DNA of 64,000 nt, taken from assembly GCA_903920435.1 (NCBI GenBank), contig CAIXMB010000038.1:13563-77562 (forward strand). Reading direction: 5' to 3'. The position numbers and the translations under genes were made by a program. This document shows, piece after piece, positions 1 to 64,000 of this stretch (position 1 is the stretch's first letter; the number at the start of each line of letters is the position of its first letter). Origin of the DNA: an uncultured Actinomycetes bacterium. Lineage in GTDB: Bacteria; Actinomycetota; Actinomycetes; Actinomycetales; Microbacteriaceae. The notes under the pieces are model-generated. The model was not told the origin of the DNA and searched no databases. It saw only the letters and a list, made by a program, of their open reading frames with translations.

Positions 1-284
1 TCAACGAGCGCACCGTCATCATGCGCCACGCCTTCCGCAATGCCCTCATCCCGATCGCGACCATCGTCGCGTTCGACCTGGGCGGCCTCATCGGCGGCGC
101 CGTCATCACCGAGACGGTGTTCGCCTGGCGGGGTATGGGAACGATGTTCGTGCAGGCACTCAGGGTCGTCGACCTCAACTCGATCATGGGCGTCTTCCTC
201 GTGACGAGCCTCTTCGCGCTGCTGTTCAACCTGTTGGCAGACATCGCGTACTCCGTCCTCGATCCGCGAATCCGGGTGAACTGA
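1..284 (+). CDS. Peptide/nickel ABC transporter permease (DppB/OppB type), 5'-truncated by window
   Basis: C-terminal BPD_transp_1 segment RHAFRNALIP...GGAVITETVFAWRGMG...ADIAYSVLDPRIR. Confidence 0.9.
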   Translation, partial: NERTVIMRHAFRNALIPIATIVAFDLGGLIGGAVITETVFAWRGMGTMFVQALRVVDLNSIMGVFLVTSLFALLFNLLADIAYSVLDPRIRVN

Positions 285-285
285 T

Positions 286-1374
286 ATGACGAATCCACTT
301 GCATCGATTCCGCCCGAGGGTTCGGGCGAGATCATCACGATCGAGCAGCAGGACGTCGCGGGGCTCAGCCAGGGCGCGATCGTGCGCCGCCGGTTCGTGC
401 GGCACGTCGGCGCCATGGTGTCGCTCGCGGTGCTCATCCTCCTCGTGATCGTCGCGTTCACCTCGGTCGGGTTCAACATCTTCGGCCTGAAGATCCCCGG
501 CTGGTGGCCGTACGACTACACGAACTACTTCCCGATCGAGCGCAAGGGCGGTGCCCCCACGTGGGACCTGCCGTTCAACTTCGGCAACCACCCGCTCGGG
601 CAGGACGACATCGGCCATGACGTGTTCGCGCAGGTCATGCGCGGCACGCAGCAGTCGATCATCATCATGGTCGTGTACGGGTTCGTCGCGGGCGTCATCG
701 GCGTCGTCGTCGGAGCCATCGCGGGCTTCTTCCGCGGTCGCGCGGACACCCTGCTCATGCGCCTCACCGACGTGATCATCATCGTCCCCGTGGTGCTCCT
801 CGGCGCCGTGATCGGCCGCACCTTCGGAAGCCTCGGCGTGTTCGTCCTCGCCCTGACCCTCGGTGCGTTCGGCTGGGCGGTGCTCGCGCGCCTCGTGCGC
901 GGTGAGTTCCTGAGCCTGCGCGAGCGCGAGTTCGTCGACGCCGCCCGGGTCGCCGGCGCCTCGAACATGCGGATCATCTTCCGCCACATCCTGCCGAACA
1001 CCGCGGGCGTGCTCATCGTGAACATCTCGCTGACGATGAGCGGGGCGATCCTGCTCGAGGCGGCACTCAGCTACCTCGGCTTCGGCATCAACCCGCCGGA
1101 TGTCTCGCTCGGCCAGATCCTCAGCCACTACCAGTCGGCCTTCGCGACACGACCGTGGCTGTTCTGGTGGCCCGGCCTCCTGCTCATCATCATCGTGCTC
1201 GCCATCAACTTCATCGGTGACGGCCTGCGCGACGCCTTCGACCCGCGCCAGCGCCGGATGCCCGCCAAGCCGGGCCCCTACCGCGAGCTGGCGCAGATCC
1301 TCGGCTCGCCGTTCCGCCGCCGCGGCGGCGGCGACACGGTAGCTGCTGACGCTCCCGACAAGGTGCGCGACTGA
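286..1374 (+). CDS. Peptide ABC transporter permease (DppC/OppC type)
   Basis: HPLGQDDIGHDVF, EAA-like REFVDAARVAGAS, RHILPN, GDGLRDAFDPR. Confidence 0.92.
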   Translation: MTNPLASIPPEGSGEIITIEQQDVAGLSQGAIVRRRFVRHVGAMVSLAVLILLVIVAFTSVGFNIFGLKIPGWWPYDYTNYFPIERKGGAPTWDLPFNFGNHPLGQDDIGHDVFAQVMRGTQQSIIIMVVYGFVAGVIGVVVGAIAGFFRGRADTLLMRLTDVIIIVPVVLLGAVIGRTFGSLGVFVLALTLGAFGWAVLARLVRGEFLSLREREFVDAARVAGASNMRIIFRHILPNTAGVLIVNISLTMSGAILLEAALSYLGFGINPPDVSLGQILSHYQSAFATRPWLFWWPGLLLIIIVLAINFIGDGLRDAFDPRQRRMPAKPGPYRELAQILGSPFRRRGGGDTVAADAPDKVRD

Positions 1375-1393
1375 TGCGCGCGGTCGTGCTGCG

Positions 1394-1969
1394 TTACGTG
1401 AGCGAGAACGCCACGGCGGCACCCGCCGCCACAGCCAGCACCGCAATCACGGGCACATTCCAGCGCCGGATGACCGTGCCGGTCGCCCCGGCCGACCGCT
1501 TCGGCAGCTCGCGCCTGATGTACGTCGCCGCTTCGCCGTCACCGCGCTCCCGTCCCTCGCGCATCAGCGCGTCGGAGGCCCGGCTCGACGACGTCTCCTT
1601 GGCGCGGCGCAGCAGCATGGCGCTCGTTCGCCGCGACGGCGCGGGAGCCGCCCACGCGGCCACCGAGCCGCTCGGGGTGAGCAGCAGCTTGAGCCCGAAG
1701 CGGGTCTCGATGCCGTCGACCGCGTTCCACGGCACCACGACCGTGCGGAACGGGTTGCGCACGGTGATCTCGTCGCCCACGATGACGGCGGGCCACCAGA
1801 ACAGTGCAGCGGTGGCGAGCGCGAGCGTGACGAAGGCCGGGCCGAACCTGCGCAGCGACTCGAGGTCGCCCGCGATCGCCAGACCGGCCAGACTCACCAC
1901 GACCACGACTCCCACGAGCACCGTCACTGCTGTTCCCGTCCACGGGCGGAACACGATGGGCGAGCTCAT
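1394..1969 (-). CDS. Membrane protein with bacterial PH-like domain
   Basis: Two TM helices then WPAVIVGDEITVRNPFRTVVVPWNAV and a C-terminal TM; start moved to ATG 1969 (GACGAT 6 nt upstream). Confidence 0.7.
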   Translation of the reverse strand: MSSPIVFRPWTGTAVTVLVGVVVVVSLAGLAIAGDLESLRRFGPAFVTLALATAALFWWPAVIVGDEITVRNPFRTVVVPWNAVDGIETRFGLKLLLTPSGSVAAWAAPAPSRRTSAMLLRRAKETSSSRASDALMREGRERGDGEAATYIRRELPKRSAGATGTVIRRWNVPVIAVLAVAAGAAVAFSLT

Positions 1970-2017
1970 GAATCCATCGTCCCACAGGCACTCCGACGCC
2001 ACGATTGGCGGTATCCG

Positions 2018-3766
<1,749 letters not shown>

Positions 3767-3792
3767 CGGGGGTTCTCGCTAGGGTGGGGCGA

Positions 3793-5598
3793 GTGAGACA
3801 CGTGAGGTTTGCCGCCGTTGCCGCCGTCGCTGCGGCGGCCCTGATGCTGTCCGGGTGCGTCAGCTACCAGTCGGAAGTCGTCAAGGGCTCCACGGTGTCC
3901 GTCGGGTGGGACCAGTCGTTCTTCTCCTACAACGCCGCGACGGGCTACGGCGCGAACACGGCTAACAGCAACATCGTCTACGCCACGAACTCGGGGTTCA
4001 ACTACTACAACAACGTGCCCGAGCTCGTGAAAGACGAGTCGTTCGGCACCTACACGAAGCTCTCCGACGACCCGCTCATCGTGCAGTACACGATCGCCGA
4101 CGGGGTCACCTGGTCCGACGGCGCGCCCGTCGACGCCGCAGATCTGCTGCTCAACTGGGCGGCACTCTCGGGCGCTCTCAACGATCCCGACTTCGACAAG
4201 TCCCGGTACGTCGACCCCGACACGGGTCAGTTCACGAGCGACTACCCGAGCGATGTCGTCTACTTCGACTCGGGGGCGGATGCCGCCCATCCCCGCGGCC
4301 TGGGCCTGGTGAGCCAGCTGCCCGTCATCAGTGACGACCTCAAGTCGATCACCATGCGCTACGACGAGCCCTTCGCCGACTGGGAGCTCGCCTTCACCTC
4401 GGCGGGCCTTCCGGCGCACGTGATCGGCAAGAACGCGCTCGGCCTGAAAGACGACCAGCAGGCCAAGGACGCCGTCATCGCCGCGATCAAGACCGGCGAC
4501 ACGGCCGCGCTCGCGAAGGTCTCCGCGTTCTGGAACACCGGGTTCAACCTCGACGGCATGCCGAGCGACCCGGGCCTGCTCGTGGGCGACGGGCCGTACG
4601 TGGTGAGCGACTTCGTCGCGGGGGAGTACGTCACCCTCACCGCCAACCCCGCCTACGTCGGCGCACGGATGCCCAGCATCGAGACGATCGTCGTGCGGGT
4701 CATCCCCGATCCGCTCGCGGCGGTGCAGGCGCTGTACAACGGGTCGGTGCAGGTCATCACGCCGCAGGCGACGGAGGACGTGGCCACGGCGCTCAGGGCA
4801 ACGGACAAGACCGTCGTGAGTACCGCGAGCGGTTCGTACGAGCACCTCAACCTGCAGTTCGACGAGTCCAAGAACGGCGTGTTCTCCGACCAGCGCGTGC
4901 GCGAGGCGTTCCTCAAGACCGTGCCCCGCGCCGACATCGTGTCTGACCTCGTCGAGGCGCTGCAGGAGGACGCGACCGTGCGCGACTCCCAGGTCTTCAT
5001 GCCCGGCTCCGACGACTACGACGCGTCGGTGGCCGACAACGGTTCGGCCGACTACGCCGAGGTCGACATCGAGGGCGCGAAGGCGCTGCTGGCCGAGGCC
5101 GGGGTCGTGAACCCGCAGGTGTGCATCCTGTACGCGCCGACCAACCAGCGCCGGGTGAGCGAGTTCATGCTCATCCAGAAGTCCGCGGCGCTCGCGGGCT
5201 TCACGGTCACCGATTGCTCGTCGGCCGACTGGCGGGAGCAGCTGGGCGCGCCGGGTGCGTACGACGCCGCGCTGTACGGCTGGCTGCCCACGAATGTCGG
5301 GGTGAGCGCGACGATCGAGGCGTTCTCGTCCACGGGCCGCAACAATCTGAACCACTACTCGAACGAGAAGGTCGACGCCCTGCTCGCGCAGCTGGGCACG
5401 ACGTTCGACGCCACGAAGCGGGCCAACATCGAGAAGCAGGTCGATGCCCTGCTCTGGGCGGATGCCTACGGACTGCCGTTGTTCCAGTACCCGAGCCTGT
5501 TCGCCTACGACCAGGACCGCATCGCCGGCGTCTCCACATCCGTGCTCGCGCCCACGATCTTCTGGAATGTCTGGGACTGGAAAACCGTTACAGAGTAG
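3793..5598 (+). CDS. ABC family-5 substrate-binding lipoprotein
   Basis: Lipobox LSGC; YTIADGVTWSDGAPVDAAD; DQRVREAF; likely GTG start 3793 (TAGGGT 7 nt upstream). Confidence 0.88.
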   Translation: MRHVRFAAVAAVAAAALMLSGCVSYQSEVVKGSTVSVGWDQSFFSYNAATGYGANTANSNIVYATNSGFNYYNNVPELVKDESFGTYTKLSDDPLIVQYTIADGVTWSDGAPVDAADLLLNWAALSGALNDPDFDKSRYVDPDTGQFTSDYPSDVVYFDSGADAAHPRGLGLVSQLPVISDDLKSITMRYDEPFADWELAFTSAGLPAHVIGKNALGLKDDQQAKDAVIAAIKTGDTAALAKVSAFWNTGFNLDGMPSDPGLLVGDGPYVVSDFVAGEYVTLTANPAYVGARMPSIETIVVRVIPDPLAAVQALYNGSVQVITPQATEDVATALRATDKTVVSTASGSYEHLNLQFDESKNGVFSDQRVREAFLKTVPRADIVSDLVEALQEDATVRDSQVFMPGSDDYDASVADNGSADYAEVDIEGAKALLAEAGVVNPQVCILYAPTNQRRVSEFMLIQKSAALAGFTVTDCSSADWREQLGAPGAYDAALYGWLPTNVGVSATIEAFSSTGRNNLNHYSNEKVDALLAQLGTTFDATKRANIEKQVDALLWADAYGLPLFQYPSLFAYDQDRIAGVSTSVLAPTIFWNVWDWKTVTE

Positions 5599-5722
5599 GC
5601 GCTCTCGCGCTAGGCAGTAGACTGAAGGTGCAGGTCACCAGAGACGCGACCCTGCGCCGAGACTTTCTCTCCCAGCGCCGCTTCCGATGCGCTCACTTCC
5701 CTTCAGTAAAAGGAAATCCTCC

Positions 5723-7630
<1,908 letters not shown>

Positions 7631-7649
7631 AGCTGGTAGATCAAAACCC

Positions 7650-7679
7650 GTATAGCCCCGCACTCGTGCGGGGCTATAC
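7650..7679 (+). terminator. Hairpin downstream of typA (probable terminator/stabiliser)
   Basis: GTATAGCCCCGCAC-TC-GTGCGGGGCTATAC perfect inverted repeat 20 nt after stop; no U-tract; right arm overlaps the -10 (TACCCT) of the next gene. Confidence 0.65.
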
Positions 7680-7688
7680 CCTTGCCCG

Positions 7689-8156
7689 GTGAATCACATT
7701 CAGAAGAACGCCGTGCTGGGCATCGCCGCACTGCTCCTTCTTGCCGGATGCTCCGCACCCGCGCCGGGCGGCGGCTCGGGCAGCGGCGACTCGGGCAGCA
7801 GCAACTCCGGCAGCAGCAACTCCGACTCCGGGTCTGCCGATGACGGACTCGACGGGTTCGAGGGAGTGCCGGCGAACTTCCCCGACGACGTGCCCATCAT
7901 CAGCGGCGACGTCCCGGCCGGGATCGACCTCGGCACCGGCTGGTCGGTGGTCGTGCAGGTCGACGACCTCGACGCGGCGTTCGCCGAGGCATCCGGAAAA
8001 CTGACCACGGCAGGGTTCGAGGAGCTCCAGTCGAGCAGCTCGGACGAAGGGTCGTTCGGCGTGTTCCAGAACGACAAGTACCAGGTGCAGGTGACGGCGA
8101 CGGACACGGCGGACTACGGTCTCGCGGTGGCGTACGTCGTCGTTCTGCGCGGCTAG
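7689..8156 (+). CDS. Lipoprotein of unknown function with Gly/Ser linker
   Basis: Lipobox LAGC, GS-rich linker, PANFPDDVP motif; GTG with TACCCT 6 nt upstream. Confidence 0.8.
   Translation: MNHIQKNAVLGIAALLLLAGCSAPAPGGGSGSGDSGSSNSGSSNSDSGSADDGLDGFEGVPANFPDDVPIISGDVPAGIDLGTGWSVVVQVDDLDAAFAEASGKLTTAGFEELQSSSSDEGSFGVFQNDKYQVQVTATDTADYGLAVAYVVVLRG
7794..7823 (+). repeat. 15-bp perfect tandem repeat encoding GSSNS x2
   Basis: GGCAGCAGCAACTCC x2. Confidence 0.9.
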
Positions 8157-8173
8157 GCAAACAGGAGGCAATC

Positions 8174-8626
8174 ATGAACGCAAGGCGCATCACAGTCCCG
8201 CTGGCCATCGTGCTCGCACTCGCCATCACCCCGACGCTCTCCGGGTGCTTCGGCAACCCGATCGAGCAGATCGTCGAGGGTGCAACGGGCGGCGACGTGA
8301 GCCTGCCGGGCTCGAGCGTCCCCGACGACTTCCCGACCGACGTGCCGCTCTACGACGGCGAGGTCACCTTCGGGCTCGGCGTGGGCAACACCGACGGCAA
8401 GGCGTGGAACGTCACGATCCGGGTTCCCGGCATCGACGCGGCCGACGAGATCAAGTCGCAGCTCGAGGGCGCGGGCTTCGCCGCGAACGAGGCGGGCATC
8501 GGCGGCACCACCGAGGACGGCGCCACGCTGATCTACAGCAGCGACAAGTACTCGGTGCTCGTGGTCGTCACCAAGGACTCCGACGGCTTCGTCGCGAACT
8601 ACACGGTCAGCGAAGTCACTCAGTAG
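8174..8626 (+). CDS. Lipoprotein of unknown function, paralog of 7689..8156
   Basis: Lipobox LSGC, PDDFPTDVP motif; SD AGGAGG. Confidence 0.82.
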   Translation: MNARRITVPLAIVLALAITPTLSGCFGNPIEQIVEGATGGDVSLPGSSVPDDFPTDVPLYDGEVTFGLGVGNTDGKAWNVTIRVPGIDAADEIKSQLEGAGFAANEAGIGGTTEDGATLIYSSDKYSVLVVVTKDSDGFVANYTVSEVTQ

Positions 8627-8641
8627 CGGGCGGGCGCCGGG

Positions 8642-9919
8642 CTAGGCGAACAGCCCGGCGCCGACGTACGACCCCTGCGCGGCGCCCGGCGGCACAGCGA
8701 AGATCGCCGAACCGACGTGCTTGATGTACTCGTTGAGGGCGTCGCGCGCGAGGTTCTTCTGCACGGCGATGAACTGCTCGGGCGAGCGCTGGAACGAGAT
8801 GAAGAACAGCCCGGCGTCGAGGCGACCCAACTCGTCGTTGCCGTCGACGTAGTTGTAGCCGCGGCGCAGCAACTGGGCGCCGCCGTTGTTCGTCGGGTGG
8901 GCGAGGCGCATGTGGGCGTCCGCGGCGATGAGCTCCTGGCCCGCGGCGCCGGTGGCGGCGAAGTCGGGCGCGGCGAACTCCTTGCCGCCGGAGAGCGGCG
9001 CGCCCTCGCCCTTGCTGCGGCCGATGACGTTCTCCTGCTCCTGCAGCTGGGTGCGGTCCCACGCCTCGATGATCATGCGGATCTTGCGGGTGACGAGGTA
9101 GCTCCCGCCCGCGAGCCAGTCGGGCCCGTCGCCGGATGCCACCCACACCTGCTCCTCGACCGTGGAGGCCTCCTCCGCCTTCACATTGGCCGTGCCGTCC
9201 TTGAACCCGAACAGGTTGCGCGGCGTCACCTGCGAGGTCGACGTGGACGAGGTGCGCCCGAACCCGAGCTGCGACCAGCGGATCGAGGCCCGACCGAACG
9301 CGATGCGGCTGAGGTTGCGGATGGCGTGCACGGCGACCTGGGGGTCGTCGGCGCACGCCTGGATGCACAGGTCGCCACCGCCGGACTCCGGGCGCAGGGC
9401 ATCCCCGCTGAAGCGCGGGAGCCTGGTCAGCAGCGGTGGTCGGCGATCGGCGATGCCGAAGCGGTCGGCACCGGCATCCGTGCTGAAGAGGCTCGGGCCG
9501 AAGCCGAACGTGATCGTGAGTCCGCTCGCGGGCAGGCCGAGCGCCTCGCCCGTGTCGTCCGGGGGAGCGAGCGGCGAGCCGTCCACGGCGCCGCCCTCGG
9601 TGACCTCGAGGCCCTGGGTGAGGCGCGAGGCCGCGAACGTCCAGTCCTTGAGCAGCTCGATGAGGTCGTCGCGCGTGGCCGTCGACGAGAGGTCGAAGGC
9701 CGCGAAGTGCAGGCGATCCTGGGCGGGCGTCGTGATGCCCGCCTGGTGCGCGCCGAAGAACGGGTAGGTGACGTTCGTGCCGATGCCGTTGGCGGTGGTG
9801 AGGCCGATTGCGGCGACGGCGCCCCCACCCAGGGCGATGCCGGCGGCACCGGCCCCGACGAGTCCGAGGAGGCCGCGCCGCGACAAGCCGGTGGGCGGGG
9901 TCGCCTCAGGGTCGGTCAT
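8642..9919 (-). CDS. efeB: Dyp-type peroxidase / deferrochelatase EfeB
   Basis: Tat signal SRRGLLG; HQAGITTPAQ, FGFKDGTAN, AHMRLAH, LLRRGYNY. Confidence 0.95.
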   Translation of the reverse strand: MTDPEATPPTGLSRRGLLGLVGAGAAGIALGGGAVAAIGLTTANGIGTNVTYPFFGAHQAGITTPAQDRLHFAAFDLSSTATRDDLIELLKDWTFAASRLTQGLEVTEGGAVDGSPLAPPDDTGEALGLPASGLTITFGFGPSLFSTDAGADRFGIADRRPPLLTRLPRFSGDALRPESGGGDLCIQACADDPQVAVHAIRNLSRIAFGRASIRWSQLGFGRTSSTSTSQVTPRNLFGFKDGTANVKAEEASTVEEQVWVASGDGPDWLAGGSYLVTRKIRMIIEAWDRTQLQEQENVIGRSKGEGAPLSGGKEFAAPDFAATGAAGQELIAADAHMRLAHPTNNGGAQLLRRGYNYVDGNDELGRLDAGLFFISFQRSPEQFIAVQKNLARDALNEYIKHVGSAIFAVPPGAAQGSYVGAGLFA

Positions 9920-9929
9920 GGTGACGATG

Positions 9930-11159
9930 CTATTCAGACAGGCCGAGCACGGCGTGGGTGAGGTTCGACAGCGGCTCGGCGAGGGCGTTTACCTGGTCGG
10001 AGAGCTCCTTGCGCTGCGCCTCGGTCACGGTGCTGTAGTCGACGAAGCCGGTCTCGAGGGAGCCGTACTTCGCGAGCACTGCCTTGAGTGCGGCGAACTC
10101 CGTCTCGATGTCGGCGACGAGCGCGGCACCCTCGGCGCCCTTGGCCGTCGCGATGTCCTTGACATTGCCGAAGGCCACCTCGGCGCCCTGTACGTTCGCG
10201 TAGAAGTCGTAGAGGTCGGTGTGCGACCACCAGTCCTCCTCGCCCGAGATCTTGCCCACGGCGACCTCGTCGAGCAGCCCGATGGCACCGTTCGAGATGT
10301 CGGCGAGCGAGACCGTGAAGTCCGGGGCGTTGACGAGGTCGGCGAGTTGCTGCACGTCGGCGACGAGGCCGTCGGCGTAGGCCTGCCGCTCCTCGGTGGT
10401 GGATGGCGCCCAGTCCAGGAAGGCGGACTCGCCGTCGGAGTTGAGCGCGCCATCCGCCGGCGGCCACAGGTCTTTCTCGATGCGGTGGAAGCCGGTCCAG
10501 TCCAGGCCCTCGGCGACGGCGTCGACCTCGCGGTAGTCGATCTTGGGGTCGAGGTCGCCGAACGCCTCGGCGGTGGGCTCGATGCGCTCGTAGGCGACGC
10601 GCGCCGTCGGGAAGAGCGAGCGGGCGGTCGCGTCGTCGCCGGCGGCATAGGCGTCGGCGAAGGCCTGCACCTGCGGCTGCAACTCGGCGACCTGCGCCGT
10701 GATGTACGACACGTAGTTCGTGACGGCCTGGTCGGAGAGCGCCTGCTCGTCGGCGGAGAGCGCGGACGCCTCGCCCGTCACGGTGAACTCGGCGAGGCCC
10801 GTGGGGGCGCCGATCTGCTGGAAGCGGCAGGCCGTGTAGTACGTGCCGGGACCGAGCTGCACGACGTACGACACGGTCTGGCCGGGCGTTACATTCTCCT
10901 TCTCGGCGACGATGCGCAGCTTGTCGTCGGCGAGCACCTCGAACTCGTTCACGTCGGTGCCGCTGTTCGTGATCGAGAACGTCACGCTGCCCGCGGTCGT
11001 CGTCGTCTCGGACACCACGCAGGTGTCGTCGGTGATCGTCACGGTGAGCGCCGCCGCGCCGGCGGGCGTGTTCGGCACGCAGCCGGTGAGCACGAGGGCG
11101 AGTGCCCCGGCTGCGGCGGCGCCGCTCACGAGTCGAGTGGCGAGCGGGTGGTTACGCAT
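9930..11159 (-). CDS. efeO: Iron uptake lipoprotein EfeO (cupredoxin + M75 domain)
   Basis: Lipobox LTGC, NEFE/ENVTPG cupredoxin part, YERIEP, GFHRIEKDLW, SHTDLYDF. Confidence 0.95.
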   Translation of the reverse strand: MRNHPLATRLVSGAAAAGALALVLTGCVPNTPAGAAALTVTITDDTCVVSETTTTAGSVTFSITNSGTDVNEFEVLADDKLRIVAEKENVTPGQTVSYVVQLGPGTYYTACRFQQIGAPTGLAEFTVTGEASALSADEQALSDQAVTNYVSYITAQVAELQPQVQAFADAYAAGDDATARSLFPTARVAYERIEPTAEAFGDLDPKIDYREVDAVAEGLDWTGFHRIEKDLWPPADGALNSDGESAFLDWAPSTTEERQAYADGLVADVQQLADLVNAPDFTVSLADISNGAIGLLDEVAVGKISGEEDWWSHTDLYDFYANVQGAEVAFGNVKDIATAKGAEGAALVADIETEFAALKAVLAKYGSLETGFVDYSTVTEAQRKELSDQVNALAEPLSNLTHAVLGLSE

Positions 11160-12006
11160 GGATGTCTCCTGGTTGTGTGCTGTGCGAGGGGGCGGCGGGG
11201 CGCGCCTTGGCGCTGGCCACCCGGAGGAAGAGGGGAGTCACGACGGCGAGGTACAGCGCCCACGCGATGAGGCGCGCCCACGTCGGCTCGGCGGTGTAGT
11301 TGAAGAGGCCGGCGAGAACCACGCCGTACCAGCTCGAGGGCGGGATGACCGTGGCAAGGCTGTAGGCGGCCTGCCCGTTGCCGGGGAGCACTCCCGCCTC
11401 CTGCAGGTCGCCGATGCCGTAGGAGAGCACTCCGGCCGCGACCACGATGAGGAACAGGCCGGTCCAGAGGAAGAAGCGCGAGAGGTTGATGCGCACCAGC
11501 CCGCGGTAGATGAGGTAGGCGATGACGATCGAGACGAGGATGCCCAGCACCGCGCCGATCGTGCCGAGCACGGCGTTGCCCGTCGACGAGACACTCGCCC
11601 AGATGAACAGCGCGGTCTCGACGCCCTCGCGCCCCACGCTCACGAACCCCACCACGACGATGCCCATGCCCGTGCCGGCGATCGCGGCGTCGAGCTTGGA
11701 CTGCAGCTCGCCCTTGAGTGCGCGCGAGTGCCTCGCCATCCAGAAGATCATCCACGTGACGAGCCCCACGGCGAGGATCGAGAGGGCACCGCCGAGGATC
11801 TCCTGCGCTTGGAAGCTCAGCCCGTAGGGGCCCCAGGTGAGGATCGCGCCCACCGCGAGCGAGATGCCGATGGCGATGCCGATGCCGATCCAGAGGCGGG
11901 GGAGCACGTCGCGCCTGCTTAGCTTGTTCAGGTAGGCGACGAGGATGCCGACGACGAGACCGGCTTCGAGGCCCTCACGCAGGCCGATCAGGAAGTTTGC
12001 GAGCAC
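11152..12006 (-). CDS. efeU: Iron permease EfeU (FTR1 family)
   Basis: REGLEAG and REGVET motifs; upstream of efeO/efeB. Confidence 0.95.
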   Translation of the reverse strand: MLANFLIGLREGLEAGLVVGILVAYLNKLSRRDVLPRLWIGIGIAIGISLAVGAILTWGPYGLSFQAQEILGGALSILAVGLVTWMIFWMARHSRALKGELQSKLDAAIAGTGMGIVVVGFVSVGREGVETALFIWASVSSTGNAVLGTIGAVLGILVSIVIAYLIYRGLVRINLSRFFLWTGLFLIVVAAGVLSYGIGDLQEAGVLPGNGQAAYSLATVIPPSSWYGVVLAGLFNYTAEPTWARLIAWALYLAVVTPLFLRVASAKARPAAPSHSTQPGDIHA

Positions 12007-12036
12007 GAGCGGCTTTCGGGGCGAATGACGGTGGAG

Positions 12037-12055
12037 ATTGGTAAGGCTTACCTAA
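12037..12055. promoter_or_regulatory. IdeR/DtxR-type iron box
   Basis: ATTGGTAAGGCTTACCTAA matches 17/19 of consensus TTAGGTWAGSCTWACCTAA, 31-49 nt upstream of efeU. Confidence 0.85.
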
Positions 12056-12117
12056 CTCACTCGACCCTACCGGGCGCCGCGTATCCTGTCTACTTGAGGC
12101 AGAAGGGGCCCGCTGAC

Positions 12118-13254
12118 ATGGAACGAGTGCTGTTCGTGCACGCTCATCCCGACGACGAGACGCTCGCCACCGGGGCGGCCATCGCGACCCTGGTGGCCTC
12201 CGGCGCGTACGTGGCGGTGCTCACCTGCACGCGCGGCGAGCTCGGCGAAGTGATCCCGGATGCCCTGCAGCACCTCTCGGGCGACGCCCTGGGCGAGTAC
12301 CGGCTCGGCGAGCTCAGTGCCGCCCTCGCCGCCCTCGGAGTCACCGACCACCGCGTGCTCGGCAACCCCGACGCCCGCTGGGAGGGCCGCGCGCCCCGCC
12401 GGTACCTCGACTCCGGAATGCGCTGGGGACCGTCCGGGGCGCAGGCGCTGCCCGATGCGGACCCGCTCTCGCTCTCCGCTGCCGAGGCCGGCGAGGTGGC
12501 TGCCGACATCGCCGCGGTGATCCTCGATGTCGACCCGGATGTGGTCGTGAGCTATGCGGCGGACGGGGGCTACGGGCATCCGGACCACGTTCGAGCGCAC
12601 GAGGCCACCCGCACCGCGGCCGAGGTGCTCGGAGTGCCGTTCTACGTCGTCGACAGTGACGGCGCCCGACGCGGGCCCGTGGTCGTCGAGCCCGGCGCCG
12701 TCGTCGACCGCAAGCGCGCGGCGCTCGAGGCGTACCGCACGCAGGTGACCGTCACGGGCGACGAGTACCGACTCTCGTCGGGGGAGCCGCGGCCCATCGC
12801 CGCCGTCGAGTCGTTCACGCGCGTGCGCCCGCCCGAGCCGGGGTTCGCCGAGTACGGCATGGCGGCCCGCATCGTGGCCTTCGCGATCGCGGGAGTGCTC
12901 GGGCTGTTCGCCGGCGCCCTGCTCACCGCGGCGCACCAGTCGACCGTCGCCGTCGCCGGTGTGCCCGTGCCCTGGGGCGTCATCGTGGGGCTCATCATCG
13001 TCGCGGCGCTGTTCCTCGGGCTGCGCATCGTGTTCGAGTCGCGAGCCGTCGCGCTCGCGGCGGCCGTCGGCTTCCTGGTCGCGGCATCCCTGCTCTCGCT
13101 CCAGAGCGCGGGCGGCTCGATCCTGGTGGCCGACAACCCCGCCGGGTACGTGTGGACGTTCGGTCCCGTGATCATCGGGGTGGTGATCCTGGCATGGCCG
13201 CGGTTCGCCAGTCCGAAACCCTCAGCGGCACGAAGCATCAGCGGCACGAAGTAA
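12118..13254 (+). CDS. PIG-L family (MshB-like) deacetylase fused to a C-terminal 4-TM membrane domain
   Basis: VHAHPDDE, TCTRGELGEV, YLDSGM, GGYGHPDHV; hydrophobic C-terminal ~130 aa in the same frame. Confidence 0.85.
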   Translation: MERVLFVHAHPDDETLATGAAIATLVASGAYVAVLTCTRGELGEVIPDALQHLSGDALGEYRLGELSAALAALGVTDHRVLGNPDARWEGRAPRRYLDSGMRWGPSGAQALPDADPLSLSAAEAGEVAADIAAVILDVDPDVVVSYAADGGYGHPDHVRAHEATRTAAEVLGVPFYVVDSDGARRGPVVVEPGAVVDRKRAALEAYRTQVTVTGDEYRLSSGEPRPIAAVESFTRVRPPEPGFAEYGMAARIVAFAIAGVLGLFAGALLTAAHQSTVAVAGVPVPWGVIVGLIIVAALFLGLRIVFESRAVALAAAVGFLVAASLLSLQSAGGSILVADNPAGYVWTFGPVIIGVVILAWPRFASPKPSAARSISGTK

Positions 13255-13290
13255 CATTGAGCTACCAGCCCGGAAAGGTCCCGATCCCAC

Positions 13291-13620
13291 GTGACGTATG
13301 TCATCGCCCAGCCCTGCGTCGATCTCAAGGACCGCGCGTGCATCGACGAGTGCCCTGTCGACTGCATCTACGAGGGCGACCGGATGCTCTACATCCATCC
13401 CGACGAGTGCGTCGACTGCGGCGCCTGCGAGCCCGTCTGCCCCGTCGAGGCGATCTACTACGAAGACGACCTGCCGGGCAAGTGGAGCGACTACTACAAG
13501 GCCAACGTCGAGTTCTTCGACGAGGTGGGCTCCCCGGGCGGTGCGTCCAAGGTCGGCGTGATCCACAAGGACCACGCGCTCATCATGGCCCTGCCCGAAG
13601 GCGGCGGCTCGTCCGAATGA
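13291..13620 (+). CDS. fdxA: 7Fe ferredoxin
   Basis: [14 protein letters not shown] and [12 protein letters not shown]; upstream of dapC. Confidence 0.95.
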
Positions 13621-14738
13621 CGAGCGGAGCCGACCAGCGGCAGCCCCTGCAGCTCCCCGACTTCCCGTGGGACTCGCTCGCGCCCTACGCCGAGCGCGCC
13701 CGCTCGCACCCTGACGGCTTCATCGACCTCTCCGTCGGCTCGCCCGTCGACCCGACGCCCGCCGTCGTGCGCGAGGCGCTCGCCGCGGCCACGGATGCCC
13801 ATGCCTACCCCGCGACCGCGGGCAGCCCCGCGCTGCGCGAGGCGATAGTCGACTGGTTCGCGCGGCGCCGCGGAGTCGACGACCTCACCGTCGCGAACGT
13901 GCTGCCCACCATCGGCTCGAAGGAGCTCGTCGGGCTCCTCCCGTTCCTGCTCGGTCTCGGCAAGGGCGACATCGTCGTGCATCCGTCGATCGCCTACCCG
14001 ACGTACGCCATCGGCGGCGCACTCGTGGGGGCGACGGTCGTCGCGGCCGATGACCCGGCCGACTGGCCCGAGGGCACGAAGCTCGTGTGGGTGAACAGCC
14101 CCGGCAACCCCGACGGCAGCGTGCTCGACGTCGACCAGCTGCGGGCGGCAGTCGCGCGCGCCCGCGAGCTCGGCGCCGTGATCGCGAGCGACGAGTGCTA
14201 CGCCGAGCTCAACTGGGCGGGGTCCGAGCCGACCTCGAGCATCCTCGACCCACGTGTCATCGCGGGGGAGCGCAACTCGGTGCTCGCCCTCTACTCCCTC
14301 AGCAAGCAGTCGAACCTCGCGGGCTACCGCGCGGCACTCGTCGCGGGCTGCAGCGACCTCATCGCCGAGCTCCTGGGCGTGCGCAAGCACATCGGCCTGA
14401 TCCCGCCGGAGCCCGTGCAGGAGGCGATGATCGCCGCCCTGCGCGACGAGGCGCACGTCGCCGAGCAGCGCGAGCGCTACCGCGCGCGCCGCGCCCGCCT
14501 GAAGCCCGCGCTGGAGGCCGCAGGCTACCGCGTGGACGAGTCCGTCGCGGGGCTCTACCTGTGGGTCACGAACGGGCGGGATTCGTGGGAGACGGTGTCG
14601 GAGTTCGCCGATGCCGGGATCCTCGTGGTTCCCGGGTCGTTCTACGGCGAGACACCGCCCCAGCACGTGCGCATCGCGCTCACGGCGTCCGATGCCGATA
14701 TCACCGAGACGGTCGCGCGGCTCGAGCTCTTGGCGTAA
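13617..14738 (+). CDS. dapC: N-succinyldiaminopimelate aminotransferase
   Basis: [44 protein letters not shown]; ATGA overlap with fdxA. Confidence 0.92.
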
Positions 14739-14807
14739 CTCCACAACCTCGCCGCGCTTCCCTTGGGTCTTGCGTCAGTGGTCGTATCCACTGCGTAAGC
14801 TGTAGGG

Positions 14808-16106
14808 GTGAACGATGCCGCTCCTGATTCCGAGAAGGCCACCCTCCATTTCCCGGGGGGTTCGGCCGAGTTCCCGATAATCCGGGGTACCGATGGCCAC
14901 GACAGCATCGACATCTCCACGTTCATGAAGCAGACCGGCTTCACGACCCTCGACCAGGGCTTCGTGAACACCGCGTCGACGCGCAGCGAGATCACCTACA
15001 TCGACGGCGAGCGCGGAATCCTGCGCTACCGCGGTTATGCGATCGAGGATGTGGCCAAGAACTCCACGTACCTCGAGGTCGCGTGGCTGCTCATCTACGG
15101 CGAGCTGCCCACGCCGTCGGAGCTGTCGGACTTCGACGAGCGCATCCGCCGCCACACCCTCCTGCACGAAGACCTCCGCCGGTTCTTCGACGCCCTCCCG
15201 CACAGCGCGCACCCCATGTCCGTACTCTCGAGCGCGGTCTCGGCCCTCTCGACCTACTACGAGGACTCGCTCAACGTGCACGACCCCGAGCAGGTCGAGA
15301 TCTCGACGATCCGCCTGCTCGCCAAGCTTCCCGTCATCGCCGCCTACGCGCACAAGAAGGCGCTCGGCCAGGCGTTCCTCTACCCCGACAACTCGCTGAG
15401 CTTCGTCGACAACTTCCTCAAGCTCAACTTCGGCACGATGGCCGAGCCGTACGAGGTCAATCCCGTGCTCAGCACGGCGCTCGACCGCCTGCTCATCCTG
15501 CACGAGGACCACGAGCAGAACGCGTCGACCTCGACGGTGCGGCTCGTGGGCTCGACCGAGGCCAACATCTTCGCGTCGATCTCCGCGGGCATCAACGCCC
15601 TGTACGGTCCGCTTCACGGGGGCGCGAACGAGGCCGTGCTCAAGATGCTCGCCGAGATCAAGCAGTCGGGCGAGGGCGTCGAGAAGTTCGTCGAGCGGGT
15701 CAAGAACAAGGAAGACGGCATCCGTCTCATGGGCTTCGGCCACCGCGTCTACAAGAGCTTCGACCCGCGCGCCAAGCTCGTGAAGGAGAGCGCCGACGAG
15801 GTGCTCGCCGCGCTCGGTGTGAAAGACGACCTGCTCGACATCGCCAAGGAGCTCGAGCACGTCGCCCTCAACGACGACTACTTCATCGAGCGCAAGCTCT
15901 ACCCGAACGTCGACTTCTACACGGGTGTCATCTACAAGGCGATGGGCTTCCCCACCCGCATGTTCACCGTGCTGTTCGCGATCGGCCGCCTGCCCGGCTG
16001 GATCGCCAACTGGCGCGAGATGAACGAAGACAAGTACACCAAGATCGGCCGCCCGCAGCAGTTGTACACGGGGGCCGCCGTGCGCGACTGGCCGGCGGGC
16101 CGCTAG
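14808..16106 (+). CDS. gltA: Citrate synthase
   Basis: ITYIDGERGILRYRGY, DHEQNAST, GPLHGGAN, GFGHRVYK, YPNVDFY. Confidence 0.97.
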   Translation: MNDAAPDSEKATLHFPGGSAEFPIIRGTDGHDSIDISTFMKQTGFTTLDQGFVNTASTRSEITYIDGERGILRYRGYAIEDVAKNSTYLEVAWLLIYGELPTPSELSDFDERIRRHTLLHEDLRRFFDALPHSAHPMSVLSSAVSALSTYYEDSLNVHDPEQVEISTIRLLAKLPVIAAYAHKKALGQAFLYPDNSLSFVDNFLKLNFGTMAEPYEVNPVLSTALDRLLILHEDHEQNASTSTVRLVGSTEANIFASISAGINALYGPLHGGANEAVLKMLAEIKQSGEGVEKFVERVKNKEDGIRLMGFGHRVYKSFDPRAKLVKESADEVLAALGVKDDLLDIAKELEHVALNDDYFIERKLYPNVDFYTGVIYKAMGFPTRMFTVLFAIGRLPGWIANWREMNEDKYTKIGRPQQLYTGAAVRDWPAGR

Positions 16107-16120
16107 GGGTCGCTGCAGAC

Positions 16121-16729
16121 ATGGCGTGGTTCCGCAGGTCACGCCGTCGGTTCAGCCTCGGGACCTTCGTCGAACCCGAGGATCGCCCTCCCGCGAGCAT
16201 CGAGGACCTGCTGGAGGAGGGTGAGCTGCTCTCCGCTGCTGCGGTGCGACTCGCCATCAAGAACCGCATCATCACGGGCTCACTGCGCGACGAGCTGAAC
16301 TTCGACGAGGGCCGCTACGTCGCCGCCGTCGCCGAGGAGCTGCACATCCTCGCCGACGAGACGGATGCCGATGCCGAGCGCGCGGCGAACGACCGGGCAG
16401 CAGCGGGCCAGCGCCCCGGCCGCGCGCAGCACTTCCACGACTACCGCAGCGCGGATGCCGCGATCCTCGAGCGCCGCGAGGAGTACGACCGGCGGCTCGC
16501 GGCACGCCTGCGGGAGCTCGCAACGGACGAGCAGTTCGCGCGCGACACCGCCGCGCGGGCGCGGGAGGCCGCGTGGGACGAGATCGCGGCATCCGTGAAG
16601 GCCAGGCTCACCCGCGCGGCGACGATCGGCGACGAGCCCGACTACGTCATCGAGCGGATGGACCGGCTGCGCGAGTTGACCCGCGACATCAGGCGGCTAG
16701 AAGGCCTGGACCGCGACGATCGGCCCTAG
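16121..16729 (+). CDS. Hypothetical alpha-helical protein
   Basis: ATG 15 nt after gltA stop; GC3-rich codons; charged helical sequence; no motif recognised. Confidence 0.75.
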   Translation: MAWFRRSRRRFSLGTFVEPEDRPPASIEDLLEEGELLSAAAVRLAIKNRIITGSLRDELNFDEGRYVAAVAEELHILADETDADAERAANDRAAAGQRPGRAQHFHDYRSADAAILERREEYDRRLAARLRELATDEQFARDTAARAREAAWDEIAASVKARLTRAATIGDEPDYVIERMDRLRELTRDIRRLEGLDRDDRP

Positions 16730-16744
16730 CGGCGGGCAATGCAG

Positions 16745-17200
16745 CTAGATCTCCTCGACAGTGATGCCGATGTCGCGGAAGGTGACTGACGCGGCGCCAT
16801 CCGCCGACGGCGAGCAGCGCACCCCCAGCGTGATGTCGGGCAGGTCGTAGTTCGACGCGAACTCGAGGTGCGTCCATTCGCCCGCCGGCGCGATCGTGCT
16901 GCTGCCCGCGAAGAAGTCGAGCTGGCCGCTCGTATCGACGAGCCCGCAGCGCAGCGAGCTCGACGGCACCGTGGTGGAGAGCGACGGCGCGTACAGCACG
17001 TCGAGCGCGTAACCCACCCGCACGTGCCCGCCGGTGATGGTGAGGTTCGTGACGCGCAGGTCGGTGTCTGACGTGTAGGTGCCCGCGAAGATGGTCTGCT
17101 CGGGGTCGGTGCTGAACCAGGCGCGCCCGAGCACGCCGAGCAGGAGCACCGCGGCGACCGCGGCGACGAGGAGGGCTACCCGACTACGCGTGGAGGGCAC
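16745..17200 (-). CDS. Hypothetical membrane-anchored protein
   Basis: N-terminal TM, beta-rich ectodomain with two Cys; overlaps dapD stop by 17 nt. Confidence 0.7.
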   Translation of the reverse strand: MPSTRSRVALLVAAVAAVLLLGVLGRAWFSTDPEQTIFAGTYTSDTDLRVTNLTITGGHVRVGYALDVLYAPSLSTTVPSSSLRCGLVDTSGQLDFFAGSSTIAPAGEWTHLEFASNYDLPDITLGVRCSPSADGAASVTFRDIGITVEEI

Positions 17201-18140
17201 TGTTGAGCTCGACGCCCGTGCCGTCGCGCTGCAGCACCTCGACGGCGCCCGACACCGAGTTGCGGCGGAAGAGCAGCCCGGGCACGTTCGCGAACTCGAT
17301 GGCCTTGACCGTGCGCGGGGTGGCTTGCCCTGACCCCGTCGAAGGGCCGACTACGACGACCTTCGTGCCCGCAGTGACGTACAGCCCGGCCTCGACGACC
17401 GTGTCGTCGCCGATGGGGATGCCCACTCCCGAGTTCGCGCCCAGCAGCGCCCGTGCGCCGATCGACACCCGCGTGGTGCCGCCGCCGCTCAGGGTGCCCA
17501 TGATCGACGCGCCGCCGCCGATGTCGGCGCCGTCACCGACGACGACGCCCTGCGAGATGCGGCCCTCGACCATGGAGGTGCCGAGGGTTCCCGCGTTGTA
17601 GTTGACGAAGCCCTCGTGCATGACCGTCGTGCCGGGGGAGAGGTGCGCGCCGAGCCGCACGCGCGACGCGTCCGCGATGCGCACGCGCTCGGGCGAGACG
17701 TAGTCGAGCAGGCGGGGGAACTTGTCGATGCCGGTGGGCGCGATACCGGCGCGCTGCAGCGGCAGGCGCATCCGTGCGAAGTCGTCCGGATGCACGGGGC
17801 CGGCGTTGGTCCACACGACGATGGGCAGGTGCGCGAAGATGCCGTCGAGGTTGATCGTGTTGGGCGCCACGAGCAGGTGGCTGAGCAGGTGCAGGCGCAG
17901 GTACGCGTCCGACGTCGAGGCGATGGGGGCGTCGAGGTCGACCTCCACGGTCACGAACTCCAGTCGCACGTTGCGGCGCTCGTCGGAACCCACGAGGTCT
18001 TCGAGCTCTGCGGGCGCGATGTGCGGGTCGGTGCCCGCGGGGAAGGCGCCGAGCCGCGGGGCGGGGAACCAGGTGTCGAGCACCGTGCCGTCGCCCGAGA
18101 TCGAAGCAAGACCGTATCCCCAGGCAGCGCGCGACGTCAT
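17184..18140 (-). CDS. dapD: Tetrahydrodipicolinate N-succinyltransferase (actinobacterial type)
   Basis: AWGYGLA...LDTWFPAP, DKFPRLLDY, HEGFVNYNAGT, EGRISQGV. Confidence 0.95.
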   Translation of the reverse strand: MTSRAAWGYGLASISGDGTVLDTWFPAPRLGAFPAGTDPHIAPAELEDLVGSDERRNVRLEFVTVEVDLDAPIASTSDAYLRLHLLSHLLVAPNTINLDGIFAHLPIVVWTNAGPVHPDDFARMRLPLQRAGIAPTGIDKFPRLLDYVSPERVRIADASRVRLGAHLSPGTTVMHEGFVNYNAGTLGTSMVEGRISQGVVVGDGADIGGGASIMGTLSGGGTTRVSIGARALLGANSGVGIPIGDDTVVEAGLYVTAGTKVVVVGPSTGSGQATPRTVKAIEFANVPGLLFRRNSVSGAVEVLQRDGTGVELNSALHA

Positions 18141-18166
18141 AGAGCAAGACTACTTAAACTGATCCC

Positions 18167-19231
18167 ATGCCCCTTCTCGACCTGTCGCAGTCGTCCGTCG
18201 AACTCACCAGGGCGCTGTGCGACATCGAGTCGGTCTCGGGCAACGAGCGCGGCATCGCCGACGCCATCGAGACGGCGCTCGTCGGCCTCGCGCACCTCGA
18301 GCTGTTCCGCGACAGCGACGCCCTCGTCGCGCGCACCACGCTCGGCCGCGACCGCCGCGTCGTCATCGCCGGCCACATCGACACCGTGCCCGTCAACGAC
18401 AATCTCCCGGTGCGCACGGAAGACGGATACCTCGTGGGCCGCGGCACCGTCGACATGAAAGGCGGCGTGGCCGTCGCCCTCAAGCTCGCCGCCGAGCTCA
18501 CGGCGCCCCCCGTCGACCTCACCTGGATCTGGTACGACCACGAGGAGGTCGACAGCGCCCTCAACGGGCTCGGTCGCCTCGCGCGAGTGCGGCCCGACCT
18601 GCTCGCGGGCGACTTCGCGATCCTCGGCGAGCCGACCAGCGCGACGATCGAGGGCGGCTGCAACGGCACCGCGCGCGCCGACATCCGTCTGCACGGCGTT
18701 CGCGCGCACAGCGCCCGCGCCTGGGTCGGCCACAACGCGATCCACGACGCGGCCCCCGTGCTCGCCATCCTCGCCGACTACACACCGGCGGAGGTGGAGG
18801 TCGACGGCCTGGTCTACCGCGAGGGCCTCAACGCCGTGGGCATCACGGGCGGCGTCGCGGGCAACGTCATCCCCGACGAGGCGGTCGTGAGCGTCAACTA
18901 CCGGTTCGCGCCGAGCCGCTCGGCCGATGACGCGATCGCGCACCTGCGCGACGTGTTCGCGGGCTTCGACATCGAGATCACCGACATCGCCGAGGGCGCG
19001 CGCCCGGGGCTCGACGCCCCGCTCGCGCAGGACTTCCTCGCGGCGGTGGGCGGTGTCGCGAGCCCCAAGTACGGCTGGACCGATGTCGCGCGCTTCTCCG
19101 CGCTCGGCATCCCCGCCGTCAACTACGGGCCGGGGGACCCGCTCAAGGCGCACGCCGACGACGAGCGAGTCGCGATCGCCGAGATCGTCGAGTGCGAGCG
19201 GGGGCTGCGCGCGTGGCTGACGGGCTCGTAG
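18167..19231 (+). CDS. dapE: Succinyl-diaminopimelate desuccinylase
   Basis: AGHIDTVP, GRGTVDMK, YDHEEV, GEPT, GWTDVARF, AHADDE. Confidence 0.95.
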   Translation: MPLLDLSQSSVELTRALCDIESVSGNERGIADAIETALVGLAHLELFRDSDALVARTTLGRDRRVVIAGHIDTVPVNDNLPVRTEDGYLVGRGTVDMKGGVAVALKLAAELTAPPVDLTWIWYDHEEVDSALNGLGRLARVRPDLLAGDFAILGEPTSATIEGGCNGTARADIRLHGVRAHSARAWVGHNAIHDAAPVLAILADYTPAEVEVDGLVYREGLNAVGITGGVAGNVIPDEAVVSVNYRFAPSRSADDAIAHLRDVFAGFDIEITDIAEGARPGLDAPLAQDFLAAVGGVASPKYGWTDVARFSALGIPAVNYGPGDPLKAHADDERVAIAEIVECERGLRAWLTGS

Positions 19232-20439
19232 CCCGCAGGCGCACCGCCCTCACGGTCCGCTACCGGCTCACGCCGTGGTGGGTGAAGGTGATCGTCGTGT
19301 GCGTGCTCTCGCGCTTCGTGACGACGGCGATCATGCTCGCCTTCGCCTCCCGGCAGCAGCAGAACGCCTGGACCCTCGCGCACCCGAGCTACGGCGACTT
19401 CGCCTCGATCTGGGACGGCCACTGGTACTACATCATCGCCGTCGTCGGCTACCCGTCGCAGTTGCCCCTCACCCCCGACGGGCACGTGGGCGAGAGCGCC
19501 TGGGCGTTCATGCCCGCGTACCCCGCCGTGGTGCGACTGCTCATGCTCGTCTCGGGGCTCGACTTCGGCACGGTCGCCGTGTTCGTCTCCGTGGCGTGCG
19601 CACTCGGCGCGGCGCTGCTGTTCTACCGGCTCATCCACCTCGTGCTGCCGGGATCGGTGGCGCTGTTCTCGGTGGTGCTGTTCTGCGTCGCGCCGCTCTC
19701 GCCCATCCTCCAGGTCTCGTACGCGGAGTCGATGCACCTGCTGCTGCTCGTGGCCGCCCTGTACCTGCTGCTGCAACGCCGGTACTGGATGCTCCTGCCG
19801 GTCATCGCCGTCATGTCGCTCACGCGCCCGAGCGGGCTCGCGTTCGCGCTCACGCTCGGCCTGCACGTCGTCTACCGGTTCTGGCGCCGCCGCACCGAGG
19901 AGTTCCCCGTGGGCGAGCGCGTGGCATCCGTCATCGCGACGCTGTTCAGCGGGTTCATGGGAATCGCCTGGCTGCTCGTGGCGTGGGCGATCACGGGCGA
20001 TGCGAGCGCGTACACCGAGACGGAGCTGGCGTGGCGCTCCGCCTACATCGGCTACCAGGAGCTCGTGCCGTTCACGCCCTGGCTCAAGGCCGCGGGCTTC
20101 TGGGCGGGGCAGTGGGGCGTTCCCCTACCGCTGCTCGTCGTCATCCTCGCGCTCGTCGTCGCCGGGTTCTTCGCGGCCCTGTTCACGCGGTCGGCGAAGC
20201 GCCTCGGTGTCGATCTGCGGTTCTGGATCGCCTCCTACGCGCTCTACCTGCTCGCGGTGTTCTTCCCGCAGTCGAGCACGTTCCGGCTGCTCGTGCCGCT
20301 GTTCCCGGCCCTCGGCGCGCTCGCCCAGCCGCGCAGCGCCTGGTACCGCGTGGGGCTCGTGGTGGTCATGATCGTGGGTCAGATCGTCTGGGTGGACATC
20401 GCCTGGTGGGTGGACGGTTACGACTGGACGCCACCGTAG
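19213..20439 (+). CDS. GT-C fold multi-TM glycosyltransferase (PIG-V-like mannosyltransferase)
   Basis: WDGHWY, WAFMPAYP, YAES, TRPSG, QSSTFRL; ~10 TM; GTG start uncertain. Confidence 0.8.
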   Translation: MADGLVARRRTALTVRYRLTPWWVKVIVVCVLSRFVTTAIMLAFASRQQQNAWTLAHPSYGDFASIWDGHWYYIIAVVGYPSQLPLTPDGHVGESAWAFMPAYPAVVRLLMLVSGLDFGTVAVFVSVACALGAALLFYRLIHLVLPGSVALFSVVLFCVAPLSPILQVSYAESMHLLLLVAALYLLLQRRYWMLLPVIAVMSLTRPSGLAFALTLGLHVVYRFWRRRTEEFPVGERVASVIATLFSGFMGIAWLLVAWAITGDASAYTETELAWRSAYIGYQELVPFTPWLKAAGFWAGQWGVPLPLLVVILALVVAGFFAALFTRSAKRLGVDLRFWIASYALYLLAVFFPQSSTFRLLVPLFPALGALAQPRSAWYRVGLVVVMIVGQIVWVDIAWWVDGYDWTPP

Positions 20440-20521
20440 CGCCAGCGGAAATGCGCGCGTTTTCACGTTCTACCCCCGATCTGGGATAATGGTCAGGTAT
20501 CCGTGTGAAAGGGGAACACCC

Positions 20522-20695
20522 ATGGCAGCCATGAAACCGAGGACCGGTGACGGGCCAATGGAGGCTGTCAAGGAAGGTCGCCTCATCATCGTTCGCGTGC
20601 CCCTCGAGGGTGGAGGGCGCCTCGTCGTCTCCGTGAACGATGCCGAAGCCAAGGAGCTTCACGATGCACTCGCCGGAGTTGTCACTCCCGCGTAG
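20522..20695 (+). CDS. DUF3117 family small protein
   Basis: MAAMKPRTGDGPMEAVKEGRLIIVRVPLEGGGRLVV signature; SD AAGGGG. Confidence 0.92.
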   Translation: MAAMKPRTGDGPMEAVKEGRLIIVRVPLEGGGRLVVSVNDAEAKELHDALAGVVTPA

Positions 20696-20705
20696 TGCTG
20701 CCTTC

Positions 20706-21338
20706 CTAGTCAGTCAGTTTTGTCATCTGCAGGAGTCCGTCTCCTACCGGTGACAGCGCCGTCAGCACGGCGTCGGATGACGCGATCTCCCTGAGGAGCA
20801 TGCGGAATCCGGCGACCGTGTCGTCGCGCGCCGCCGGGTCGGCCACCCGCCCCCGCCACAGGGCATGGGCGACGACCACGGTTCCGCCGCGGCGCGCCAG
20901 GCGCAGCCCGTGCTCGACGTACTCGATGACGTTGCCCGGGTCCGCGTCGATGAACACGAGGTCGTAGCTGCGCTCGTTCATGCGCGGCAGCACGTCCTCC
21001 GCGCGGCCGCCGATCAGGCGCAGGCGGTTCACGGGGATTCCGGCATCCGTGAAGCCCTTGCGGGCCACGGTCTGGTAGTCCAGCTCGGCGTCGATGGTGG
21101 TGAGAACCGCCTCATGCGCCCCACTCAGCATCCACAGCCCGCTCACGCCGAGGCCGGTGCCGACCTCGATGATGTTCGCGGGATTGGTCGCCGCCGCGAT
21201 CACGGCGAGCTGCGCACCCATCGCGGGCGTGACCGGGTCGATGCCCACCTCGAGGGAGTGCTGGCGCATGAGCGCGATGTCGGGGCGTTCGACGATGAAC
21301 TCTTCGGCGAACTTCCCACTCAGCAGCTTGTCTGGCAC
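20706..21338 (-). CDS. O-methyltransferase (Methyltransf_3 type)
   Basis: IEVGTGLGVSG, YDLVFIDAD, PVGDGLL. Confidence 0.9.
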   Translation of the reverse strand: MPDKLLSGKFAEEFIVERPDIALMRQHSLEVGIDPVTPAMGAQLAVIAAATNPANIIEVGTGLGVSGLWMLSGAHEAVLTTIDAELDYQTVARKGFTDAGIPVNRLRLIGGRAEDVLPRMNERSYDLVFIDADPGNVIEYVEHGLRLARRGGTVVVAHALWRGRVADPAARDDTVAGFRMLLREIASSDAVLTALSPVGDGLLQMTKLTD

Positions 21339-21386
21339 TAGGCAACTCTAGGCGGCAGCACGGCGCGCGGCGGGTATCCTGAGCGG

Positions 21387-21749
21387 GTGTCCTTTGGCCT
21401 GACGTTCGACAAACTCCTGATCATCGGGATCATCGCCGTCTTCCTGCTCGGGCCCGAGCGACTGCCCTACTACGCCTCTCAGCTCGCGCGGCTCGTCAAG
21501 TCGCTGCGCACGATGGCCAACGGCGCCCGCGATCGCATGCGCGAGGAGATGGGCCCCGACTTCGACGACATCGACTGGAAGAAGCTCGACCCGCGCCAGT
21601 ACGACCCGCGCCGCATCATCCGTGAGGCCCTGCTCGACGACGAGGAGCCGGCGCCCGTCGTCAAGCCCGCCCGCGAGTCGGCCTACGCCCAGCGCCAGCG
21701 GTACCTCGCCGAGGGCAAGCCGGCGCCGTTCGACGCCGAGAGCACCTGA
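21387..21749 (+). CDS. tatB: TatB-like Sec-independent translocase subunit
   Basis: FGLTFDKLLIIGIIAVFLLGPERLP...DPRQYDPRRII; ends PFDAEST. Confidence 0.85.
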   Translation: MSFGLTFDKLLIIGIIAVFLLGPERLPYYASQLARLVKSLRTMANGARDRMREEMGPDFDDIDWKKLDPRQYDPRRIIREALLDDEEPAPVVKPARESAYAQRQRYLAEGKPAPFDAEST

Positions 21750-21755
21750 CCCCGA

Positions 21756-23306
21756 TCAGCGGCGGCGCAGACCCTTCAGGGCACGCAGCAGGAACAGCAT
21801 CACGCCCGACAGCCGCGACCACTCGGGTCCCGTGCGCGGCAGCGTGAGGATTCCGGTCGCCTCGGCCACGGTGCGCGCCTCCACGTAGCGCAGGATGCCC
21901 TCCGGGCCGTTGCGGCGGCCCAGCCCCGACTGCTTCATGCCGCCCTGCGGGGCGTCCACGCTGCCGAACGAGGCCCGGTAGCCCTCGTTGATGTTCACGC
22001 TGCCGGCCTCGAGCCGGTCGGCGACCCGGCGCGCACGCGAGATCGAGCCGCTGAACACCGAGGCGTTGAGCCCGAACTCCGAGGCGTTGGCGGCCGCGAT
22101 CGCCTCCTCCTCGCTGTCGACGACGGTGATCGCGACCACGGGCCCGAAGGTCTCGTGCGAGAAGCACTCCATCGCCTCGGTGACGCCCGTGAGCACCGTC
22201 GGCTCGAAGAAGAACGGCCCGAGGTCGGGCCGGGCGCGACCGCCGGCGAGCACCGTCGCCCCCTTCTTCACGGCGTCGTCGACGTGCTTCTGCACGCGCT
22301 CCAGCTGGGCGGCGGAGGTGAGCGAGCCGACATCCGTCGTGTAGTCGAGGGCCGGCCCCTGGCTGAGGGCCTGCGTGCGCGCCGCGAACTCGGCGGTGAA
22401 CTCGTCGGCGACCGACCGGGCGACGTAGATGCGCTCGATCGACACGCACAGCTGGCCCATCGACGAGAACACCGAGTAGACGGCGTTCGCCGCCGCGGTC
22501 GAGGGCTTCACGTCGTCGAGGACGATGAGCGGGTTCTTGCCGCCCAGCTCGAGCGAGGCGCCCGTGAGCGTCGCCATCGCGCGCTCGCCGACCCGGATGC
22601 CCGTGGCGCTCGACCCCGTGAACGCCACGTAGTCCGCCACGTCGACGACGGCGTTGCCGACCACGTTGCCGTCGCCCGCGACCACGGCCCACAGCGCGGC
22701 GGGGACTCCGGCCTCGATGAAGGCCCGACGGGAGGAGAGGATCGACAGCGCGCCCTGGTTGTCGGCCTTCTGCACGACGGCGTTGCCCGCGGCGAGGGCG
22801 GGGATCACGTCCATGATCGAGAGTGCGATGGGGTAGTTCCACGGCGTGATGATGCCGATGACGCCCTTGGGCTTGTAGCCCACGCGTGTGCGAACGACCG
22901 TCGGGATGCCCGACCGGCGGTAGCGCGTGCGCAGCACGCCGCGCGCAGAGAGCGCGTAGTACCGCGTGACGGAGGCGCTCTGGAAGACCTCCTCGAAGGC
23001 CTGCCCGCGCGTCTTACCCGACTCGGTCTGCAGGATGTCGAGCAGCTCCTCCCGCCGCTCGAGCAGGAGGTCGTGCGCCTTGAGCAGCACGGCGCGGCGA
23101 TGGGCGAAGCCCGCGGCCTGCCACGACTTCTGGGCGATGCGGGCGGCGGCCGCGGCATCCGTGACGTCCTGGGCGGAGGCGGTCGGCAGGTTGTGCAGTA
23201 CCTCGCCCGTGAAGGGTGCGATGACGGGCACGGTGTCGCCGGTCGTGGTCGTGAGATCGCCGACGAGGTCGGAGACGAGAGGCTGGGTGAGCGTCGATGC
23301 TGCCAT
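21756..23306 (-). CDS. Aldehyde dehydrogenase (succinate-semialdehyde dehydrogenase-like)
   Basis: ITPWNYP, FTGSSATG, LELGGKNP, GQLCVSIER, ETFGPV; start MAASTL at 23306 with TACGCT 6 nt upstream. Confidence 0.92.
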   Translation of the reverse strand: MAASTLTQPLVSDLVGDLTTTTGDTVPVIAPFTGEVLHNLPTASAQDVTDAAAAARIAQKSWQAAGFAHRRAVLLKAHDLLLERREELLDILQTESGKTRGQAFEEVFQSASVTRYYALSARGVLRTRYRRSGIPTVVRTRVGYKPKGVIGIITPWNYPIALSIMDVIPALAAGNAVVQKADNQGALSILSSRRAFIEAGVPAALWAVVAGDGNVVGNAVVDVADYVAFTGSSATGIRVGERAMATLTGASLELGGKNPLIVLDDVKPSTAAANAVYSVFSSMGQLCVSIERIYVARSVADEFTAEFAARTQALSQGPALDYTTDVGSLTSAAQLERVQKHVDDAVKKGATVLAGGRARPDLGPFFFEPTVLTGVTEAMECFSHETFGPVVAITVVDSEEEAIAAANASEFGLNASVFSGSISRARRVADRLEAGSVNINEGYRASFGSVDAPQGGMKQSGLGRRNGPEGILRYVEARTVAEATGILTLPRTGPEWSRLSGVMLFLLRALKGLRRR

Positions 23307-23336
23307 GGGGCAAGCGTACGCCGCTAGGCTCTGGCC

Positions 23337-24668
23337 ATGGAGAGCGTTCTCACCCGGAAGACCATCGCCACCTACGCTGTCGGATCGGTCGGGACGGGAG
23401 GCTTCGGCACGCTCCCCGGCCTCGTGCTCCTGGCGTACATGACCGACAACCTCGGCATCGCCGCCGCGGCGGCCGGGGCGCTCATCACCGTCGCGAAGGT
23501 GTGGGATGTGATCATCGATCCGGTGATCGGCGCGCGCAGCGACCGCAGCCTCGCGCTGCGCGGCACGCGCAGGCCCGCGATGATCCTCGGTGCGCTCGCC
23601 CTGCCGGTGTTCTTCGTGCTCACGTTCGCGGTCCCGGCCGGGATCGGCCCCGTCGCCTCCGGCGTGTGGGTGCTCATCGCCTTCCTCATCACGGCAACGG
23701 CGTTCTCGCTGTTCCAGGTGCCGTACATCGCGCTGCCCGCCGAGCTCACCGACCAGTACGACGCCCGCACGCGGCTCATCTCGGCACGCGTCGTCGTGCT
23801 CACGCTCGCGATCCTGCTGTTCGGGGCGGGGGCGCCCGAGATCCAGAAGGCGTTCGAGAACTCGTACACGGGCTACCTCGTGATGGCCATCGTGGCGGGC
23901 CTCGTCATCGGCGGCGGGCTGTTCATCGCCTCGTTCGTGGCGAAGCGCCGCGACCCGGTGCCGGCAGAGCCGTTCTCGATCGCCGACAACTACCGGGCGG
24001 GGTTCGCCGCGCTGCGCCGCAGCCAGCCCTTCCGCTCGCTGCTGGCCACCTTCCTGCTGCAGGGCCTCGCGACGGGGCTCATGCTGGCGGGGGCGGTCTA
24101 CCTCGCCAACCACGTGATCCCGGGCGGCAGCGTGACCTTCATCTTCATCTCGCTGGTGGCGCCGGCGATCCTCTTCGCGCCGGTGTGGGCGATCATCTCC
24201 CGGCGCATCGGCAAGGAGCGCACCTTCATCGTCGCGTCCGTGCTGTTCGGCATCGCCACCCTCGTGATGGCCCTGCTGCTCGTCTCGCCGGGGCAGTGGG
24301 TGTACGCCCCGATCGCCCTCGCCGGAATCGGCTACGCGGGCATGCAGTCGTTGCCCCTGTCGATGCTGCCCGACGTCATCTCGCACGACGCCGGTCGCCA
24401 CGGCCAGGGCGCTGCGGGCTCCTTCGGCGGGGTCTGGACCGCGGGCGAGACCACCGGCATCGCGCTCGGCACCACGGTGCTCGGCATCGTGCTGAGTGCA
24501 TCCGGCTACATCGAATCGGTGGGGGGAGTGGACGTGCAGCAACCCGCGTCTGCGGTGACGGGCATCGCGCTGAGCTTCAGCATCGTGCCCGCCGTGATCA
24601 TCGCCCTGTCGCTCGTGACGTTCTCGCGCTACCCGCTCCGGAAGGCAGACATCGATGCAGCTCGCTAA
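23337..24668 (+). CDS. MFS transporter, GPH/MFS_2 (MelB-like) family
   Basis: KVWDVIIDPVIGARSD, GTRRP, QVPYIALPAELT, SMLPDV; ~12 TM. Confidence 0.9.
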   Translation: MESVLTRKTIATYAVGSVGTGGFGTLPGLVLLAYMTDNLGIAAAAAGALITVAKVWDVIIDPVIGARSDRSLALRGTRRPAMILGALALPVFFVLTFAVPAGIGPVASGVWVLIAFLITATAFSLFQVPYIALPAELTDQYDARTRLISARVVVLTLAILLFGAGAPEIQKAFENSYTGYLVMAIVAGLVIGGGLFIASFVAKRRDPVPAEPFSIADNYRAGFAALRRSQPFRSLLATFLLQGLATGLMLAGAVYLANHVIPGGSVTFIFISLVAPAILFAPVWAIISRRIGKERTFIVASVLFGIATLVMALLLVSPGQWVYAPIALAGIGYAGMQSLPLSMLPDVISHDAGRHGQGAAGSFGGVWTAGETTGIALGTTVLGIVLSASGYIESVGGVDVQQPASAVTGIALSFSIVPAVIIALSLVTFSRYPLRKADIDAAR

Positions 24669-26127
24669 CGACCCCGCAGGCATCCTCGCGCGGCTCGCCG
24701 AGCTGCGCGCCGCGGACGCCCCGACCCACGGCGGGCACGTGCTCTCGTACGTGTACGACTCCGGCCTCGCGGAACTCGACGAGCTCGCCGCCGCCGCGAT
24801 CCGCGCCGTGCAGCCCGTCAACGGGCTCGACCCCACGACCTTCACGTCGGTGGCGGTCATGGAGGGCGAGGTGGTCGGGTTCGCCCGCGACCTGCTCGGC
24901 GGTGACTCCGACGTGGTCGGCAGCGTCACCACGGGCGGCACCGAGAGCTGCCTGCTCGCCGTCAAGACGGCGCGCGACCTGTGGAACGCTTCGAGTGCCT
25001 CAGCGACCGGGCGGCCCCGGCTCCTTGCGCCCGTGACGGTGCACGCCGCCTTCCAGAAGGCCGCGCACTACTTCGGGCTCGAGCTCGACCTCGTGCCCGT
25101 GGGCCAGGACGGCAGGGTGGACGCCGCCACGATCATCTCCCGGCTTGGCCCCGACGTCGCGCTCGTGGTCGTCTCCGCGCCGAGCTACCCGCACGCCGCC
25201 CTCGATCCGATCGCCAAGGTCGCCGCCGCGGCGCAGGCGGCGGGCATCCCGTGCCACGTCGACGCGTGCATCGGCGGCTGGGTGCTCCCGTTCTGGACTG
25301 GCCTGCCCGCGTGGGACTTCCGGGTGCCCGGCGTCACGAGCGTGAGCGCCGACCTGCACAAGTTCGGGTACGCGCCCAAGGGCGTCTCCGTGCTCCTCCA
25401 GCGCGGCCGCGACCGCCAGCGCGCCCAGTTCTTCGCGACCACGCGCTGGCCCGGCTACCCGGTGGTCAACCCGACGATGCTCGGCTCCAAGTCGGCGGGC
25501 GCGCTCGCCGCGGGCTGGGCGATCACGCACGCCCTCGGCCGCGACGGACTCGCCGCGCTCGCGCAGTCGTGCGAGCGCGCCACCAGCGCACTGATCGACG
25601 TCATCGGCTCGATCGAGGGCCTGCGCGTCGTGGGCGACCCGGTCGGGCCGCTCATCGCTGTCGCGACGGATGCCACGGCCGAAGCCTCGGCCCAGGTCGA
25701 CCCGCACCACTGGGCGGACCAGGTGCGCGCCCACGGCTGGCTCCTGCAGCTGCAGCCCGGGCTCGCCCAGTCGGATGGCACCGTGCTCCCGCACACCACG
25801 CACCTCACGATCACGCCCGTGACCGAGGGCGTACTGCCCGAGCTGAGCGCGGCCCTCGTCACCGCGGCCGACGAGGTGCGCGGCATCCCCGCCGTCTCGC
25901 CCGCCGACGTGCTCGGTGCGCTCCCGGCCGGCTTCGCCCTGCCGTCGGGGCCCATCGACTCGGAGACGGCCCTCGCGATCCTCGCGGGCATCGGCCTGGT
26001 CTCCACGGAGTCGGGCGGACTGCCGGACCGGATGGCGCCGTTCCTCGCCCTCGTGTCGGCGCTGCCCGCCCCGCTCACCGAACGGCTGCTCACCGAGCTC
26101 ATCGCGCGGGTCGTCGAGCCGCGCTAG
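24655..26127 (+). CDS. PLP-dependent group II enzyme, sphingosine-1-phosphate-lyase-like
   Basis: LSYVYDSG, TTGGTESCLLA, HAAFQKAAHYF, SAPSYPH, HVDACIGG, DFRVPGVTSVSADLHKFGYAPKG. Confidence 0.85.
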   Translation: MQLANDPAGILARLAELRAADAPTHGGHVLSYVYDSGLAELDELAAAAIRAVQPVNGLDPTTFTSVAVMEGEVVGFARDLLGGDSDVVGSVTTGGTESCLLAVKTARDLWNASSASATGRPRLLAPVTVHAAFQKAAHYFGLELDLVPVGQDGRVDAATIISRLGPDVALVVVSAPSYPHAALDPIAKVAAAAQAAGIPCHVDACIGGWVLPFWTGLPAWDFRVPGVTSVSADLHKFGYAPKGVSVLLQRGRDRQRAQFFATTRWPGYPVVNPTMLGSKSAGALAAGWAITHALGRDGLAALAQSCERATSALIDVIGSIEGLRVVGDPVGPLIAVATDATAEASAQVDPHHWADQVRAHGWLLQLQPGLAQSDGTVLPHTTHLTITPVTEGVLPELSAALVTAADEVRGIPAVSPADVLGALPAGFALPSGPIDSETALAILAGIGLVSTESGGLPDRMAPFLALVSALPAPLTERLLTELIARVVEPR

Positions 26128-27041
26128 CCGGTCTCGTGGGCGGCCTCGAACCGCTCGGCCTCCGACCGCAGCGCCTCGACCACCACGCGCACCGACGGTC
26201 GCTCTGCCCGGTCGGGCCGCAGGAGCGCGGAGATCAGACGTGACGCCCGCACGCCCTGGAGCGGCCGGGTGATGAGCCCGTTCTCGCGGTCGCGGGTCGT
26301 GAAGCGCGGCAGGATGCCGATGCCGTGGCCCGCCGCGACGAGCGACTCGACGATGCCGTTGTCTGCGAGCCGCTGCACGATGTGCGCGGGCGTACCGTTC
26401 GCGGCCTCGATGCCGCGCAGGATGCGGTCGAACGGCAGCCCCTCGGGGGTGCCGATCCACGTCTCGTCCACGAGGTCGGCGGGGGTGAGCGCGGCTTTCG
26501 CGCCGAGGCGGTGGTTCTCGGGCATCGCGATGTCGAGCGGCTCGCGCATCAGCGGAACGACCGTGAGCCCGCGCGCCGTCCACGCCGGCAGCACGCCGGG
26601 GGCGTCGGCGACCACCACGTCGAAGTCGGCGGTGAGGTCGGCAACGTCGGTGACGAACGAGTCGAGGTCGTGGGCGTGGAGGGTGAGGCCGGGCATCCCG
26701 TCGATCGCGGTCAGGAGCCCGGGCAGCAGCATCTGGCCACCCGAGGGGAAGACCGAGAGCGTCACCTCGCCGCGGGGCTGCGACCGGAAGTCCTCCCAGA
26801 GGGCCTCGGCGCGCTCGATCGCCGTGGCCACATCCGCCGCGGTACGGGCGAGGGCACGGCCCGCCGAGGTCAGGACGATACCGCGGCCCGCGCGCTCGGT
26901 GAGCGGCACGCCGGCCTCGCGCTCGAGGATCTTGAGCTGCTGGGAGACGGCGGAGGCCGTGCGTCGCGTGGCGCGCGCGACGGCGGTGATGCTGCCGCGG
27001 TCGGAGAGCTCGCGGAGGAGCTCGAGGCGCCGGATATCCAT
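26124..27041 (-). CDS. LysR family regulator
   Basis: HTH MDIRRLELL...ASAVSQQLKILERE; substrate-binding domain. Confidence 0.95.
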   Translation of the reverse strand: MDIRRLELLRELSDRGSITAVARATRRTASAVSQQLKILEREAGVPLTERAGRGIVLTSAGRALARTAADVATAIERAEALWEDFRSQPRGEVTLSVFPSGGQMLLPGLLTAIDGMPGLTLHAHDLDSFVTDVADLTADFDVVVADAPGVLPAWTARGLTVVPLMREPLDIAMPENHRLGAKAALTPADLVDETWIGTPEGLPFDRILRGIEAANGTPAHIVQRLADNGIVESLVAAGHGIGILPRFTTRDRENGLITRPLQGVRASRLISALLRPDRAERPSVRVVVEALRSEAERFEAAHETG

Positions 27042-27113
27042 GTAGACAGACTACACAGTCACATAAGTTAAGGGTTCTTGTTCTACATGGTTGACGACGG
27101 CGACAATTGAGCT

Positions 27114-27224
27114 ATGACACTCCAGCTCGTAGTCCTGACGGCCATGGCCGTCGCGGGAATCGCCGCCACCGTCACCGCAGTCGTGCGTGATGGTTACGGG
27201 CGCGTCCCCACCCGCCGCTTCTAA
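27114..27224 (+). CDS. 36-aa single-TM small protein (absent from ORF track)
   Basis: MTLQLVVLTAMAVAGIAATVTAVVRDGYGRVPTRRF*; GACAAT 6 nt upstream of ATG; divergent from LysR. Confidence 0.7.
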   Translation: MTLQLVVLTAMAVAGIAATVTAVVRDGYGRVPTRRF

Positions 27225-27279
27225 CGAAGCCAGCCGTCCGCGCTCTTGAAGCGCGCGGCCCACGCCACGCCCCGCTCGG

Positions 27280-27507
27280 TTACGAGTCGGGGCGTTTTGC
27301 GTTCCGGCGGGCGACCAGCGTCGCGGCGCCCGAGGCGATCTGCGCGGCCGCGGCGATGAAGGCGACCGCGATGAGGGCGGTGAGGCGGAGCGGGTCGGAG
27401 CGCAGGGTCGGCTCGACGATCGCGACGACCATCACGCCGAGGAAGATCGCGCCGAGCACGAATGATCGTCGCGGGGAGCTCGACTCCCACCAGCGCAGTT
27501 TCGCCAC
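27280..27507 (-). CDS. Small 2-TM membrane protein
   Basis: Two hydrophobic helices; TACCGT 5 nt upstream of GTG. Confidence 0.65.
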   Translation of the reverse strand: MAKLRWWESSSPRRSFVLGAIFLGVMVVAIVEPTLRSDPLRLTALIAVAFIAAAAQIASGAATLVARRNAKRPDS

Positions 27508-27528
27508 GCCCCCACGGTAGTGCCTCGA

Positions 27529-27831
27529 CTACGGCATCTGGCGCAGGCGCGGGTCGGATTCTTGGGCGAGCGGCGCCCGCTCGGGCGACTGCCAGACGCC
27601 CCTGCGGCGCATGACGATGGTGCCGATGGCCGCCGCCCCGAGGGCGAGCGCAAGCGCGCCGCCGATCACCGAGACCCAGATCGCGCGCGTGAGGCCGCCC
27701 GCGAACGCCGGATCGAGCCACGGCAAGATCGCACTCACCACCCAGAGCCCGGCCAGGCCGAGGTAGACGAACGGGTAGCGCACTTCGAAGACGCGCTGCC
27801 AACGACTGCGGGGTGCTCTCGTCGTATCCAT
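27529..27831 (-). CDS. Small 2-TM membrane protein
   Basis: Two TM helices; TAGCGT 6 nt upstream of ATG. Confidence 0.7.
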   Translation of the reverse strand: MDTTRAPRSRWQRVFEVRYPFVYLGLAGLWVVSAILPWLDPAFAGGLTRAIWVSVIGGALALALGAAAIGTIVMRRRGVWQSPERAPLAQESDPRLRQMP

Positions 27832-27840
27832 CCTTCGACG

Positions 27841-28947
27841 CTACGCCTGTGCGACGGTGAACCCCAACTTCCGGCCGGCGAGACCGCGAGCGCGGGTGGC
27901 GAGGGCGGCGGCCAGTCCGCTGATAGCAACGGCGGCCGCATCACCCGGATGCCCGAGCACGACGGGAAGGCCGGAGTCGCCGCCCTCGCGCAGCGCGAGG
28001 CTGAGCGGCACGGAGGCCAGGAGGGGCACGTCGAGGCGCGCCGCGGCATCCGTGCCCCCGCCGGACCCGAACAGCTCGAGGACGGTGCCGTCGGGCTGGG
28101 GGAGCCCCGCCATGTTCTCGACGACGCCGATGACGGTCTGGCCGGTCTGGCGGGCGACGAGTCCGCTGCGCTCCGCGACCTCGGCGGCGGCGGCCTGCGG
28201 CGTGGTGACGACGAGCACCTCGGCCTGGGGCAGCAGCTGGCCGAGCGAGATGGCGATGTCGCCGGTTCCGGGCGGCAGGTCGAGCAGCAGCACGTCGAGG
28301 TCGCCGAAGTACACGTCGGTCAGGAACTGCTGCAGCGTGCGGTGCAGCATGGGTCCGCGCCAGGAAACGGCTGTGTTGCCCGAGACGAACATGCCGATCG
28401 AGATCACCTTCACGCCGTGGGCGACGGGCGGCAGGATCATCTCGTCGACCTGCGTGGGCTTGGCGCCCCCGATGCCGAGCAGGCCCGGGATCGAGAAGCC
28501 GAAGACGTCCGCATCCACGATCCCCACCCGCAGCCCGCGGGCGGCGAGCGCGACGCCGAGGTTGGCGGTGAGGGTCGACTTGCCGACGCCGCCCTTGCCA
28601 CTCGTGATCGCGTAGATGCGCGTGAGGGAGTCCGGCCCGAACTGCAGTGCCTTCGGGCGGCCGCCGCGCAGCTTCTCGGTGAGGGCGGCCCGCTCGTCGC
28701 GCGACATCACGGAGACGTCCACCGCCACCGACTCGATGCCCGCGACGGATGCCGCGGCCTCCCGCACATCGCGCTCGATCGTGTCGGCTGCCGGGCACCC
28801 GACGATGGTGAGCTTGAGGCCGACGGTCGCCGTGCCGTCGACCACCGAGATGCCGCCGATCATGCCGAGCTCGGTGATGGGGCGGCGGATCTCGGGGTCG
28901 ATGACGCGCGCGAGAGCGGTTTCGATGGCCTCGACAGCCTCAGCCAC
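27841..28947 (-). CDS. mrp: Mrp/NBP35 ATPase (Fe-S carrier) with N-terminal FeS-assembly domain
   Basis: VIDPEI...LTIVGCP; GKGGVGKST, DADVFG, WRGPM, DLPPGTGD, VVENM. Confidence 0.95.
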   Translation of the reverse strand: MAEAVEAIETALARVIDPEIRRPITELGMIGGISVVDGTATVGLKLTIVGCPAADTIERDVREAAASVAGIESVAVDVSVMSRDERAALTEKLRGGRPKALQFGPDSLTRIYAITSGKGGVGKSTLTANLGVALAARGLRVGIVDADVFGFSIPGLLGIGGAKPTQVDEMILPPVAHGVKVISIGMFVSGNTAVSWRGPMLHRTLQQFLTDVYFGDLDVLLLDLPPGTGDIAISLGQLLPQAEVLVVTTPQAAAAEVAERSGLVARQTGQTVIGVVENMAGLPQPDGTVLELFGSGGGTDAAARLDVPLLASVPLSLALREGGDSGLPVVLGHPGDAAAVAISGLAAALATRARGLAGRKLGFTVAQA

Positions 28948-29452
28948 CGGACTTCTCGTCTTTGTCGAGGTCCTCGAGCAGCGCCCTCAGCTCGGCGCGG
29001 ATGAACTCCTTGCTCGCGAGATCCTGCATGGCGAGCCGCAGAGCGACGACCTCGCGGGCCAGGTACTCGGTGTCGTTGAGGTTGCGCTCGGCGCGCTGGC
29101 GATCCTGCTCGATCTGCACGCGGTCGCGGTCGTCCTGACGATTCTGGGCGAGCAGGATGAGGGGCGCCGCGTACGAGGCCTGCAGCGACAGGATGAGTGT
29201 GAGCGCGGTGAAGCCGATGGCCGCCGAGTCAAAGCGGATGCCCTCGGGCGCGAGCGTGTTGTAGAGCATCCACAGGATGACGAAGATCGACAGCCCGAAC
29301 AGGAACCACGGGGTGCCCATGCCGCGAGCGATCGCCTCGGTGAAACGCCCGAAGCGGTCGCGACTCTGGAAGAGCGGGAGCCCCTGGCGCATGCCGCGCG
29401 GCGAATCGAGGCGCGCCTCAGTGCGTGCTGAGCGGTTGTTAGCGCGTGCCAC
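28940..29452 (-). CDS. DUF1003 membrane protein
   Basis: MGTPWF, LILSLQASYAAPLILLAQNRQDDRD. Confidence 0.92.
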   Translation of the reverse strand: MARANNRSARTEARLDSPRGMRQGLPLFQSRDRFGRFTEAIARGMGTPWFLFGLSIFVILWMLYNTLAPEGIRFDSAAIGFTALTLILSLQASYAAPLILLAQNRQDDRDRVQIEQDRQRAERNLNDTEYLAREVVALRLAMQDLASKEFIRAELRALLEDLDKDEKSGG

Positions 29453-30728
29453 GGGATGTCCTCCTCACGGGTGTGGATACGAGTTTCTTTTCCTCCTCGT
29501 TGGTACTTCGCCAGTCGTCCGGCAGCAGATAGTCGAGGACATCGTCAATGGTCACCACCCCGACGAGACGGTGGTTCTCATCCACGACGGGAACCGAGAC
29601 GAGGTTGTAGCTGGCGAGGATGCGCGACACCTCGGCAGCGCTCGTGCTTGCCTGCACGGGCTCGAGGGTGGCATCGATGAGGGCGCCGAGGCGCTCGTTG
29701 GGCGGGTAGCGCAGCATGCGCTGGAAGTGCACCATGCCGAGGAACCGGCCCGTGGGCGGCTCGTACGGCGGCAGGGTGACGCAGATCGCGGCGCCCAGGG
29801 CGGGGGCGAGCTCGTGCCGGCGGATGAGGGCGAGGCCCTCGGCTACCGTCGCGTCCGCAGACACGATGATGGGCTCGGTGGTCATGAGCCCGCCCGCGGT
29901 GTCCGGGGCGTAGGAAAGCAGGAAGCGCACGTCCTCCGCCTCCTCGGGCTCCATGAGGTCGAGGAGGGTCTCACCGCGCTCGTCGCTGAGGTGCGCGATG
30001 AGGTCTGCCGCGTCATCCGGCTGCATCTGGTCGAGCACGTCGGCCGCGCGGTCGTCGTCGAGCTGGTTGAGGATGTCGACCTGCTCGGTCTCGGGCATCT
30101 CCTCGAGCACGTCGGCGAGGCGGTCGTCGCTCAGCTCCTCCGCCACTTCGAGCATGCGCTGCTCGGGGAGGTCGAGCATGGCGTTCGCGAGGTCGGCGGG
30201 CAGCATGTCGGCGTAGCTCGCGACGAGCTGGGTGGCGGACTGCGACTCGCCGGAGGTCTGCTTCTCGATCAGGTCGGCCCACGCGGTGAACAGGGTGGCG
30301 CCCTTGGCGAACAGGGCGGCGTTGGCCTTGGGCCGGCGCAGGAAGGCCTGGGTGACCTCCCACTCGCCGAGGCTGGTCTCCTCGATCGCGACATCCTCGA
30401 TCGTGGCTTCGCCGGAACCGTCGCGCAGGCGAACGGTGCGGCCGAGGAGCTCGGCCATGACACGCACCTCCCCGCCGCGCTGCTCGAAGCGGCGCAGGTT
30501 GATGAGCCCGGTCGTGATGATCTGGCCGGAGCCGATGCTCGTGACGCGCCCGATCGACAGGAAGACGCGGCGCTTGCCGGGAACCTCGAGCACGAAGCCC
30601 ACGACGCGCGGGCTGCCCGCAGTGCGGTAGACGACGAGCACGTCGCGCACCTTGCCGACGCGGTCGCCGTTGGGGTCGAAAACAGAGCACCCGACCAGTC
30701 GGGCGGCGAATACTCTCGTCGTGCTCAT
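29439..30728 (-). CDS. MgtE N-terminal domain / CBS protein (soluble, PRC-barrel N-terminus)
   Basis: VFDPNGDRVGKVRD, ADLA/LADVLEEM repeats, TAGGLMT, two CBS domains. Confidence 0.9.
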   Translation of the reverse strand: MSTTRVFAARLVGCSVFDPNGDRVGKVRDVLVVYRTAGSPRVVGFVLEVPGKRRVFLSIGRVTSIGSGQIITTGLINLRRFEQRGGEVRVMAELLGRTVRLRDGSGEATIEDVAIEETSLGEWEVTQAFLRRPKANAALFAKGATLFTAWADLIEKQTSGESQSATQLVASYADMLPADLANAMLDLPEQRMLEVAEELSDDRLADVLEEMPETEQVDILNQLDDDRAADVLDQMQPDDAADLIAHLSDERGETLLDLMEPEEAEDVRFLLSYAPDTAGGLMTTEPIIVSADATVAEGLALIRRHELAPALGAAICVTLPPYEPPTGRFLGMVHFQRMLRYPPNERLGALIDATLEPVQASTSAAEVSRILASYNLVSVPVVDENHRLVGVVTIDDVLDYLLPDDWRSTNEEEKKLVSTPVRRTSRGTR

Positions 30729-30784
30729 AGTCAAAACCCTAGTCCAGCCGCAAAAGGAGGAGGCCGCATGGGACAATGAAACCC

Positions 30785-31282
30785 GTGAGCAACCCCAGCG
30801 CATTCGGCCGCCGTGCCCCCGTCCTCCCGTCCATCCCCAAGGGTGATGTGCTCGGTACCTACGACACCTACCTCGAGGCGCAGGGTGTGGTCGATCGGCT
30901 CGCCAAGGCCGACTTCGAGGTCGCCAAGCTCGCGATCGTCGGCAACGATCTCAAGACCGTGGAGCGGGTCACCGGCAAGCTCACCTACGGGCGCGCCGCA
31001 CTCGCGGGCGCGGCATCCGGCGCCTGGCTCGGGCTCTTCTTCGGGCTCGTGCTGACCATCTTCAGCACCCCCAGCCCGCAGGCGTTCGGCTTCGTCGGCG
31101 CGGCCGTGCTCATCGGCGCCGGCTTCGGTGTGATCTTCGGCATCGTGACCTACGCGGTCAACCGCCGTCGTCGCGACTTCACGTCGACCCACCAGGTGCT
31201 CGCGTCGAACTACCAGATCATCATCGACCCCGAGCTCACGGCCAAGGCGCAGATGACCCTGCAGGCCCACCCGGAGCAGTAG
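30785..31282 (+). CDS. General stress protein-like (YflT/17M-type) membrane protein
   Basis: TYLEAQGVVDRLAKADF...AIVGNDLKTVERVTG; two TM; probable GTG start 30785 (GACAAT 7 nt upstream), ATG 30776 alternative. Confidence 0.82.
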   Translation: MSNPSAFGRRAPVLPSIPKGDVLGTYDTYLEAQGVVDRLAKADFEVAKLAIVGNDLKTVERVTGKLTYGRAALAGAASGAWLGLFFGLVLTIFSTPSPQAFGFVGAAVLIGAGFGVIFGIVTYAVNRRRRDFTSTHQVLASNYQIIIDPELTAKAQMTLQAHPEQ

Positions 31283-31326
31283 CGCAACCCCGGGACACTT
31301 CCCGGCAGGCGGCCTAGCGTCGAGGC

Positions 31327-31665
31327 ATGAGCAACACCGACATCGCCCGTGCCCTGCAGACCGCGTTCGACGAGCAGGATGCGGAGGCGGCGGACCGCCT
31401 CGTCGCCGAGCACTTCACATTCACGAGCCCGCAGGACGACCACCTCGACAAGGCGGAGTGGCTGCGAGTGTGCTTCCCGACCGCAGCGTACTTCTCGAGC
31501 CGCACCATGCTCGCCATCGAGGAGCTTGGCCCGCATGACGTCGTCGTCTACTACGAGTACGTCGTTGCCGAGTCAGGCGAGCACTACCGCAACGCGGAGG
31601 TGCTCACCGTGCGCGACGGGCAGGTCGTGGAGACGCGCGTGTTCTTCGGCGGTCGGGAGAGCTAG
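31327..31665 (+). CDS. SnoaL/NTF2-like protein
   Basis: AFDEQD...LVAEHFTFTSPQDD...RNAEVLTVRDGQVVETRVFFG. Confidence 0.85.
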   Translation: MSNTDIARALQTAFDEQDAEAADRLVAEHFTFTSPQDDHLDKAEWLRVCFPTAAYFSSRTMLAIEELGPHDVVVYYEYVVAESGEHYRNAEVLTVRDGQVVETRVFFGGRES

Positions 31666-32309
31666 AAGAGCTCGTTCTCGTCGCGGGAGATGACGAATCC
31701 GTGCCCGCTGACGCTGTTCTTGCACGTCACGTGCGTCTCTTCCGAGAAGCAGGTCACGGTGCCGAACGTGACCATCTCGCCGTACTGCAGCACCCGGATG
31801 GAACCCTGATCGTCCATCGAGGTCGCCATAGCCGCGGGGAATCCGGGGTCGCTGCGCTGGCGCGGGTGGGTCGGATCCTCCCCGGTCGCCTCGATCCCGT
31901 AGCCGCACGGCACCTGCGAGTCGTAGCAGTAGTCGTCGGGGGAGTCCTTCTCGAAGCTCCAGTTCTGCTCCTTGATGGCGCAGCCCCAGAGGGAACCGTG
32001 CTCGGGGCCGAGGATGGCGCATCCCAGGTTGCGAGAGGGGGAGACGAAGTTCACGTCCGCCGTCGTCCAGCCTCCGAAGTTCGCGGGCAGGGCGGAGCTG
32101 TCGATGAAGAACTCGCTCGGATCCACGGCCGTGAAGTCGGCGGGGTCGGGCGTCGGTGCCACGGTCGGCGTCGGGTCAGGGGCGGGCGTGGTCGTCGCAC
32201 TCGCCGGGGGCGTCGGTGGAGGGCTGGTCTCGGCCGTGGGGGGTGCGGACGTGCATCCGGCCAGAAGGGAGAGAGCCGCCAGAGCCAGAGCGATCGGAGC
32301 AAGCCTCAT
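31662..32309 (-). CDS. Lipoprotein, Pro/Thr linker plus Cys-rich beta domain (DUF6636-like)
   Basis: Lipobox LAGC; FVSPSRNLGC...C...LQYGEMVTFGTVTC...VTCKN...GHGF. Confidence 0.8.
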   Translation of the reverse strand: MRLAPIALALAALSLLAGCTSAPPTAETSPPPTPPASATTTPAPDPTPTVAPTPDPADFTAVDPSEFFIDSSALPANFGGWTTADVNFVSPSRNLGCAILGPEHGSLWGCAIKEQNWSFEKDSPDDYCYDSQVPCGYGIEATGEDPTHPRQRSDPGFPAAMATSMDDQGSIRVLQYGEMVTFGTVTCFSEETHVTCKNSVSGHGFVISRDENELF

Positions 32310-32325
32310 GTTGGAATGCTACCGG

Positions 32326-33795
32326 CTAGCGCTCGAGCCACGCCTCCACGTCGTCCGCCGTGCGCGGGATGCCCACCGACAGGTTCTCGGCGCCGGACTC
32401 GGTGACGAGGATGTTGTCCTCGATGCGCACGCCGATGCCGCGGTACTCCTCGGGCACCGAGAGGTCGTCGGGCTGGAAGTAGAGGCCCGGCTCGATGGTG
32501 AACACCATGCCCGGTTCGAGCACGCCCTCGAGGTAGAGCTCGCGGCGCGCGGCGGCGCAGTCGTGCACGTCGATACCCAGGTGGTGAGAGGTGCCGTGCA
32601 CCATGTAGCGGCGGTGGTACTGGTGCTCGGGCAGCAGCGACTCCTCGGCGCTTACCGGCAGGAAGCCCCACTCGGCGGTCCTCGCCGCGATGACCTTCAT
32701 GGCCTCGGCATGGATCTCGCGGAACTTGATGCCCGGCCGCACGATCGCGAACGCGGCGTCCGCGGCCTCGCGCACCGCCTCGTAGACGCGGCGCTGCACC
32801 TCGGTGAAGGTGCCGTTCACCGGCAGCGTGCGGGTGATGTCGGCCGTGTAGTAACTGTCGAGCTCGATCCCCGCGTCGATGAGGATGAGGTCGCCGGGCA
32901 CGACGGGGCCGTCGTTGCGCGTCCAGTGCAGAATGCACGCGTGCGGGCCGGATGCCGCGATCGTGTCGTATCCGACGGTGTTGCCCTCGGCGCGCGCCCG
33001 GCGGTTGAAGGTGCCCTCGACGAGCCGTTCGCCCCGCGCGTGCGCCGTGATCTCGGAGAGGTCGCCGACGACGTCGTCGAACCCCAGCTTCGTGGCGTCG
33101 ACTGCCGCGCGCATCTCGGCGATCTCGAACGAGTCCTTCACGAGGCGCAGCTCGCTCAGGTCGCGCGCGAGCTCGTCGTCGGGATCGTTCTCCACAGACT
33201 CACTGTCCGCGGCGAGCAGGCGTCGGCCGTCTACCTGGTCGGTGATGTCGCGGTCGGCGTCGCGCACGAGGAGCGTGTCGGCGTCGACGCTGTCGATGAC
33301 CGCGGCGACGTCGGCGAGGCCGCGCGTCGCGAGCCCGAGGTCGGCGGCGACGTGCGCGAGCGAGGGGCGGGCGCCGATCCAGAACTCGCCGATCTCGGGG
33401 TTCGCGTAGAACTCGTCGGACTCGCGGCCCGCCGGCTCGCGGAAGTAGAGGGTGGCGTCGTGGCCCGACTCCGTGGGCTCCAGCACGAGCACGCTGCCGG
33501 GCACCGAGTCGGAGCCCCAGCCGGTCAGGTGCGCGAACGCGGAGTGCGCGCGGTAGGCGTAGTCGGTGTCGTTCGAGCGCACCTTCGCCGCGCCCGCGGG
33601 GATGATGAGGCGCTTCCCGGGGTGCATCGCCGAGATCCTCGCCCTGCGCTCGGCGGCGAAGGCCGCCTGCTCGCGCGGCGCGGGGAGGGCATCCGGCCGC
33701 TCTGCCCACTGGCTGGAGATGTACTGGGCGAACGTCTCGGAGACCGGGGTCGTCGAACGGTTGGAGGTGGCGCGGGGAGCGGTCTTGTCAGCCAT
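32326..33795 (-). CDS. pepP: Xaa-Pro aminopeptidase (M24B)
   Basis: RSNDTDYAYR, ACILHW, DAGIE, ADITRT, HGTSHHLGIDVHD, TIEPGLY, GVRIED. Confidence 0.95.
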   Translation of the reverse strand: MADKTAPRATSNRSTTPVSETFAQYISSQWAERPDALPAPREQAAFAAERRARISAMHPGKRLIIPAGAAKVRSNDTDYAYRAHSAFAHLTGWGSDSVPGSVLVLEPTESGHDATLYFREPAGRESDEFYANPEIGEFWIGARPSLAHVAADLGLATRGLADVAAVIDSVDADTLLVRDADRDITDQVDGRRLLAADSESVENDPDDELARDLSELRLVKDSFEIAEMRAAVDATKLGFDDVVGDLSEITAHARGERLVEGTFNRRARAEGNTVGYDTIAASGPHACILHWTRNDGPVVPGDLILIDAGIELDSYYTADITRTLPVNGTFTEVQRRVYEAVREAADAAFAIVRPGIKFREIHAEAMKVIAARTAEWGFLPVSAEESLLPEHQYHRRYMVHGTSHHLGIDVHDCAAARRELYLEGVLEPGMVFTIEPGLYFQPDDLSVPEEYRGIGVRIEDNILVTESGAENLSVGIPRTADDVEAWLER

Positions 33796-33832
33796 GGGAC
33801 AAGTCTGCCTCCTGTTCGGCAGACGCGCACGG

Positions 33833-34579
33833 TCAGAAGGTGCGCACGCCCGCGTCGTACTCCATCGTGAAGCCCTGCCCGCGCGAGTTCGTGCAGGTCA
33901 CCCCGGTGTCGTAGTTGATGGCGCAGGTCATGCCCGCGACGGTCACGGGGCTGTCGTAGGCGATGACCTCGGCGGGCTCGGCGAACGAGGGCACGCACGG
34001 CCAGTACGCGCCCGAATCGGTGACGCCGACGAAGACCCCGGGTGCCCCGGTGGTGCAGGCCTGGGCGGGGAACGCGTAGTTGATGTTCACCTGCTGGCAG
34101 ATCGCCCCGGGCACACCGTTGAACGCGCCCACCGAGCACCGCAGGTTGCCCGACTGGCTCTTGAAGGCGTGGTTGACCACGGGCGCCGCCGTCGGTGTCG
34201 CGGTGGGTAGCGGGGTCGCCGTCGCGAGCGGCTTGGCCACCTCGTCGACCGTGGGCTGCACGGATTCCCCGGCGCTCGCCTGCGTCGGCTGGGCGTTCGA
34301 CGTGAACCACCAGGCGGCGATGCCGCCCCCGGCGAGCAGCACGGCGACCACGCCGGCGACGACGGGGATCAGCAGGCGCGGCAGGGGCCGGGCCGCTGCT
34401 GCTGCACCGGGCGGCGGGGGCGGTGCCGGCAGCGTCTGGGTGGCGGGAGGCGGGGGCGGCGCGGGGAGCGCGGTGGCCTGCGTGGCGGCGACCTCGAACG
34501 GCGTGCCGCACTGGTCGCAGAAGCGAGCGTCGCCGGGGTTCACGGCCCCGCAGTTGCCGCAGGTGAGTTCGCCCGCCAT
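33833..34579 (-). CDS. Zinc-ribbon / TM / Cys-rich extracellular domain protein
   Basis: CGNCG...FCDQCG, Pro-rich linker, TM, FKSQSGNLRC...AYDSPVTVAGMTC...GVTCTN...GQGF. Confidence 0.85.
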   Translation of the reverse strand: MAGELTCGNCGAVNPGDARFCDQCGTPFEVAATQATALPAPPPPPATQTLPAPPPPPGAAAAARPLPRLLIPVVAGVVAVLLAGGGIAAWWFTSNAQPTQASAGESVQPTVDEVAKPLATATPLPTATPTAAPVVNHAFKSQSGNLRCSVGAFNGVPGAICQQVNINYAFPAQACTTGAPGVFVGVTDSGAYWPCVPSFAEPAEVIAYDSPVTVAGMTCAINYDTGVTCTNSRGQGFTMEYDAGVRTF

Positions 34580-34682
34580 CAGTCCTCCTCCTCGCCGCGG
34601 TCATCGATGTTGCCCATTATGGCGGGTGGAGCGCGGCGATTCTAAGAATTGCTCGCGTCACCGTGACCGATATTCTGCACTC

Positions 34683-36179
34683 ATGACGACAGCCCCGAGC
34701 ACCAACCCGTTCACGGGGATTCCGATCTCAGACTTCGTGCGCGACGGGGGAGCGGTGCTGCTCCTGCTGCTGTCCCTCGCGATGCCGTGGACCTCCACGA
34801 GCTTCGACGGCTACGGGCCCTCGTTCGCGGCCGGCCGCGTCGACGTCGTGCTCATCACCCTGCTGAGCGTCGCGTCGGTCTCGCTCACCTACCTCGCCCG
34901 CGGCAGGGTGCTGCCGCCGGCGATGACGGTCAACACGGTCTGGCTCATCCGCGAGCTCGTGAACGTGCCGTACCTGCTGCTCGTGATCGTCTACATCATC
35001 ATCGACGCGGTCACCGGCCGCGGGCTCGGAACCGCGGCCGCGTTCGGGCTCGCCGGTGTCGTGCTCGCGGCACAGCCGCGCGAGGCGGAGACCCGGGCCT
35101 TCGTGGCGGGCGCGCCCATCAGCGTGCTCTGGCGGCGCATCGCGCTCGGCTTCGGCGGGGTCGCCGTCCTGACGACCTTCATCGCCCTCGTGCTCTCCCT
35201 GGTCTCGTTCATCGGCTCCGGCTACCCGCCGGCGTCGGTGCTGTATGCGCTCATCGTGTCGCTCGCCATGCTCGCCGCCAGCGCGCTGCTCTACTACGGC
35301 GTCGCCCGCCGGAGCGAGGCGGGCCGCCTCGCCGCGTTCGGTGTCGGCGGCGCCGTGCTGGGCGCCGTGTTCATCGACCTCTTCACGCGCTTCGCGCTCT
35401 CGGGCTACGTCTACTCCCTCCACGGCGCGGGCGGCTACGTGGTCGTCTTCGCCGCCGTGCTCGCCGCTCTCGCCTCCGCGCCCGCCGTGCGCGCCGGGAT
35501 GAACCCCGCCGACCCGGTGCGTCGCTGGCTCACGGCGGCGGGTGTCGTACTCCTCGCGCTCGCCGGCCTCGCGGGGCTCAGCCTCCTCACCACCGTCATC
35601 TCGCTCGTGGGCGGGTTCGGCTACCTCGGCCTGCCCGTCGGCATCATCATGATCGTGTGCTGCCTGGGCATCGCCGCCCTGGCGGTGTTCGCGCGCATGC
35701 AGCTCACCGCCAACCCCGCGAACCGGATGATCGTGCTCATCCTCACCGGCGGCGCCCTCGTGCTCGGCCTCGTGTACGTCGTGCTCGCCGGCCTCGCCTG
35801 GCTCAACTCCGTGCTGAGCATTGTGCTCGCGTTCGGACTGCCGATCGTGGTTGCCGTGTTCCTCACCGTGCCGAAGGAGGTGCGCGCGTACTACGCGGCG
35901 GTCGCCGCGGCGCGACCCGTGTACGCGCCCGCGGCACCCGCCGCGCCGCCGGCGCCCGCCGGCCCTCCCGCACCCCCGGTGGCCGCGCCCGCCGATCCGC
36001 GCATCGCCATCGCCCTCGACCCCGCCACCCCCGCGGCCATGCTGCACCAGTTCGCCGTCGACGAGCCCGCGCTGCGCCAGTACGTCGCCGCGAATCCCTC
36101 CACCTACCCCGACCTGCTCACGTGGCTCGGCACGCTCGGCGACCCCGCGGTGAACGCCGCGCTCGCGGCGCGGGCGTAG
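34683..36179 (+). CDS. Multi-TM membrane protein with C-terminal variant leucine-rich (LRV-like) domain
   Basis: ~12 TM; Pro/Ala linker; ALDPATP...LRQYVAANPSTYPDLLTWL...DPAVNAAL; TATTCT 6 nt upstream. Confidence 0.8.
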   Translation: MTTAPSTNPFTGIPISDFVRDGGAVLLLLLSLAMPWTSTSFDGYGPSFAAGRVDVVLITLLSVASVSLTYLARGRVLPPAMTVNTVWLIRELVNVPYLLLVIVYIIIDAVTGRGLGTAAAFGLAGVVLAAQPREAETRAFVAGAPISVLWRRIALGFGGVAVLTTFIALVLSLVSFIGSGYPPASVLYALIVSLAMLAASALLYYGVARRSEAGRLAAFGVGGAVLGAVFIDLFTRFALSGYVYSLHGAGGYVVVFAAVLAALASAPAVRAGMNPADPVRRWLTAAGVVLLALAGLAGLSLLTTVISLVGGFGYLGLPVGIIMIVCCLGIAALAVFARMQLTANPANRMIVLILTGGALVLGLVYVVLAGLAWLNSVLSIVLAFGLPIVVAVFLTVPKEVRAYYAAVAAARPVYAPAAPAAPPAPAGPPAPPVAAPADPRIAIALDPATPAAMLHQFAVDEPALRQYVAANPSTYPDLLTWLGTLGDPAVNAALAARA

Positions 36180-36184
36180 CGCCC

Positions 36185-37198
36185 TCAGTCGGCGGGAGTG
36201 AACTGCGCGAGCACCGGGCGGTGGTCGCTACCGTAGCCGTCGTGCGACTCGACGACGCGGAATCCGCTCACGCGCCAGTTGGCGGTCGCCATGACGTGGT
36301 CGATGGGAGCGCCGAGCAGGGCGGGCAGAGCCGCGGGCCAGGTGCCGACCGCGGCGTTGCCCGTGGCATCCGCCGCGTCGTGGCACTCGCCGATCGCCGC
36401 GCCCGCCGAGGTGGCGAGGCCGGAGTAGTGGTCGAGAGTCGAGTTGAAGTCGCCCGCGACGATGAGGTTGTCGCCGTCGCACGCGGCCTTGAGCCACTGC
36501 AGGTCGTCGCGCCAGTGCTGCATCTCGCCGGGCACGGGGGCGACGGCATGCACGGCGACGATCGTCGGGCCCGTTCCGTCGACGGGCGTCGCGACCACCG
36601 TCGGGAGCACCGAGGTGGTGACCGCCGACTCGTCGACCTGGTACTCGCCGAGGTCGACGCTGATGAGCAGCGTGGTCGAGCGGGCCTTCGAGATCTCGTC
36701 GTAGGCGGTCGTGAACCACGCCATCGGCTTGCCCGCGTCGGCCATCAGCTGCGCGACGGCGATACCCGCGTCGCGCGACGTCTCGGGGAGCACGACGATC
36801 TCGGCGCCCGTGCTGAGTGCGAGAGATGCGATCGCGTCGGCGCCCGGGGCGTCGCCGAGGGTGTTCCAACTGAGCACGGTGATGTCGCTGTCCGTCGCCG
36901 ACTCGAACCCGGGGCTGCCGAACCCGCGGGTCGAGAGCACCGCCGCCGTGACGAGCACGAACGCGAGCATCGCGATGGCGAGGGATGCCGCGAACCGGCG
37001 CACGGGCGCCGAGATGAGTGCGGCGAGCGTGAGTGCCACCGCGAGCACGAGGGCGACCGCCGCGACGAGGCCGCGCAGCGACACGACCTGCGCGACTATC
37101 GGAACGGTAGCGAGCCCGAACACCTGGGGCCAGAGCGCCACGATGAGGGCGGCGCCGACGGCGACGATGACGACGGCGGCGAGGAATCTGCGGAACAT
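36185..37198 (-). CDS. Endonuclease/exonuclease/phosphatase family protein with N-terminal TMs
   Basis: SWNT, VLPET, AGDFNST, IDHV, SDHRPV. Confidence 0.92.
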   Translation of the reverse strand: MFRRFLAAVVIVAVGAALIVALWPQVFGLATVPIVAQVVSLRGLVAAVALVLAVALTLAALISAPVRRFAASLAIAMLAFVLVTAAVLSTRGFGSPGFESATDSDITVLSWNTLGDAPGADAIASLALSTGAEIVVLPETSRDAGIAVAQLMADAGKPMAWFTTAYDEISKARSTTLLISVDLGEYQVDESAVTTSVLPTVVATPVDGTGPTIVAVHAVAPVPGEMQHWRDDLQWLKAACDGDNLIVAGDFNSTLDHYSGLATSAGAAIGECHDAADATGNAAVGTWPAALPALLGAPIDHVMATANWRVSGFRVVESHDGYGSDHRPVLAQFTPAD

Positions 37199-37242
37199 TG
37201 CCGCCGAGCCTAGCCGAGCGCCGCAGCGAATAGGCTGGACGG

Positions 37243-38097
37243 ATGCCCGACGGCCCCATCGACCTGCACACGCACTCCGCCGTGTCCGACGGGACCGAGA
37301 CCCCCACCCAGCTCGTGCGCGCGGCGGTCGCCGCGGGGCTTTCCGCCCTCGCGATCACCGACCACGATTCGACGGCCGGCTGGCAGGAGGCGTTCACCGC
37401 CGCCGCGGAAACCGGGCTCACGGTCATCCCGGGCATGGAGCTCAGCACGAACTACGGCCCCGCGAGCGTGCACGTGCTCGCGTACCTCTTCGACCCCAAC
37501 AACGGCGAGGTCGTCGCGGAGACCGCGCGCATCAGGGACGGGCGGCTGCACCGCGCCGAGCGCATCGTCGAGCGCATCGCCGCGGACTACGACCTCACGT
37601 GGGACGACGTGCTCGCCGAGGCCTCGGACGGTTCCACCCTCGGGCGCCCGCACATCGCCGACGCGCTCGTGCGCAAGGGGCACGTGCCCAACCGCAGCGC
37701 TGCGTTCGAGAGCATCCTGCACTGGCGCGGCGGCTACTACGAGAAGTACTACGCGCCGTCACCGCTCGAGGGCGTGCGGATGATCGTCGGCGCGGGCGGA
37801 GTACCCGTGCTCGCGCATCCGGCGACGCACAGCAAGTACCGGGCGATGGAGGACGGGGTGATCCGCCAGCTTGCCGACGCTGGGCTCTTCGGCCTCGAGG
37901 TCGGCCACCGCGACAACACGGAGGACGGCAAGCGCTGGCTCCTGAAGCTCGCGAAGAAGTTCGGCCTCGAAGTCACCGGGTCGAGCGACTACCACGGTGA
38001 GGGCAAGCCGAACCGCCTCGCCGAGAACTCGACGAGCCCCGAGGTGCTCGCCAAGCTCGTCGAGCGCGGAACTGGCACGGCGCCCTACGTAGGCTGA
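37243..38097 (+). CDS. PHP domain protein
   Basis: IDLHTHSAVSDG, AITDHD, GRPHIA, LAHP, GSSDYHG. Confidence 0.93.
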   Translation: MPDGPIDLHTHSAVSDGTETPTQLVRAAVAAGLSALAITDHDSTAGWQEAFTAAAETGLTVIPGMELSTNYGPASVHVLAYLFDPNNGEVVAETARIRDGRLHRAERIVERIAADYDLTWDDVLAEASDGSTLGRPHIADALVRKGHVPNRSAAFESILHWRGGYYEKYYAPSPLEGVRMIVGAGGVPVLAHPATHSKYRAMEDGVIRQLADAGLFGLEVGHRDNTEDGKRWLLKLAKKFGLEVTGSSDYHGEGKPNRLAENSTSPEVLAKLVERGTGTAPYVG

Positions 38098-39531
38098 CTA
38101 CGCCGTCGGCGCGGTGTTGCCCGGGGTGCCCGAGCCACCGCGGCGCGTGCGCGTGCGACGACGGCGCGACGGCGCTGCGCCGTCGTGCGTTCCACCGCCG
38201 GCGGCGCTGTCGCGCGTGGCATCCGTCGACTGCGACGTGCGGGGCGGGCGCGAGCTCTGCTGGCTACCGCCACTGCGGCCACGGCCACCATCGCGACCAC
38301 CGTCACGACCGCCCGAGGAGGGCGCGGGGTCCTTCACGCGGGCGACCGAGCCGGGCAGGCGGCCCTTCGTGCCCTCGGGGATGTCGAGGTCGGTGTAGAG
38401 GTGCGGGCTGGAGGAGTACGTCTCGACGGGCTCCGGGATGCCCATCTCGAGCGCGCGGTTGATGAGCGACCACTTGTGCATGTCGTCCCAGTCGACGAAC
38501 GTCACGGCGATGCCGGTCTTGCCCGCGCGGCCCGTGCGGCCGGCACGGTGCAGGTAGGTGTCGTGGTCGTCGGGGATGGTGTGGTTGATCACGTGCGTCA
38601 CGTCGTTGACGTCGATACCGCGAGCCGCGACATCCGTTGCGATGAGGATGTCTTTCTTGCCCGCCTTGAACGCGGCCATGGCGCGCTCGCGCTGCTCCTG
38701 GTTGAGGTCGCCGTGCACGGCGGCGGCGTTGAAGCCGCGGTCGTTGAGCTCCTCGACGAGCTTGGCGGCAGCGCGCTTCGTGCGCGTGAAGACGACGGTC
38801 TTGCCGCGGCCCTCGGACTGCAAGATGCGCGCGATGACCTCGTCTTTGTCGAGCGAGTGGGCGCGGTAGACGACGTGCTTGATGTTCGCCTGCGTGAGGC
38901 CCTCGTCGGGGTCGGTCGCGCGGATGTGGATCGGGCGGTTCATGAAGCGGCGGGCGAGGGCCACGATCGGGCCGGGCATCGTCGCGGAGAACAGCATCGT
39001 GTGGCGCGTCGGGGAGGTCTGTGCGAACAGCTTCTCGATGTCGCTCAGGAAGCCGAGGTCGAGCATCTTGTCGGCCTCGTCGAGCACCATGACCTTGACG
39101 TCCTTGAGCGACAGCAGGCGCTGCGAGGCGAGGTCGAGCAGGCGGCCGGGGGTGCCGACGACGACCTGCGCGCCGGCCTTGAGCTCCTCGACCTGGCCCT
39201 CGTAGGCCTTGCCACCGTAGATCGCGGCGATCTTGGTGCTGCGGTTGGAGGCGGCGAGCACGAGGTCCTCGGCGACCTGCACGCACAGCTCACGGGTGGG
39301 GACCACGACGAGCGCCTTGACCCCCGGCTCGGGGTCGGTGCCGAGCGACTGGAGCAGGGGGAGGCCGAAGCCGAGCGTCTTGCCCGTTCCGGTCTTGGCC
39401 TGGCCGATGATGTCCTGGCCGGCGAGGCCCATGGGGATCGTCTGGGTCTGGATCGGGAAGGGCTCGATGATGCCCTTGGTGGCCAGCGCGTCGACCATGT
39501 CCTGGTCGATATTGAGTTCGGAAAAAGTCAC
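38098..39531 (-). CDS. DEAD-box RNA helicase
   Basis: Q motif PFPIQ, AKTGTGKT, PTRELC, DEAD, SAT, HRAGRTGR; Gly/Arg-rich tail; GTG start 39531. Confidence 0.96.
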   Translation of the reverse strand: MTFSELNIDQDMVDALATKGIIEPFPIQTQTIPMGLAGQDIIGQAKTGTGKTLGFGLPLLQSLGTDPEPGVKALVVVPTRELCVQVAEDLVLAASNRSTKIAAIYGGKAYEGQVEELKAGAQVVVGTPGRLLDLASQRLLSLKDVKVMVLDEADKMLDLGFLSDIEKLFAQTSPTRHTMLFSATMPGPIVALARRFMNRPIHIRATDPDEGLTQANIKHVVYRAHSLDKDEVIARILQSEGRGKTVVFTRTKRAAAKLVEELNDRGFNAAAVHGDLNQEQRERAMAAFKAGKKDILIATDVAARGIDVNDVTHVINHTIPDDHDTYLHRAGRTGRAGKTGIAVTFVDWDDMHKWSLINRALEMGIPEPVETYSSSPHLYTDLDIPEGTKGRLPGSVARVKDPAPSSGGRDGGRDGGRGRSGGSQQSSRPPRTSQSTDATRDSAAGGGTHDGAAPSRRRRTRTRRGGSGTPGNTAPTA

Positions 39532-39649
39532 AGAAGTAGAGCCCTTACGAGACAGTGCCTTTTCAGGCAATGAGCCACGCCCGTTCTGTCCTGGGGCGCA
39601 GGACCTCCGCCAGAAATGGGAGGTATGTGCACAGTCTAAGCTAAACCCC

Positions 39650-40366
39650 GTGGCTAACTGGTTCTCGCGCAAACCCCGGCGCATCGAGGTGCCGCGCCTG
39701 CGGTCTCGCAACGAGGACGTGGCGACCACGAAGGTCGACCTCCACGAGTTCACCCCCGAGATCATGACCTTCCTCGGCCGGGCCGCGTACGTGCAGCTCA
39801 CCCAGTTCGAGAACCTCTCGCGCGCCATCTCGAGCGCGCCGTCGACGGCGGCCAAGACCGCGATCGGGCGCGCCGCAGAGCTCTCTCTGAGCAAGCACCG
39901 GATGCTCGTCGACGAGATCACGCGCGCCGGCGGCACCCCCGCCGACGTGATGGAGCCCTCCACCGCCGATGTCGACAGGTTCGAGCGCGCCACCCACGGC
40001 GCGGACTGGTTCGAGACCCTCGTCACGTGCTACCTGACCGCGGGCTTCCTCGACGACTTCTTCGCGCGCCTTGCGATCGGCCTTCCCGCAGAGCCCGCGC
40101 GCCACATCGCGACGATCTACGCGGGCGAGTCGGGCGAGGCGGTCCTCGCCGGCCTCCTCGAGGAGGCCATCGAGGCCAATCCGCGGCTCGCGTCGCGCCT
40201 GGCGATGTGGGGCCGTCGGCTCGTGGGCGACACGATGCTCGTGGCGCGGGCGTCGCTGCAGTACAGCGAGAACCACAAGTCGGACGAGGCGCGCATCGAG
40301 CCGGTCTTCACCGAGCTCATCGCCGCACACACGCGGCGGATGGATGCGCTGGGCCTGACAGCCTGA
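39650..40366 (+). CDS. Ferritin-like (MiaE-like) protein
   Basis: Helical; WFETLVTCYLTAGFLDDF, RLAMWGRRLVGD, HTRRMDALGL; TAAGCT 7 nt upstream of GTG. Confidence 0.85.
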   Translation: MANWFSRKPRRIEVPRLRSRNEDVATTKVDLHEFTPEIMTFLGRAAYVQLTQFENLSRAISSAPSTAAKTAIGRAAELSLSKHRMLVDEITRAGGTPADVMEPSTADVDRFERATHGADWFETLVTCYLTAGFLDDFFARLAIGLPAEPARHIATIYAGESGEAVLAGLLEEAIEANPRLASRLAMWGRRLVGDTMLVARASLQYSENHKSDEARIEPVFTELIAAHTRRMDALGLTA

Positions 40367-40390
40367 CGGCCGCGCCGGTCGATCGGCTGG

Positions 40391-40690
40391 CTACGCCTTA
40401 CCGCCGGAGAGGTGGTGCAGAGTGTGCGCGTCGTGCTCGGCACGGCGGCGCGGGAGGTACAGCGCGAGCCCGAGCGCGACGAGGAACGCGGCCCCGAGCG
40501 ACGAGACCCAGATCCAGGTGCCGTCGAAGGTCCAGCGGACCGCCCAGAGCGTGCCCACCCACACGACAGCCGCCGTGATAGCGCTGGCGGCGGGCAGGAG
40601 CAGCAGGCCGTACGTGCTGCGCTTGGGGATCGTGTAGCGCACGATGGCGCCGATTCCCGCGGCGATGACGATGACGAAGAGCAGCTCCAT
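40391..40690 (-). CDS. Small 3-TM membrane protein
   Basis: Three hydrophobic helices; 9 nt downstream of DUF3107. Confidence 0.75.
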   Translation of the reverse strand: MELLFVIVIAAGIGAIVRYTIPKRSTYGLLLLPAASAITAAVVWVGTLWAVRWTFDGTWIWVSSLGAAFLVALGLALYLPRRRAEHDAHTLHHLSGGKA

Positions 40691-40699
40691 GGTGCGACT

Positions 40700-40924
40700 T
40701 TAGGCGACGAAGCCCACGCGACGCGACTCCTCGGAGCCGATCTCGAGGTAGGCCAGTGACGCGGTCGGGACGACGTAGACGTTGCCCTTGGCATCGGCGA
40801 GGCGCACGTACTTGGCGTCGGCGGCGAGAGCGTCGGCCACGACCTTCTCCACGTCGGCAGACGACTGCGACGACTCGAAGCTGATCTCACGGGGGCTGTT
40901 GGCGATGCCGATGCGAATGTCCAC
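40700..40924 (-). CDS. DUF3107 family protein
   Basis: MDIRIGIANSPREI...LADAKG...VP...LAYLEIGSEESRRVGF. Confidence 0.92.
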   Translation of the reverse strand: MDIRIGIANSPREISFESSQSSADVEKVVADALAADAKYVRLADAKGNVYVVPTASLAYLEIGSEESRRVGFVA

Positions 40925-41011
40925 GTGACCAGATTAGGACATGCCGGATGCCCGCCCTCGCGCCGTTCTCTGTCAGCGCACTGTGTCGTCCACCCCCGCT
41001 ACCGTGGTGTT

Positions 41012-44000
41012 GTGGCAGTCACCGGATTCGTGCGAGCGATCGCCCCCGCGCCGATCGTCGAGCTCGACGAATCGCAGCGCGCCGTGGTCGACCTGCCCGA
41101 TGCCGCGTCCGCGGCCGTGCTCGGTGCGCCCGGTACCGGCAAGACGACGACTCTCGTCGAGGTCATCGCCGACCGCGTGCTGGGTCGCGGCTGGGACCAG
41201 TCGGCCGTCCTCGCCCTCACCACCTCCCGTGCGACGGCCACGCGCCTGCGCGACGCGGTAGCCCTTCGGCTCGGGGTGCCCACCACGGGCCCGCTCGCGC
41301 GCACCGTCAACTCGCTCGCCTTCGAGGTGGTGCGCGACGCCGCCCGCCGCGCGGGCTCCGCCCCGCCCCGGCTCGTGACGGGTGGCGAGCAGGACTCCGA
41401 CCTGGCCCAGTTGCTCGAGGGCCATCTCGAGGAGGGCACGGGGCCCGCGTGGCCCGACTCACTCGGCCCGGAAGTGCGGGGGCTCCGCCGGTTCCGCAAC
41501 GAGCTGCGCGAGCTCATGATGCGCGCCACCGAGTACGACGTGCCGACCAGCCGCCTGCGCTCGCTGGGCCGCCCCGAGTGGGCGGCCGCCGCCGACTTCA
41601 TCGACGAGTACGTGCAGGTGGTCACCAACTACCGCGAGGGCCAGTTCGACGCCGCCGAACTCGCGCGAGTCGCCGTCGCCGCCATCGAGTCCACCGACCC
41701 GGGGGAGCGCGTCGCCGGCCTGCGCCTCGTCGTCGTCGACGACCTGCAGGAGGCCACCGAGTCGACCCTGTCGCTGCTGCGCGCGCTCGCGGCCCGCGGC
41801 ATCGCCATCATCGGGTTCGGTGACCCGGATGTCGCGGCGAACGCATTCCGCGGCGGCGAGCCCGACTCGCTCGGCAGGCTGGGTGCGGTGCTCGGGCACC
41901 CTGAACTGGCCACGCGCGTGCTCACCACGAGCTACCGGCAGGGTGCGGCGCTGCGCGCGCTCACGGCATCCGTCACGGCGCGTATCGGCGCGGCGGCCGC
42001 AGGCACGCAGCGTGCGGCGGTCTCCGGGGGTGTCGACGGCGAGATGCCCGTGGCGCGGATCGAGGCGTCGAGCCCCGCGCGCGAGTGGGCGACCATCGCG
42101 CGCGAGCTGCGCCGCGAGCACCTCGAGCACGACGTGCGGTGGAGCGACATGGTCGTCGTGGTGCGCAGTGGCGCGCAGATCTCGGTGATCGCGCGCTCGC
42201 TCGCCCTCGCCGAGGTGCCCACGCGCACCTCCATCGGCGGCACCGCCTTGCGCGACGACGCGGCGGCCCGCGGCCTGCTCACCCTCGTCGACGTGGGGAT
42301 CGGTCGCACCCCGCTCGATGCGCAGCGCGCCACCGAGCTTCTGCTGAGCCCGTTCGGCGGCCTCGACCGGCTCGCACTGCGCCGCCTCCGGCTCGCGCTG
42401 CGCGCCGAGGAGGTCGCGGGGGGCGGCACGCGCACGGCCGACGAGCTCGTGGTCGAGGCGCTCGCGGCGCCCGGCCGGTTTGTGACGATCGACCACCGCG
42501 TGGCCAGGCAGGCCGAGCGGCTCGCCGAGACGCTCGCGCTGCTCGGCGCGAGCGGCGGGTCGATCGAGGAGCTCCTGGGGCTCGGGTGGGAGCGCAGCGG
42601 GCTCGCGCGGTCGTGGAAGGAGCAGGCGCTCGGCGCCGGCATCACCGCCGCCGAGGCGAACCGCAACCTCGACGGCATCGTCGCGCTCTTCACCGCAGCC
42701 AAGCGCTTCGCCGAACTGCGGCCAGACGATGCGCCGAGCATCTTCCTCGAGAACGTGCTCGACGCCGACGTGCCGGAGGACACGCTCTCGCCCCAGCCGA
42801 ACGACGAGACGGTGCTCGTGACGACGCCGTCGGGAACCGTCGGGCTCGAGTTCGACACGGTCGTGGTGGCCGCCCTGCAGGACGGCGCGTGGCCCAACCT
42901 GCGTCTGCGCGGCTCGCTGCTGCACCCGCAGGAGCTGGTGCGCGCCGTCACGGGCGTCGACGCGACGAACCTCGACGAGCGGCGCCAGGTGCTCGGCGAC
43001 GAGCTGCGCATGTTCGCCCTCGCGATCTCCCGCGCGCGGCGCCGGCTCATCGTCGCCGCAGTAGTGAATGAGGACGAGGCGGCGAGCGTCTTCCTCGGCC
43101 TAGTGCCGGATGCACCGGTGCTCGACTCGACCGCGCAGTCGACACCCCTCTCCTTGCGGGCGCTCGTCGGCAGGCTTCGGTCGCAGGCCGCGGCCGGTTC
43201 GCCCTCGGCGCCCGCGAACCTCGCGGCCCTCGCCGCCGAGTCCATCCCCGGCGCAAGCCCGGACGACTGGCACGGCCTCCTCGCGCCCTCGACCACCGGC
43301 CCGCTCTACGAGGGCGAGAGCGTGCCCGTGTCACCCTCCGGCCTCGAGAAGCTCGTCGACAGCCCGCTCGACTGGTTCCTCGAGCGCATGGCCGGCTCCG
43401 ACTCCGGCGTCATCGCCAACGTCGGCACCATCGTGCACTGGGCGATGGAGACGGCGCCCGACTCCCGGCCCGAGACGCTCTGGGCCGCCGTCGAGTCGCG
43501 GTGGAGCGAGTTGCTCTTCGAGGCCCCGTGGCTCGCCGAGCGCCAGCGCGCGATCGCGCGGCGCTTCACCGACGCGCTCTCCGAGTACCTCGGCGAGTTC
43601 GAGAACGACGGCAAGCAGCTGGTCGGGTCGGAGATCAGATTCCAGCTCGAGGTCGACCGGGCCGTCGTGAGCGGGTCGATCGACCGTGTCGAGCGCGCGG
43701 CCGACGGCTCCATAGTCATCGTCGACCTGAAGACGGGCACGCCGATCACGAGCCAGGCGCGCATCGACGAGCATCCGCAGCTCGCCGCCTACCAACTCGC
43801 GTACGCCGAGGGCACGCTCGCCGAGCAACTCGGCTCCCTCGAGCACCACGGCGGCGGCGCCAAGCTCCTCTTCGTCAAAGAGGGGGTGCGGGGCAAGAAG
43901 TACCGCGAGGGCGTGCAGGGCCAGCTCGACGCCGAGCAGCTCGAGGAGTTCCGGGAGCGGGTGCGCGAGGCATCCGTGCTCATCGCGGCGGCGGAGTTCG

Positions 44001-44086
44001 CGGGGCGGGCCGAGCTGCCGATGTTCGGGGTCGGCGACCCGTCGCGGCTGCGGGCGCACCGGGTGAAAGCGGTCAGCAGTGATTAG
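41012..44086 (+). CDS. adnA: AdnA helicase-nuclease subunit
   Basis: GAPGTGKT, VVDDLQE, GDPD, RecB-type nuclease SGSIDRVE..VDLKTG..QLAAY; GTG with TACCGT 6 nt upstream. Confidence 0.92.
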   Translation: MAVTGFVRAIAPAPIVELDESQRAVVDLPDAASAAVLGAPGTGKTTTLVEVIADRVLGRGWDQSAVLALTTSRATATRLRDAVALRLGVPTTGPLARTVNSLAFEVVRDAARRAGSAPPRLVTGGEQDSDLAQLLEGHLEEGTGPAWPDSLGPEVRGLRRFRNELRELMMRATEYDVPTSRLRSLGRPEWAAAADFIDEYVQVVTNYREGQFDAAELARVAVAAIESTDPGERVAGLRLVVVDDLQEATESTLSLLRALAARGIAIIGFGDPDVAANAFRGGEPDSLGRLGAVLGHPELATRVLTTSYRQGAALRALTASVTARIGAAAAGTQRAAVSGGVDGEMPVARIEASSPAREWATIARELRREHLEHDVRWSDMVVVVRSGAQISVIARSLALAEVPTRTSIGGTALRDDAAARGLLTLVDVGIGRTPLDAQRATELLLSPFGGLDRLALRRLRLALRAEEVAGGGTRTADELVVEALAAPGRFVTIDHRVARQAERLAETLALLGASGGSIEELLGLGWERSGLARSWKEQALGAGITAAEANRNLDGIVALFTAAKRFAELRPDDAPSIFLENVLDADVPEDTLSPQPNDETVLVTTPSGTVGLEFDTVVVAALQDGAWPNLRLRGSLLHPQELVRAVTGVDATNLDERRQVLGDELRMFALAISRARRRLIVAAVVNEDEAASVFLGLVPDAPVLDSTAQSTPLSLRALVGRLRSQAAAGSPSAPANLAALAAESIPGASPDDWHGLLAPSTTGPLYEGESVPVSPSGLEKLVDSPLDWFLERMAGSDSGVIANVGTIVHWAMETAPDSRPETLWAAVESRWSELLFEAPWLAERQRAIARRFTDALSEYLGEFENDGKQLVGSEIRFQLEVDRAVVSGSIDRVERAADGSIVIVDLKTGTPITSQARIDEHPQLAAYQLAYAEGTLAEQLGSLEHHGGGAKLLFVKEGVRGKKYREGVQGQLDAEQLEEFRERVREASVLIAAAEFAGRAELPMFGVGDPSRLRAHRVKAVSSD

Positions 44087-47000
44087 CGCGTGGGACATCG
44101 CGGATGCGCTGAGCCGCCCGCGCCCCACCGACCAGCAGCGCGCCGTCATCGAGGCGCCGCTCGCACCCGCCCTCGTCGTCGCGGGAGCGGGCAGCGGCAA
44201 GACCGAGACGATGGCCAACCGCGTGCTCTGGCTGCTCGCCAACGAGCTCGTGCGGCCGAGCGAAGTGCTCGGGCTCACCTTCACGCGCAAGGCCGCGGGG
44301 GAGCTCGGCACCCGCATCCGGGAGCGCATCGCCCAGCTCGCCAATGTCGGGCTGCTCGGCGATGACTACGACCCGTTCGAGTCGCCGACCGTGCAGACGT
44401 ACAACTCGTACGCGAACGCGCTCTACCGCGACAACGCCGTGGTGCTGGGGCGCGAGAGCGACGGCGCCGTGCTGGGCGAGGCCGCATCGTGGCAGCTCGC
44501 GCGCACGACCGTCATGCGCAGCAGGGATGCCCGGCTCGCCGGCCTCACCAAGAACCTCGACCCCGTGACGAAGGCGGTGCTCGGGCTCTCTCGGGCCGTC
44601 GCCGAGAACGTCGTCGACCCCACCGAGGTGAAGGAGTTCGCCACGCGGTTCGCTTCGATCGCCGCGCTCGAGCCGGGCGGCCGCGGCGCGTACGCCGCTG
44701 TCGACGGGCTCGTCGAGAACATCACGGCCCTCGACACGCTGCTCGACGTCGCGGCCGAGTACGACGCCGCGAAGTACGCGCGCGGGCTCGTCGAGTACTC
44801 CGACCAGGTCGCGCTCGCGCTCGCGATCGTCGACCGGCGCCCGGAGGTCGCCGAGCAGGAGCGCGAGAGGTTCCGCGTCGTGCTGCTCGACGAGTACCAG
44901 GACACGTCGGTGACGCAGACCCGGCTGCTCGCGCGGCTGTTCGCCGGGCATCCGGTCATGGCCGTCGGCGACCCGAACCAGTCGATCTACGGCTGGCGCG
45001 GGGCGAGCGCGTCGAACCTGGACGAGTTCCCGGCGGCGTTCGGCGCGCGGGAGCGGTTCGCGCTGTCGACCAGCTGGCGCAACGGCACCGTGATCCTCGA
45101 GGCGGCCAACGCCCTCGTCGAGCCGCTGGGCGCGACGGTTGAGCGGCTCGAGCCCGGGCCCGCTGCCAGCTCGCTCGCCGTCGACGTGCGCTTCGAGGAG
45201 AGCGTGATCGAGGAGGCGCGCGCCGCCGCGGAGTGGCTCGCCGCCCGGATGTCGAAGAAACCGTCGGCCGCGATGCTGTTCCGCACGCGCAAGATGCAGG
45301 GGTTCTTCCTCGAGGCGCTGCGCGAACGGGGCATCCCGTTCCACGTGCTGGGACTCGGCGGCCTGCTGGCAGAGCCCGAGATCGCCGACCTCGTCGCCGC
45401 CCTCACAGTCGTGCACGACCCGGCCGCGGGCCTCGAGCTCATCCGCCTCCTCGCGGGCTCGCGCTGGCGGCTCGGGGTGCAGGACATCCACGCGCTCAAC
45501 CGCCTCGCCTCGACCCTGCGCGACCGGGACTATGCGCAGCAGCCCTACGACGACGACCTCAAGCAGAAGCTGCGCACTTCGGTGGCAGAGGGGGAGGGCG
45601 GCTCGATCGTCGACGCCCTCGACTTCATCGGCACCGCCCGCGAGGGGCACTCGTTCCTCGCCGCGTTCAGCGAGACCGGCCTCGCCCGGCTGCGCGAGGC
45701 GGCACGCCTGTTCGCGCGGCTGCGCTCGCGCACGGGCCTCGACCTGCCCGACTTCGTCGCGTTCGTGCTGCAGGAGCTGCAGCTCGACATCGAGGTCGCC
45801 GCCAACGACTACCGCGCGCTCGGCACCGCGACCATCGAGGCCTTCTACGACGCGCTCGACGGATACCTCGCCCTCGCCGATGTCGCAACACTCGGCGGCT
45901 TCCTCTCCTGGCTCCGCGAGGCGGAGTTGCGCGAAGACCTGTCGCCCCGCCCCGAAGACCCGGTGCCCGGAACCGTGCAGGTGCTCACCATCCACGGCGC
46001 GAAGGGCCTCGAGTGGGATCTCGTCGTCGTGCCGCGCTTCGTCGACGACGAGCTGCCCGGCAAGCCGGTCGAGGGCGGCTACCAGGGCTGGCTGGGCTTC
46101 GGGCAACTGCCGTGGCAGTTCCGCGGCGACGCCTCGGAGCTGCCCGTCTTCGGCTGGCAGCAGTGCACCACGCGCAAGGAGGTCGCCGACGAGCTCGCCG
46201 CCTTCAAGGAGCGGGTGCGGCACCACCTCGACCGGGAGGAGCGGCGCCTCGCCTACGTCGCCGTCACCCGCGCCCGGCACGCGCTGCTGCTCACCGGGTC
46301 GTTCTGGGCCACGCAGGCGAACGCGCGCCAGCCCAGCCCATTCCTGCTGGAGCTCGAGGCGGCGGGCATCGTGGCCCCGCTGCCGACCGCCCCGGCGAGC
46401 GACGAGAACCCGCTCGGCGACTCGTACGAGACGATTCTCTGGCCGTTCGACCCGCTCGGCCGTCGCCGGGCGGCCGTCGAGGCCGCGGCGGAGGCGGTGC
46501 GGGGCGCCACCGCGTCGCTCGAGGGGCCGTGGCGGCGGGAGCTCGAACTGCTCCTCGAGGAGCGCAGGCGCCGCCTCGGCGCCGACGGGCTCGTCACGAT
46601 GCCGGTGCGCGTGCCCGCGTCACGGTTCAAGGACTACGTGAGCGACCCGGCATCCGTGGCCTCGGGCCTGCGGCGGCCCATGCCGGAGCGCCCCTACCGC
46701 GCCACCCAGCTCGGCACCCTGTTCCACTCGTGGGTGGAGAACCGGTACGGCGTGGGCGGTGACTCCGAGGAGCTCGATGCGCTCGTCACCGAGCTCGACG
46801 CGGAGGACGCCGTGCCCGACGCCGACCTCGCCCGACTGAAGGCGATCTTCGAGGCGAGCCCGTGGGCGGCGCGGCAGGCGGTGGATGTGGAGCGCGAGAT
46901 CCACCTGCCGTTCGGCGGCCGCATCGTCATCTGCAAGATCGACGCCGTGTACGACCAGCCCGACGGCAGGTTCGAGATCGTCGACTGGAAGACCGGCAAG

Positions 47001-47201
47001 GCGCCGAAGGACGCGCAGGACCTCGAGGACAAGCAGCTGCAGCTCGCCCTCTACCGGCTCGCCTACGCGACCTGGCGCGGCATCGACCCCGACCTCGTCG
47101 ACGCCGTGTTCTACTACGTGTCGGACGACCGGATCATCCGACCGGAGCACATCTACAGCGAGGCCGAGCTGCTCGCCCGGTGGGAGAAGGCGTTCGGCTA
47201 G
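44079..47201 (+). CDS. adnB: AdnB helicase-nuclease motor subunit
   Basis: AGAGSGKT, LDEYQDT, VGDPNQSIY, TIHGAKGLEWD, YVAVTRA; KIDAV..VDWKTG..QLALY. Confidence 0.94.
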   Translation: MISAWDIADALSRPRPTDQQRAVIEAPLAPALVVAGAGSGKTETMANRVLWLLANELVRPSEVLGLTFTRKAAGELGTRIRERIAQLANVGLLGDDYDPFESPTVQTYNSYANALYRDNAVVLGRESDGAVLGEAASWQLARTTVMRSRDARLAGLTKNLDPVTKAVLGLSRAVAENVVDPTEVKEFATRFASIAALEPGGRGAYAAVDGLVENITALDTLLDVAAEYDAAKYARGLVEYSDQVALALAIVDRRPEVAEQERERFRVVLLDEYQDTSVTQTRLLARLFAGHPVMAVGDPNQSIYGWRGASASNLDEFPAAFGARERFALSTSWRNGTVILEAANALVEPLGATVERLEPGPAASSLAVDVRFEESVIEEARAAAEWLAARMSKKPSAAMLFRTRKMQGFFLEALRERGIPFHVLGLGGLLAEPEIADLVAALTVVHDPAAGLELIRLLAGSRWRLGVQDIHALNRLASTLRDRDYAQQPYDDDLKQKLRTSVAEGEGGSIVDALDFIGTAREGHSFLAAFSETGLARLREAARLFARLRSRTGLDLPDFVAFVLQELQLDIEVAANDYRALGTATIEAFYDALDGYLALADVATLGGFLSWLREAELREDLSPRPEDPVPGTVQVLTIHGAKGLEWDLVVVPRFVDDELPGKPVEGGYQGWLGFGQLPWQFRGDASELPVFGWQQCTTRKEVADELAAFKERVRHHLDREERRLAYVAVTRARHALLLTGSFWATQANARQPSPFLLELEAAGIVAPLPTAPASDENPLGDSYETILWPFDPLGRRRAAVEAAAEAVRGATASLEGPWRRELELLLEERRRRLGADGLVTMPVRVPASRFKDYVSDPASVASGLRRPMPERPYRATQLGTLFHSWVENRYGVGGDSEELDALVTELDAEDAVPDADLARLKAIFEASPWAARQAVDVEREIHLPFGGRIVICKIDAVYDQPDGRFEIVDWKTGKAPKDAQDLEDKQLQLALYRLAYATWRGIDPDLVDAVFYYVSDDRIIRPEHIYSEAELLARWEKAFG

Positions 47202-48062
47202 CTACTGAACGGGCCGGCTCAGGATCGCCTTCGTGAGCGCTTCGACGGGCTCGCGAGCGCCGGCCCGGCTGCTCACCAGGGTGAAGTCGACCTCGCCGAG
47301 CTCGGGAAGCCCCAGCGACGCCGAGACCTGGGTGAGGTCGGCCGGGATGAGCGACTGCGCGAGCACGGCCACGCCGATGCCCGCGCGGGCGGCGGCGAGC
47401 ACTCCGTTGACCTCGCGCACGTTGCAGGTGATACGCCACGTGCGTCCCGCGGCCTCGAGCGAGCGGATCGCGTTGACACGGCTGATCGCGGGCTCCGGGT
47501 AGGCGATCAGGGGCACGGGCTGATCGGGGTCGAGCGTGAGCCCGCGGTGGCCGACCCAGACGAGGCGGTCGCGGCGCACGAGGCGGCCCTCATCCCACCC
47601 CGGGTCCTGTTTGATGAAGACGAGGTCGAGGTGGCCCGAGTGCAGCCGGCGGAGCAGGGCAGGGCTCTGGCTCACGGTGAGCTCGAGATTGACCTGGGGG
47701 TAGACCTGCCGGAAGTCGCGCAGGATGCCGGGCAGCTGGGTGAGCGCGAGGTCGTCGGCAGACCCGAACCGCAGCCGGCCGCGCATCGCCGAGCCCGTGA
47801 AGTAGTCGACTGCCTGGTCTTGCGCCGCGAGGATCGAGCGCGCGAACCCGAGCATCGCCTGCCCGTTGTCGCTCAGCGAGACGGTGCGGGTGTCACGCAG
47901 CACGAGGTTGCGCTTGGCGGAATCCTCGAGCTTGCGGATGTGCTGGCTCACGGTCGGCTGGCTCAGCCCGAGCTGCTCGGCGGCGTGCGTGAAGCTCAGG
48001 GTGTCGGCGACGGCAACGAAGGTGCGCAGCAGCACGGGGTCGAACACGGCGTTGCCTCTCAT
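47202..48062 (-). CDS. LysR family regulator
   Basis: FDPVLLRTF...SFTHAAEQLGLSQPTVSQHIRKLE; start may be GTG 48047. Confidence 0.95.
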   Translation of the reverse strand: MRGNAVFDPVLLRTFVAVADTLSFTHAAEQLGLSQPTVSQHIRKLEDSAKRNLVLRDTRTVSLSDNGQAMLGFARSILAAQDQAVDYFTGSAMRGRLRFGSADDLALTQLPGILRDFRQVYPQVNLELTVSQSPALLRRLHSGHLDLVFIKQDPGWDEGRLVRRDRLVWVGHRGLTLDPDQPVPLIAYPEPAISRVNAIRSLEAAGRTWRITCNVREVNGVLAAARAGIGVAVLAQSLIPADLTQVSASLGLPELGEVDFTLVSSRAGAREPVEALTKAILSRPVQ

Positions 48063-48132
48063 TACGAAACGTGATGAGCTTTATAGCTCCGATTCGTCCA
48101 TGATATGACCGTGACCGGCCTACGGTTGAGGG

Positions 48133-49458
48133 GTGGCAGTCACTCCGGAGCAAGCACCGGCGACAGTCCCCATCGCGATAGCCATGCAGCGTCCGGCCTG
48201 GCGCGACACCTTCGGTGCGCTCCGGATGCACAACTACCGCCTGTACGTCGCTGCCCAGTTCATCTCCAACACGGCCGGCTGGTCGCAGCGCATCGCCGTG
48301 GACTGGCTCGTGCTCGAGATCACCGGCAGCGTCACGCTCGTGGGCCTCACCATCGCGCTCCAATTCCTGCCGACGCTCCTGTTCGGCGCGTGGGCGGGTG
48401 TCGTGGCCGACCGGTTCCCGAAGCGCGCGGTGCTGCTGCTGTGCCAGTCGGTGGTGGGCGTGCTCAGCGCTGTTCTCGCGGTGCTCGCGATCACGGGCAA
48501 CGCGCACCTCTGGCTCGTGTACACGCTCGTGCTCGCGATCGGCACCGTGCAGGTCTTCGACGGGCCCGCGCGCTCGGTATTCGTCAATGAGCTCGTCGGG
48601 CCGCGCCACCTGCGCAACGCGATCAGCGTCAACGCGTCGATCTTCCACCTCGGCGCCCTCATCGGCCCCGCGATCAGCGGTGTGCTCATCGTGGCCGTCG
48701 GGTCGGGCTGGGCAATCGCCGGCAACGTCGTCGCGGTCATCGTGGGTGTGGTCGCGCTGCTGGCCATGCGCGGCCACGAGATGCTCGTCGCACCGCGTGC
48801 CCCGAGTGCGAAGGGGCAGATCCGCGAGGCCGCGCGCTACATCCTCGCCAAGCCGAGCCTCTTCTGGACCATGGTGATGGTCGGCTTCGTCGCGGTGTTC
48901 GGGATGCCCATGCCCGCCCTCCTCGCCGGCATGGCCGACACCGTGTACCTCACCGGTGCGCAGGGCTACGGGCTCTACAACTCGCTCGCCGCCGTCGGCG
49001 CCCTCACGGGAGCGCTGCTCTCCACGCGCCGCGCGAGCTTGCGCCTGCGCACGATCATCATCGGCGCCGTCGTGTACGGGCTGCTGCTCATGTCGACGGG
49101 CCTCGCGCCGTTCTACCTCGTCTTCCTCGCGCTGCTGCCCACGATCGGGCTCTCGCGACTGCTCTACATGACCGCGAGCGAGACGATGGTGCAGCTCTCC
49201 TCCAATCTCGCGATCCGAGGGCGCATCATGGCGTTCTGGGTGATGGTCGTGGTGGGCGGTCAGGCGCTGGGCGGCCCGCTGATGGGCTGGCTCGCCGAGG
49301 TGCTCGGGCCGAAGACGGCGATGGTCATCTCCGGCGCGGTGCCCGCGGCGGCCGCGATCGTCATCGCTCTCGTGCTCGCGCGCAGCGGTCGGCTGCGTGT
49401 GACGGTCACGGCCCGCCGCGGCCGGTGGGTCGCGATCGTGCCGAAGGTGGCCTCGTAG
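48133..49458 (+). CDS. MFS efflux-type transporter (MFS_3-like)
   Basis: HNYRLY, GWSQRIAVDWLVL, GVVADRFPKR, RNAISVN, RGRIMA; divergent from LysR. Confidence 0.9.
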   Translation: MAVTPEQAPATVPIAIAMQRPAWRDTFGALRMHNYRLYVAAQFISNTAGWSQRIAVDWLVLEITGSVTLVGLTIALQFLPTLLFGAWAGVVADRFPKRAVLLLCQSVVGVLSAVLAVLAITGNAHLWLVYTLVLAIGTVQVFDGPARSVFVNELVGPRHLRNAISVNASIFHLGALIGPAISGVLIVAVGSGWAIAGNVVAVIVGVVALLAMRGHEMLVAPRAPSAKGQIREAARYILAKPSLFWTMVMVGFVAVFGMPMPALLAGMADTVYLTGAQGYGLYNSLAAVGALTGALLSTRRASLRLRTIIIGAVVYGLLLMSTGLAPFYLVFLALLPTIGLSRLLYMTASETMVQLSSNLAIRGRIMAFWVMVVVGGQALGGPLMGWLAEVLGPKTAMVISGAVPAAAAIVIALVLARSGRLRVTVTARRGRWVAIVPKVAS

Positions 49459-50454
49459 CTAGACGGCCTTCTCGGCGCGGGCGAGGAACGCCTCGACCTC
49501 GTCGACGGCCATCGTCGGCATCGTCTGGGCGCCGATGGGGTTCATCACGTCGTTGTGAACGCTGTCGGCGAGGGCCGTGAGCATGCCCACGGCGTCGTCC
49601 ACGATCTCGGTGCTGCGCTGCTCCGTGCCGTGCAGCAGCCACTTGGCCACCTCGAGCTCGGCGTAGAACATGGCGCGCTGCTTGACCTGGCGGTCGCCCG
49701 CGCCGCGCACCCGCGCGTACGCGTCGAACGCGGTCTCGGCGACGGGGGAGTTGGCGAGCAGCCACTGCAGGTCGCGTGCGGGGTCGGAGACGCGCAGGTC
49801 CTGCCAGCCGAGCACGCCGGTGACGACGCCGTCCGCGCTCAGGAACGAGTCGGCGGTGAGCGAACCGTTGGTGACCGTGGGCTGGAACTGCCATAGCTTC
49901 GCGTCCTCGGCGGCGCGCTCCCACCGGCCGAGCAGCGCGGCAGGCACGAGGCCGGTCGCCGACGCGCGGTCGAGCACGGTGACGCTCGCACGCAGGCACT
50001 CGCCCGCGGTCATGACGGGAAGACCGGCATCCGCCACGAAGCTCGTCGGCAGCGAGTGGATGGCGGCAATAGCGGTGCCCACGGATGCCGCGAGCGAGCC
50101 CTCGCCGTAGCTGAACGCGTGCAGCTGCACCTTGGTGCCGTAGACGAACTCGTAGACGATGGCGCGCGTCGAGTCGATGGGCACCTGGCCCGCGAACGTC
50201 GAGACGGCGAACGGAAGGCGGGTGCGCACTCCGGCGCTGAGCGAGCGGAGCGCGACGAGGTCTGCCGACTGCTCCGCCTCGGCGCGGGCGTTGCGCGGCG
50301 CGCGGATGATCCAGTGGCGACCGTCGCGCCCGGTGAGGATGGCGGCGTCGAAATCGCTGCCCTGGCTCGCGCCGAACGAGGAGGCGGCAGCGACCTCGAG
50401 GCCGGGAACTGCCGAGGTCGCGAGCGCGGCTAGAGTGAGATGGGATCTGGCCAT
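49459..50454 (-). CDS. APH/macrolide-phosphotransferase-fold protein with degenerate catalytic motifs
   Basis: WIIRAPR, AIAAIH, PTVTNGSL in place of HGDL, LGWQDLRVSDPARDL; TACCCT 6 nt upstream. Confidence 0.82.
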   Translation of the reverse strand: MARSHLTLAALATSAVPGLEVAAASSFGASQGSDFDAAILTGRDGRHWIIRAPRNARAEAEQSADLVALRSLSAGVRTRLPFAVSTFAGQVPIDSTRAIVYEFVYGTKVQLHAFSYGEGSLAASVGTAIAAIHSLPTSFVADAGLPVMTAGECLRASVTVLDRASATGLVPAALLGRWERAAEDAKLWQFQPTVTNGSLTADSFLSADGVVTGVLGWQDLRVSDPARDLQWLLANSPVAETAFDAYARVRGAGDRQVKQRAMFYAELEVAKWLLHGTEQRSTEIVDDAVGMLTALADSVHNDVMNPIGAQTMPTMAVDEVEAFLARAEKAV

Positions 50455-50522
50455 ACCCACAGGGTAGGTCGCCCACCCCACGCATCCGCTTCACGCCACG
50501 CACTTCCGACGGGGTCCCAGTC

Positions 50523-51452
50523 ATGCCCAATTCCTTCCTCTCGCGGCTCCCGCTCTCCCGATTCGAGATCGACCGCGACAATCTGGCGCGCGAGCGCGAG
50601 GGGCTCTTCGAGGAGTTGTGGGCCGACCCGGCCACGCGCATCCTGCCGATCTTCCAGGGCAGTGCCCTGCTCTCGTCGCCCACGTCGCTCGCTCTGCTGC
50701 CCGTCGACGCCGTGCCCGACGCGGAGTTGCGCGTCTACCTGGGCCGCTCGACGTCGACGACGAGCCCCGAGCCCGCGGGCACGCCGATCGTCGCGGCGCT
50801 GCTGGAGGACGCGGGGCACCTCGCGGAATCCGACTGGGCGAACCTGCGCGCGGTGGGCAGCCAGTTGAGTGACCGGGACGCGGGCATCTTCACGGAGGCC
50901 CTCGGAATTCTCAACTGGCACGCCTCGCACCGCTTCTCCCCGCGCACCGGCGAGCCCACGGTCGCGGAGAAGGGCGGCTGGGTGCGCCGCGACCCCGTGT
51001 CGAACACGGAGGTCTTCCCGCGCACGGATGCCGCGATCATCGTCGGCATCACGGACGCCGACGATCGCATCCTCCTCGGTTCGAACGCCCTGTGGGAGAG
51101 CAACCGGTACTCGCTCCTGGCCGGGTTCGTGGAGCCGGGGGAGTCCCTCGAGTCCGCCGTCATCCGCGAGGTGTTCGAGGAGTCGGGCATCCGCGTCGTC
51201 GACCCCGTGTACCTCGGCAGCCAGCCGTGGCCCTTCCCCGCCTCCCTCATGCTCGGCTTCCTCGCGAAGGTCGATCCCGCGCACGGCACCGAGACGACGC
51301 CCGATGGCGCCGAGATCCTCGACCTGCGGTGGTTCACCCGCGACGAGCTCGCCGCTGCGCTCACCGAGATCAAACTGCCCGGCCCGACGTCCATCGCCCG
51401 CGCGATCCTCGAGGAGTGGTTCGGCGGGCACATCGACGACGGGCAGCGGTGA
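50523..51452 (+). CDS. nudC: NAD(+) diphosphatase / NADH pyrophosphatase
   Basis: FPRTD, Nudix box AGFVEPGESLESAVIREVFEESGI, SQPWPFP. Confidence 0.95.
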   Translation: MPNSFLSRLPLSRFEIDRDNLAREREGLFEELWADPATRILPIFQGSALLSSPTSLALLPVDAVPDAELRVYLGRSTSTTSPEPAGTPIVAALLEDAGHLAESDWANLRAVGSQLSDRDAGIFTEALGILNWHASHRFSPRTGEPTVAEKGGWVRRDPVSNTEVFPRTDAAIIVGITDADDRILLGSNALWESNRYSLLAGFVEPGESLESAVIREVFEESGIRVVDPVYLGSQPWPFPASLMLGFLAKVDPAHGTETTPDGAEILDLRWFTRDELAAALTEIKLPGPTSIARAILEEWFGGHIDDGQR

Positions 51453-53119
51453 CCGCCGACGACCTCCTGGCCGGCCTCGACGAGCAGCAGCGCGTGGCCG
51501 CCGAGGCACTGCTCGGGCCGGTGTGCCTGCTCGCGGGCGCCGGCACGGGCAAGACCCGCGCCATCACCCACCGCATCGCGTACGGGGTCGCCACCGGGGT
51601 GTACCCGCCCGGGCGGGTCATGGCCCTCACCTTCACCGCGCGCGCTGCGGGCGAGTTGCGCGGCAGGCTCCGTGCCCTGGGTGCCGGCGGCGTCGCCGCG
51701 CGCACGTTCCACGCCGCCGCGCTCTCACAGCTCAACTTCTTCTGGCCGCAGGTGATCGGCGGCACCATGCCGCGCCTGCTCGACGGCAAGGCCAAGGTCA
51801 TCGCGCACGCCGCGGACACCCTGCGGCTCAAGCTCGACACGGCGACCCTGCGCGACGTTGCCGCCGAGATCGAGTGGCGCAAGACCTCGCGGCTCTCGCT
51901 CGACGAGTACGCGGTCAAGGGCCGCCCGCTGCCGCCCGCGCTCACCGCCGAGAAGATGGTCGCGCTGCAGCGCGGGTACGAGGATCTCAAGGACGAGCGC
52001 CGGCAGATCGACTTCGAGGACGTGCTGCTCGCCGCTGCGGGGATGATCGAGGCCGAGCCGCGCGTCGCCCAGCAGGTGCGCGAGCAGTACCGCTTCTTCG
52101 TCGTCGACGAGTACCAGGACGTCTCGCCCCTGCAGCACGACCTGCTGCAGCTCTGGCTCGGCGACCGCAACGACCTCTGTGTCGTCGGCGACGTGAGCCA
52201 GACGATCTACTCGTTCGCGGGCGCCTCGCCCGACTACCTGCTCGGGTTCGGATCGGAGTTCGAGGATTCGGTCGTCGTGCGGCTCGAGCAGAACTACCGC
52301 TCGACTCCCGCGATCGTCGCCGCAGCGAACCGGCTCATGCGCGACCGCCCGGGCGCGCTCTCGCTGCACGCGGCGACGGGTCGTACCGGCCCGACCCCCG
52401 CGGTCACGCGCCACGAGACCGACAGCTCAGAGGCGCGCTTCGTCGCGGGCTCCATCGCCGACGAGATCGCGTCGGGGGTGCGCCCCGAGGACATCGCCGT
52501 GCTCTTCCGCATCAACGTGCAGTCCCAGGCGCTCGAGACCGCGCTCTCCGACGCCGGCGTGCCGTACGTCGTGCGCGGTGCCACTCGTTTCTTCGAGCAG
52601 CGAGAGATCAAGGAAGCGCTCATGCTGCTGCGCGGCGCGACCATCAACACCGCGATCGAGCCGCTGTTCAAGACGGTGAGCGACGTGCTGCGCTCCATCG
52701 GCTGGTCGCAGGAGCCCCCCGAGACCCGCGGGGCCGTGCGCGACCGGTGGGAGTCGCTCAACGCCCTCATGAACCTCGCCGAGCAGGCGCCGGAGGGCAC
52801 GAGCCTCAAGCAGTTCGTCGACGAGCTGTTCGAGCGCCAGGCCGGCCAGCACGAGCCCACAATGTCGGCGGTCACGCTCGCGACCCTGCACTCGGCGAAG
52901 GGCCTGGAGTGGGATTCGGTCTACCTCGTGGGCCTCGCCGAGGGGCTGGTGCCGATCAGCTACGCGAAAGACGCCGCGGCCGTCGACGAGGAACGCCGGC
53001 TGCTCTACGTCGGCATCACGCGCGCTCGCCGCCTGCTCTCGCTCAGCTGGTCAGCTGCGCCGCAGCAGGGCCGCTCCGGGCAGCGCTCGCCCAGCCGGTT
53101 CCTGGCCGAGCTGGGCTAG
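51449..53119 (+). CDS. uvrD2: ATP-dependent DNA helicase UvrD2-like
   Basis: AGAGTGKTRAITHR, VDEYQD, LEQNYRST, LHSAKGLEW, YVGITRA; GTGA overlap with nudC. Confidence 0.92.
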   Translation: MTADDLLAGLDEQQRVAAEALLGPVCLLAGAGTGKTRAITHRIAYGVATGVYPPGRVMALTFTARAAGELRGRLRALGAGGVAARTFHAAALSQLNFFWPQVIGGTMPRLLDGKAKVIAHAADTLRLKLDTATLRDVAAEIEWRKTSRLSLDEYAVKGRPLPPALTAEKMVALQRGYEDLKDERRQIDFEDVLLAAAGMIEAEPRVAQQVREQYRFFVVDEYQDVSPLQHDLLQLWLGDRNDLCVVGDVSQTIYSFAGASPDYLLGFGSEFEDSVVVRLEQNYRSTPAIVAAANRLMRDRPGALSLHAATGRTGPTPAVTRHETDSSEARFVAGSIADEIASGVRPEDIAVLFRINVQSQALETALSDAGVPYVVRGATRFFEQREIKEALMLLRGATINTAIEPLFKTVSDVLRSIGWSQEPPETRGAVRDRWESLNALMNLAEQAPEGTSLKQFVDELFERQAGQHEPTMSAVTLATLHSAKGLEWDSVYLVGLAEGLVPISYAKDAAAVDEERRLLYVGITRARRLLSLSWSAAPQQGRSGQRSPSRFLAELG

Positions 53120-53933
53120 TCGCCTCCGACCCGTCGCGGCCGAGCAGGTGGGCGATCCCGCGGCAGCCGCAGTCGGGGTGGCGCTGCCACGCGCGCACCT
53201 CACGAGCGCCGGTGGCCGCATCGATGCGCACGGATGCCGCGACCGCAGCCCCGCCCGCAGCACCGAGCCGCTCGAGCACGAGCCGACTCGCCGCCGCCGC
53301 TGCCTCCATCACGAGCACGGGCGACTCGCCCCGGGAGCGCCGCCCGAGCAGCTGCGTCGCGATCGCGGGCCACGCGGGGTCGCGGTCGCGGTGGTGCAGC
53401 TCGAGGCACAGCAGGCACGGGCCGGCCCCGGGCTCGACGACCGGGCCCACGAGCACCCCCGAGTCGCCGACGACGACCGGCAGGTGCGGCACGTCGCGGC
53501 GCAACCAGAGCGCGTGCAGCTCGGGCGCGAGCACGAAGTGCCCGGCGACTACGGCGAGGTCGGGCCGCTGCTCGGCGAGGGATGCGGCATCCGGCCCGGT
53601 GACCACGTCGATGCCGCTGCGGGCGAGGGTCGAGGCGATGGCGGTGACGAGCGACTCGCTGCCGTGCACGGCGACCGTGCCGGCGACCGGACTCGTCGGC
53701 GCGGCACCGAGGGCCGGGCCCAGGGCGGCGAGGAGCGCGTCGCGCTCGTCGGTGCGGGCGCCCGCGATCATGGCGAGGCCGGAGTCGCTCACTCCCACGA
53801 CGAGGGCGGCGAGCATCCGTTCGTCGGTCTCGGTCACCTCGTCGAGCACGACGACGACGGGATCGATGCCGAGCTGCACGCTCGTGGGGCTGCGCCAGAC
53901 CAGGGGGAGGCGGGGATCGAGCCGGAGGATCAT
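53043..53933 (-). CDS. ThiF/E1-like (TOMM C-protein-like) protein
   Basis: DPRLPLVWRSP N-terminus; LRRDVPHLPV, VGPVVEPGAGPCLLC, HPDCGC; 77-nt convergent overlap with uvrD2. Confidence 0.82.
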   Translation of the reverse strand: MILRLDPRLPLVWRSPTSVQLGIDPVVVVLDEVTETDERMLAALVVGVSDSGLAMIAGARTDERDALLAALGPALGAAPTSPVAGTVAVHGSESLVTAIASTLARSGIDVVTGPDAASLAEQRPDLAVVAGHFVLAPELHALWLRRDVPHLPVVVGDSGVLVGPVVEPGAGPCLLCLELHHRDRDPAWPAIATQLLGRRSRGESPVLVMEAAAAASRLVLERLGAAGGAAVAASVRIDAATGAREVRAWQRHPDCGCRGIAHLLGRDGSEATSPARPGTGWASAARSGPAAAQLTS

Positions 53934-53996
53934 CGGGTCATGGTGCACCCGGTGCGCGCCAGCCCGGGCGCGCGTTCCACAGCGGGAGCCGGGGGA

Positions 53997-55367
53997 CTAC
54001 TCCTCGCGCGGGCGCTCGCTCGTGTCGTCGTTGAGCAGATCCTCGATCGCCTGGTCGATGTCGTCGGGCTCGGGCGCACCGGCGGTGATCCGCGCGATCA
54101 GGGCGCTCGGGTCGTCGATGTCGTCGCCCGTCGGCACCAGGTCGGGGTGCGACCAGAGGGCGTCGCGCTTCTCGGCGCCCACGGCGTCGGTGAGCTGCTG
54201 CCACATCGCGGCGGCCTCGCGCAGACGGCGCGGGCGCAGTTCGAGGCCGACGAGGGTCGAGAACGCCGACTCGGCCGGCCCGCCGGATGCCCGCCTGCGG
54301 CGCACGGTCTCGGCGATCGCGCTGCTCGAGGGCAGGCGCTTGGTGGCCTCCGCCGTCACGACATCTACCCAGCCCTCGACGAGCGCGAGGGTCGTCTCGA
54401 GGCGCCCGAGCGCGGCGAGCTGCTCGGGGGTGCGCGGGGCGATGAGCGCGCCGCTCTTCATCGCCGACTGCAGTTCCTCGGGGTTGTTCGGGTCGAAGTC
54501 GGCGGCCAGCGACTCCAGCCGCGTGGTGTCGATGTGGATGTCGCGCGCGTACTCCGTGATCGAGGTGAGCAGCTGCAGGCGCAGCCACTTCGCGTGCCGA
54601 AAGAGTCGCGCGTGCGCGAGCTCGCGCACCGCGAGGTAGAGCTGCACCTGATCGACGGGGATGTCGAGCCCCGCGCCGAAGCCCAGCACGTTCTGCGGCA
54701 GGATCGCCGCGCCGCCCTCGGCCGAGTCGAGCAGCGGGATGCCGATGTCGCCGCCCGAGACGACCTCGCTCGAGAGCTGGCCGACCACCTGGCCGAGCTG
54801 CATCGCGAAGAGCGTGCCGCCCACGTTGCGCATCACCTGGCTCGCGGAGGCGATCATGTCGTCGAGCTCCCCGGCGCCGTCGAGGGAGTCGGCGCTCTGC
54901 GTGAGCACGTCGGTGAGGGAGGTGGCGATGGAGGTGGCGACGGGCTCGGCGAGCTGCGTCCAGACGTCCATGGTCGCGGTCACCCACTCCTGGCGGCTCA
55001 TGAGCCGCGGGGCGGCGACGAGGTCGGAGATCGAGGTGGCCTCGTCGAGCCACAGGGATGCCACGTGCAGGGCCTGCTCGAGCTGCGAGCGCTCGGCGGG
55101 CAGTGAGACGACCGTGCCGCGCGCGGCGAGGCCCTTGGCCTGCTCGAGCGCGAGGCCCCAGTTGATGCCGTCGCCGCTCGACTGCAGCGCGCTCTGCAGC
55201 TGCGCCATGAGCTGCGCGACCATCGCCGGATCGTTCGGAAGCCCGGCGGCGCCCGCGAGCTTCGCGGGGTCGAAGTCGGTGTTCCCCTCGAGGAACGCGC
55301 GCAGCATCTCCCGGAACTCGTCTGCTGCGTCGCCGCTCTCAGCGGGCTCCCGTGAATCCTCAGCCAT
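53997..55367 (-). CDS. Zinc-dependent metalloprotease (zincin, DUF2342 type)
   Basis: RELAHARLF (ExxH), LALVEGWVD, LELRPRRLR, WSHPDLVP. Confidence 0.9.
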   Translation of the reverse strand: MAEDSREPAESGDAADEFREMLRAFLEGNTDFDPAKLAGAAGLPNDPAMVAQLMAQLQSALQSSGDGINWGLALEQAKGLAARGTVVSLPAERSQLEQALHVASLWLDEATSISDLVAAPRLMSRQEWVTATMDVWTQLAEPVATSIATSLTDVLTQSADSLDGAGELDDMIASASQVMRNVGGTLFAMQLGQVVGQLSSEVVSGGDIGIPLLDSAEGGAAILPQNVLGFGAGLDIPVDQVQLYLAVRELAHARLFRHAKWLRLQLLTSITEYARDIHIDTTRLESLAADFDPNNPEELQSAMKSGALIAPRTPEQLAALGRLETTLALVEGWVDVVTAEATKRLPSSSAIAETVRRRRASGGPAESAFSTLVGLELRPRRLREAAAMWQQLTDAVGAEKRDALWSHPDLVPTGDDIDDPSALIARITAGAPEPDDIDQAIEDLLNDDTSERPREE

Positions 55368-55455
55368 ACGAACTACGCTAGCCGCTGCATAGTCGGAGGC
55401 GGCTGGATTTCGCCTACGCTGGAACCTCTCGCCGTGCGCCCGTGGCGAACAGACA

Positions 55456-56577
55456 GTGAGGGAAACGGTGCCGCTCTTCACCGATATCGAACCCGACGCA
55501 GCCCCGCGCCGCCGTCGCCTGCGTCTCGGCTGGGGCTTCCTCGGCCTCGGTCTCGTCGGGCTCGTGGTCGTCGCGCTCCTGCCCGCCCCGTACGTCATCG
55601 AGCAGCCCGGCCCCGTCTACAACACGCTCGGCAAGGTCACCGTGGGCGACGACACCGTGTCGCTCATCGACATCCCGAGCGAGAAGACCTACCCGACCGA
55701 CGGTGCGCTCGACATGCTCACGGTGACGATCCGCGGCAACCGCGAGAACCTGCCGAACTGGCTGGAGGTCGCCGCGGCCTACTTCGACTCGAGCCGTGCC
55801 GTCGTGCCCGTCGACCTCGTCTACCCGGCGGGCGAGACGGTCGAGCAGTCGAACCAGCAGGGCGCCACCGATATGGCGAACTCGCAGAAGGCCGCCATCG
55901 CCGCAGCCCTCACCGAGCTCGGCTACGACCTGCCCACGACGCTCTCGGTCGTCGAGACCTCGCCTGGCTCGCCCGCGGAGAACGTGCTGAAGACGGGCGA
56001 CGTCATCTCCTCGGTGAACGGCAAGACGTTCAAGGACGTCACCGAGCTGCGTGCCGAGATCGCCGCGAACGGCACGGATGCCCCGGCCGCCGTCGACATC
56101 CTGCGTGACGGCACCCCCATGGCCCTCGAGCTCACGCCCGTGCTCAGCGACGGCGAGAACCCCGCGCCCATCCTCGGCATCATCGTGGGCAGCGAGTTCG
56201 ACTTCCCGTTCGAGGTCAAGATCCAGCTCGACAACGTCGGCGGCCCGAGCGCCGGCATGATGTTCGCGCTCGGCATCATCGACAAGCTCACGCCCGGCGA
56301 GCTCAACGGGGGGCAGAACATCGCGGGCACCGGCACCATCGACGCGACCGGTGCGGTGGGGCCGATCGGGGGCATCCGGCAGAAGATGTACGGCGCCGTG
56401 GGCGCCGGAGCCACGTACTTCCTCGCGCCGGCCGACAACTGCAACGAGGTCACCGGGCACATCCCCGCGGGCCTCGAGGTGTTCTCGGTGAAGACCCTCG
56501 ACGACTCGCTCGCCGTGCTCGATGCCATCGAGTCGGGCTCGGACACCAGCTCGCTGCCCACCTGCCCAGCAGGTTAG
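55456..56577 (+). CDS. PDZ + Lon-like protease (YlbL type)
   Basis: PYVIEQPGP, PDZ, GGPSAGMMFALG (Ser), GTGTI, GGIRQK (Lys); start may be 55468. Confidence 0.92.
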   Translation: MRETVPLFTDIEPDAAPRRRRLRLGWGFLGLGLVGLVVVALLPAPYVIEQPGPVYNTLGKVTVGDDTVSLIDIPSEKTYPTDGALDMLTVTIRGNRENLPNWLEVAAAYFDSSRAVVPVDLVYPAGETVEQSNQQGATDMANSQKAAIAAALTELGYDLPTTLSVVETSPGSPAENVLKTGDVISSVNGKTFKDVTELRAEIAANGTDAPAAVDILRDGTPMALELTPVLSDGENPAPILGIIVGSEFDFPFEVKIQLDNVGGPSAGMMFALGIIDKLTPGELNGGQNIAGTGTIDATGAVGPIGGIRQKMYGAVGAGATYFLAPADNCNEVTGHIPAGLEVFSVKTLDDSLAVLDAIESGSDTSSLPTCPAG

Positions 56578-56662
56578 AAAGCGATCGCTCAGCTTCGTCC
56601 CTTTAAGATGGGCATAGCCCTTATTGCAAGGACTGTGCCCCCAACAGCAGGAGCGAATCCCA

Positions 56663-59548
56663 GTGTCGAATTCAGCAGCCCCGTCCGCGGCAAATAGAAC
56701 GAGGGTGACGCTCACCATCACGGCGGTCATCATCGCCGTGATCGTCATCGTCTTCTTCGTGGCCTCGAACCTCTACACCGATGTGCTGTGGTTCGACCAG
56801 CTCGGCTACCTCAACGTGCTCACCACCCAGTGGTTCGCCGGGGCCATCATGTTCGTCATCGGGTTCTTCGGCATGGCGCTGCCGGTGTTCCTGAGCATCG
56901 AGATCGCGTTCCGCGCGCGACCGGTGTACGCCAAGCTCAACTCGCAGCTCGACCGCTACCAGCAGGTCATCGAGCCGCTGCGCAGGGTCGCGATGTTCGG
57001 CATCCCCGGCGTGCTCGGCATCTTCGGCGGTGTCTCGACTGCCACGCACTGGCAGCTCGTGCTGCAGTGGCTCAACAAGACCTCGTTCGGCCAGACCGAC
57101 CCGCAGTTCGGGCTCGACATCTCCTTCTACTTCTACGACCTGCCGATGTACCACGGCGCGCTCGGCTTCGCGTCGGCCACCGTGCTCATCGCCGGTATCG
57201 CCGCGCTCGCGACGAGCTACCTGTACGGCTCCATCCGCTTCAGCGGCCGCGAGGTGCGCATCCAGCGCGCGGCGCGCATCCAGCTCGCGATCACCGCGGC
57301 GATCTACCTCGCCCTGCAGGCCGCGAGCATCTGGTTCGACCAGTACTCCACGCTGTTCTCGACGAGCCAGGGCTTCCTCGCGACCGGCGCCGGTTACACC
57401 GAGGCCAACGCCACCATCCCGGGCCGCGCCATCCTCGCCGGCATCGCGGCGCTCGTCGCCGTGCTGTTCATCGTCACGGCCATCATCGGCCGCTGGCGCC
57501 TGCCGGTCATCGGCACCGCCCTGCTGCTCGTGAGCGGGCTCGTTGTCGGCAGCATCTACCCGTGGGTGGTGCAGCGCTTCCAGGTCGAGCCGAACGCGAA
57601 GGTGCTCGAGGCCGACTACATCCAGCGCAGCATCGACGCGACGCGCGACGCGTACGGCGTCGCCGACGTGCAGGAGAAGGCGTACAGCGCCATCACCGAC
57701 GCCGAGGCTGGCGCACTGCGCGCCGACGCCGAGACGACGGCGAACATCCGCATCCTCGACCCGTCGATCGTGCCCAAGGCGTTCGCGCAGCTGCAGCAGT
57801 TCAAGCAGTACTACAGCTTCGCGCCGCACCTCGATGTCGACCGCTACGTGATCGACGGCAAGACCCAGGACACCGTTCTCGCCGTGCGCGAGCTCAACCA
57901 GGCCGGCCTCGGTGAGTCCCAGACGCCGTACAACAACACGTTCGTCTACACCCACGGCTACGGAGTGGTTGCCGCCTTCGGCAACCAGCGCGCGACCGAC
58001 GGCAACCCGGTGTTCCTCGAGTCGGGCATCCCCTCGGTCGGCGACCTCGGTGACTTCGAACCGCGCGTGTACTTCGGCGAGGACTCGCCCGAGTACTCCA
58101 TCGTCGGTGCGCCCGAGGGCGCCAAGGACGTCGAGCTCGACTACCCGTCCGGCGGCGAGGAGAGCGACGCGAACGCGACGACGACCTTCACCGGCAACGG
58201 CGGGCCCCTGCTCGACAACCTGTTCAAGAAGATCATCTACGCCATCAAGTTCCAGAGCGAGCAGATCTTCCTCTCCGACGCCGTGAACGACAAGTCGCAG
58301 ATCCTCTACGACCGCAACCCCAAGGACCGCGTTCAGCAGGTCGCGCCGTACCTCACGCTCGACAGCGACGCCTACCCGGCGATCGTCGACGGCAAGATCG
58401 TGTGGATCGTCGACGCGTACACGACCGGGACCAACTACCCGTACTCGCAGACGCAGCAGCTCTCGAAGTCGATTGCCGACACCTACACGCCGACCCCGGC
58501 GTTCGCGATCGACGACATCAACTACATCCGCAACTCGGTGAAGGCGACCGTCGACGCCTACGACGGCAGCGTCAAGCTGTACGCGTGGGACGACAAGGAT
58601 CCGGTGCTGAAGACCTGGCAGAAGATCTACCCCGGCACGGTGCTGCCCATGAGCGACATGAGCGCTGAGCTGATGTCGCACGTGCGCTACCCGTCCGACC
58701 TCTTCAAGGTGCAGCGCGCCATCCTCGGCTCGTACCACGTCACCGACGCGGGCTCGTTCTACTCGAGCGACGACCAGTGGGTCACCCCTAACGACCCCGT
58801 GCTCACCACCGAGACGCCGCAGGCGCCGTACTACCTCACCATGCAGGTGCCCGGTACCGATGCCCCGGCCTTCACCCTGTACTCGACGTACATCCCGAAG
58901 GGCAACGCCGACTCCACCCGCAACGTGCTGACCGGATATCTCGCCGTCAACTCCGACGCGGGCCCGGACTACGGCAAGCTCACGCTGCTCACGCTCCCTA
59001 AGCAGACCACGGTGCCCGGGCCCGGGCAGGTGGAGACCAACTTCAAGACCGACACGGCGGTGGCGAGCCAGCTCGCCCTGCTGCAGAAGACGGACACCGA
59101 GGTCAAGCTCGGTAACCTCCTGACCCTGCCCGTCGGTGGCGGCCTCCTCTACGTGCAGCCCGTGTACGTGCAGGCGACGAGCGGAACCATCTACCCGCTG
59201 CTGCGCAAGGTGCTGGTGTCGTTCGGCGACCAGATCGCGTTCGAGGACACGCTCGACCTCGCCCTCGACAAGCTGTTCGGCGGTGACTCGGGCGCCCAGG
59301 CGGGCGACGGCGACGTGCCCACGTCGCCCACGGATCCGACCACCCCCTCGGACCCGACGACGCCCACGGACCCGACGACACCGACCACGCCGACGGACAA
59401 CGCCGCGCTCAGCCAGGCGCTCGCCGACTACCAGGCGGCGTTCAAGGATCGTCAGGCGGCGTACGCTGCCAACGACCTCGTGGCGGCCGCCGAGGCCGAC
59501 AAGCGCATGGTCGCCGCCGTCGAGGCAGCGATCGCCGCTACCCAGTAG
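56663..59548 (+). CDS. UPF0182 family membrane protein
   Basis: YTDVLWF, FGQTDPQFGLDISFY, YTHGYG, INYIRNSVKATVDAYDG, GNLLTLPVGGGLLYVQPVY. Confidence 0.95.
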   Translation: MSNSAAPSAANRTRVTLTITAVIIAVIVIVFFVASNLYTDVLWFDQLGYLNVLTTQWFAGAIMFVIGFFGMALPVFLSIEIAFRARPVYAKLNSQLDRYQQVIEPLRRVAMFGIPGVLGIFGGVSTATHWQLVLQWLNKTSFGQTDPQFGLDISFYFYDLPMYHGALGFASATVLIAGIAALATSYLYGSIRFSGREVRIQRAARIQLAITAAIYLALQAASIWFDQYSTLFSTSQGFLATGAGYTEANATIPGRAILAGIAALVAVLFIVTAIIGRWRLPVIGTALLLVSGLVVGSIYPWVVQRFQVEPNAKVLEADYIQRSIDATRDAYGVADVQEKAYSAITDAEAGALRADAETTANIRILDPSIVPKAFAQLQQFKQYYSFAPHLDVDRYVIDGKTQDTVLAVRELNQAGLGESQTPYNNTFVYTHGYGVVAAFGNQRATDGNPVFLESGIPSVGDLGDFEPRVYFGEDSPEYSIVGAPEGAKDVELDYPSGGEESDANATTTFTGNGGPLLDNLFKKIIYAIKFQSEQIFLSDAVNDKSQILYDRNPKDRVQQVAPYLTLDSDAYPAIVDGKIVWIVDAYTTGTNYPYSQTQQLSKSIADTYTPTPAFAIDDINYIRNSVKATVDAYDGSVKLYAWDDKDPVLKTWQKIYPGTVLPMSDMSAELMSHVRYPSDLFKVQRAILGSYHVTDAGSFYSSDDQWVTPNDPVLTTETPQAPYYLTMQVPGTDAPAFTLYSTYIPKGNADSTRNVLTGYLAVNSDAGPDYGKLTLLTLPKQTTVPGPGQVETNFKTDTAVASQLALLQKTDTEVKLGNLLTLPVGGGLLYVQPVYVQATSGTIYPLLRKVLVSFGDQIAFEDTLDLALDKLFGGDSGAQAGDGDVPTSPTDPTTPSDPTTPTDPTTPTTPTDNAALSQALADYQAAFKDRQAAYAANDLVAAAEADKRMVAAVEAAIAATQ
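59333..59386 (+). repeat. Degenerate 18-bp repeat x3 encoding DPTTP(S/T) linker
   Basis: GATCCGACCACCCCCTCG / GACCCGACGACGCCCACG / GACCCGACGACACCGACC. Confidence 0.85.
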
Positions 59549-59972
59549 GGTTCACGCCCGCGCCGATCCGGATGAGGTTGTTGTCCGGATCGGCGAGGGC
59601 GAACTCGCGCATGCCCCAGGGCTTGTCCTCGACCGGCGTGATCCGCGCCAGCGATGTGCCGGCGGCCCACAGTGCGCGCAGCCCGGCCTCGTCGAGCTCG
59701 TGGTAGCCCGGCAGCGGCGACGCTGCGCTGATCGCGGCGTGCGCGGCATCCACGTCGTTAACGGTCACGTAGACCATGCCCGCCGCGACGAAGGGGTCGA
59801 AACCCGCCGAGAGCGAGATGTCCAGAGACACTCCGTCAGCACGGATGAACGCGTACGTGCTGTCGTAGGCCTCGACCGTGAAACCGATCGCGCGGTAGAA
59901 CCCGGCCGATCTGTCGATGCTCGCCACGGGGAGGATCGGCCTCGCCGTGCCCCCGCTCCAGACGTTGTCCAT
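59538..59972 (-). CDS. VOC/glyoxalase/bleomycin-resistance family protein
   Basis: PILPVASIDRSAGFY, KPWGMREFALADPDNNLIRIG; TACCAT 6 nt upstream. Confidence 0.9.
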   Translation of the reverse strand: MDNVWSGGTARPILPVASIDRSAGFYRAIGFTVEAYDSTYAFIRADGVSLDISLSAGFDPFVAAGMVYVTVNDVDAAHAAISAASPLPGYHELDEAGLRALWAAGTSLARITPVEDKPWGMREFALADPDNNLIRIGAGVNPTG

Positions 59973-60031
59973 GCGGCGATGGTAGCCCCGGGCGAGGTGC
60001 GCCGGGCCACTGTGTTAGAGTGGAGGTACGC

Positions 60032-60108
60032 CGCGGGGTGGAGCAGTTCGGTAGCTCGCTGGGCTCATAACCCAGAGGTCGCAGGTTCAAATCCTGTCCC
60101 CGCAACCA
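60032..60108 (+). tRNA. Initiator tRNA-Met (CAT)
   Basis: CGCGGGGTGGAGCAG...GGGCTCATAACCC...GGTTCAAATCC...CCCCGCAACCA; C1:A72 mismatch and three G-C pairs in anticodon stem. Confidence 0.98.
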
Positions 60109-60116
60109 CGTGAACG

Positions 60117-60147
60117 AAAAGGCCCAGTCTTCGGACTGGGCCTTTTT
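60117..60147 (+). terminator. Intrinsic terminator (bidirectional shape)
   Basis: AAAA-GGCCCAGTC-TTCG-GACTGGGCC-TTTTT. Confidence 0.93.
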
Positions 60148-60157
60148 GTTGGTCTGC

Positions 60158-60191
60158 GCTGTCGTTGTGGCCGGGCTGTCGTTGTGGCCGG
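60158..60191. repeat. 17-bp perfect tandem duplication
   Basis: GCTGTCGTTGTGGCCGG x2 between the tRNA terminator and the stop of 60192..60470. Confidence 0.9.
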
Positions 60192-60470
60192 CTACTCCCG
60201 ACCGGGCTCCGCCGGTGCAATGTCAGCTAGCCAGTCGTGCAGCACGCGCACGAGTTCGGCAGTGATGGCCGCCTCGCTCGCGGTGATCGGCGACTGCGGC
60301 GCAGAGGAGGCTGACCCGGTCGTCGGCTCGAAGCCGCGCAAGACGCGGTGCACGGGTGTGAAACCGGCCCGGGCCACGAGCGGGAACCGGCCGGGGGCGG
60401 GTTCGTCCAACGGTGAGCGGCGAGGCTCGGGTTCGGGCCAGGGTTGCTGGAGCACGAGAGTTGTCGACAC
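60192..60470 (-). CDS. Hypothetical 92-aa protein
   Basis: GTG with SD-like AAGGGG 5 nt upstream; same strand as the ANTAR pair; no family recognised. Confidence 0.5.
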   Translation of the reverse strand: MSTTLVLQQPWPEPEPRRSPLDEPAPGRFPLVARAGFTPVHRVLRGFEPTTGSASSAPQSPITASEAAITAELVRVLHDWLADIAPAEPGRE

Positions 60471-60555
60471 GGTGACCCCTTGGCTTGATCGCGGATAGCT
60501 CCGCGGCCGGGGGTAGGGGCAACAGGGCTGACGCTACGTCACCATCGGTGATCCG

Positions 60556-61338
60556 TCAACCTTCGGGCGCAGTGGCATCCGTGCCGGTTGCGCGTCGGCC
60601 CCGCGCCAACTCCGACACGGCGAGCGCATCCGGCGAGATTGCGCGGTTGCTGATGCCTTCCGCGACCGCGCGGATGGTGAGGTTGTTCGAGCGCGCGTAC
60701 AACCGGATCAGGTGGAACGCGTCGTCGATCGGCACCGTCAGGGTGTGCGCGATCATGCCCTTCGCCTGCTCGACGAGAATCCGCGAGTCGAGGGCGCGGT
60801 GCAGCTGGTCGGCGAGGATCGTGCTCTCGCGTGAGATGCGCTCCTGCAGGATTCCGATGGTGGCGACGTCGGCCAGGGCCTGCGCGACGGCGGCGTCGCG
60901 GCGCGTGAGCGCCCCGGCCCGCGCGGCGAAGAGGTTCATCGTGCCGATGACCTGCCCGCGGAGCTTCAGCGGAACCGCGTGGGCCGACCGGAACCCGCTG
61001 TCGAGCGCCGCTTTTCGAAAGGCTGGCCAGCGGTCCGAATCCGCGATGTCTGCGACCGACACGACGTGGCCCGTGGTGAAGCACTCGATGCACGGCCCGC
61101 TGTCGGCCGTCAGCTGCATGACCTCGACGAAGTCGGCGGCCTCGCTCGTGGAGGTCATGAGCTGCAACTGCCCGCCCTCGTCGACGAGCATCAGCCCTCC
61201 GGCGTCCGTCTCCAAGATCTCGGTGCACTGCTCGACGAGGTTGTGGAGCAGGTCGACGACGTCGAAGTCGGTGGTGAGCGTGTCAGCCACGGATACGAAC
61301 GCTCTCGTGATGAGCGTTTCGCGAGATGTGTTCTTCAC
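60556..61338 (-). CDS. GAF-ANTAR RNA-binding regulator
   Basis: AFVSVADTL..DFDVVDLL, GPCIECF, QLHRALDSRILVEQAKG..AFHLIRLYAR. Confidence 0.93.
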   Translation of the reverse strand: MKNTSRETLITRAFVSVADTLTTDFDVVDLLHNLVEQCTEILETDAGGLMLVDEGGQLQLMTSTSEAADFVEVMQLTADSGPCIECFTTGHVVSVADIADSDRWPAFRKAALDSGFRSAHAVPLKLRGQVIGTMNLFAARAGALTRRDAAVAQALADVATIGILQERISRESTILADQLHRALDSRILVEQAKGMIAHTLTVPIDDAFHLIRLYARSNNLTIRAVAEGISNRAISPDALAVSELARGRRATGTDATAPEG

Positions 61339-61361
61339 TGGTCATCGTCTCCTAGGTTCTG

Positions 61362-62051
61362 TCAATCGGGCAATGCGCTGAAGTCGGTGCGGCCGGCCAC
61401 GACGGATGCGGCGAGCTCGCCGATGGGCATCCCCGTCGCGAATGCCCGGCTCCTCAACCGCGTGAGTGCCTCGGTGGCCGAGACCTCCAGTTGCGCCTGG
61501 ATCATCCCCGTCGCCTGGTGCACCTCGCGGCGCAGCGCCGGGGCCACGTCGTTCTCGGCGGCGTGGGGATCGTCGGCCATCCGTGTCGCCATGCGCACGG
61601 CGGCGATGGCTACTCGGTCTGCCATGGACGAGGCCAGCGAGATCTGATGCGCATCGAGCCACCGGGGGTGCGCGCAGTAGAGGTCGACGACGCCGACCGT
61701 CGCGGCACCGATCCTCATCGGGAAGGCGAAGGCCGCGGCGATCCCGGCGTCCTGGGCGGCCCCGGCGAACACGGGCCACGACCCCGAGAGGGCCTTGGTG
61801 ATGTCAGGGCACATGACGGGGGCTCCGGTGGCCAGCGCCTCCCAGTGCGGCCCCTCGCCCAGCTCGAACTGGAGGCTCTCCGCACGGGCGGCTGTCGCGT
61901 CGCTGGCGCAGACCGTCACCTGGCTGCCCGCGAAGTCGAAGACCGAGATCGAGGCGCCATCGACGAAGAGGCCGGTCACGAAGGGTTCGCACAGGCCGTG
62001 CCCGCGCAGCGTCGAGTCGAACGGGACGATGGGAGTGGATGCGGCTGACAC
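61362..62051 (-). CDS. GAF-ANTAR RNA-binding regulator
   Basis: QFELGEGPHWEA, WPVF, RREVHQATGMIQAQL..ATEALTRLRSRAF. Confidence 0.92.
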   Translation of the reverse strand: MSAASTPIVPFDSTLRGHGLCEPFVTGLFVDGASISVFDFAGSQVTVCASDATAARAESLQFELGEGPHWEALATGAPVMCPDITKALSGSWPVFAGAAQDAGIAAAFAFPMRIGAATVGVVDLYCAHPRWLDAHQISLASSMADRVAIAAVRMATRMADDPHAAENDVAPALRREVHQATGMIQAQLEVSATEALTRLRSRAFATGMPIGELAASVVAGRTDFSALPD

Positions 62052-62146
62052 GGGTCGCTTTCAACGAGAAATCGTTGCGCAAGAGGACCCGGGCATGATC
62101 GGAGGAGCCCAGACGCGGGAAGCGCCTTACCTCCCACGATAGTCGC

Positions 62147-62680
62147 TCACTTCGTGGCGAACACCACCACCCGCGATGAGTGCTGTCGTAGACGAACTGC
62201 AGCGCCGTCCCGAGCCCCGAGAAGGAATTCGAGTCGGGCGCCATGTCCTGGGTCGAGTACACGTTCAAGCACACACTGTCGCGGCCACCGCTGAGGTAGC
62301 TGAAGCCGCCCCTCGTCACGACCGACGTCATGCCGTGGAACTCGTCGAACCCGTCGACTGTGCCGCCCTCGGCCTCTGTCACCGTGTAGACCTCCGGGAT
62401 GTCGAATGACGAGTCGATCGAGAGTCGCGCGACCTGCTGGGCACCCGCCCCCAGGGGATGGGATTGGACTCTCTCCACCACTACCAACGAGGTGATCACG
62501 ACCGCGGCCACGGCTGCGACACTCAGCACGATAACGACGGTGGAGCGACGGATGCGGCTCGCCCGCGTGAGCGACCAGCGCGCCGCGCGCGGGCGACTCG
62601 TCGGGGGTCTCCTCGAGCAGCACGGTGGTGGTCGGCAGCTGTGGAGAGTCTGCACGAGCACCCTCCTGTCTCCGTACCAT
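62147..62680 (-). pseudogene. Membrane-anchored protein gene with two apparent compensating frameshifts
   Basis: Coding-like N-terminus (..LLEETPDESP) and C-terminus (VVVFATK*) in one frame; TM plus ectodomain (STVVIVLSV..FDEFHG..CLNVY..LQFVYDSTH) in another; shifts near 62590 and 62172. Confidence 0.6.
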
Positions 62681-62709
62681 ACATGCATGGCCAGAATAGT
62701 GTGGTGCTC

Positions 62710-62856
62710 ATGAGTCAACTCACGGGCGCCGTCATCATCCTGCTCATCGCCATCCCGGTAGCGCTCGCGTGCTACGTCGGTGCTGCCCTGGCCCGGGAGG
62801 CGCGCACGATCCGTGAGTCGGCGAGGGCCAGCCGACGGAAACGAGGAGACACATGA
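62710..62856 (+). CDS. 48-aa single-TM small protein
   Basis: MSQLTGAVIILLIAIPVALACYVGAALAREARTIRESARASRRKRGDT*; TAGTGT 7 nt upstream; ATGA overlap with bacteriocin gene. Confidence 0.65.
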   Translation: MSQLTGAVIILLIAIPVALACYVGAALAREARTIRESARASRRKRGDT

Positions 62857-63152
62857 AAGCAGTGAAGAAGGTCGGCATCGTTGCCGCGATCACCGCAGCG
62901 CTTGCGCTCGTACAGGTCGGGGTCGCCGCGGCGACCACGGTGCAGGTGGGCGGCGGCCTGTGGTCGTACGGCACGACCACCGACGTCGTGTACTCGAACT
63001 ACCACCACGGCGGCGCGTACCACAGCGCGACCGCCTGCAACCAGGCGGCGTTCGACAAGTGCCACCAGTCGGCGGCCGCTCCGGGGGCGTGGGCGAACGC
63101 CTCCAACGTGCGGACGCTGTGGGGCAACACCGCCTACTGGAACACCTACTAG
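62853..63152 (+). CDS. Lactococcin 972-family bacteriocin precursor
   Basis: Sec signal ending VAAA; mature GGGLWSYG..VYSNYHH..YHSAT..GAWANAS..GNTAYWN; SD GAGGAG. Confidence 0.88.
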   Translation: MKAVKKVGIVAAITAALALVQVGVAAATTVQVGGGLWSYGTTTDVVYSNYHHGGAYHSATACNQAAFDKCHQSAAAPGAWANASNVRTLWGNTAYWNTY

Positions 63153-63162
63153 GCGCCCGGCA

Positions 63163-63738
63163 ATGCGCGCAGCACTGGTGCTCGGCATCGTGGCGCTCAT
63201 CGCGGCACCGCTTGCCGGATGCAGCGCTGCCGCGCCGAGTTCACCGCAGGAAGGCCCGGGGGCCGCACCGGCCGGCAGGTTCACCGGTCCCTGGGCCGAC
63301 CTCTTCGAGAGCACGTACGCGCAGACCACCTCCGACGACGAGCTGCGCGCCCTCGAGGATGGCGAGATCACCGCAGAGGAGTACGCGTACTTCCAGGGCC
63401 GCATCGTCGAGTGCCTCGCGGGCCTCGGCATCGACGGCCACTTCAACCCCGACGGGTCGCTCGACTACTCGAACGCGAAAGACGTCAGCCAGGAGGCGAT
63501 CCGCGACTGCAACCTCGACAACGGCATCCGCATCCTGACCCTCCATGACGCGATCGTGCGCAACCCCACCCATCGGGACGAGACCGACATCATGCTCGAG
63601 TGCCTCCAGCGCGAAGGGGTGGTGGGTGCCGGCTACACGCGCGCCGACCTCGAGAACGGGGTCGATCTCGATGCGCTCGGCGACGACCCCGCGTTCGCCG
63701 GATGCGCGGCCGACCCGCTCGGGTACGGGGTCGACTGA
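63163..63738 (+). CDS. Lipoprotein of unknown function
   Basis: Lipobox LAGC; four further Cys (VECL, RDCN, LECL, AGCA); 10 nt after bacteriocin stop. Confidence 0.85.
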   Translation: MRAALVLGIVALIAAPLAGCSAAAPSSPQEGPGAAPAGRFTGPWADLFESTYAQTTSDDELRALEDGEITAEEYAYFQGRIVECLAGLGIDGHFNPDGSLDYSNAKDVSQEAIRDCNLDNGIRILTLHDAIVRNPTHRDETDIMLECLQREGVVGAGYTRADLENGVDLDALGDDPAFAGCAADPLGYGVD

Positions 63739-64000
63739 ATGCGGCACTGGGCGGTGATCGCACTCGTCGGCCTTATCGCGGGCGCGGCACTCGGCTGTGC
63801 CGTCTTCGTCGCGCTCGTGCCGGGCGAGGGGCCCGCGTCGCTCGCGAGCGCCGGAGAACTCGACATGGTCGAGCCGTCGACCATGGAGTACGACGATGCG
63901 CGGGAGGTCACGATCACCCTCACGCTCGAGACGGGGTCGGGGGTGCGCAGCCCGCGGGCGGGCATCCTGACCGCGACCAGCTGCGTACCGGGACAGGCAG
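63739..64000 (+). CDS. Membrane-anchored adaptor-like protein (possibly peptidoglycan-binding / MFP-like), 3'-truncated by window
   Basis: ATG abuts previous stop; N-terminal TM then YDDAREVTITL...RSPRAGILTATSCVPG. Confidence 0.6.
   Translation, partial: MRHWAVIALVGLIAGAALGCAVFVALVPGEGPASLASAGELDMVEPSTMEYDDAREVTITLTLETGSGVRSPRAGILTATSCVPGQA

What the first reader, a model, noticed from the sequence alone, without database searches (positions are those of the whole stretch)
21756..26127. Candidate sphingoid-base-phosphate uptake and catabolism module
Seen: an aldehyde dehydrogenase divergent across 30 bp from a GPH/MFS_2 transporter, which overlaps a PLP enzyme. The PLP enzyme follows S1P-lyase motifs (xYVY, GGTES, HAAFxKAAHYF, SAPxYPH, HVDACxGG, DFRVxGVTSxSADxHKxGYAPKG, GSK in place of GSR). 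Known: S1P lyase (SGPL1/Dpl1; bacterial examples in Symbiobacterium, Legionella, Burkholderia) yields a fatty aldehyde plus phosphoethanolamine, and the animal lysolipid/S1P transporters Mfsd2a/b are MFS_2 family. Inference: import of sphingoid phosphates, cleavage, then aldehyde oxidation. The alternative (glutamate decarboxylase plus SSADH) lacks a GABA transaminase in this window.
Basis: partly seen in the sequence, partly recalled or inferred. Interest (0 to 1): 0.7.

Follow-up and report, generated by a model that had tools for sequence, protein, structure and literature searches.

The report
Transporter-coupled sphingosine-phosphate-lyase-like enzyme cassette
A soil or freshwater actinobacterium carries a tightly coupled importer and enzyme pair, conserved across Actinobacteria, whose enzyme has the fold of sphingosine-1-phosphate lyase but an acidic substrate pocket, so it probably cleaves an unidentified imported amino alcohol, and the neighbouring aldehyde dehydrogenase is not a fixed partner.

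Summary
The PLP enzyme belongs to the sphingosine-1-phosphate lyase (SPL) superfamily, not to glutamate decarboxylases. The best solved relative is StSPL (E 1.7e-65; model TM 0.81/0.87).

The proposed three-gene sphingoid-phosphate module does not hold up.
- **Conserved unit:** it is only the MFS_2 transporter plus the lyase-like gene. They are adjacent in 101 of 102 loci, and in 8 of 8 relatives at 41-47% identity from other families.
- **Aldehyde dehydrogenase:** it matches a GabD2-type succinic-semialdehyde dehydrogenase model. It occupies the same chromosomal slot, often with the LysR gene, in 10 of 10 relatives that lack the cassette. It never accompanies the cassette outside that slot (0 of 25).
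- **Enzyme clade:** it lies in a separate, well-supported clade (support 0.994). The phosphate-binding His129 of StSPL is an invariant Asp in this clade.
- **Transporter:** it has an invariant Glu where MelB, MFSD2A and MFSD2B have the TM11 lysine, which binds the lipid phosphate in MFSD2A and MFSD2B.

Most likely this is a self-contained cassette that imports and cleaves an amino alcohol with a non-anionic head group. The substrate is unknown. I class it as a new variant of a known kind, of moderate interest.

The parts
23337..24668 (+). MFS_2 (GPH-family) secondary transporter, 443 aa. It is the first gene of the conserved two-gene cassette. It has the cation-site motif K54-VWD57-VIID61 and an invariant TM11 motif W-T-A-G370-E371-T.
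   Evidence: PF13347 scores 266 bits. TIGR00792 gph scores 158 bits, below its cut-off of 231. The best solved relatives are MFSD2A at 1.4e-20 and MelB at 1.9e-7. It lies immediately upstream of the lyase-like gene in 101 of 102 loci and in 8 of 8 distant relatives. E371 is conserved in 111 of 111 cassette transporters.
24655..26127 (+). SPL-superfamily PLP enzyme of the 'Asp-type' clade, 490 aa, cytoplasmic. It is the second gene of the cassette and overlaps the transporter gene by 14 nt. The PLP lysine is K236. Pocket residues are Y32, Y34, N56, D59, K242, Y268, N272 and S278.
   Evidence: StSPL E 1.7e-65. AF2 model pLDDT 91.5. Foldseek gives StSPL TM 0.81/0.87 over about 500 columns, against 0.68-0.74 for GADs. 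The Asp-type clade has support 0.994.
21756..23306 (-). NAD(P)-dependent aldehyde dehydrogenase, GabD2-type succinic-semialdehyde dehydrogenase, 516 aa. It is divergent from the cassette. It is a resident gene of this chromosomal slot, not an obligate cassette partner.
   Evidence: NF006916 scores 683.5 bits against a cut-off of 521. The best solved structure is an SSADH, 8of1, at 7.5e-84. It occupies the same slot in 10 of 10 cassette-free relatives. It is adjacent in 54 of 98 cassette loci, all of them in the slot.
23307..23336 (.). 30-bp divergent spacer between the ALDH and transporter start codons.
   Evidence: Read directly. In relatives the spacer is roughly 30-190 bp, judged from tblastn boundaries.
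26124..27041 (-). LysR-family regulator, 305 aa. It converges on the lyase-like gene with a 4-nt overlap. In cassette-free relatives it lies directly upstream of the ALDH on the same strand.
   Evidence: PF00126 and PF03466. The order ALDH(-) LysR(-) is seen in 6 of 10 cassette-free relatives. LysR is present in only 15 of 91 cassette loci.

Best explanation
The functional unit is a two-gene, translationally coupled cassette: an MFS_2/GPH-type secondary transporter followed by a cytoplasmic PLP enzyme of the S1P-lyase superfamily.

Proposed mechanism (inferred): the transporter imports a beta-hydroxy primary amine, an amino alcohol built like a sphingoid base. Its group next to the amine carbon is neutral or cationic rather than a phosphate. 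The enzyme forms an external aldimine on K236. It then cleaves the C2-C3 bond by the retro-aldol route used by S1P lyases. The products are an aldehyde and a small amine, and both enter general metabolism.

In this genome the cassette lies between a resident GabD2-type aldehyde dehydrogenase and that gene's LysR neighbour. The ALDH may oxidise the aldehyde opportunistically, but it is not part of the conserved system.

Shown here: gene structure, family and fold assignment, conservation of the pair, independence of the ALDH, and the pocket and TM11 substitutions. Inferred: direction of transport, retro-aldol chemistry, and the nature of the substrate.
For: **The pair is a unit**
- Transporter and enzyme overlap by 14 nt.
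- They are adjacent and co-oriented in 101 of 102 loci from Microbacteriaceae, Promicromonosporaceae and Micrococcaceae.
- They are also adjacent in 8 of 8 relatives from other families and another class. There the enzyme is 41-47% identical and the transporter 40-45%.
- No other gene recurs beside the pair in those lineages.

**SPL superfamily**
- Sequence, model and fold all point to SPL.
- All PLP ligands are kept: G95/T96, H130, D203, H235, K236, S278.
- The SPL-specific head-group ligands Y105, N126 and K317 are kept as Y34, N56 and K242.
- The fold-type-I arginine kept by all 8 GADs is His383. This matches canonical SPLs and argues against an ordinary amino-acid decarboxylase.

**Not a phosphate substrate**
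- StSPL His129 is an Asp in all 67 clade representatives. Validated enzymes have His, Gln or Arg there.
- Further clade-specific changes are Y268 for Gly343 and N272 for Ser347.
- In the transporter, the TM11 Lys of MelB (K377), MFSD2A (K436) and MFSD2B (K423) binds the LPC or S1P phosphate. It aligns to G370-E371, and E371 is invariant in 111 of 111.
- The SPL scaffold can cleave an unphosphorylated base. Burkholderia S1PL2021 keeps about 8% activity on sphingosine.

**ALDH independence**
Against: - No substrate has been identified, and nothing here tests activity.
- His129 is not strictly required for S1P cleavage, because the Burkholderia enzymes have Gln or Arg there. The Asp argument is therefore suggestive, not decisive.
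- The TM11 alignment to MFSD2A has low posterior probability.
- A self-contained pair of transporter plus decarboxylase-fold enzyme with no downstream genes is also the classic layout of precursor/product-exchange decarboxylation systems.
- More distant members of the same Asp-type clade sit inside Liv/HAAT-type ABC importer operons. That points to a small water-soluble compound rather than a lipid.
- GADs also carry an Asp at the position aligned with D59.
- ALDH and cassette co-occur more often than chance within the family: 17 genomes have both, 12 the cassette only, 10 the ALDH only and 82 neither. A looser functional link cannot be excluded, although this count is confounded by shared descent.
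Confidence: 0.5

Rival explanations
1. The transporter imports sphingoid-base phosphates (S1P, dihydro-S1P or phytosphingosine-1-P). The enzyme is a true S1P lyase that yields a fatty aldehyde plus phosphoethanolamine. The divergent ALDH oxidises the fatty aldehyde.
For: - S1P lyases are the closest solved relatives in sequence and fold.
- Y105, N126, K317 and S353 of the phosphate site are conserved.
- Validated Burkholderia S1P lyases also lack His129 and have short N-termini.
- Among solved structures the transporter scores best against MFSD2A.
- The ALDH is adjacent in about half of the cassette loci.
Against: - An Asp at the His129 position is invariant in a clade separate from all validated lyases.
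- The transporter lacks the phosphate-binding TM11 Lys and has an invariant Glu next to that position.
- The ALDH is a GabD2-type SSADH by a curated equivalog model. It is a resident of the slot with or without the cassette, and is absent from all 25 cassette copies elsewhere.
- No phosphoethanolamine or ethanolamine gene, kinase, ceramidase or fatty-acid activation gene recurs beside the pair in more than 130 loci.
- Related clade members are embedded in Liv-type ABC importers for small solutes.
Confidence: 0.12
2. The enzyme is an amino-acid decarboxylase and the transporter exchanges the amino acid for its amine product. This would be a self-contained system for generating proton-motive force or for pH homeostasis, like gadBC, hdcAP or aspT-aspD.
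For: - The two-gene, translationally coupled layout has no conserved downstream genes in any lineage.
- The N-x-L-D motif with Asp59 matches the N-x-I-D of glutamate decarboxylases.
- In the Liv-operon relatives an EamA-type transporter lies next to the operon. That family includes known exporters (my own knowledge).
Against: - The enzyme is nested well inside the SPL-like superfamily, far from GADs, on a branch of length 2.3.
- It fails the GAD model (94 against 380 bits) and the MfnA model (148 against 299 bits). It scores lower on MfnA than the canonical-type and Asn/Ser-type SPL-like representatives scanned.
- The arginine conserved in all 8 GADs is a His, as in SPLs.
- The SPL-specific Lys six residues after the PLP lysine is kept, whereas GADs lack it.
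- To my knowledge, no GPH-family precursor/product exchanger is known.
Confidence: 0.2
3. The cassette is an ancestral four-gene island, ALDH - transporter - lyase - LysR, that has been lost piecemeal. On this view the ALDH and LysR really are functional partners wherever they are present.
For: - All combinations occur in the same slot between the tat-like gene and mrp.
- Co-occurrence within the family is above chance expectation: 17 genomes with both, against about 6.5 expected.
- In one genome LysR is divergent from the transporter (L049).
- The divergent spacer is short.
Against: - The cassette occurs without the ALDH in 44 of 98 loci and in every locus outside the slot.
- The ALDH, with or without LysR, occurs without the cassette in 10 genomes, including one of the same genus.
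- LysR is present in only 15 of 91 cassette loci.
- The co-occurrence count is confounded by shared ancestry.
Confidence: 0.1

Closest known systems
Sphingosine-1-phosphate lyase (EC 4.1.2.27): StSPL of Symbiobacterium thermophilum (3MAD/3MAU), human SGPL1 (4Q6R), yeast Dpl1p (3MC6)
   Same: Fold over the full length (TM 0.81/0.87). All PLP ligands. The head-group residues Y105, N126, K317 and S353. His in place of the decarboxylase arginine. About 32-33% identity to StSPL in the structural alignment.
   Different: - It lies in a separate clade (support 0.994).
- His129 is Asp59, Gly343 is Tyr268, Ser347 is Asn272, and Ala103 is Tyr32.
- It lacks roughly the first 70 residues of StSPL.
- The C-terminal domain is alignable by fold but not by sequence search beyond residue 364.
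- It is always encoded behind an MFS_2 transporter.
Burkholderia pseudomallei S1PL2021 and S1PL2025 (5K1R)
   Same: Short, soluble bacterial SPL-family enzymes without the canonical His129 (Gln82 and Arg82). S1PL2021 shows that the scaffold can cleave unphosphorylated sphingosine at about 8% of its rate on S1P (PMC5234717).
   Different: The Burkholderia enzymes have a neutral or basic residue at that position and are proven S1P lyases. The window enzyme has an acidic residue and is uncharacterised.
MFSD2A / MFSD2B lysolipid and S1P transporters, and MelB (GPH family, TC 2.A.2)
   Same: MFS_2 fold family. The TM2 motif K/R-x-W-D-x-x-x-D is present, with K54, D57 and D61 against R90, D93 and D97 of MFSD2A.
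   Different: The TM11 lysine (MelB K377, MFSD2A K436, MFSD2B K423) binds the lipid phosphate in MFSD2A and MFSD2B. It is absent here, and an invariant Glu371 stands beside that position. Identity is low. NCBIfam places the protein only in the generic GPH family, below the cut-off.
GabD2-type succinic-semialdehyde dehydrogenase (NCBIfam NF006916; Mycobacterium tuberculosis Rv1731 type)
   Same: The ALDH passes the equivalog cut-off (683 against 521 bits). It lies in a housekeeping region (citrate synthase, dapD, dapE, mrp). A true GabT exists elsewhere in the genome.
   Different: Its substrate range is untested. In this genome it is divergent from the cassette across 30 bp.
Glutamate decarboxylase with antiporter (gadB-gadC) and similar decarboxylase-exchanger pairs
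   Same: Two-gene layout of transporter plus group II fold PLP enzyme. An Asp at the position aligned with D59.
   Different: The enzyme fails the GAD model, lacks the conserved Arg, and keeps SPL-specific residues. The transporter is from the GPH family, not the APC family.

Membership tests
S1P lyase (EC 4.1.2.27) | Fold-type I, group II-decarboxylase-like fold with the SPL domain arrangement | tested here: met
   AF2 model pLDDT 91.5. The top 21 Foldseek hits are all SPLs, with StSPL at TM 0.81/0.87.
S1P lyase (EC 4.1.2.27) | PLP-binding set: Lys311, His310, Asp274, His201, Cys276, Gly168/Thr169, Ser353* | tested here: met
   These map to K236, H235, D203, H130, C205, G95/T96 and S278.
S1P lyase (EC 4.1.2.27) | Substrate-phosphate pocket: Tyr105, Asn126*, Lys317, and His129* (Gln or Arg in the Burkholderia enzymes) | tested here: not met
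   Y34, N56 and K242 are present. His129 is Asp59, in all 67 representatives of the clade. No validated enzyme in Suppl. Table S2 of PMC5234717 has an acidic residue there.
S1P lyase (EC 4.1.2.27) | Groups with experimentally validated S1P lyases in a phylogeny | tested here: not met
   In the GAD-rooted tree StSPL falls in a clade of 23 (support 0.91). The window enzyme falls in a separate clade of 68 (support 0.994).
S1P lyase (EC 4.1.2.27) | Cleaves S1P or dihydro-S1P to a fatty aldehyde plus phosphoethanolamine | not testable with these tools
   This needs an enzyme assay.
Glutamate decarboxylase (TIGR01788) | Score over the curated cut-off; the conserved C-terminal-domain Arg | tested here: not met
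   94 bits against a cut-off of 380.4. The Arg is present in 8 of 8 GADs but is His383 here. GADs form the outgroup on a branch of length 2.3.
Tyrosine/aspartate decarboxylase MfnA (TIGR03812) | Score over the curated cut-off | tested here: not met
   147.8 bits against a cut-off of 299.4. This is lower than the canonical-type and Asn/Ser-type SPL-like representatives scanned, which score 197-268.
MFS_2 / GPH transporter family | Pfam PF13347 over the gathering score; TM2 Asp pair | tested here: met
   266 bits against 27. The WD57-VIID61 motif is present. The subfamily model TIGR00792 is below its cut-off, at 158 against 231.
MFSD2-type lysolipid / S1P transporter | TM11 lysine that binds the phosphate head group (MFSD2A K436, MFSD2B K423) | tested here: not met
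   It aligns to G370-E371, in a low-confidence part of the alignment. There is no Lys or Arg in the 15-residue segment in 110 of 112 cassette transporters, and the Glu is invariant.
GabD2-type succinic-semialdehyde dehydrogenase (NF006916) | Score over the curated equivalog cut-off | tested here: met
   683.5 bits against 521, covering residues 3-515 of 516. Substrate preference itself is not testable here.
LysR-type regulator | HTH_1 plus the LysR substrate-binding domain | tested here: met
   PF00126 at 56 bits and PF03466 at 103.5 bits.

The most novel reading that the evidence does not exclude
The cassette is a kinase-independent route for free amino alcohols. An MFSD2-related importer has had its phosphate-binding lysine replaced by a glutamate. 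An SPL-clade lyase has had its phosphate-binding histidine replaced by an aspartate. Together they take up and directly cleave unphosphorylated sphingoid bases, or shorter 2-amino-1,3-diols. The products are an aldehyde plus ethanolamine or a related amine. This would be a previously undescribed bacterial way of consuming sphingolipid breakdown products, and it would be widespread in soil Actinobacteria, apparently including Streptomyces-like genomes.
Probability: 0.2. Interest if true: 0.75.

Novelty: new variant of a known kind. Interest (0 to 1): 0.48.

Why it matters
S1P lyases are known mainly from eukaryotes and from a few bacteria, where they act on host lipids. This work shows a large uncharacterised sister clade, at least 67 clusters at 50% identity. 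In Actinobacteria it is almost always fused operonically to a dedicated GPH-family transporter.

Both partners carry acidic substitutions where their lipid-phosphate-handling relatives carry basic phosphate ligands. That gives a concrete, testable hypothesis about a new substrate class for the SPL scaffold and for MFSD2-like transporters.

It also warns against the automatic annotation 'sphinganine-1-phosphate aldolase' that some databases already give these proteins. It further shows that the neighbouring ALDH should not be read as part of a sphingolipid pathway.

Tried and rejected
- **Broad alignment for locus search:** The search for related loci with a 28-sequence alignment failed because no stretch was conserved enough. 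A narrower alignment worked but returned only relatives of 60% identity or more.
- **The look-up of encoding contigs on distant clade members:** this mostly gave contigs of 2-4 kb with no context. One longer contig showed only a TetR gene and an M3 peptidase.
- **Neutral ceramidase (PF04734) in the own genome:** uninformative, because the control genomes also gave nothing.
- **DAGK_cat kinases:** present in three copies, but the family rang in 13 of 14 control genomes, so it is not diagnostic.
- **MfnA model scores:** they do not separate lyase-type from other SPL-like clades.
- **Adjacency to the histidine-utilisation genes hutH, hutU, hutI and hutG:** seen in L040, L052, L054 and L078 and considered as a substrate clue. 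I rejected it because it is confined to two or three related genera.
- **Glycoside hydrolases (GH3, GH15) near some distant copies:** they do not recur.
- **Promoter and terminator scan of the region:** nothing useful.
- **Predicted model coordinates:** not available in the Python box, so pocket shape and hydrophobicity could not be measured.

Full report
**1. What is in the sequence**

The window is about 70% G+C. By its closest protein relatives it comes from a member of the Microbacteriaceae (Rhodoglobus, Salinibacterium or Leifsonia group).

The finding's three genes are real:
- An aldehyde dehydrogenase at 21756-23306 (-), 516 aa.
- A 30-bp spacer.
- An MFS_2 transporter at 23337-24668 (+), 443 aa.
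- A PLP enzyme at 24655-26127 (+), 490 aa, overlapping the transporter gene by 14 nt.

A LysR regulator at 26124-27041 (-) converges on the PLP gene.

The flanks are housekeeping genes. On one side are citrate synthase, dapD, dapE, a conserved membrane protein, an O-methyltransferase and a small tat-like protein. On the other side are mrp/apbC, DUF1003 and an MgtE_N-CBS protein.

**2. What the three proteins are**

*The PLP enzyme.*
- It is far closer to S1P lyases than to decarboxylases. StSPL scores E 1.7e-65 and human SGPL1 2e-59, against MfnA 2e-20 and GadB 1e-16.
- It passes no NCBIfam cut-off.
- An AlphaFold model built on a 34-sequence alignment is confident (pLDDT 91.5, pTM 0.91).
- The model superposes on StSPL over about 500 columns (TM 0.81/0.87). 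Other SPLs follow, and GADs reach only TM 0.68-0.74.

*The transporter.* It is a clear MFS_2 member. It is below cut-off for every named GPH subfamily.

*The ALDH.* It passes the equivalog model for GabD2-type succinic-semialdehyde dehydrogenase, 683.5 bits against a cut-off of 521.

*The rest of the genome.*
- No glutamate decarboxylase.
- A true GABA transaminase on another contig.
- 14 other ALDH paralogues, all under 37% identity to this one.

**3. The conserved unit is transporter plus enzyme**

I compared 28 loci from the family and 80 loci from named genomes.
- The transporter lies immediately upstream on the same strand in 101 of 102 loci with enough upstream sequence.
- The pair also occurs in Isoptericola, Promicromonospora, Xylanimonas, Arthrobacter and Paeniglutamicibacter.
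- In a sample of 400 genomes of the phylum, all 8 fetched relatives at 41-47% identity keep a co-oriented transporter of 40-45% identity directly upstream. These come from three other families of the class and from another class.
- No other gene recurs beside the pair in those lineages.
- The pair is accessory. It is present in 29 of 121 genomes of the family and absent from another species of the same genus.

**4. The ALDH is a resident of the slot, not a partner**

- The ALDH is divergent and adjacent in 54 of 98 cassette loci.
- All 54 are copies lying in the dapE ... mrp slot.
- None of the 25 copies elsewhere has it.
- I fetched the ALDH loci of ten genomes that have the ALDH orthologue but lack the cassette. 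All ten show the ALDH in the same slot, between the tat-like gene and mrp.
- Six of those ten have the LysR gene directly upstream of the ALDH on the same strand. One of them is the species of the same genus.
- One further genome has the cassette elsewhere and keeps the ALDH in the slot (L150).

In the window the cassette therefore lies between an ALDH-LysR pair that exists independently of it.

Within the family the two do co-occur more than chance would give. Seventeen genomes have both, 12 the cassette only, 10 the ALDH only and 82 neither. That count is confounded by shared descent. I therefore keep a looser 'island' model as a minor rival.

**5. The enzyme is not in the clade of validated S1P lyases, and its pocket is changed**

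I used the StSPL residue list from a review and Suppl. Table S2 of the Burkholderia paper.
- PLP ligands: all conserved.
- Head-group ligands: Tyr105, Asn126, Lys317 and Ser353 are conserved (Y34, N56, K242, S278).
- His129: this is Asp59.

Among 150 representatives at 50% clustering, the residue at this position sorts the superfamily:
- His: StSPL and four long-N-terminus representatives that cluster with it. Yeast Dpl1p also has His.
- Tyr or Phe: a sister group.
- Asn or Ser: many lineages.
- Asp: 67 sequences with short N-termini.

Two more positions are specific to the Asp group: Tyr268 for Gly343, and Asn272 for Ser347.

In a tree rooted with eight actinobacterial GADs, the SPL-like proteins are monophyletic. 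StSPL falls in a clade of 23 (support 0.91). The Asp group forms a separate clade of 68 (support 0.994) that contains all nine transporter-linked sequences.

Two caveats:
- The active Burkholderia lyases have Gln or Arg at this position, so His is not indispensable.
- GADs also have an Asp at the aligned position (N-x-I-D). On this tree that must be convergent.

**6. Lyase or decarboxylase?**

All eight GADs keep an arginine at the position aligned with His383. I take this to be the carboxylate-binding arginine of fold-type I enzymes, but that assignment rests on my own knowledge.
- It is His in 61 of 67 Asp-type sequences.
- It is His in 8 of 12 canonical-type sequences.
- It is His in 43 of 49 Asn/Ser-type sequences.

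The Lys six residues after the PLP lysine (StSPL Lys317) is kept, whereas GADs lack it. These shared derived characters favour SPL-like chemistry on a substrate without an alpha-carboxylate. They are not proof.

**7. The transporter shows a parallel change**

Among solved structures it scores best against MFSD2A, 1.4e-20 against 1.9e-7 for MelB.

The TM11 lysine shared by MelB (K377), MFSD2A (K436) and MFSD2B (K423) binds the LPC or S1P phosphate. Mutating it abolishes or reduces transport. In the window transporter it aligns to Gly370-Glu371 (in a low-confidence stretch).

The motif W-T-A-G-E-T is essentially invariant in the cassette transporters. The Glu is present in 111 of 111, and only 2 of 112 have any Lys or Arg in the 15-residue segment.

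Enzyme and transporter have thus both replaced a basic phosphate ligand with an acidic residue. This is the main reason I think the head group is not an anionic phosphate.

**8. Hints about the substrate**

- More distant Asp-type enzymes (about 39% identity) sit inside Liv/HAAT-type ABC importer operons, with a binding protein, two permeases and an ATPase. An EamA transporter gene lies beside the operon. That points to a water-soluble amino compound for that branch.
- Burkholderia S1PL2021 cleaves unphosphorylated sphingosine at about 8% of its S1P rate. A head-group switch on this scaffold is therefore plausible.
- I could not decide between a lipid-like and a short-chain amino alcohol.

**9. 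Verdict**

My odds:
- Best explanation (0.5): a self-contained import-and-cleave cassette for an amino alcohol with a non-phosphate head group.
- Rival (0.2): a decarboxylase-exchanger pair.
- Rival (0.1): an ancestral four-gene island.

My literature searches found no characterisation of this actinobacterial clade. Some databases already label its members 'sphinganine-1-phosphate aldolase', which the pocket evidence does not support.

I reached mine before seeing it, and I tested the claims independently here.

Noticed in passing
window 26124-27041 (-) and 27042-27840: The LysR gene overlaps the stop of the lyase-like gene by 4 nt, in convergent orientation. In cassette-free relatives the same LysR lies directly upstream of the ALDH on the same strand. 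An earlier first-stage note (e1-5272603) points to inverted repeats and a hidden 36-aa ORF upstream of it. I did not examine these.
   Followed up: partly
L042, L044, L048, L093, L098, L107 (about 1.5 kb downstream of the lyase-like gene): Several Pseudolysinimonas-type genomes carry a second MFS_2 paralogue, about 51-53% identical to the cassette transporter, just after the lyase-like gene.
   Followed up: no
L162-L164 (e.g. L164:3558-11804): Asp-type SPL-like genes at about 39% identity sit inside a Liv/HAAT ABC importer operon (Peripla_BP_6, two BPD_transp_2 permeases, an ABC ATPase), with an EamA transporter gene beside it.
   Followed up: partly
L040, L052, L054, L078: In two or three genera, including Mycetocola, the cassette lies directly beside histidine-utilisation (hut) genes: hutH, hutU, hutI and a HutG-like gene in L078, a subset in the others. 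An MMPL/RND-type membrane protein lies beside it as well.
   Followed up: partly
L108 (Microbacterium humicola), 7992-9446: This is the only locus of 102 in which the lyase-like gene has no MFS_2 gene directly upstream.
   Followed up: no
L152, L153, L154, L156, L158, L159 (transporter TM2 motif): In the six distant orthologues from three other families of the class (large, probably Streptomyces-like genomes among them), the second Asp of the cation motif is Asn (W-D-x-x-x-N-P). This suggests a different ion coupling. The published MFSD2B work shows that changes at this Asp pair (MFSD2B G91 and D95) alter ion coupling.
   Followed up: no
window 19275-20439 (+): A 388-aa predicted membrane protein with no Pfam match. 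It is syntenic between dapE and the O-methyltransferase across most of the family, at 35-64% identity.
   Followed up: no
window 21756-24965 (-): A 1069-aa open frame in the mechanical ORF list is the ALDH frame running open through the antisense strand of the transporter gene. It is a high-GC artefact, not a gene.
   Followed up: yes

Follow-up and report, generated by a model that had tools for sequence, protein, structure and literature searches.

The window, that is, the whole 64,000-nt stretch of DNA that was analyzed, comes from a Salinibacterium-like actinobacterium. At positions 62853-63152 of its forward strand, an open reading frame of 99 aa with an ATG start codon and a GGAG sequence 7 nt upstream is present as an earlier note on this DNA had described it. 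The Lcn972-type motifs claimed in that note are all found in the product (GGLWSYG, VYSNYHH, HSAT, GAW, and GNTAYW). Pfam family PF09683 (Lactococcin_972), against which the earlier note had proposed to search the peptide, is matched with 54.9 bits, above its curated gathering threshold of 22 (E-value 1.3e-14, model positions 1-62 of 62). The 99-aa precursor also matches NCBIfam TIGR01653 (40.7 bits versus a cut-off of 32.1), and lactococcin 972 (Lcn972) itself (PDB 2LGN) can be aligned to it with an E-value of 2.4e-5 (phmmer). Judged by these matches, the product of 62853-63152 is a true member of the lactococcin-972 family. NCBI and JGI already give close relatives the name ‘lactococcin 972 family bacteriocin’, and the peptide is thus of a known kind, an ordinary family member that public pipelines annotate automatically (PMC12823222).

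The precursor starts with a predicted Sec-type signal peptide (residues 1-27, MKAVKKVGIVAAITAALALVQVGVAAA; 62853..62933, forward strand), which was delineated by hydrophobicity and by conservation of an A-x-A motif. It comprises a KK n-region, a hydrophobic core (residues 2-30), and A-A-A at residues 25-27, in agreement with the previously suggested cleavage at VAAA, while a double-glycine leader is not found in the precursor. Among relatives, A-x-A is conserved at positions -3/-1, directly before the TTVxVGGG sequence with which the family domain starts. Cleavage after residue 27 is well supported, since an orthologue from Salinibacterium carries A-L-A in front of the same TTV(N/Q)VGGG start. 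It would release a mature peptide of 72 aa (7.7 kDa, pI 6.8), which is encoded, together with the stop codon, at 62934..63152 on the forward strand and to which the PF09683, TIGR01653, and 2LGN matches apply. Searches of the operon against Pfam and NCBIfam gave no modification or leader-peptidase genes.

Two cysteines occur in the precursor, C61 and C69, separated by seven residues (Cys61-x7-Cys69), as was noticed before with the suggestion that they could form a disulfide loop. Nearly all relatives with a cysteine in the column aligned to C61 (26 of 27) have a second one 3-8 residues later. The exception is L039, in which the first cysteine is present and its partner lies 20 residues further on. 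Relatives that lack the first cysteine, including Lcn972, also lack the partner in that loop. This co-occurrence supports a disulfide loop in the peptide.

Upstream of the peptide gene, a candidate ORF of 48 aa with a single transmembrane (TM) helix and a basic tail (62710..62856, forward strand) was recognized by its in-frame conservation and its GC content at third codon positions (GC3). Its stop codon overlaps the ATG of the bacteriocin gene (ATGA), and its GC3 is 0.77 versus 0.89-0.93 in the neighboring genes. In a Salinibacterium MAG it is retained in frame and without indels (56% over 32 aa), with differences distributed 11/7/14 by codon position. A sister NCBI assembly calls a gene of 48 aa at the same position (L068 3315-3461), and an analogous small TM ORF is located upstream in locus L025; the more distant cassettes have no counterpart. 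That the operon begins with this ORF is plausible but unproven. About 20 nt further upstream, an inverted repeat CCAT-N6-ATGG (CCATACATGCATGG; 62677..62690, forward strand) is found, which the Salinibacterium MAG also has at the corresponding site (locus L046). We consider it a candidate operator or promoter element. A scan of the operon for sigma-70 promoters and intrinsic terminators gave no sites, which is uninformative at this G+C content. An ORF on the minus strand also lies upstream (window 62137-62718); neither the other cassettes nor the rest of the genome contain a relative of it, and it has no family match.

The peptide gene is followed, after a 10-nt gap, by a gene for a lipoprotein of 191 aa (63163..63738, forward strand; ATG at 63163, TGA at 63736-63738). 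The Cys-bearing lipoprotein that the earlier note had placed at 63163 is thus present and belongs to a conserved family, with a lipobox (L-A-G-C) and a Cys20 that are invariant in the family alignments. The mature protein is predicted to form an acidic, mostly alpha-helical domain with a pI of about 4, a net charge of about -23, and four further invariant cysteines at positions 84, 116, 147, and 181. The family comprises 1,674 clusters at E <= 1e-3, and all relatives carry the label ‘hypothetical protein’; a search for related loci with a single lipoprotein sequence returned one locus. No family in Pfam or NCBIfam is matched. An AlphaFold2 (AF2) model reaches a pLDDT of 83 overall and exceeds 90 for residues 41-170, and a comparison of this model with the PDB gave no fold match (best E-value 1.4; TMq <= 0.23), the highest target-normalised TM-score being 0.49 over 55 columns. 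We thus rejected a relationship to lipoproteins of the LanI (NisI/SpaI) type or to any solved fold, having no match in PDB, Pfam, or NCBIfam. A role as a disulfide-forming helper was rejected as well, because the lipoprotein lacks a CxxC motif and is also found next to peptides without cysteines (L032, L034). We propose that it is a peptide-specific immunity or binding partner.

The next gene directly abuts the lipoprotein gene, TGA at 63736-63738 being followed by ATG at 63739. Its first 87 codons lie in the window (63739..64000, forward strand), and the complete ORF encodes 337 aa and extends to C38:78314 (window-equivalent 64752). The product has an N-terminal TM helix and is predicted to contain lipoyl and beta-barrel domains, while the alpha-hairpin appears to be replaced by a small helical insert resembling PG_binding_1. 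The description of this ORF as TM-anchored and adaptor-like is borne out by its AF2 model (pLDDT 83.7), in which Foldseek recognizes the fold of membrane-fusion or periplasmic adaptor proteins. Forty PDB matches at E <= 1e-3 are all periplasmic adaptors, among them ZneB, TMexC, CusB, MexA, AcrA, BesA, and MacA (E-values 1e-8 to 1e-3), with probabilities of 0.95-1.00 and TM-scores of only 0.25-0.40, low values that result from the way the domains are arranged and from the replacement of the hairpin. PF01471 is found in distant sequence relatives, one of which has been named an efflux adaptor. Four cysteines are invariant in the adaptor family.

The ABC ATPase and permease genes that had been predicted past position 64000 are indeed located there, joined by stop/start overlaps. 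The ATPase gene lies at C38:78311-78908 and the gene of an FtsX/MacB-like permease of 346 aa at C38:78908-79948. The four genes behind the peptide gene are tightly coupled, and the junctions after the 10-nt gap read TGA-ATG, GTGA, and TGATG. The ATPase scores 72.1 bits against TIGR03608 (L_ocin_972_ABC), versus a cut-off of 254.85 and below many generic ABC models. The permease has a predicted 1+3 topology with TM helices at 14-42, 231-251, about 269-300, and 310-335. It has itself no significant family match in Pfam or NCBIfam, and a search of its profile against the PDB found nothing; among its orthologues, PF02687 is weakly matched in four of nine (best E-value 4.9e-4) and MacB_PCD in one (E-value 0.036). 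Topology and these matches suggest a divergent 4-TM protein of the FtsX/MacB type, in which a large extracytoplasmic domain would follow TM1. No DUF1430/TIGR01654 protein or 7-TM protein is found among the downstream products.

In this strain, the ATPase gene carries a 14-nt deletion at C38:78787/78788. The Walker A (GPSGAGKS), signature (LSGGE), and Walker B (LLLVDEP) motifs are in frame, and the deletion puts the strand of the H-loop (ATIVVIATHD) in the +1 frame. The deletion is present in three assemblies, while sister strains with 98.4% identity encode an intact ATPase of 203 aa. An assembly error was rejected as the cause of the frame change, given an identical junction in two independent metagenome assemblies and a clean 14-nt gap relative to the sisters. 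Programmed +1 frameshifting is unlikely, as the deletion is absent from the sisters and there is neither an in-frame stop nor a known slippery context. Because this deletion shifts the frame of the ATPase, the ABC part of the system is probably not working in this strain. In another reading, the cassette would be a decaying remnant in which the deletion marks a loss of selection, and production of the peptide would have ceased or lost its relevance. This would fit with a frameshifting deletion that is fixed in three assemblies next to intact sister strains, with pump decay or loss that recurs in the closest peptide relatives, and with the absence of PF09683 from both same-genus genomes sampled, which makes the locus accessory. 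However, the ORFs of peptide, lipoprotein, adaptor, and permease are intact and keep every family-invariant residue. The deletion is moreover the only indel in 3.9 kb relative to the intact strains, and the out-of-frame tail of the ATPase still has a GC3 of 0.93; the lesion must therefore have arisen very recently and allows few conclusions on the other genes. We regard decay of the entire cassette as rather unlikely.

PF09683 was found in 23 of the 201 genomes sampled. In Microbacteriaceae, the lipoprotein gene is located directly beside 18 of 29 PF09683 genes, on their downstream side, and tblastn revealed synteny of the cassette in L030, L032, L034, L035, L037, L038, L040, L041, and L046. 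A cassette of five genes, in the order peptide, lipoprotein, adaptor, ATPase, and permease, thus recurs across Microbacteriaceae, where its layout is common but undescribed. The earlier note had called the operon atypical, which holds in comparison with the Lactococcus archetype only, since it is the majority layout within Microbacteriaceae. Other PF09683 loci in this family of bacteria encode a membrane protein of 670-780 aa, one with a weak DUF1430 match.

Of the partners, the lipoprotein is the one that always remains next to the peptide gene, including in loci that have lost the pump. Three loci of genus g37 (L026, L029, and L033) encode the peptide and the lipoprotein only; as all are from one genus, they count as one event. 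In L025 the ATPase is lost and the permease contains a stop codon, while peptide and lipoprotein are kept. Together with the strain studied here, the lipoprotein is retained with a lost or decaying pump in three independent lineages. Apart from this strain, all genomes whose cassette is minimal or decayed encode a further adaptor of the same family elsewhere, which weakens the notion that the lipoprotein alone suffices for immunity. In favor of the proposed self-protection, the charges of the partners are complementary in most pairs, with a pI of about 4-5 for the lipoproteins and about 9 for most partner peptides, but this argument is weak for the pair in the window, whose own mature peptide is near neutral.

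The lipoprotein also occurs apart from the peptide, and about half of its strong matches have no adjoining PF09683 gene. At ten loci without an Lcn972 gene it is encoded directly upstream of adaptor, ATPase, and permease, and in L053, L055, and L057 the module of lipoprotein, adaptor, and pump is located behind a different secreted peptide with four cysteines. Such matches without a PF09683 neighbor fit resistance modules and equally a lipoprotein that is a mere pump subunit. It could then be a fourth structural subunit of a wall-anchored MacB-type pump, acting for example in substrate capture or assembly; the entire pump would be what protects against or handles the peptide, with the peptide genes as interchangeable cargo in front of it. 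The fixed gene order, the ten peptide-free loci, and the same-family adaptors retained by genomes with minimal pairs would all agree with such a subunit. The intact pairs of peptide and lipoprotein without an adjacent pump in genus g37 do not, and neither do the intact pairs beside a decaying pump in L025 and in this strain, nor the isolated lipoprotein genes without a pump (L048, L049, L059, and L063). The lipoprotein gene is furthermore present in tandem copies (two in L032, three in L040, and ten in G021) with a single-copy pump, a pattern that fits specificity or immunity factors better than a stoichiometric subunit. We therefore judge a purely structural role in the pump to be unlikely.

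A further explanation would be that the Lcn972-fold protein is a self-directed envelope or signaling factor, which the module exports, positions, or senses. The near-neutral mature peptide, unlike the cationic Lcn972, would be in line with this, and the peptidoglycan-binding-like insert in the adaptor suggests a wall-associated function. Yet the characterized members of the family are antibacterial, namely Lcn972 (PMC4055356, PMC9964109), mediterrocin (PMC12345188), and Lmo2776 (PMC6854461). The patchy distribution, the stand-alone modules, and the lipoprotein expansions are usual signatures of toxins and their immunity, and with its own Sec signal the peptide does not need a dedicated exporter. 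A self-directed factor is thus highly improbable.

Overall, the most likely interpretation of the sequence evidence is a secreted antibacterial peptide with lipoprotein-based self-protection. We assign a probability of roughly 60% to the reading that this chromosomal operon encodes a Sec-exported peptide of the Lcn972 family together with a non-canonical self-protection system. The mature peptide of 72 aa, stapled by one disulfide, would be released and act on the cell envelope of related bacteria, where it may bind lipid II by analogy with Lcn972. On the outer face of the membrane, the tethered lipoprotein would bind or shield against the cognate peptide, a role resembling that of LanI lipoproteins despite an unrelated fold. 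Adaptor, ATPase, and permease would work like YknXYZ or Spr0693-0695, in an ATP-driven clearance of the peptide from the membrane surface, and this unit may be so generic that it can be shared or provided in trans. Such a division of labor has a precedent in the dual immunity of other bacteriocins (PMC4055356). In this strain, the deletion is predicted to yield a fusion of the shortened ATPase with the permease. The pump is therefore most probably non-functional, and if the peptide is produced, protection would depend on the lipoprotein. More tentatively, the acidic lipoproteins with four cysteines might form a new immunity class that, along with a generic wall-anchored pump of the MacB type, is reused by Actinobacteria behind several unrelated families of toxins, the Lcn972 type in this locus and the different 4-Cys peptide in L053, L055, and L057. 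The lipoprotein would then be a peptide-specific surface binder that works with the pump or passes its ligand to it. This broader proposal is possible, with the odds somewhat against it.

Most Lcn972-type genes in Microbacteriaceae use a partner set that is completely different from that in Lactococcus, and their constant partner, the lipoprotein, represents a family of over 1,000 clusters without a name, a domain assignment, or a structural relative. The natural variants, i.e., pairs of peptide and lipoprotein, peptide-free modules, and strains with or without an intact ATPase, point to simple tests of the parts. If the lipoprotein binds the peptide specifically, it would offer a handle on the recognition of Lcn972-fold proteins and a marker for further unannotated secreted toxins in Actinobacteria.

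Few unmodified bacteriocins are known to bind lipid II, and Lcn972 is one of them. Its antibacterial activity proceeds through lipid II binding and inhibition of the septum, a mode of action known in the family from Lcn972 only (PMC4055356, PMC9964109). The present locus resembles lcn972-orf2-orf3 of Lactococcus lactis pBL1 and mdcH/mdcI of Mediterraneibacter gnavus in its PF09683/TIGR01653 precursor with a Sec signal and a mature peptide of about 66-90 aa, as well as in a structural gene that comes first in the operon and an ABC ATPase downstream. The downstream genes of Lcn972 and mediterrocin, including the ABC ATPase, are thought to confer immunity and not export (PMC4055356, PMC12345188). 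Unlike the Lcn972 canon, which consists of a 7-TM DUF1430/TIGR01654 protein of ~650 aa and a TIGR03608 ATPase, the locus encodes a lipoprotein, an adaptor, and a 4-TM permease of 346 aa. In addition, its peptide has a disulfide-type cysteine pair and is near neutral, while Lcn972 lacks such a pair and is cationic. Actinobacterial PF09683 genes flagged by genome mining also appear in genome papers on Brevibacterium and Frigoribacterium; these papers list the clusters only, and they describe neither a lipoprotein partner nor an adaptor fold, and no stand-alone modules and no function.

With respect to the pump, the locus is similar to YknWXYZ of Bacillus, which protects against the SDP toxin (PMC4887032), and to Spr0693-0694-0695 of S. 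pneumoniae, which is involved in peptide resistance (PMC5768738). All pair an adaptor and a distinct ABC ATPase with a 4-TM permease, which in the present locus is putatively of the FtsX/MacB type with a large extracytoplasmic part, and all are found in bacteria without an outer membrane. In contrast to both, the adaptor described here has a PG_binding_1-like helical domain in place of the alpha-hairpin, and the permease is too divergent for a significant match to the Pfam FtsX family. The two known systems also have no equivalent of the lipoprotein that is obligatory upstream here, YknW being polytopic in the membrane, and the present module is genetically linked to genes for secreted peptides.

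A functional parallel for the proposed arrangement is LanI with LanFEG (NisI with NisFEG). In producers of lipid II-binding peptides, the LanI lipoprotein gives peptide-specific protection, to which the LanFEG transporter adds, and structures of NisI and SpaI are present in the PDB. There is no kinship with LanI in sequence or fold, and the transporter is of the MacB type with an adaptor and not of the LanFEG (ABC-2) type. LanI and LanFEG together constitute a dual immunity in lantibiotic producers (cited in PMC4055356). What the locus has in common with them is a surface-tethered lipoprotein that is encoded beside the peptide gene and paired with an ABC transporter.

The gene at 62853-63152 (plus strand) starts with ATG, carries GGAG seven bases upstream and encodes a precursor of 99 aa. 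The earlier note had taken it for a secreted peptide of the Lcn972 (lactococcin 972) type and proposed an HMM search as a check; the assignment holds, as the precursor matches PF09683 (Lactococcin_972) over the whole model with 54.9 bits (Pfam gathering score 22) and TIGR01653 with 40.7 bits (NCBIfam cut-off 32.1), and aligns directly with Lcn972 in PDB 2LGN (E 2.4e-5). Its N-terminus contains a basic n-region followed by a hydrophobic core, with A-A-A at residues 25-27. Since relatives in the family alignment keep A-x-A immediately before the same TTVxVGGG start, the signal peptide is likely cleaved after residue 27, and the predicted mature peptide has 72 aa, a mass of 7.7 kDa and a near-neutral charge. 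Close relatives (Salinibacterium sp. MAG, Labedella endophytica) are already named ‘lactococcin 972 family bacteriocin’ by NCBI/JGI, and Lcn972-type clusters have been flagged by antiSMASH in Frigoribacterium (PMC12823222). The peptide therefore adds an ordinary new member to a known family that pipelines annotate automatically.

We aligned 33 family sequences to count the Cys pair of this peptide. The fixed column behind (S/A)TA is a Cys in 27 sequences, and 26 of these have a second Cys 3-8 residues downstream; in the exception, from a 7-TM-type locus (L039), it comes only 20 residues later. Where the first Cys is missing, as in Lcn972, the loop contains no Cys, and Lcn972 has the stretch VVNNNTGRQGKD where the window peptide has its Cys-pair segment. 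This co-occurrence across relatives supports the disulfide-closed loop suggested earlier. The neighboring lipoprotein was considered as a disulfide helper and ruled out, because it also accompanies Cys-free peptides.

The genes lie close together. The ATG of the lipoprotein (63163) follows the peptide stop after a gap of ten bases, and the lipoprotein TGA is directly abutted by the ATG of ORF3 (63739). Past the window end, read from the contig carrying the window (G000:C38), the ORF3 stop overlaps the start of an ABC ATPase (GTGA) and the ancestral ATPase stop overlaps the ATG of a permease (TGATG). Upstream, a candidate 48-aa ORF with a single TM helix and a basic tail (62710-62856, plus strand) runs into the bacteriocin start codon (ATGA overlap). 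The Salinibacterium MAG keeps it in frame (56% over 32 aa), an analogous ORF occurs in locus L025, and the annotation of a sister NCBI assembly has a gene there (L068, 3315-3461). More distant cassettes lack it, and its GC3 reaches only 0.77. The inverted repeat CCAT-N6-ATGG (62677-62690, plus strand), located upstream of this ORF and conserved in place in Salinibacterium MAG locus L046, is a possible operator. On the minus strand, an ORF at 62137-62718 (L003 1700-2281) encodes a TM helix, and its GC3 of 0.81 (peak 0.9) is coding-like; it matches no family, and the other cassettes contain no relative of it. It extends into low-GC3 sequence overlapping an ANTAR gene, and gene callers place genes of 121-265 aa at its position in sister assemblies. 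The surrounding region is variable, since the adjacent GAF-ANTAR pair is missing in some sister strains (L065, L067, L068, L071).

The earlier note also read the next two ORFs as a lipoprotein and an adaptor-like partner and expected ABC ATPase and permease genes beyond 64000, all of which is borne out. The lipoprotein (191 aa) is very acidic; besides the lipobox LAGC it carries four more invariant Cys. It matches no Pfam or NCBIfam family, and its relatives are labelled ‘hypothetical protein’ in every source. An exhaustive profile search retrieved 1,674 clusters at E ≤ 1e-3, with 1,053 at E ≤ 1e-10. Its AlphaFold model is confident (pLDDT > 90 over residues 41-170) and has no structural neighbor in the PDB (best E 1.4). 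ORF3 (337 aa) has an N-terminal TM helix, and its model (pLDDT 83.7) matches periplasmic adaptors only (ZneB, CusB, MexA, AcrA, BesA, MacA; probability 0.95-1.00); its conserved block PLWR...GD.G.DV.AL..EL..LG is the counterpart of the PG_binding_1 domain in distant relatives. The TM helices of the permease (346 aa) follow the 1+3 order of FtsX/MacB proteins, but its sequence is highly divergent, with weak Pfam FtsX matches in only four of nine orthologues.

The ATPase gene is broken. Walker A, signature and Walker B lie in a single frame up to ...DEPTAQLDRR, while the H-loop strand ATIVVIATHD...AGVP* sits in the +1 frame, where the tail has a GC3 of 0.93 versus 0.61 in frame; all orthologues are in one frame. 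A 14-nt deletion after ...GACCGGCGC (G000:C38:78787-78788, equivalent to window position about 65225; L003 4788/4789) shifts the H-loop out of the reading frame and is the sole indel relative to sister strains (98.4% identity over 3.9 kb), which encode an intact ATPase of 202-203 aa. Because the deletion, absent from sister strains L065, L066, L067, L069 and L070, is common to the window genome and two independent ENA metagenome assemblies (L044, L045), it represents a real, recent strain-level lesion. Its product is an in-frame fusion of 545 aa, combining an H-loop-less ATPase with the permease, which is most likely inactive; judged from the reading frames, the pump is genetically disabled in the window strain.

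Of 201 genomes from the same bacterial family, 23 carry PF09683; they fall in 14 of 101 genera, and two genomes of the same genus lack it. Cross-tabulation with the lipoprotein-profile search in the same genomes placed a lipoprotein gene directly beside 18 of 29 PF09683 genes, and the full five-gene cassette occurs in at least nine other genomes. The remaining PF09683 loci encode a membrane protein of 670-780 aa (one with a weak DUF1430 match) and an ATPase, the classical layout of pBL1 and mediterrocin (PMC4055356, PMC12345188). The operon, previously called atypical, is thus so relative to Lactococcus but represents the majority form within its own family. Beyond the family, only two of roughly 385 genomes from the class matched the lipoprotein profile. 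One decayed pair was seen in L036 (G027:C1, about 2261357-2262175), with an in-frame stop in the PF09683 gene and the lipoprotein gene in two pieces.

Three minimal loci of one genus (L026, L029, L033) contain only peptide and lipoprotein genes, and L025 has lost the ATPase and carries a stop codon within the permease. Together with the ATPase frameshift in the window strain, these loci indicate that the lipoprotein is retained and that a locus can do without a pump in cis. One might act in trans, since each of the other genomes with a minimal or decayed cassette holds another member of the adaptor family elsewhere. In the window’s genome the only other candidate is a distant paralogous module (G000:C189:63546-65823, plus strand). 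It keeps the gene order, with 19 bits for a weak lipoprotein-like ORF, 69 bits for the adaptor and 125 bits for the ABC ATPase. Where the lipoprotein gene is multiplied, in tandem or dispersed (two copies in L032, three in L040, ten matches on small contigs in genome G021), the adaptor and pump genes are single copy.

Ten loci carry the lipoprotein-adaptor-ATPase-permease module without a Lcn972-type gene. In seven (L047, L050, L052, L054, L061, L062, L064) the module stands alone, often with tandem lipoprotein genes and with no detectable peptide gene; housekeeping genes adjoin the lipoprotein in L047, L050 and L054. Such modules are possibly orphan resistance modules in non-producers. The other three encode, directly upstream of the lipoprotein and thus in the slot of the Lcn972-type gene, a different small Sec-signal peptide with a mature part of about 60 aa (L053:5612-5935, minus strand; L055:4661-4975 and L057:4691-4975, plus strand). 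This second family shares the four-Cys pattern AxC[WY]...C...H...WS...C[WY]xN[VI] and has no match in Pfam or NCBIfam.

Lipoprotein retention, tandem copies, stand-alone modules and Cys-free partners are what would be expected if a toxin gene were combined with a specific immunity protein, the lipoprotein, and with a protective pump that is more generic and can be shared. The same patterns are compatible with a lipoprotein that is simply a fourth pump subunit, which is a possible reading. Whether as immunity protein or as subunit, the lipoprotein belongs to a large unnamed family, and the partner cassette centred on it is an undescribed variant. Characterized analogues of the pump are YknWXYZ (PMC4887032) and Spr0693-0695 (PMC5768738). 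The proposed combination of immunity lipoprotein and protective pump resembles NisI and NisFEG in pairing a lipoprotein with an ABC transporter, but, judging from its model, the window lipoprotein has no fold relationship to that system.
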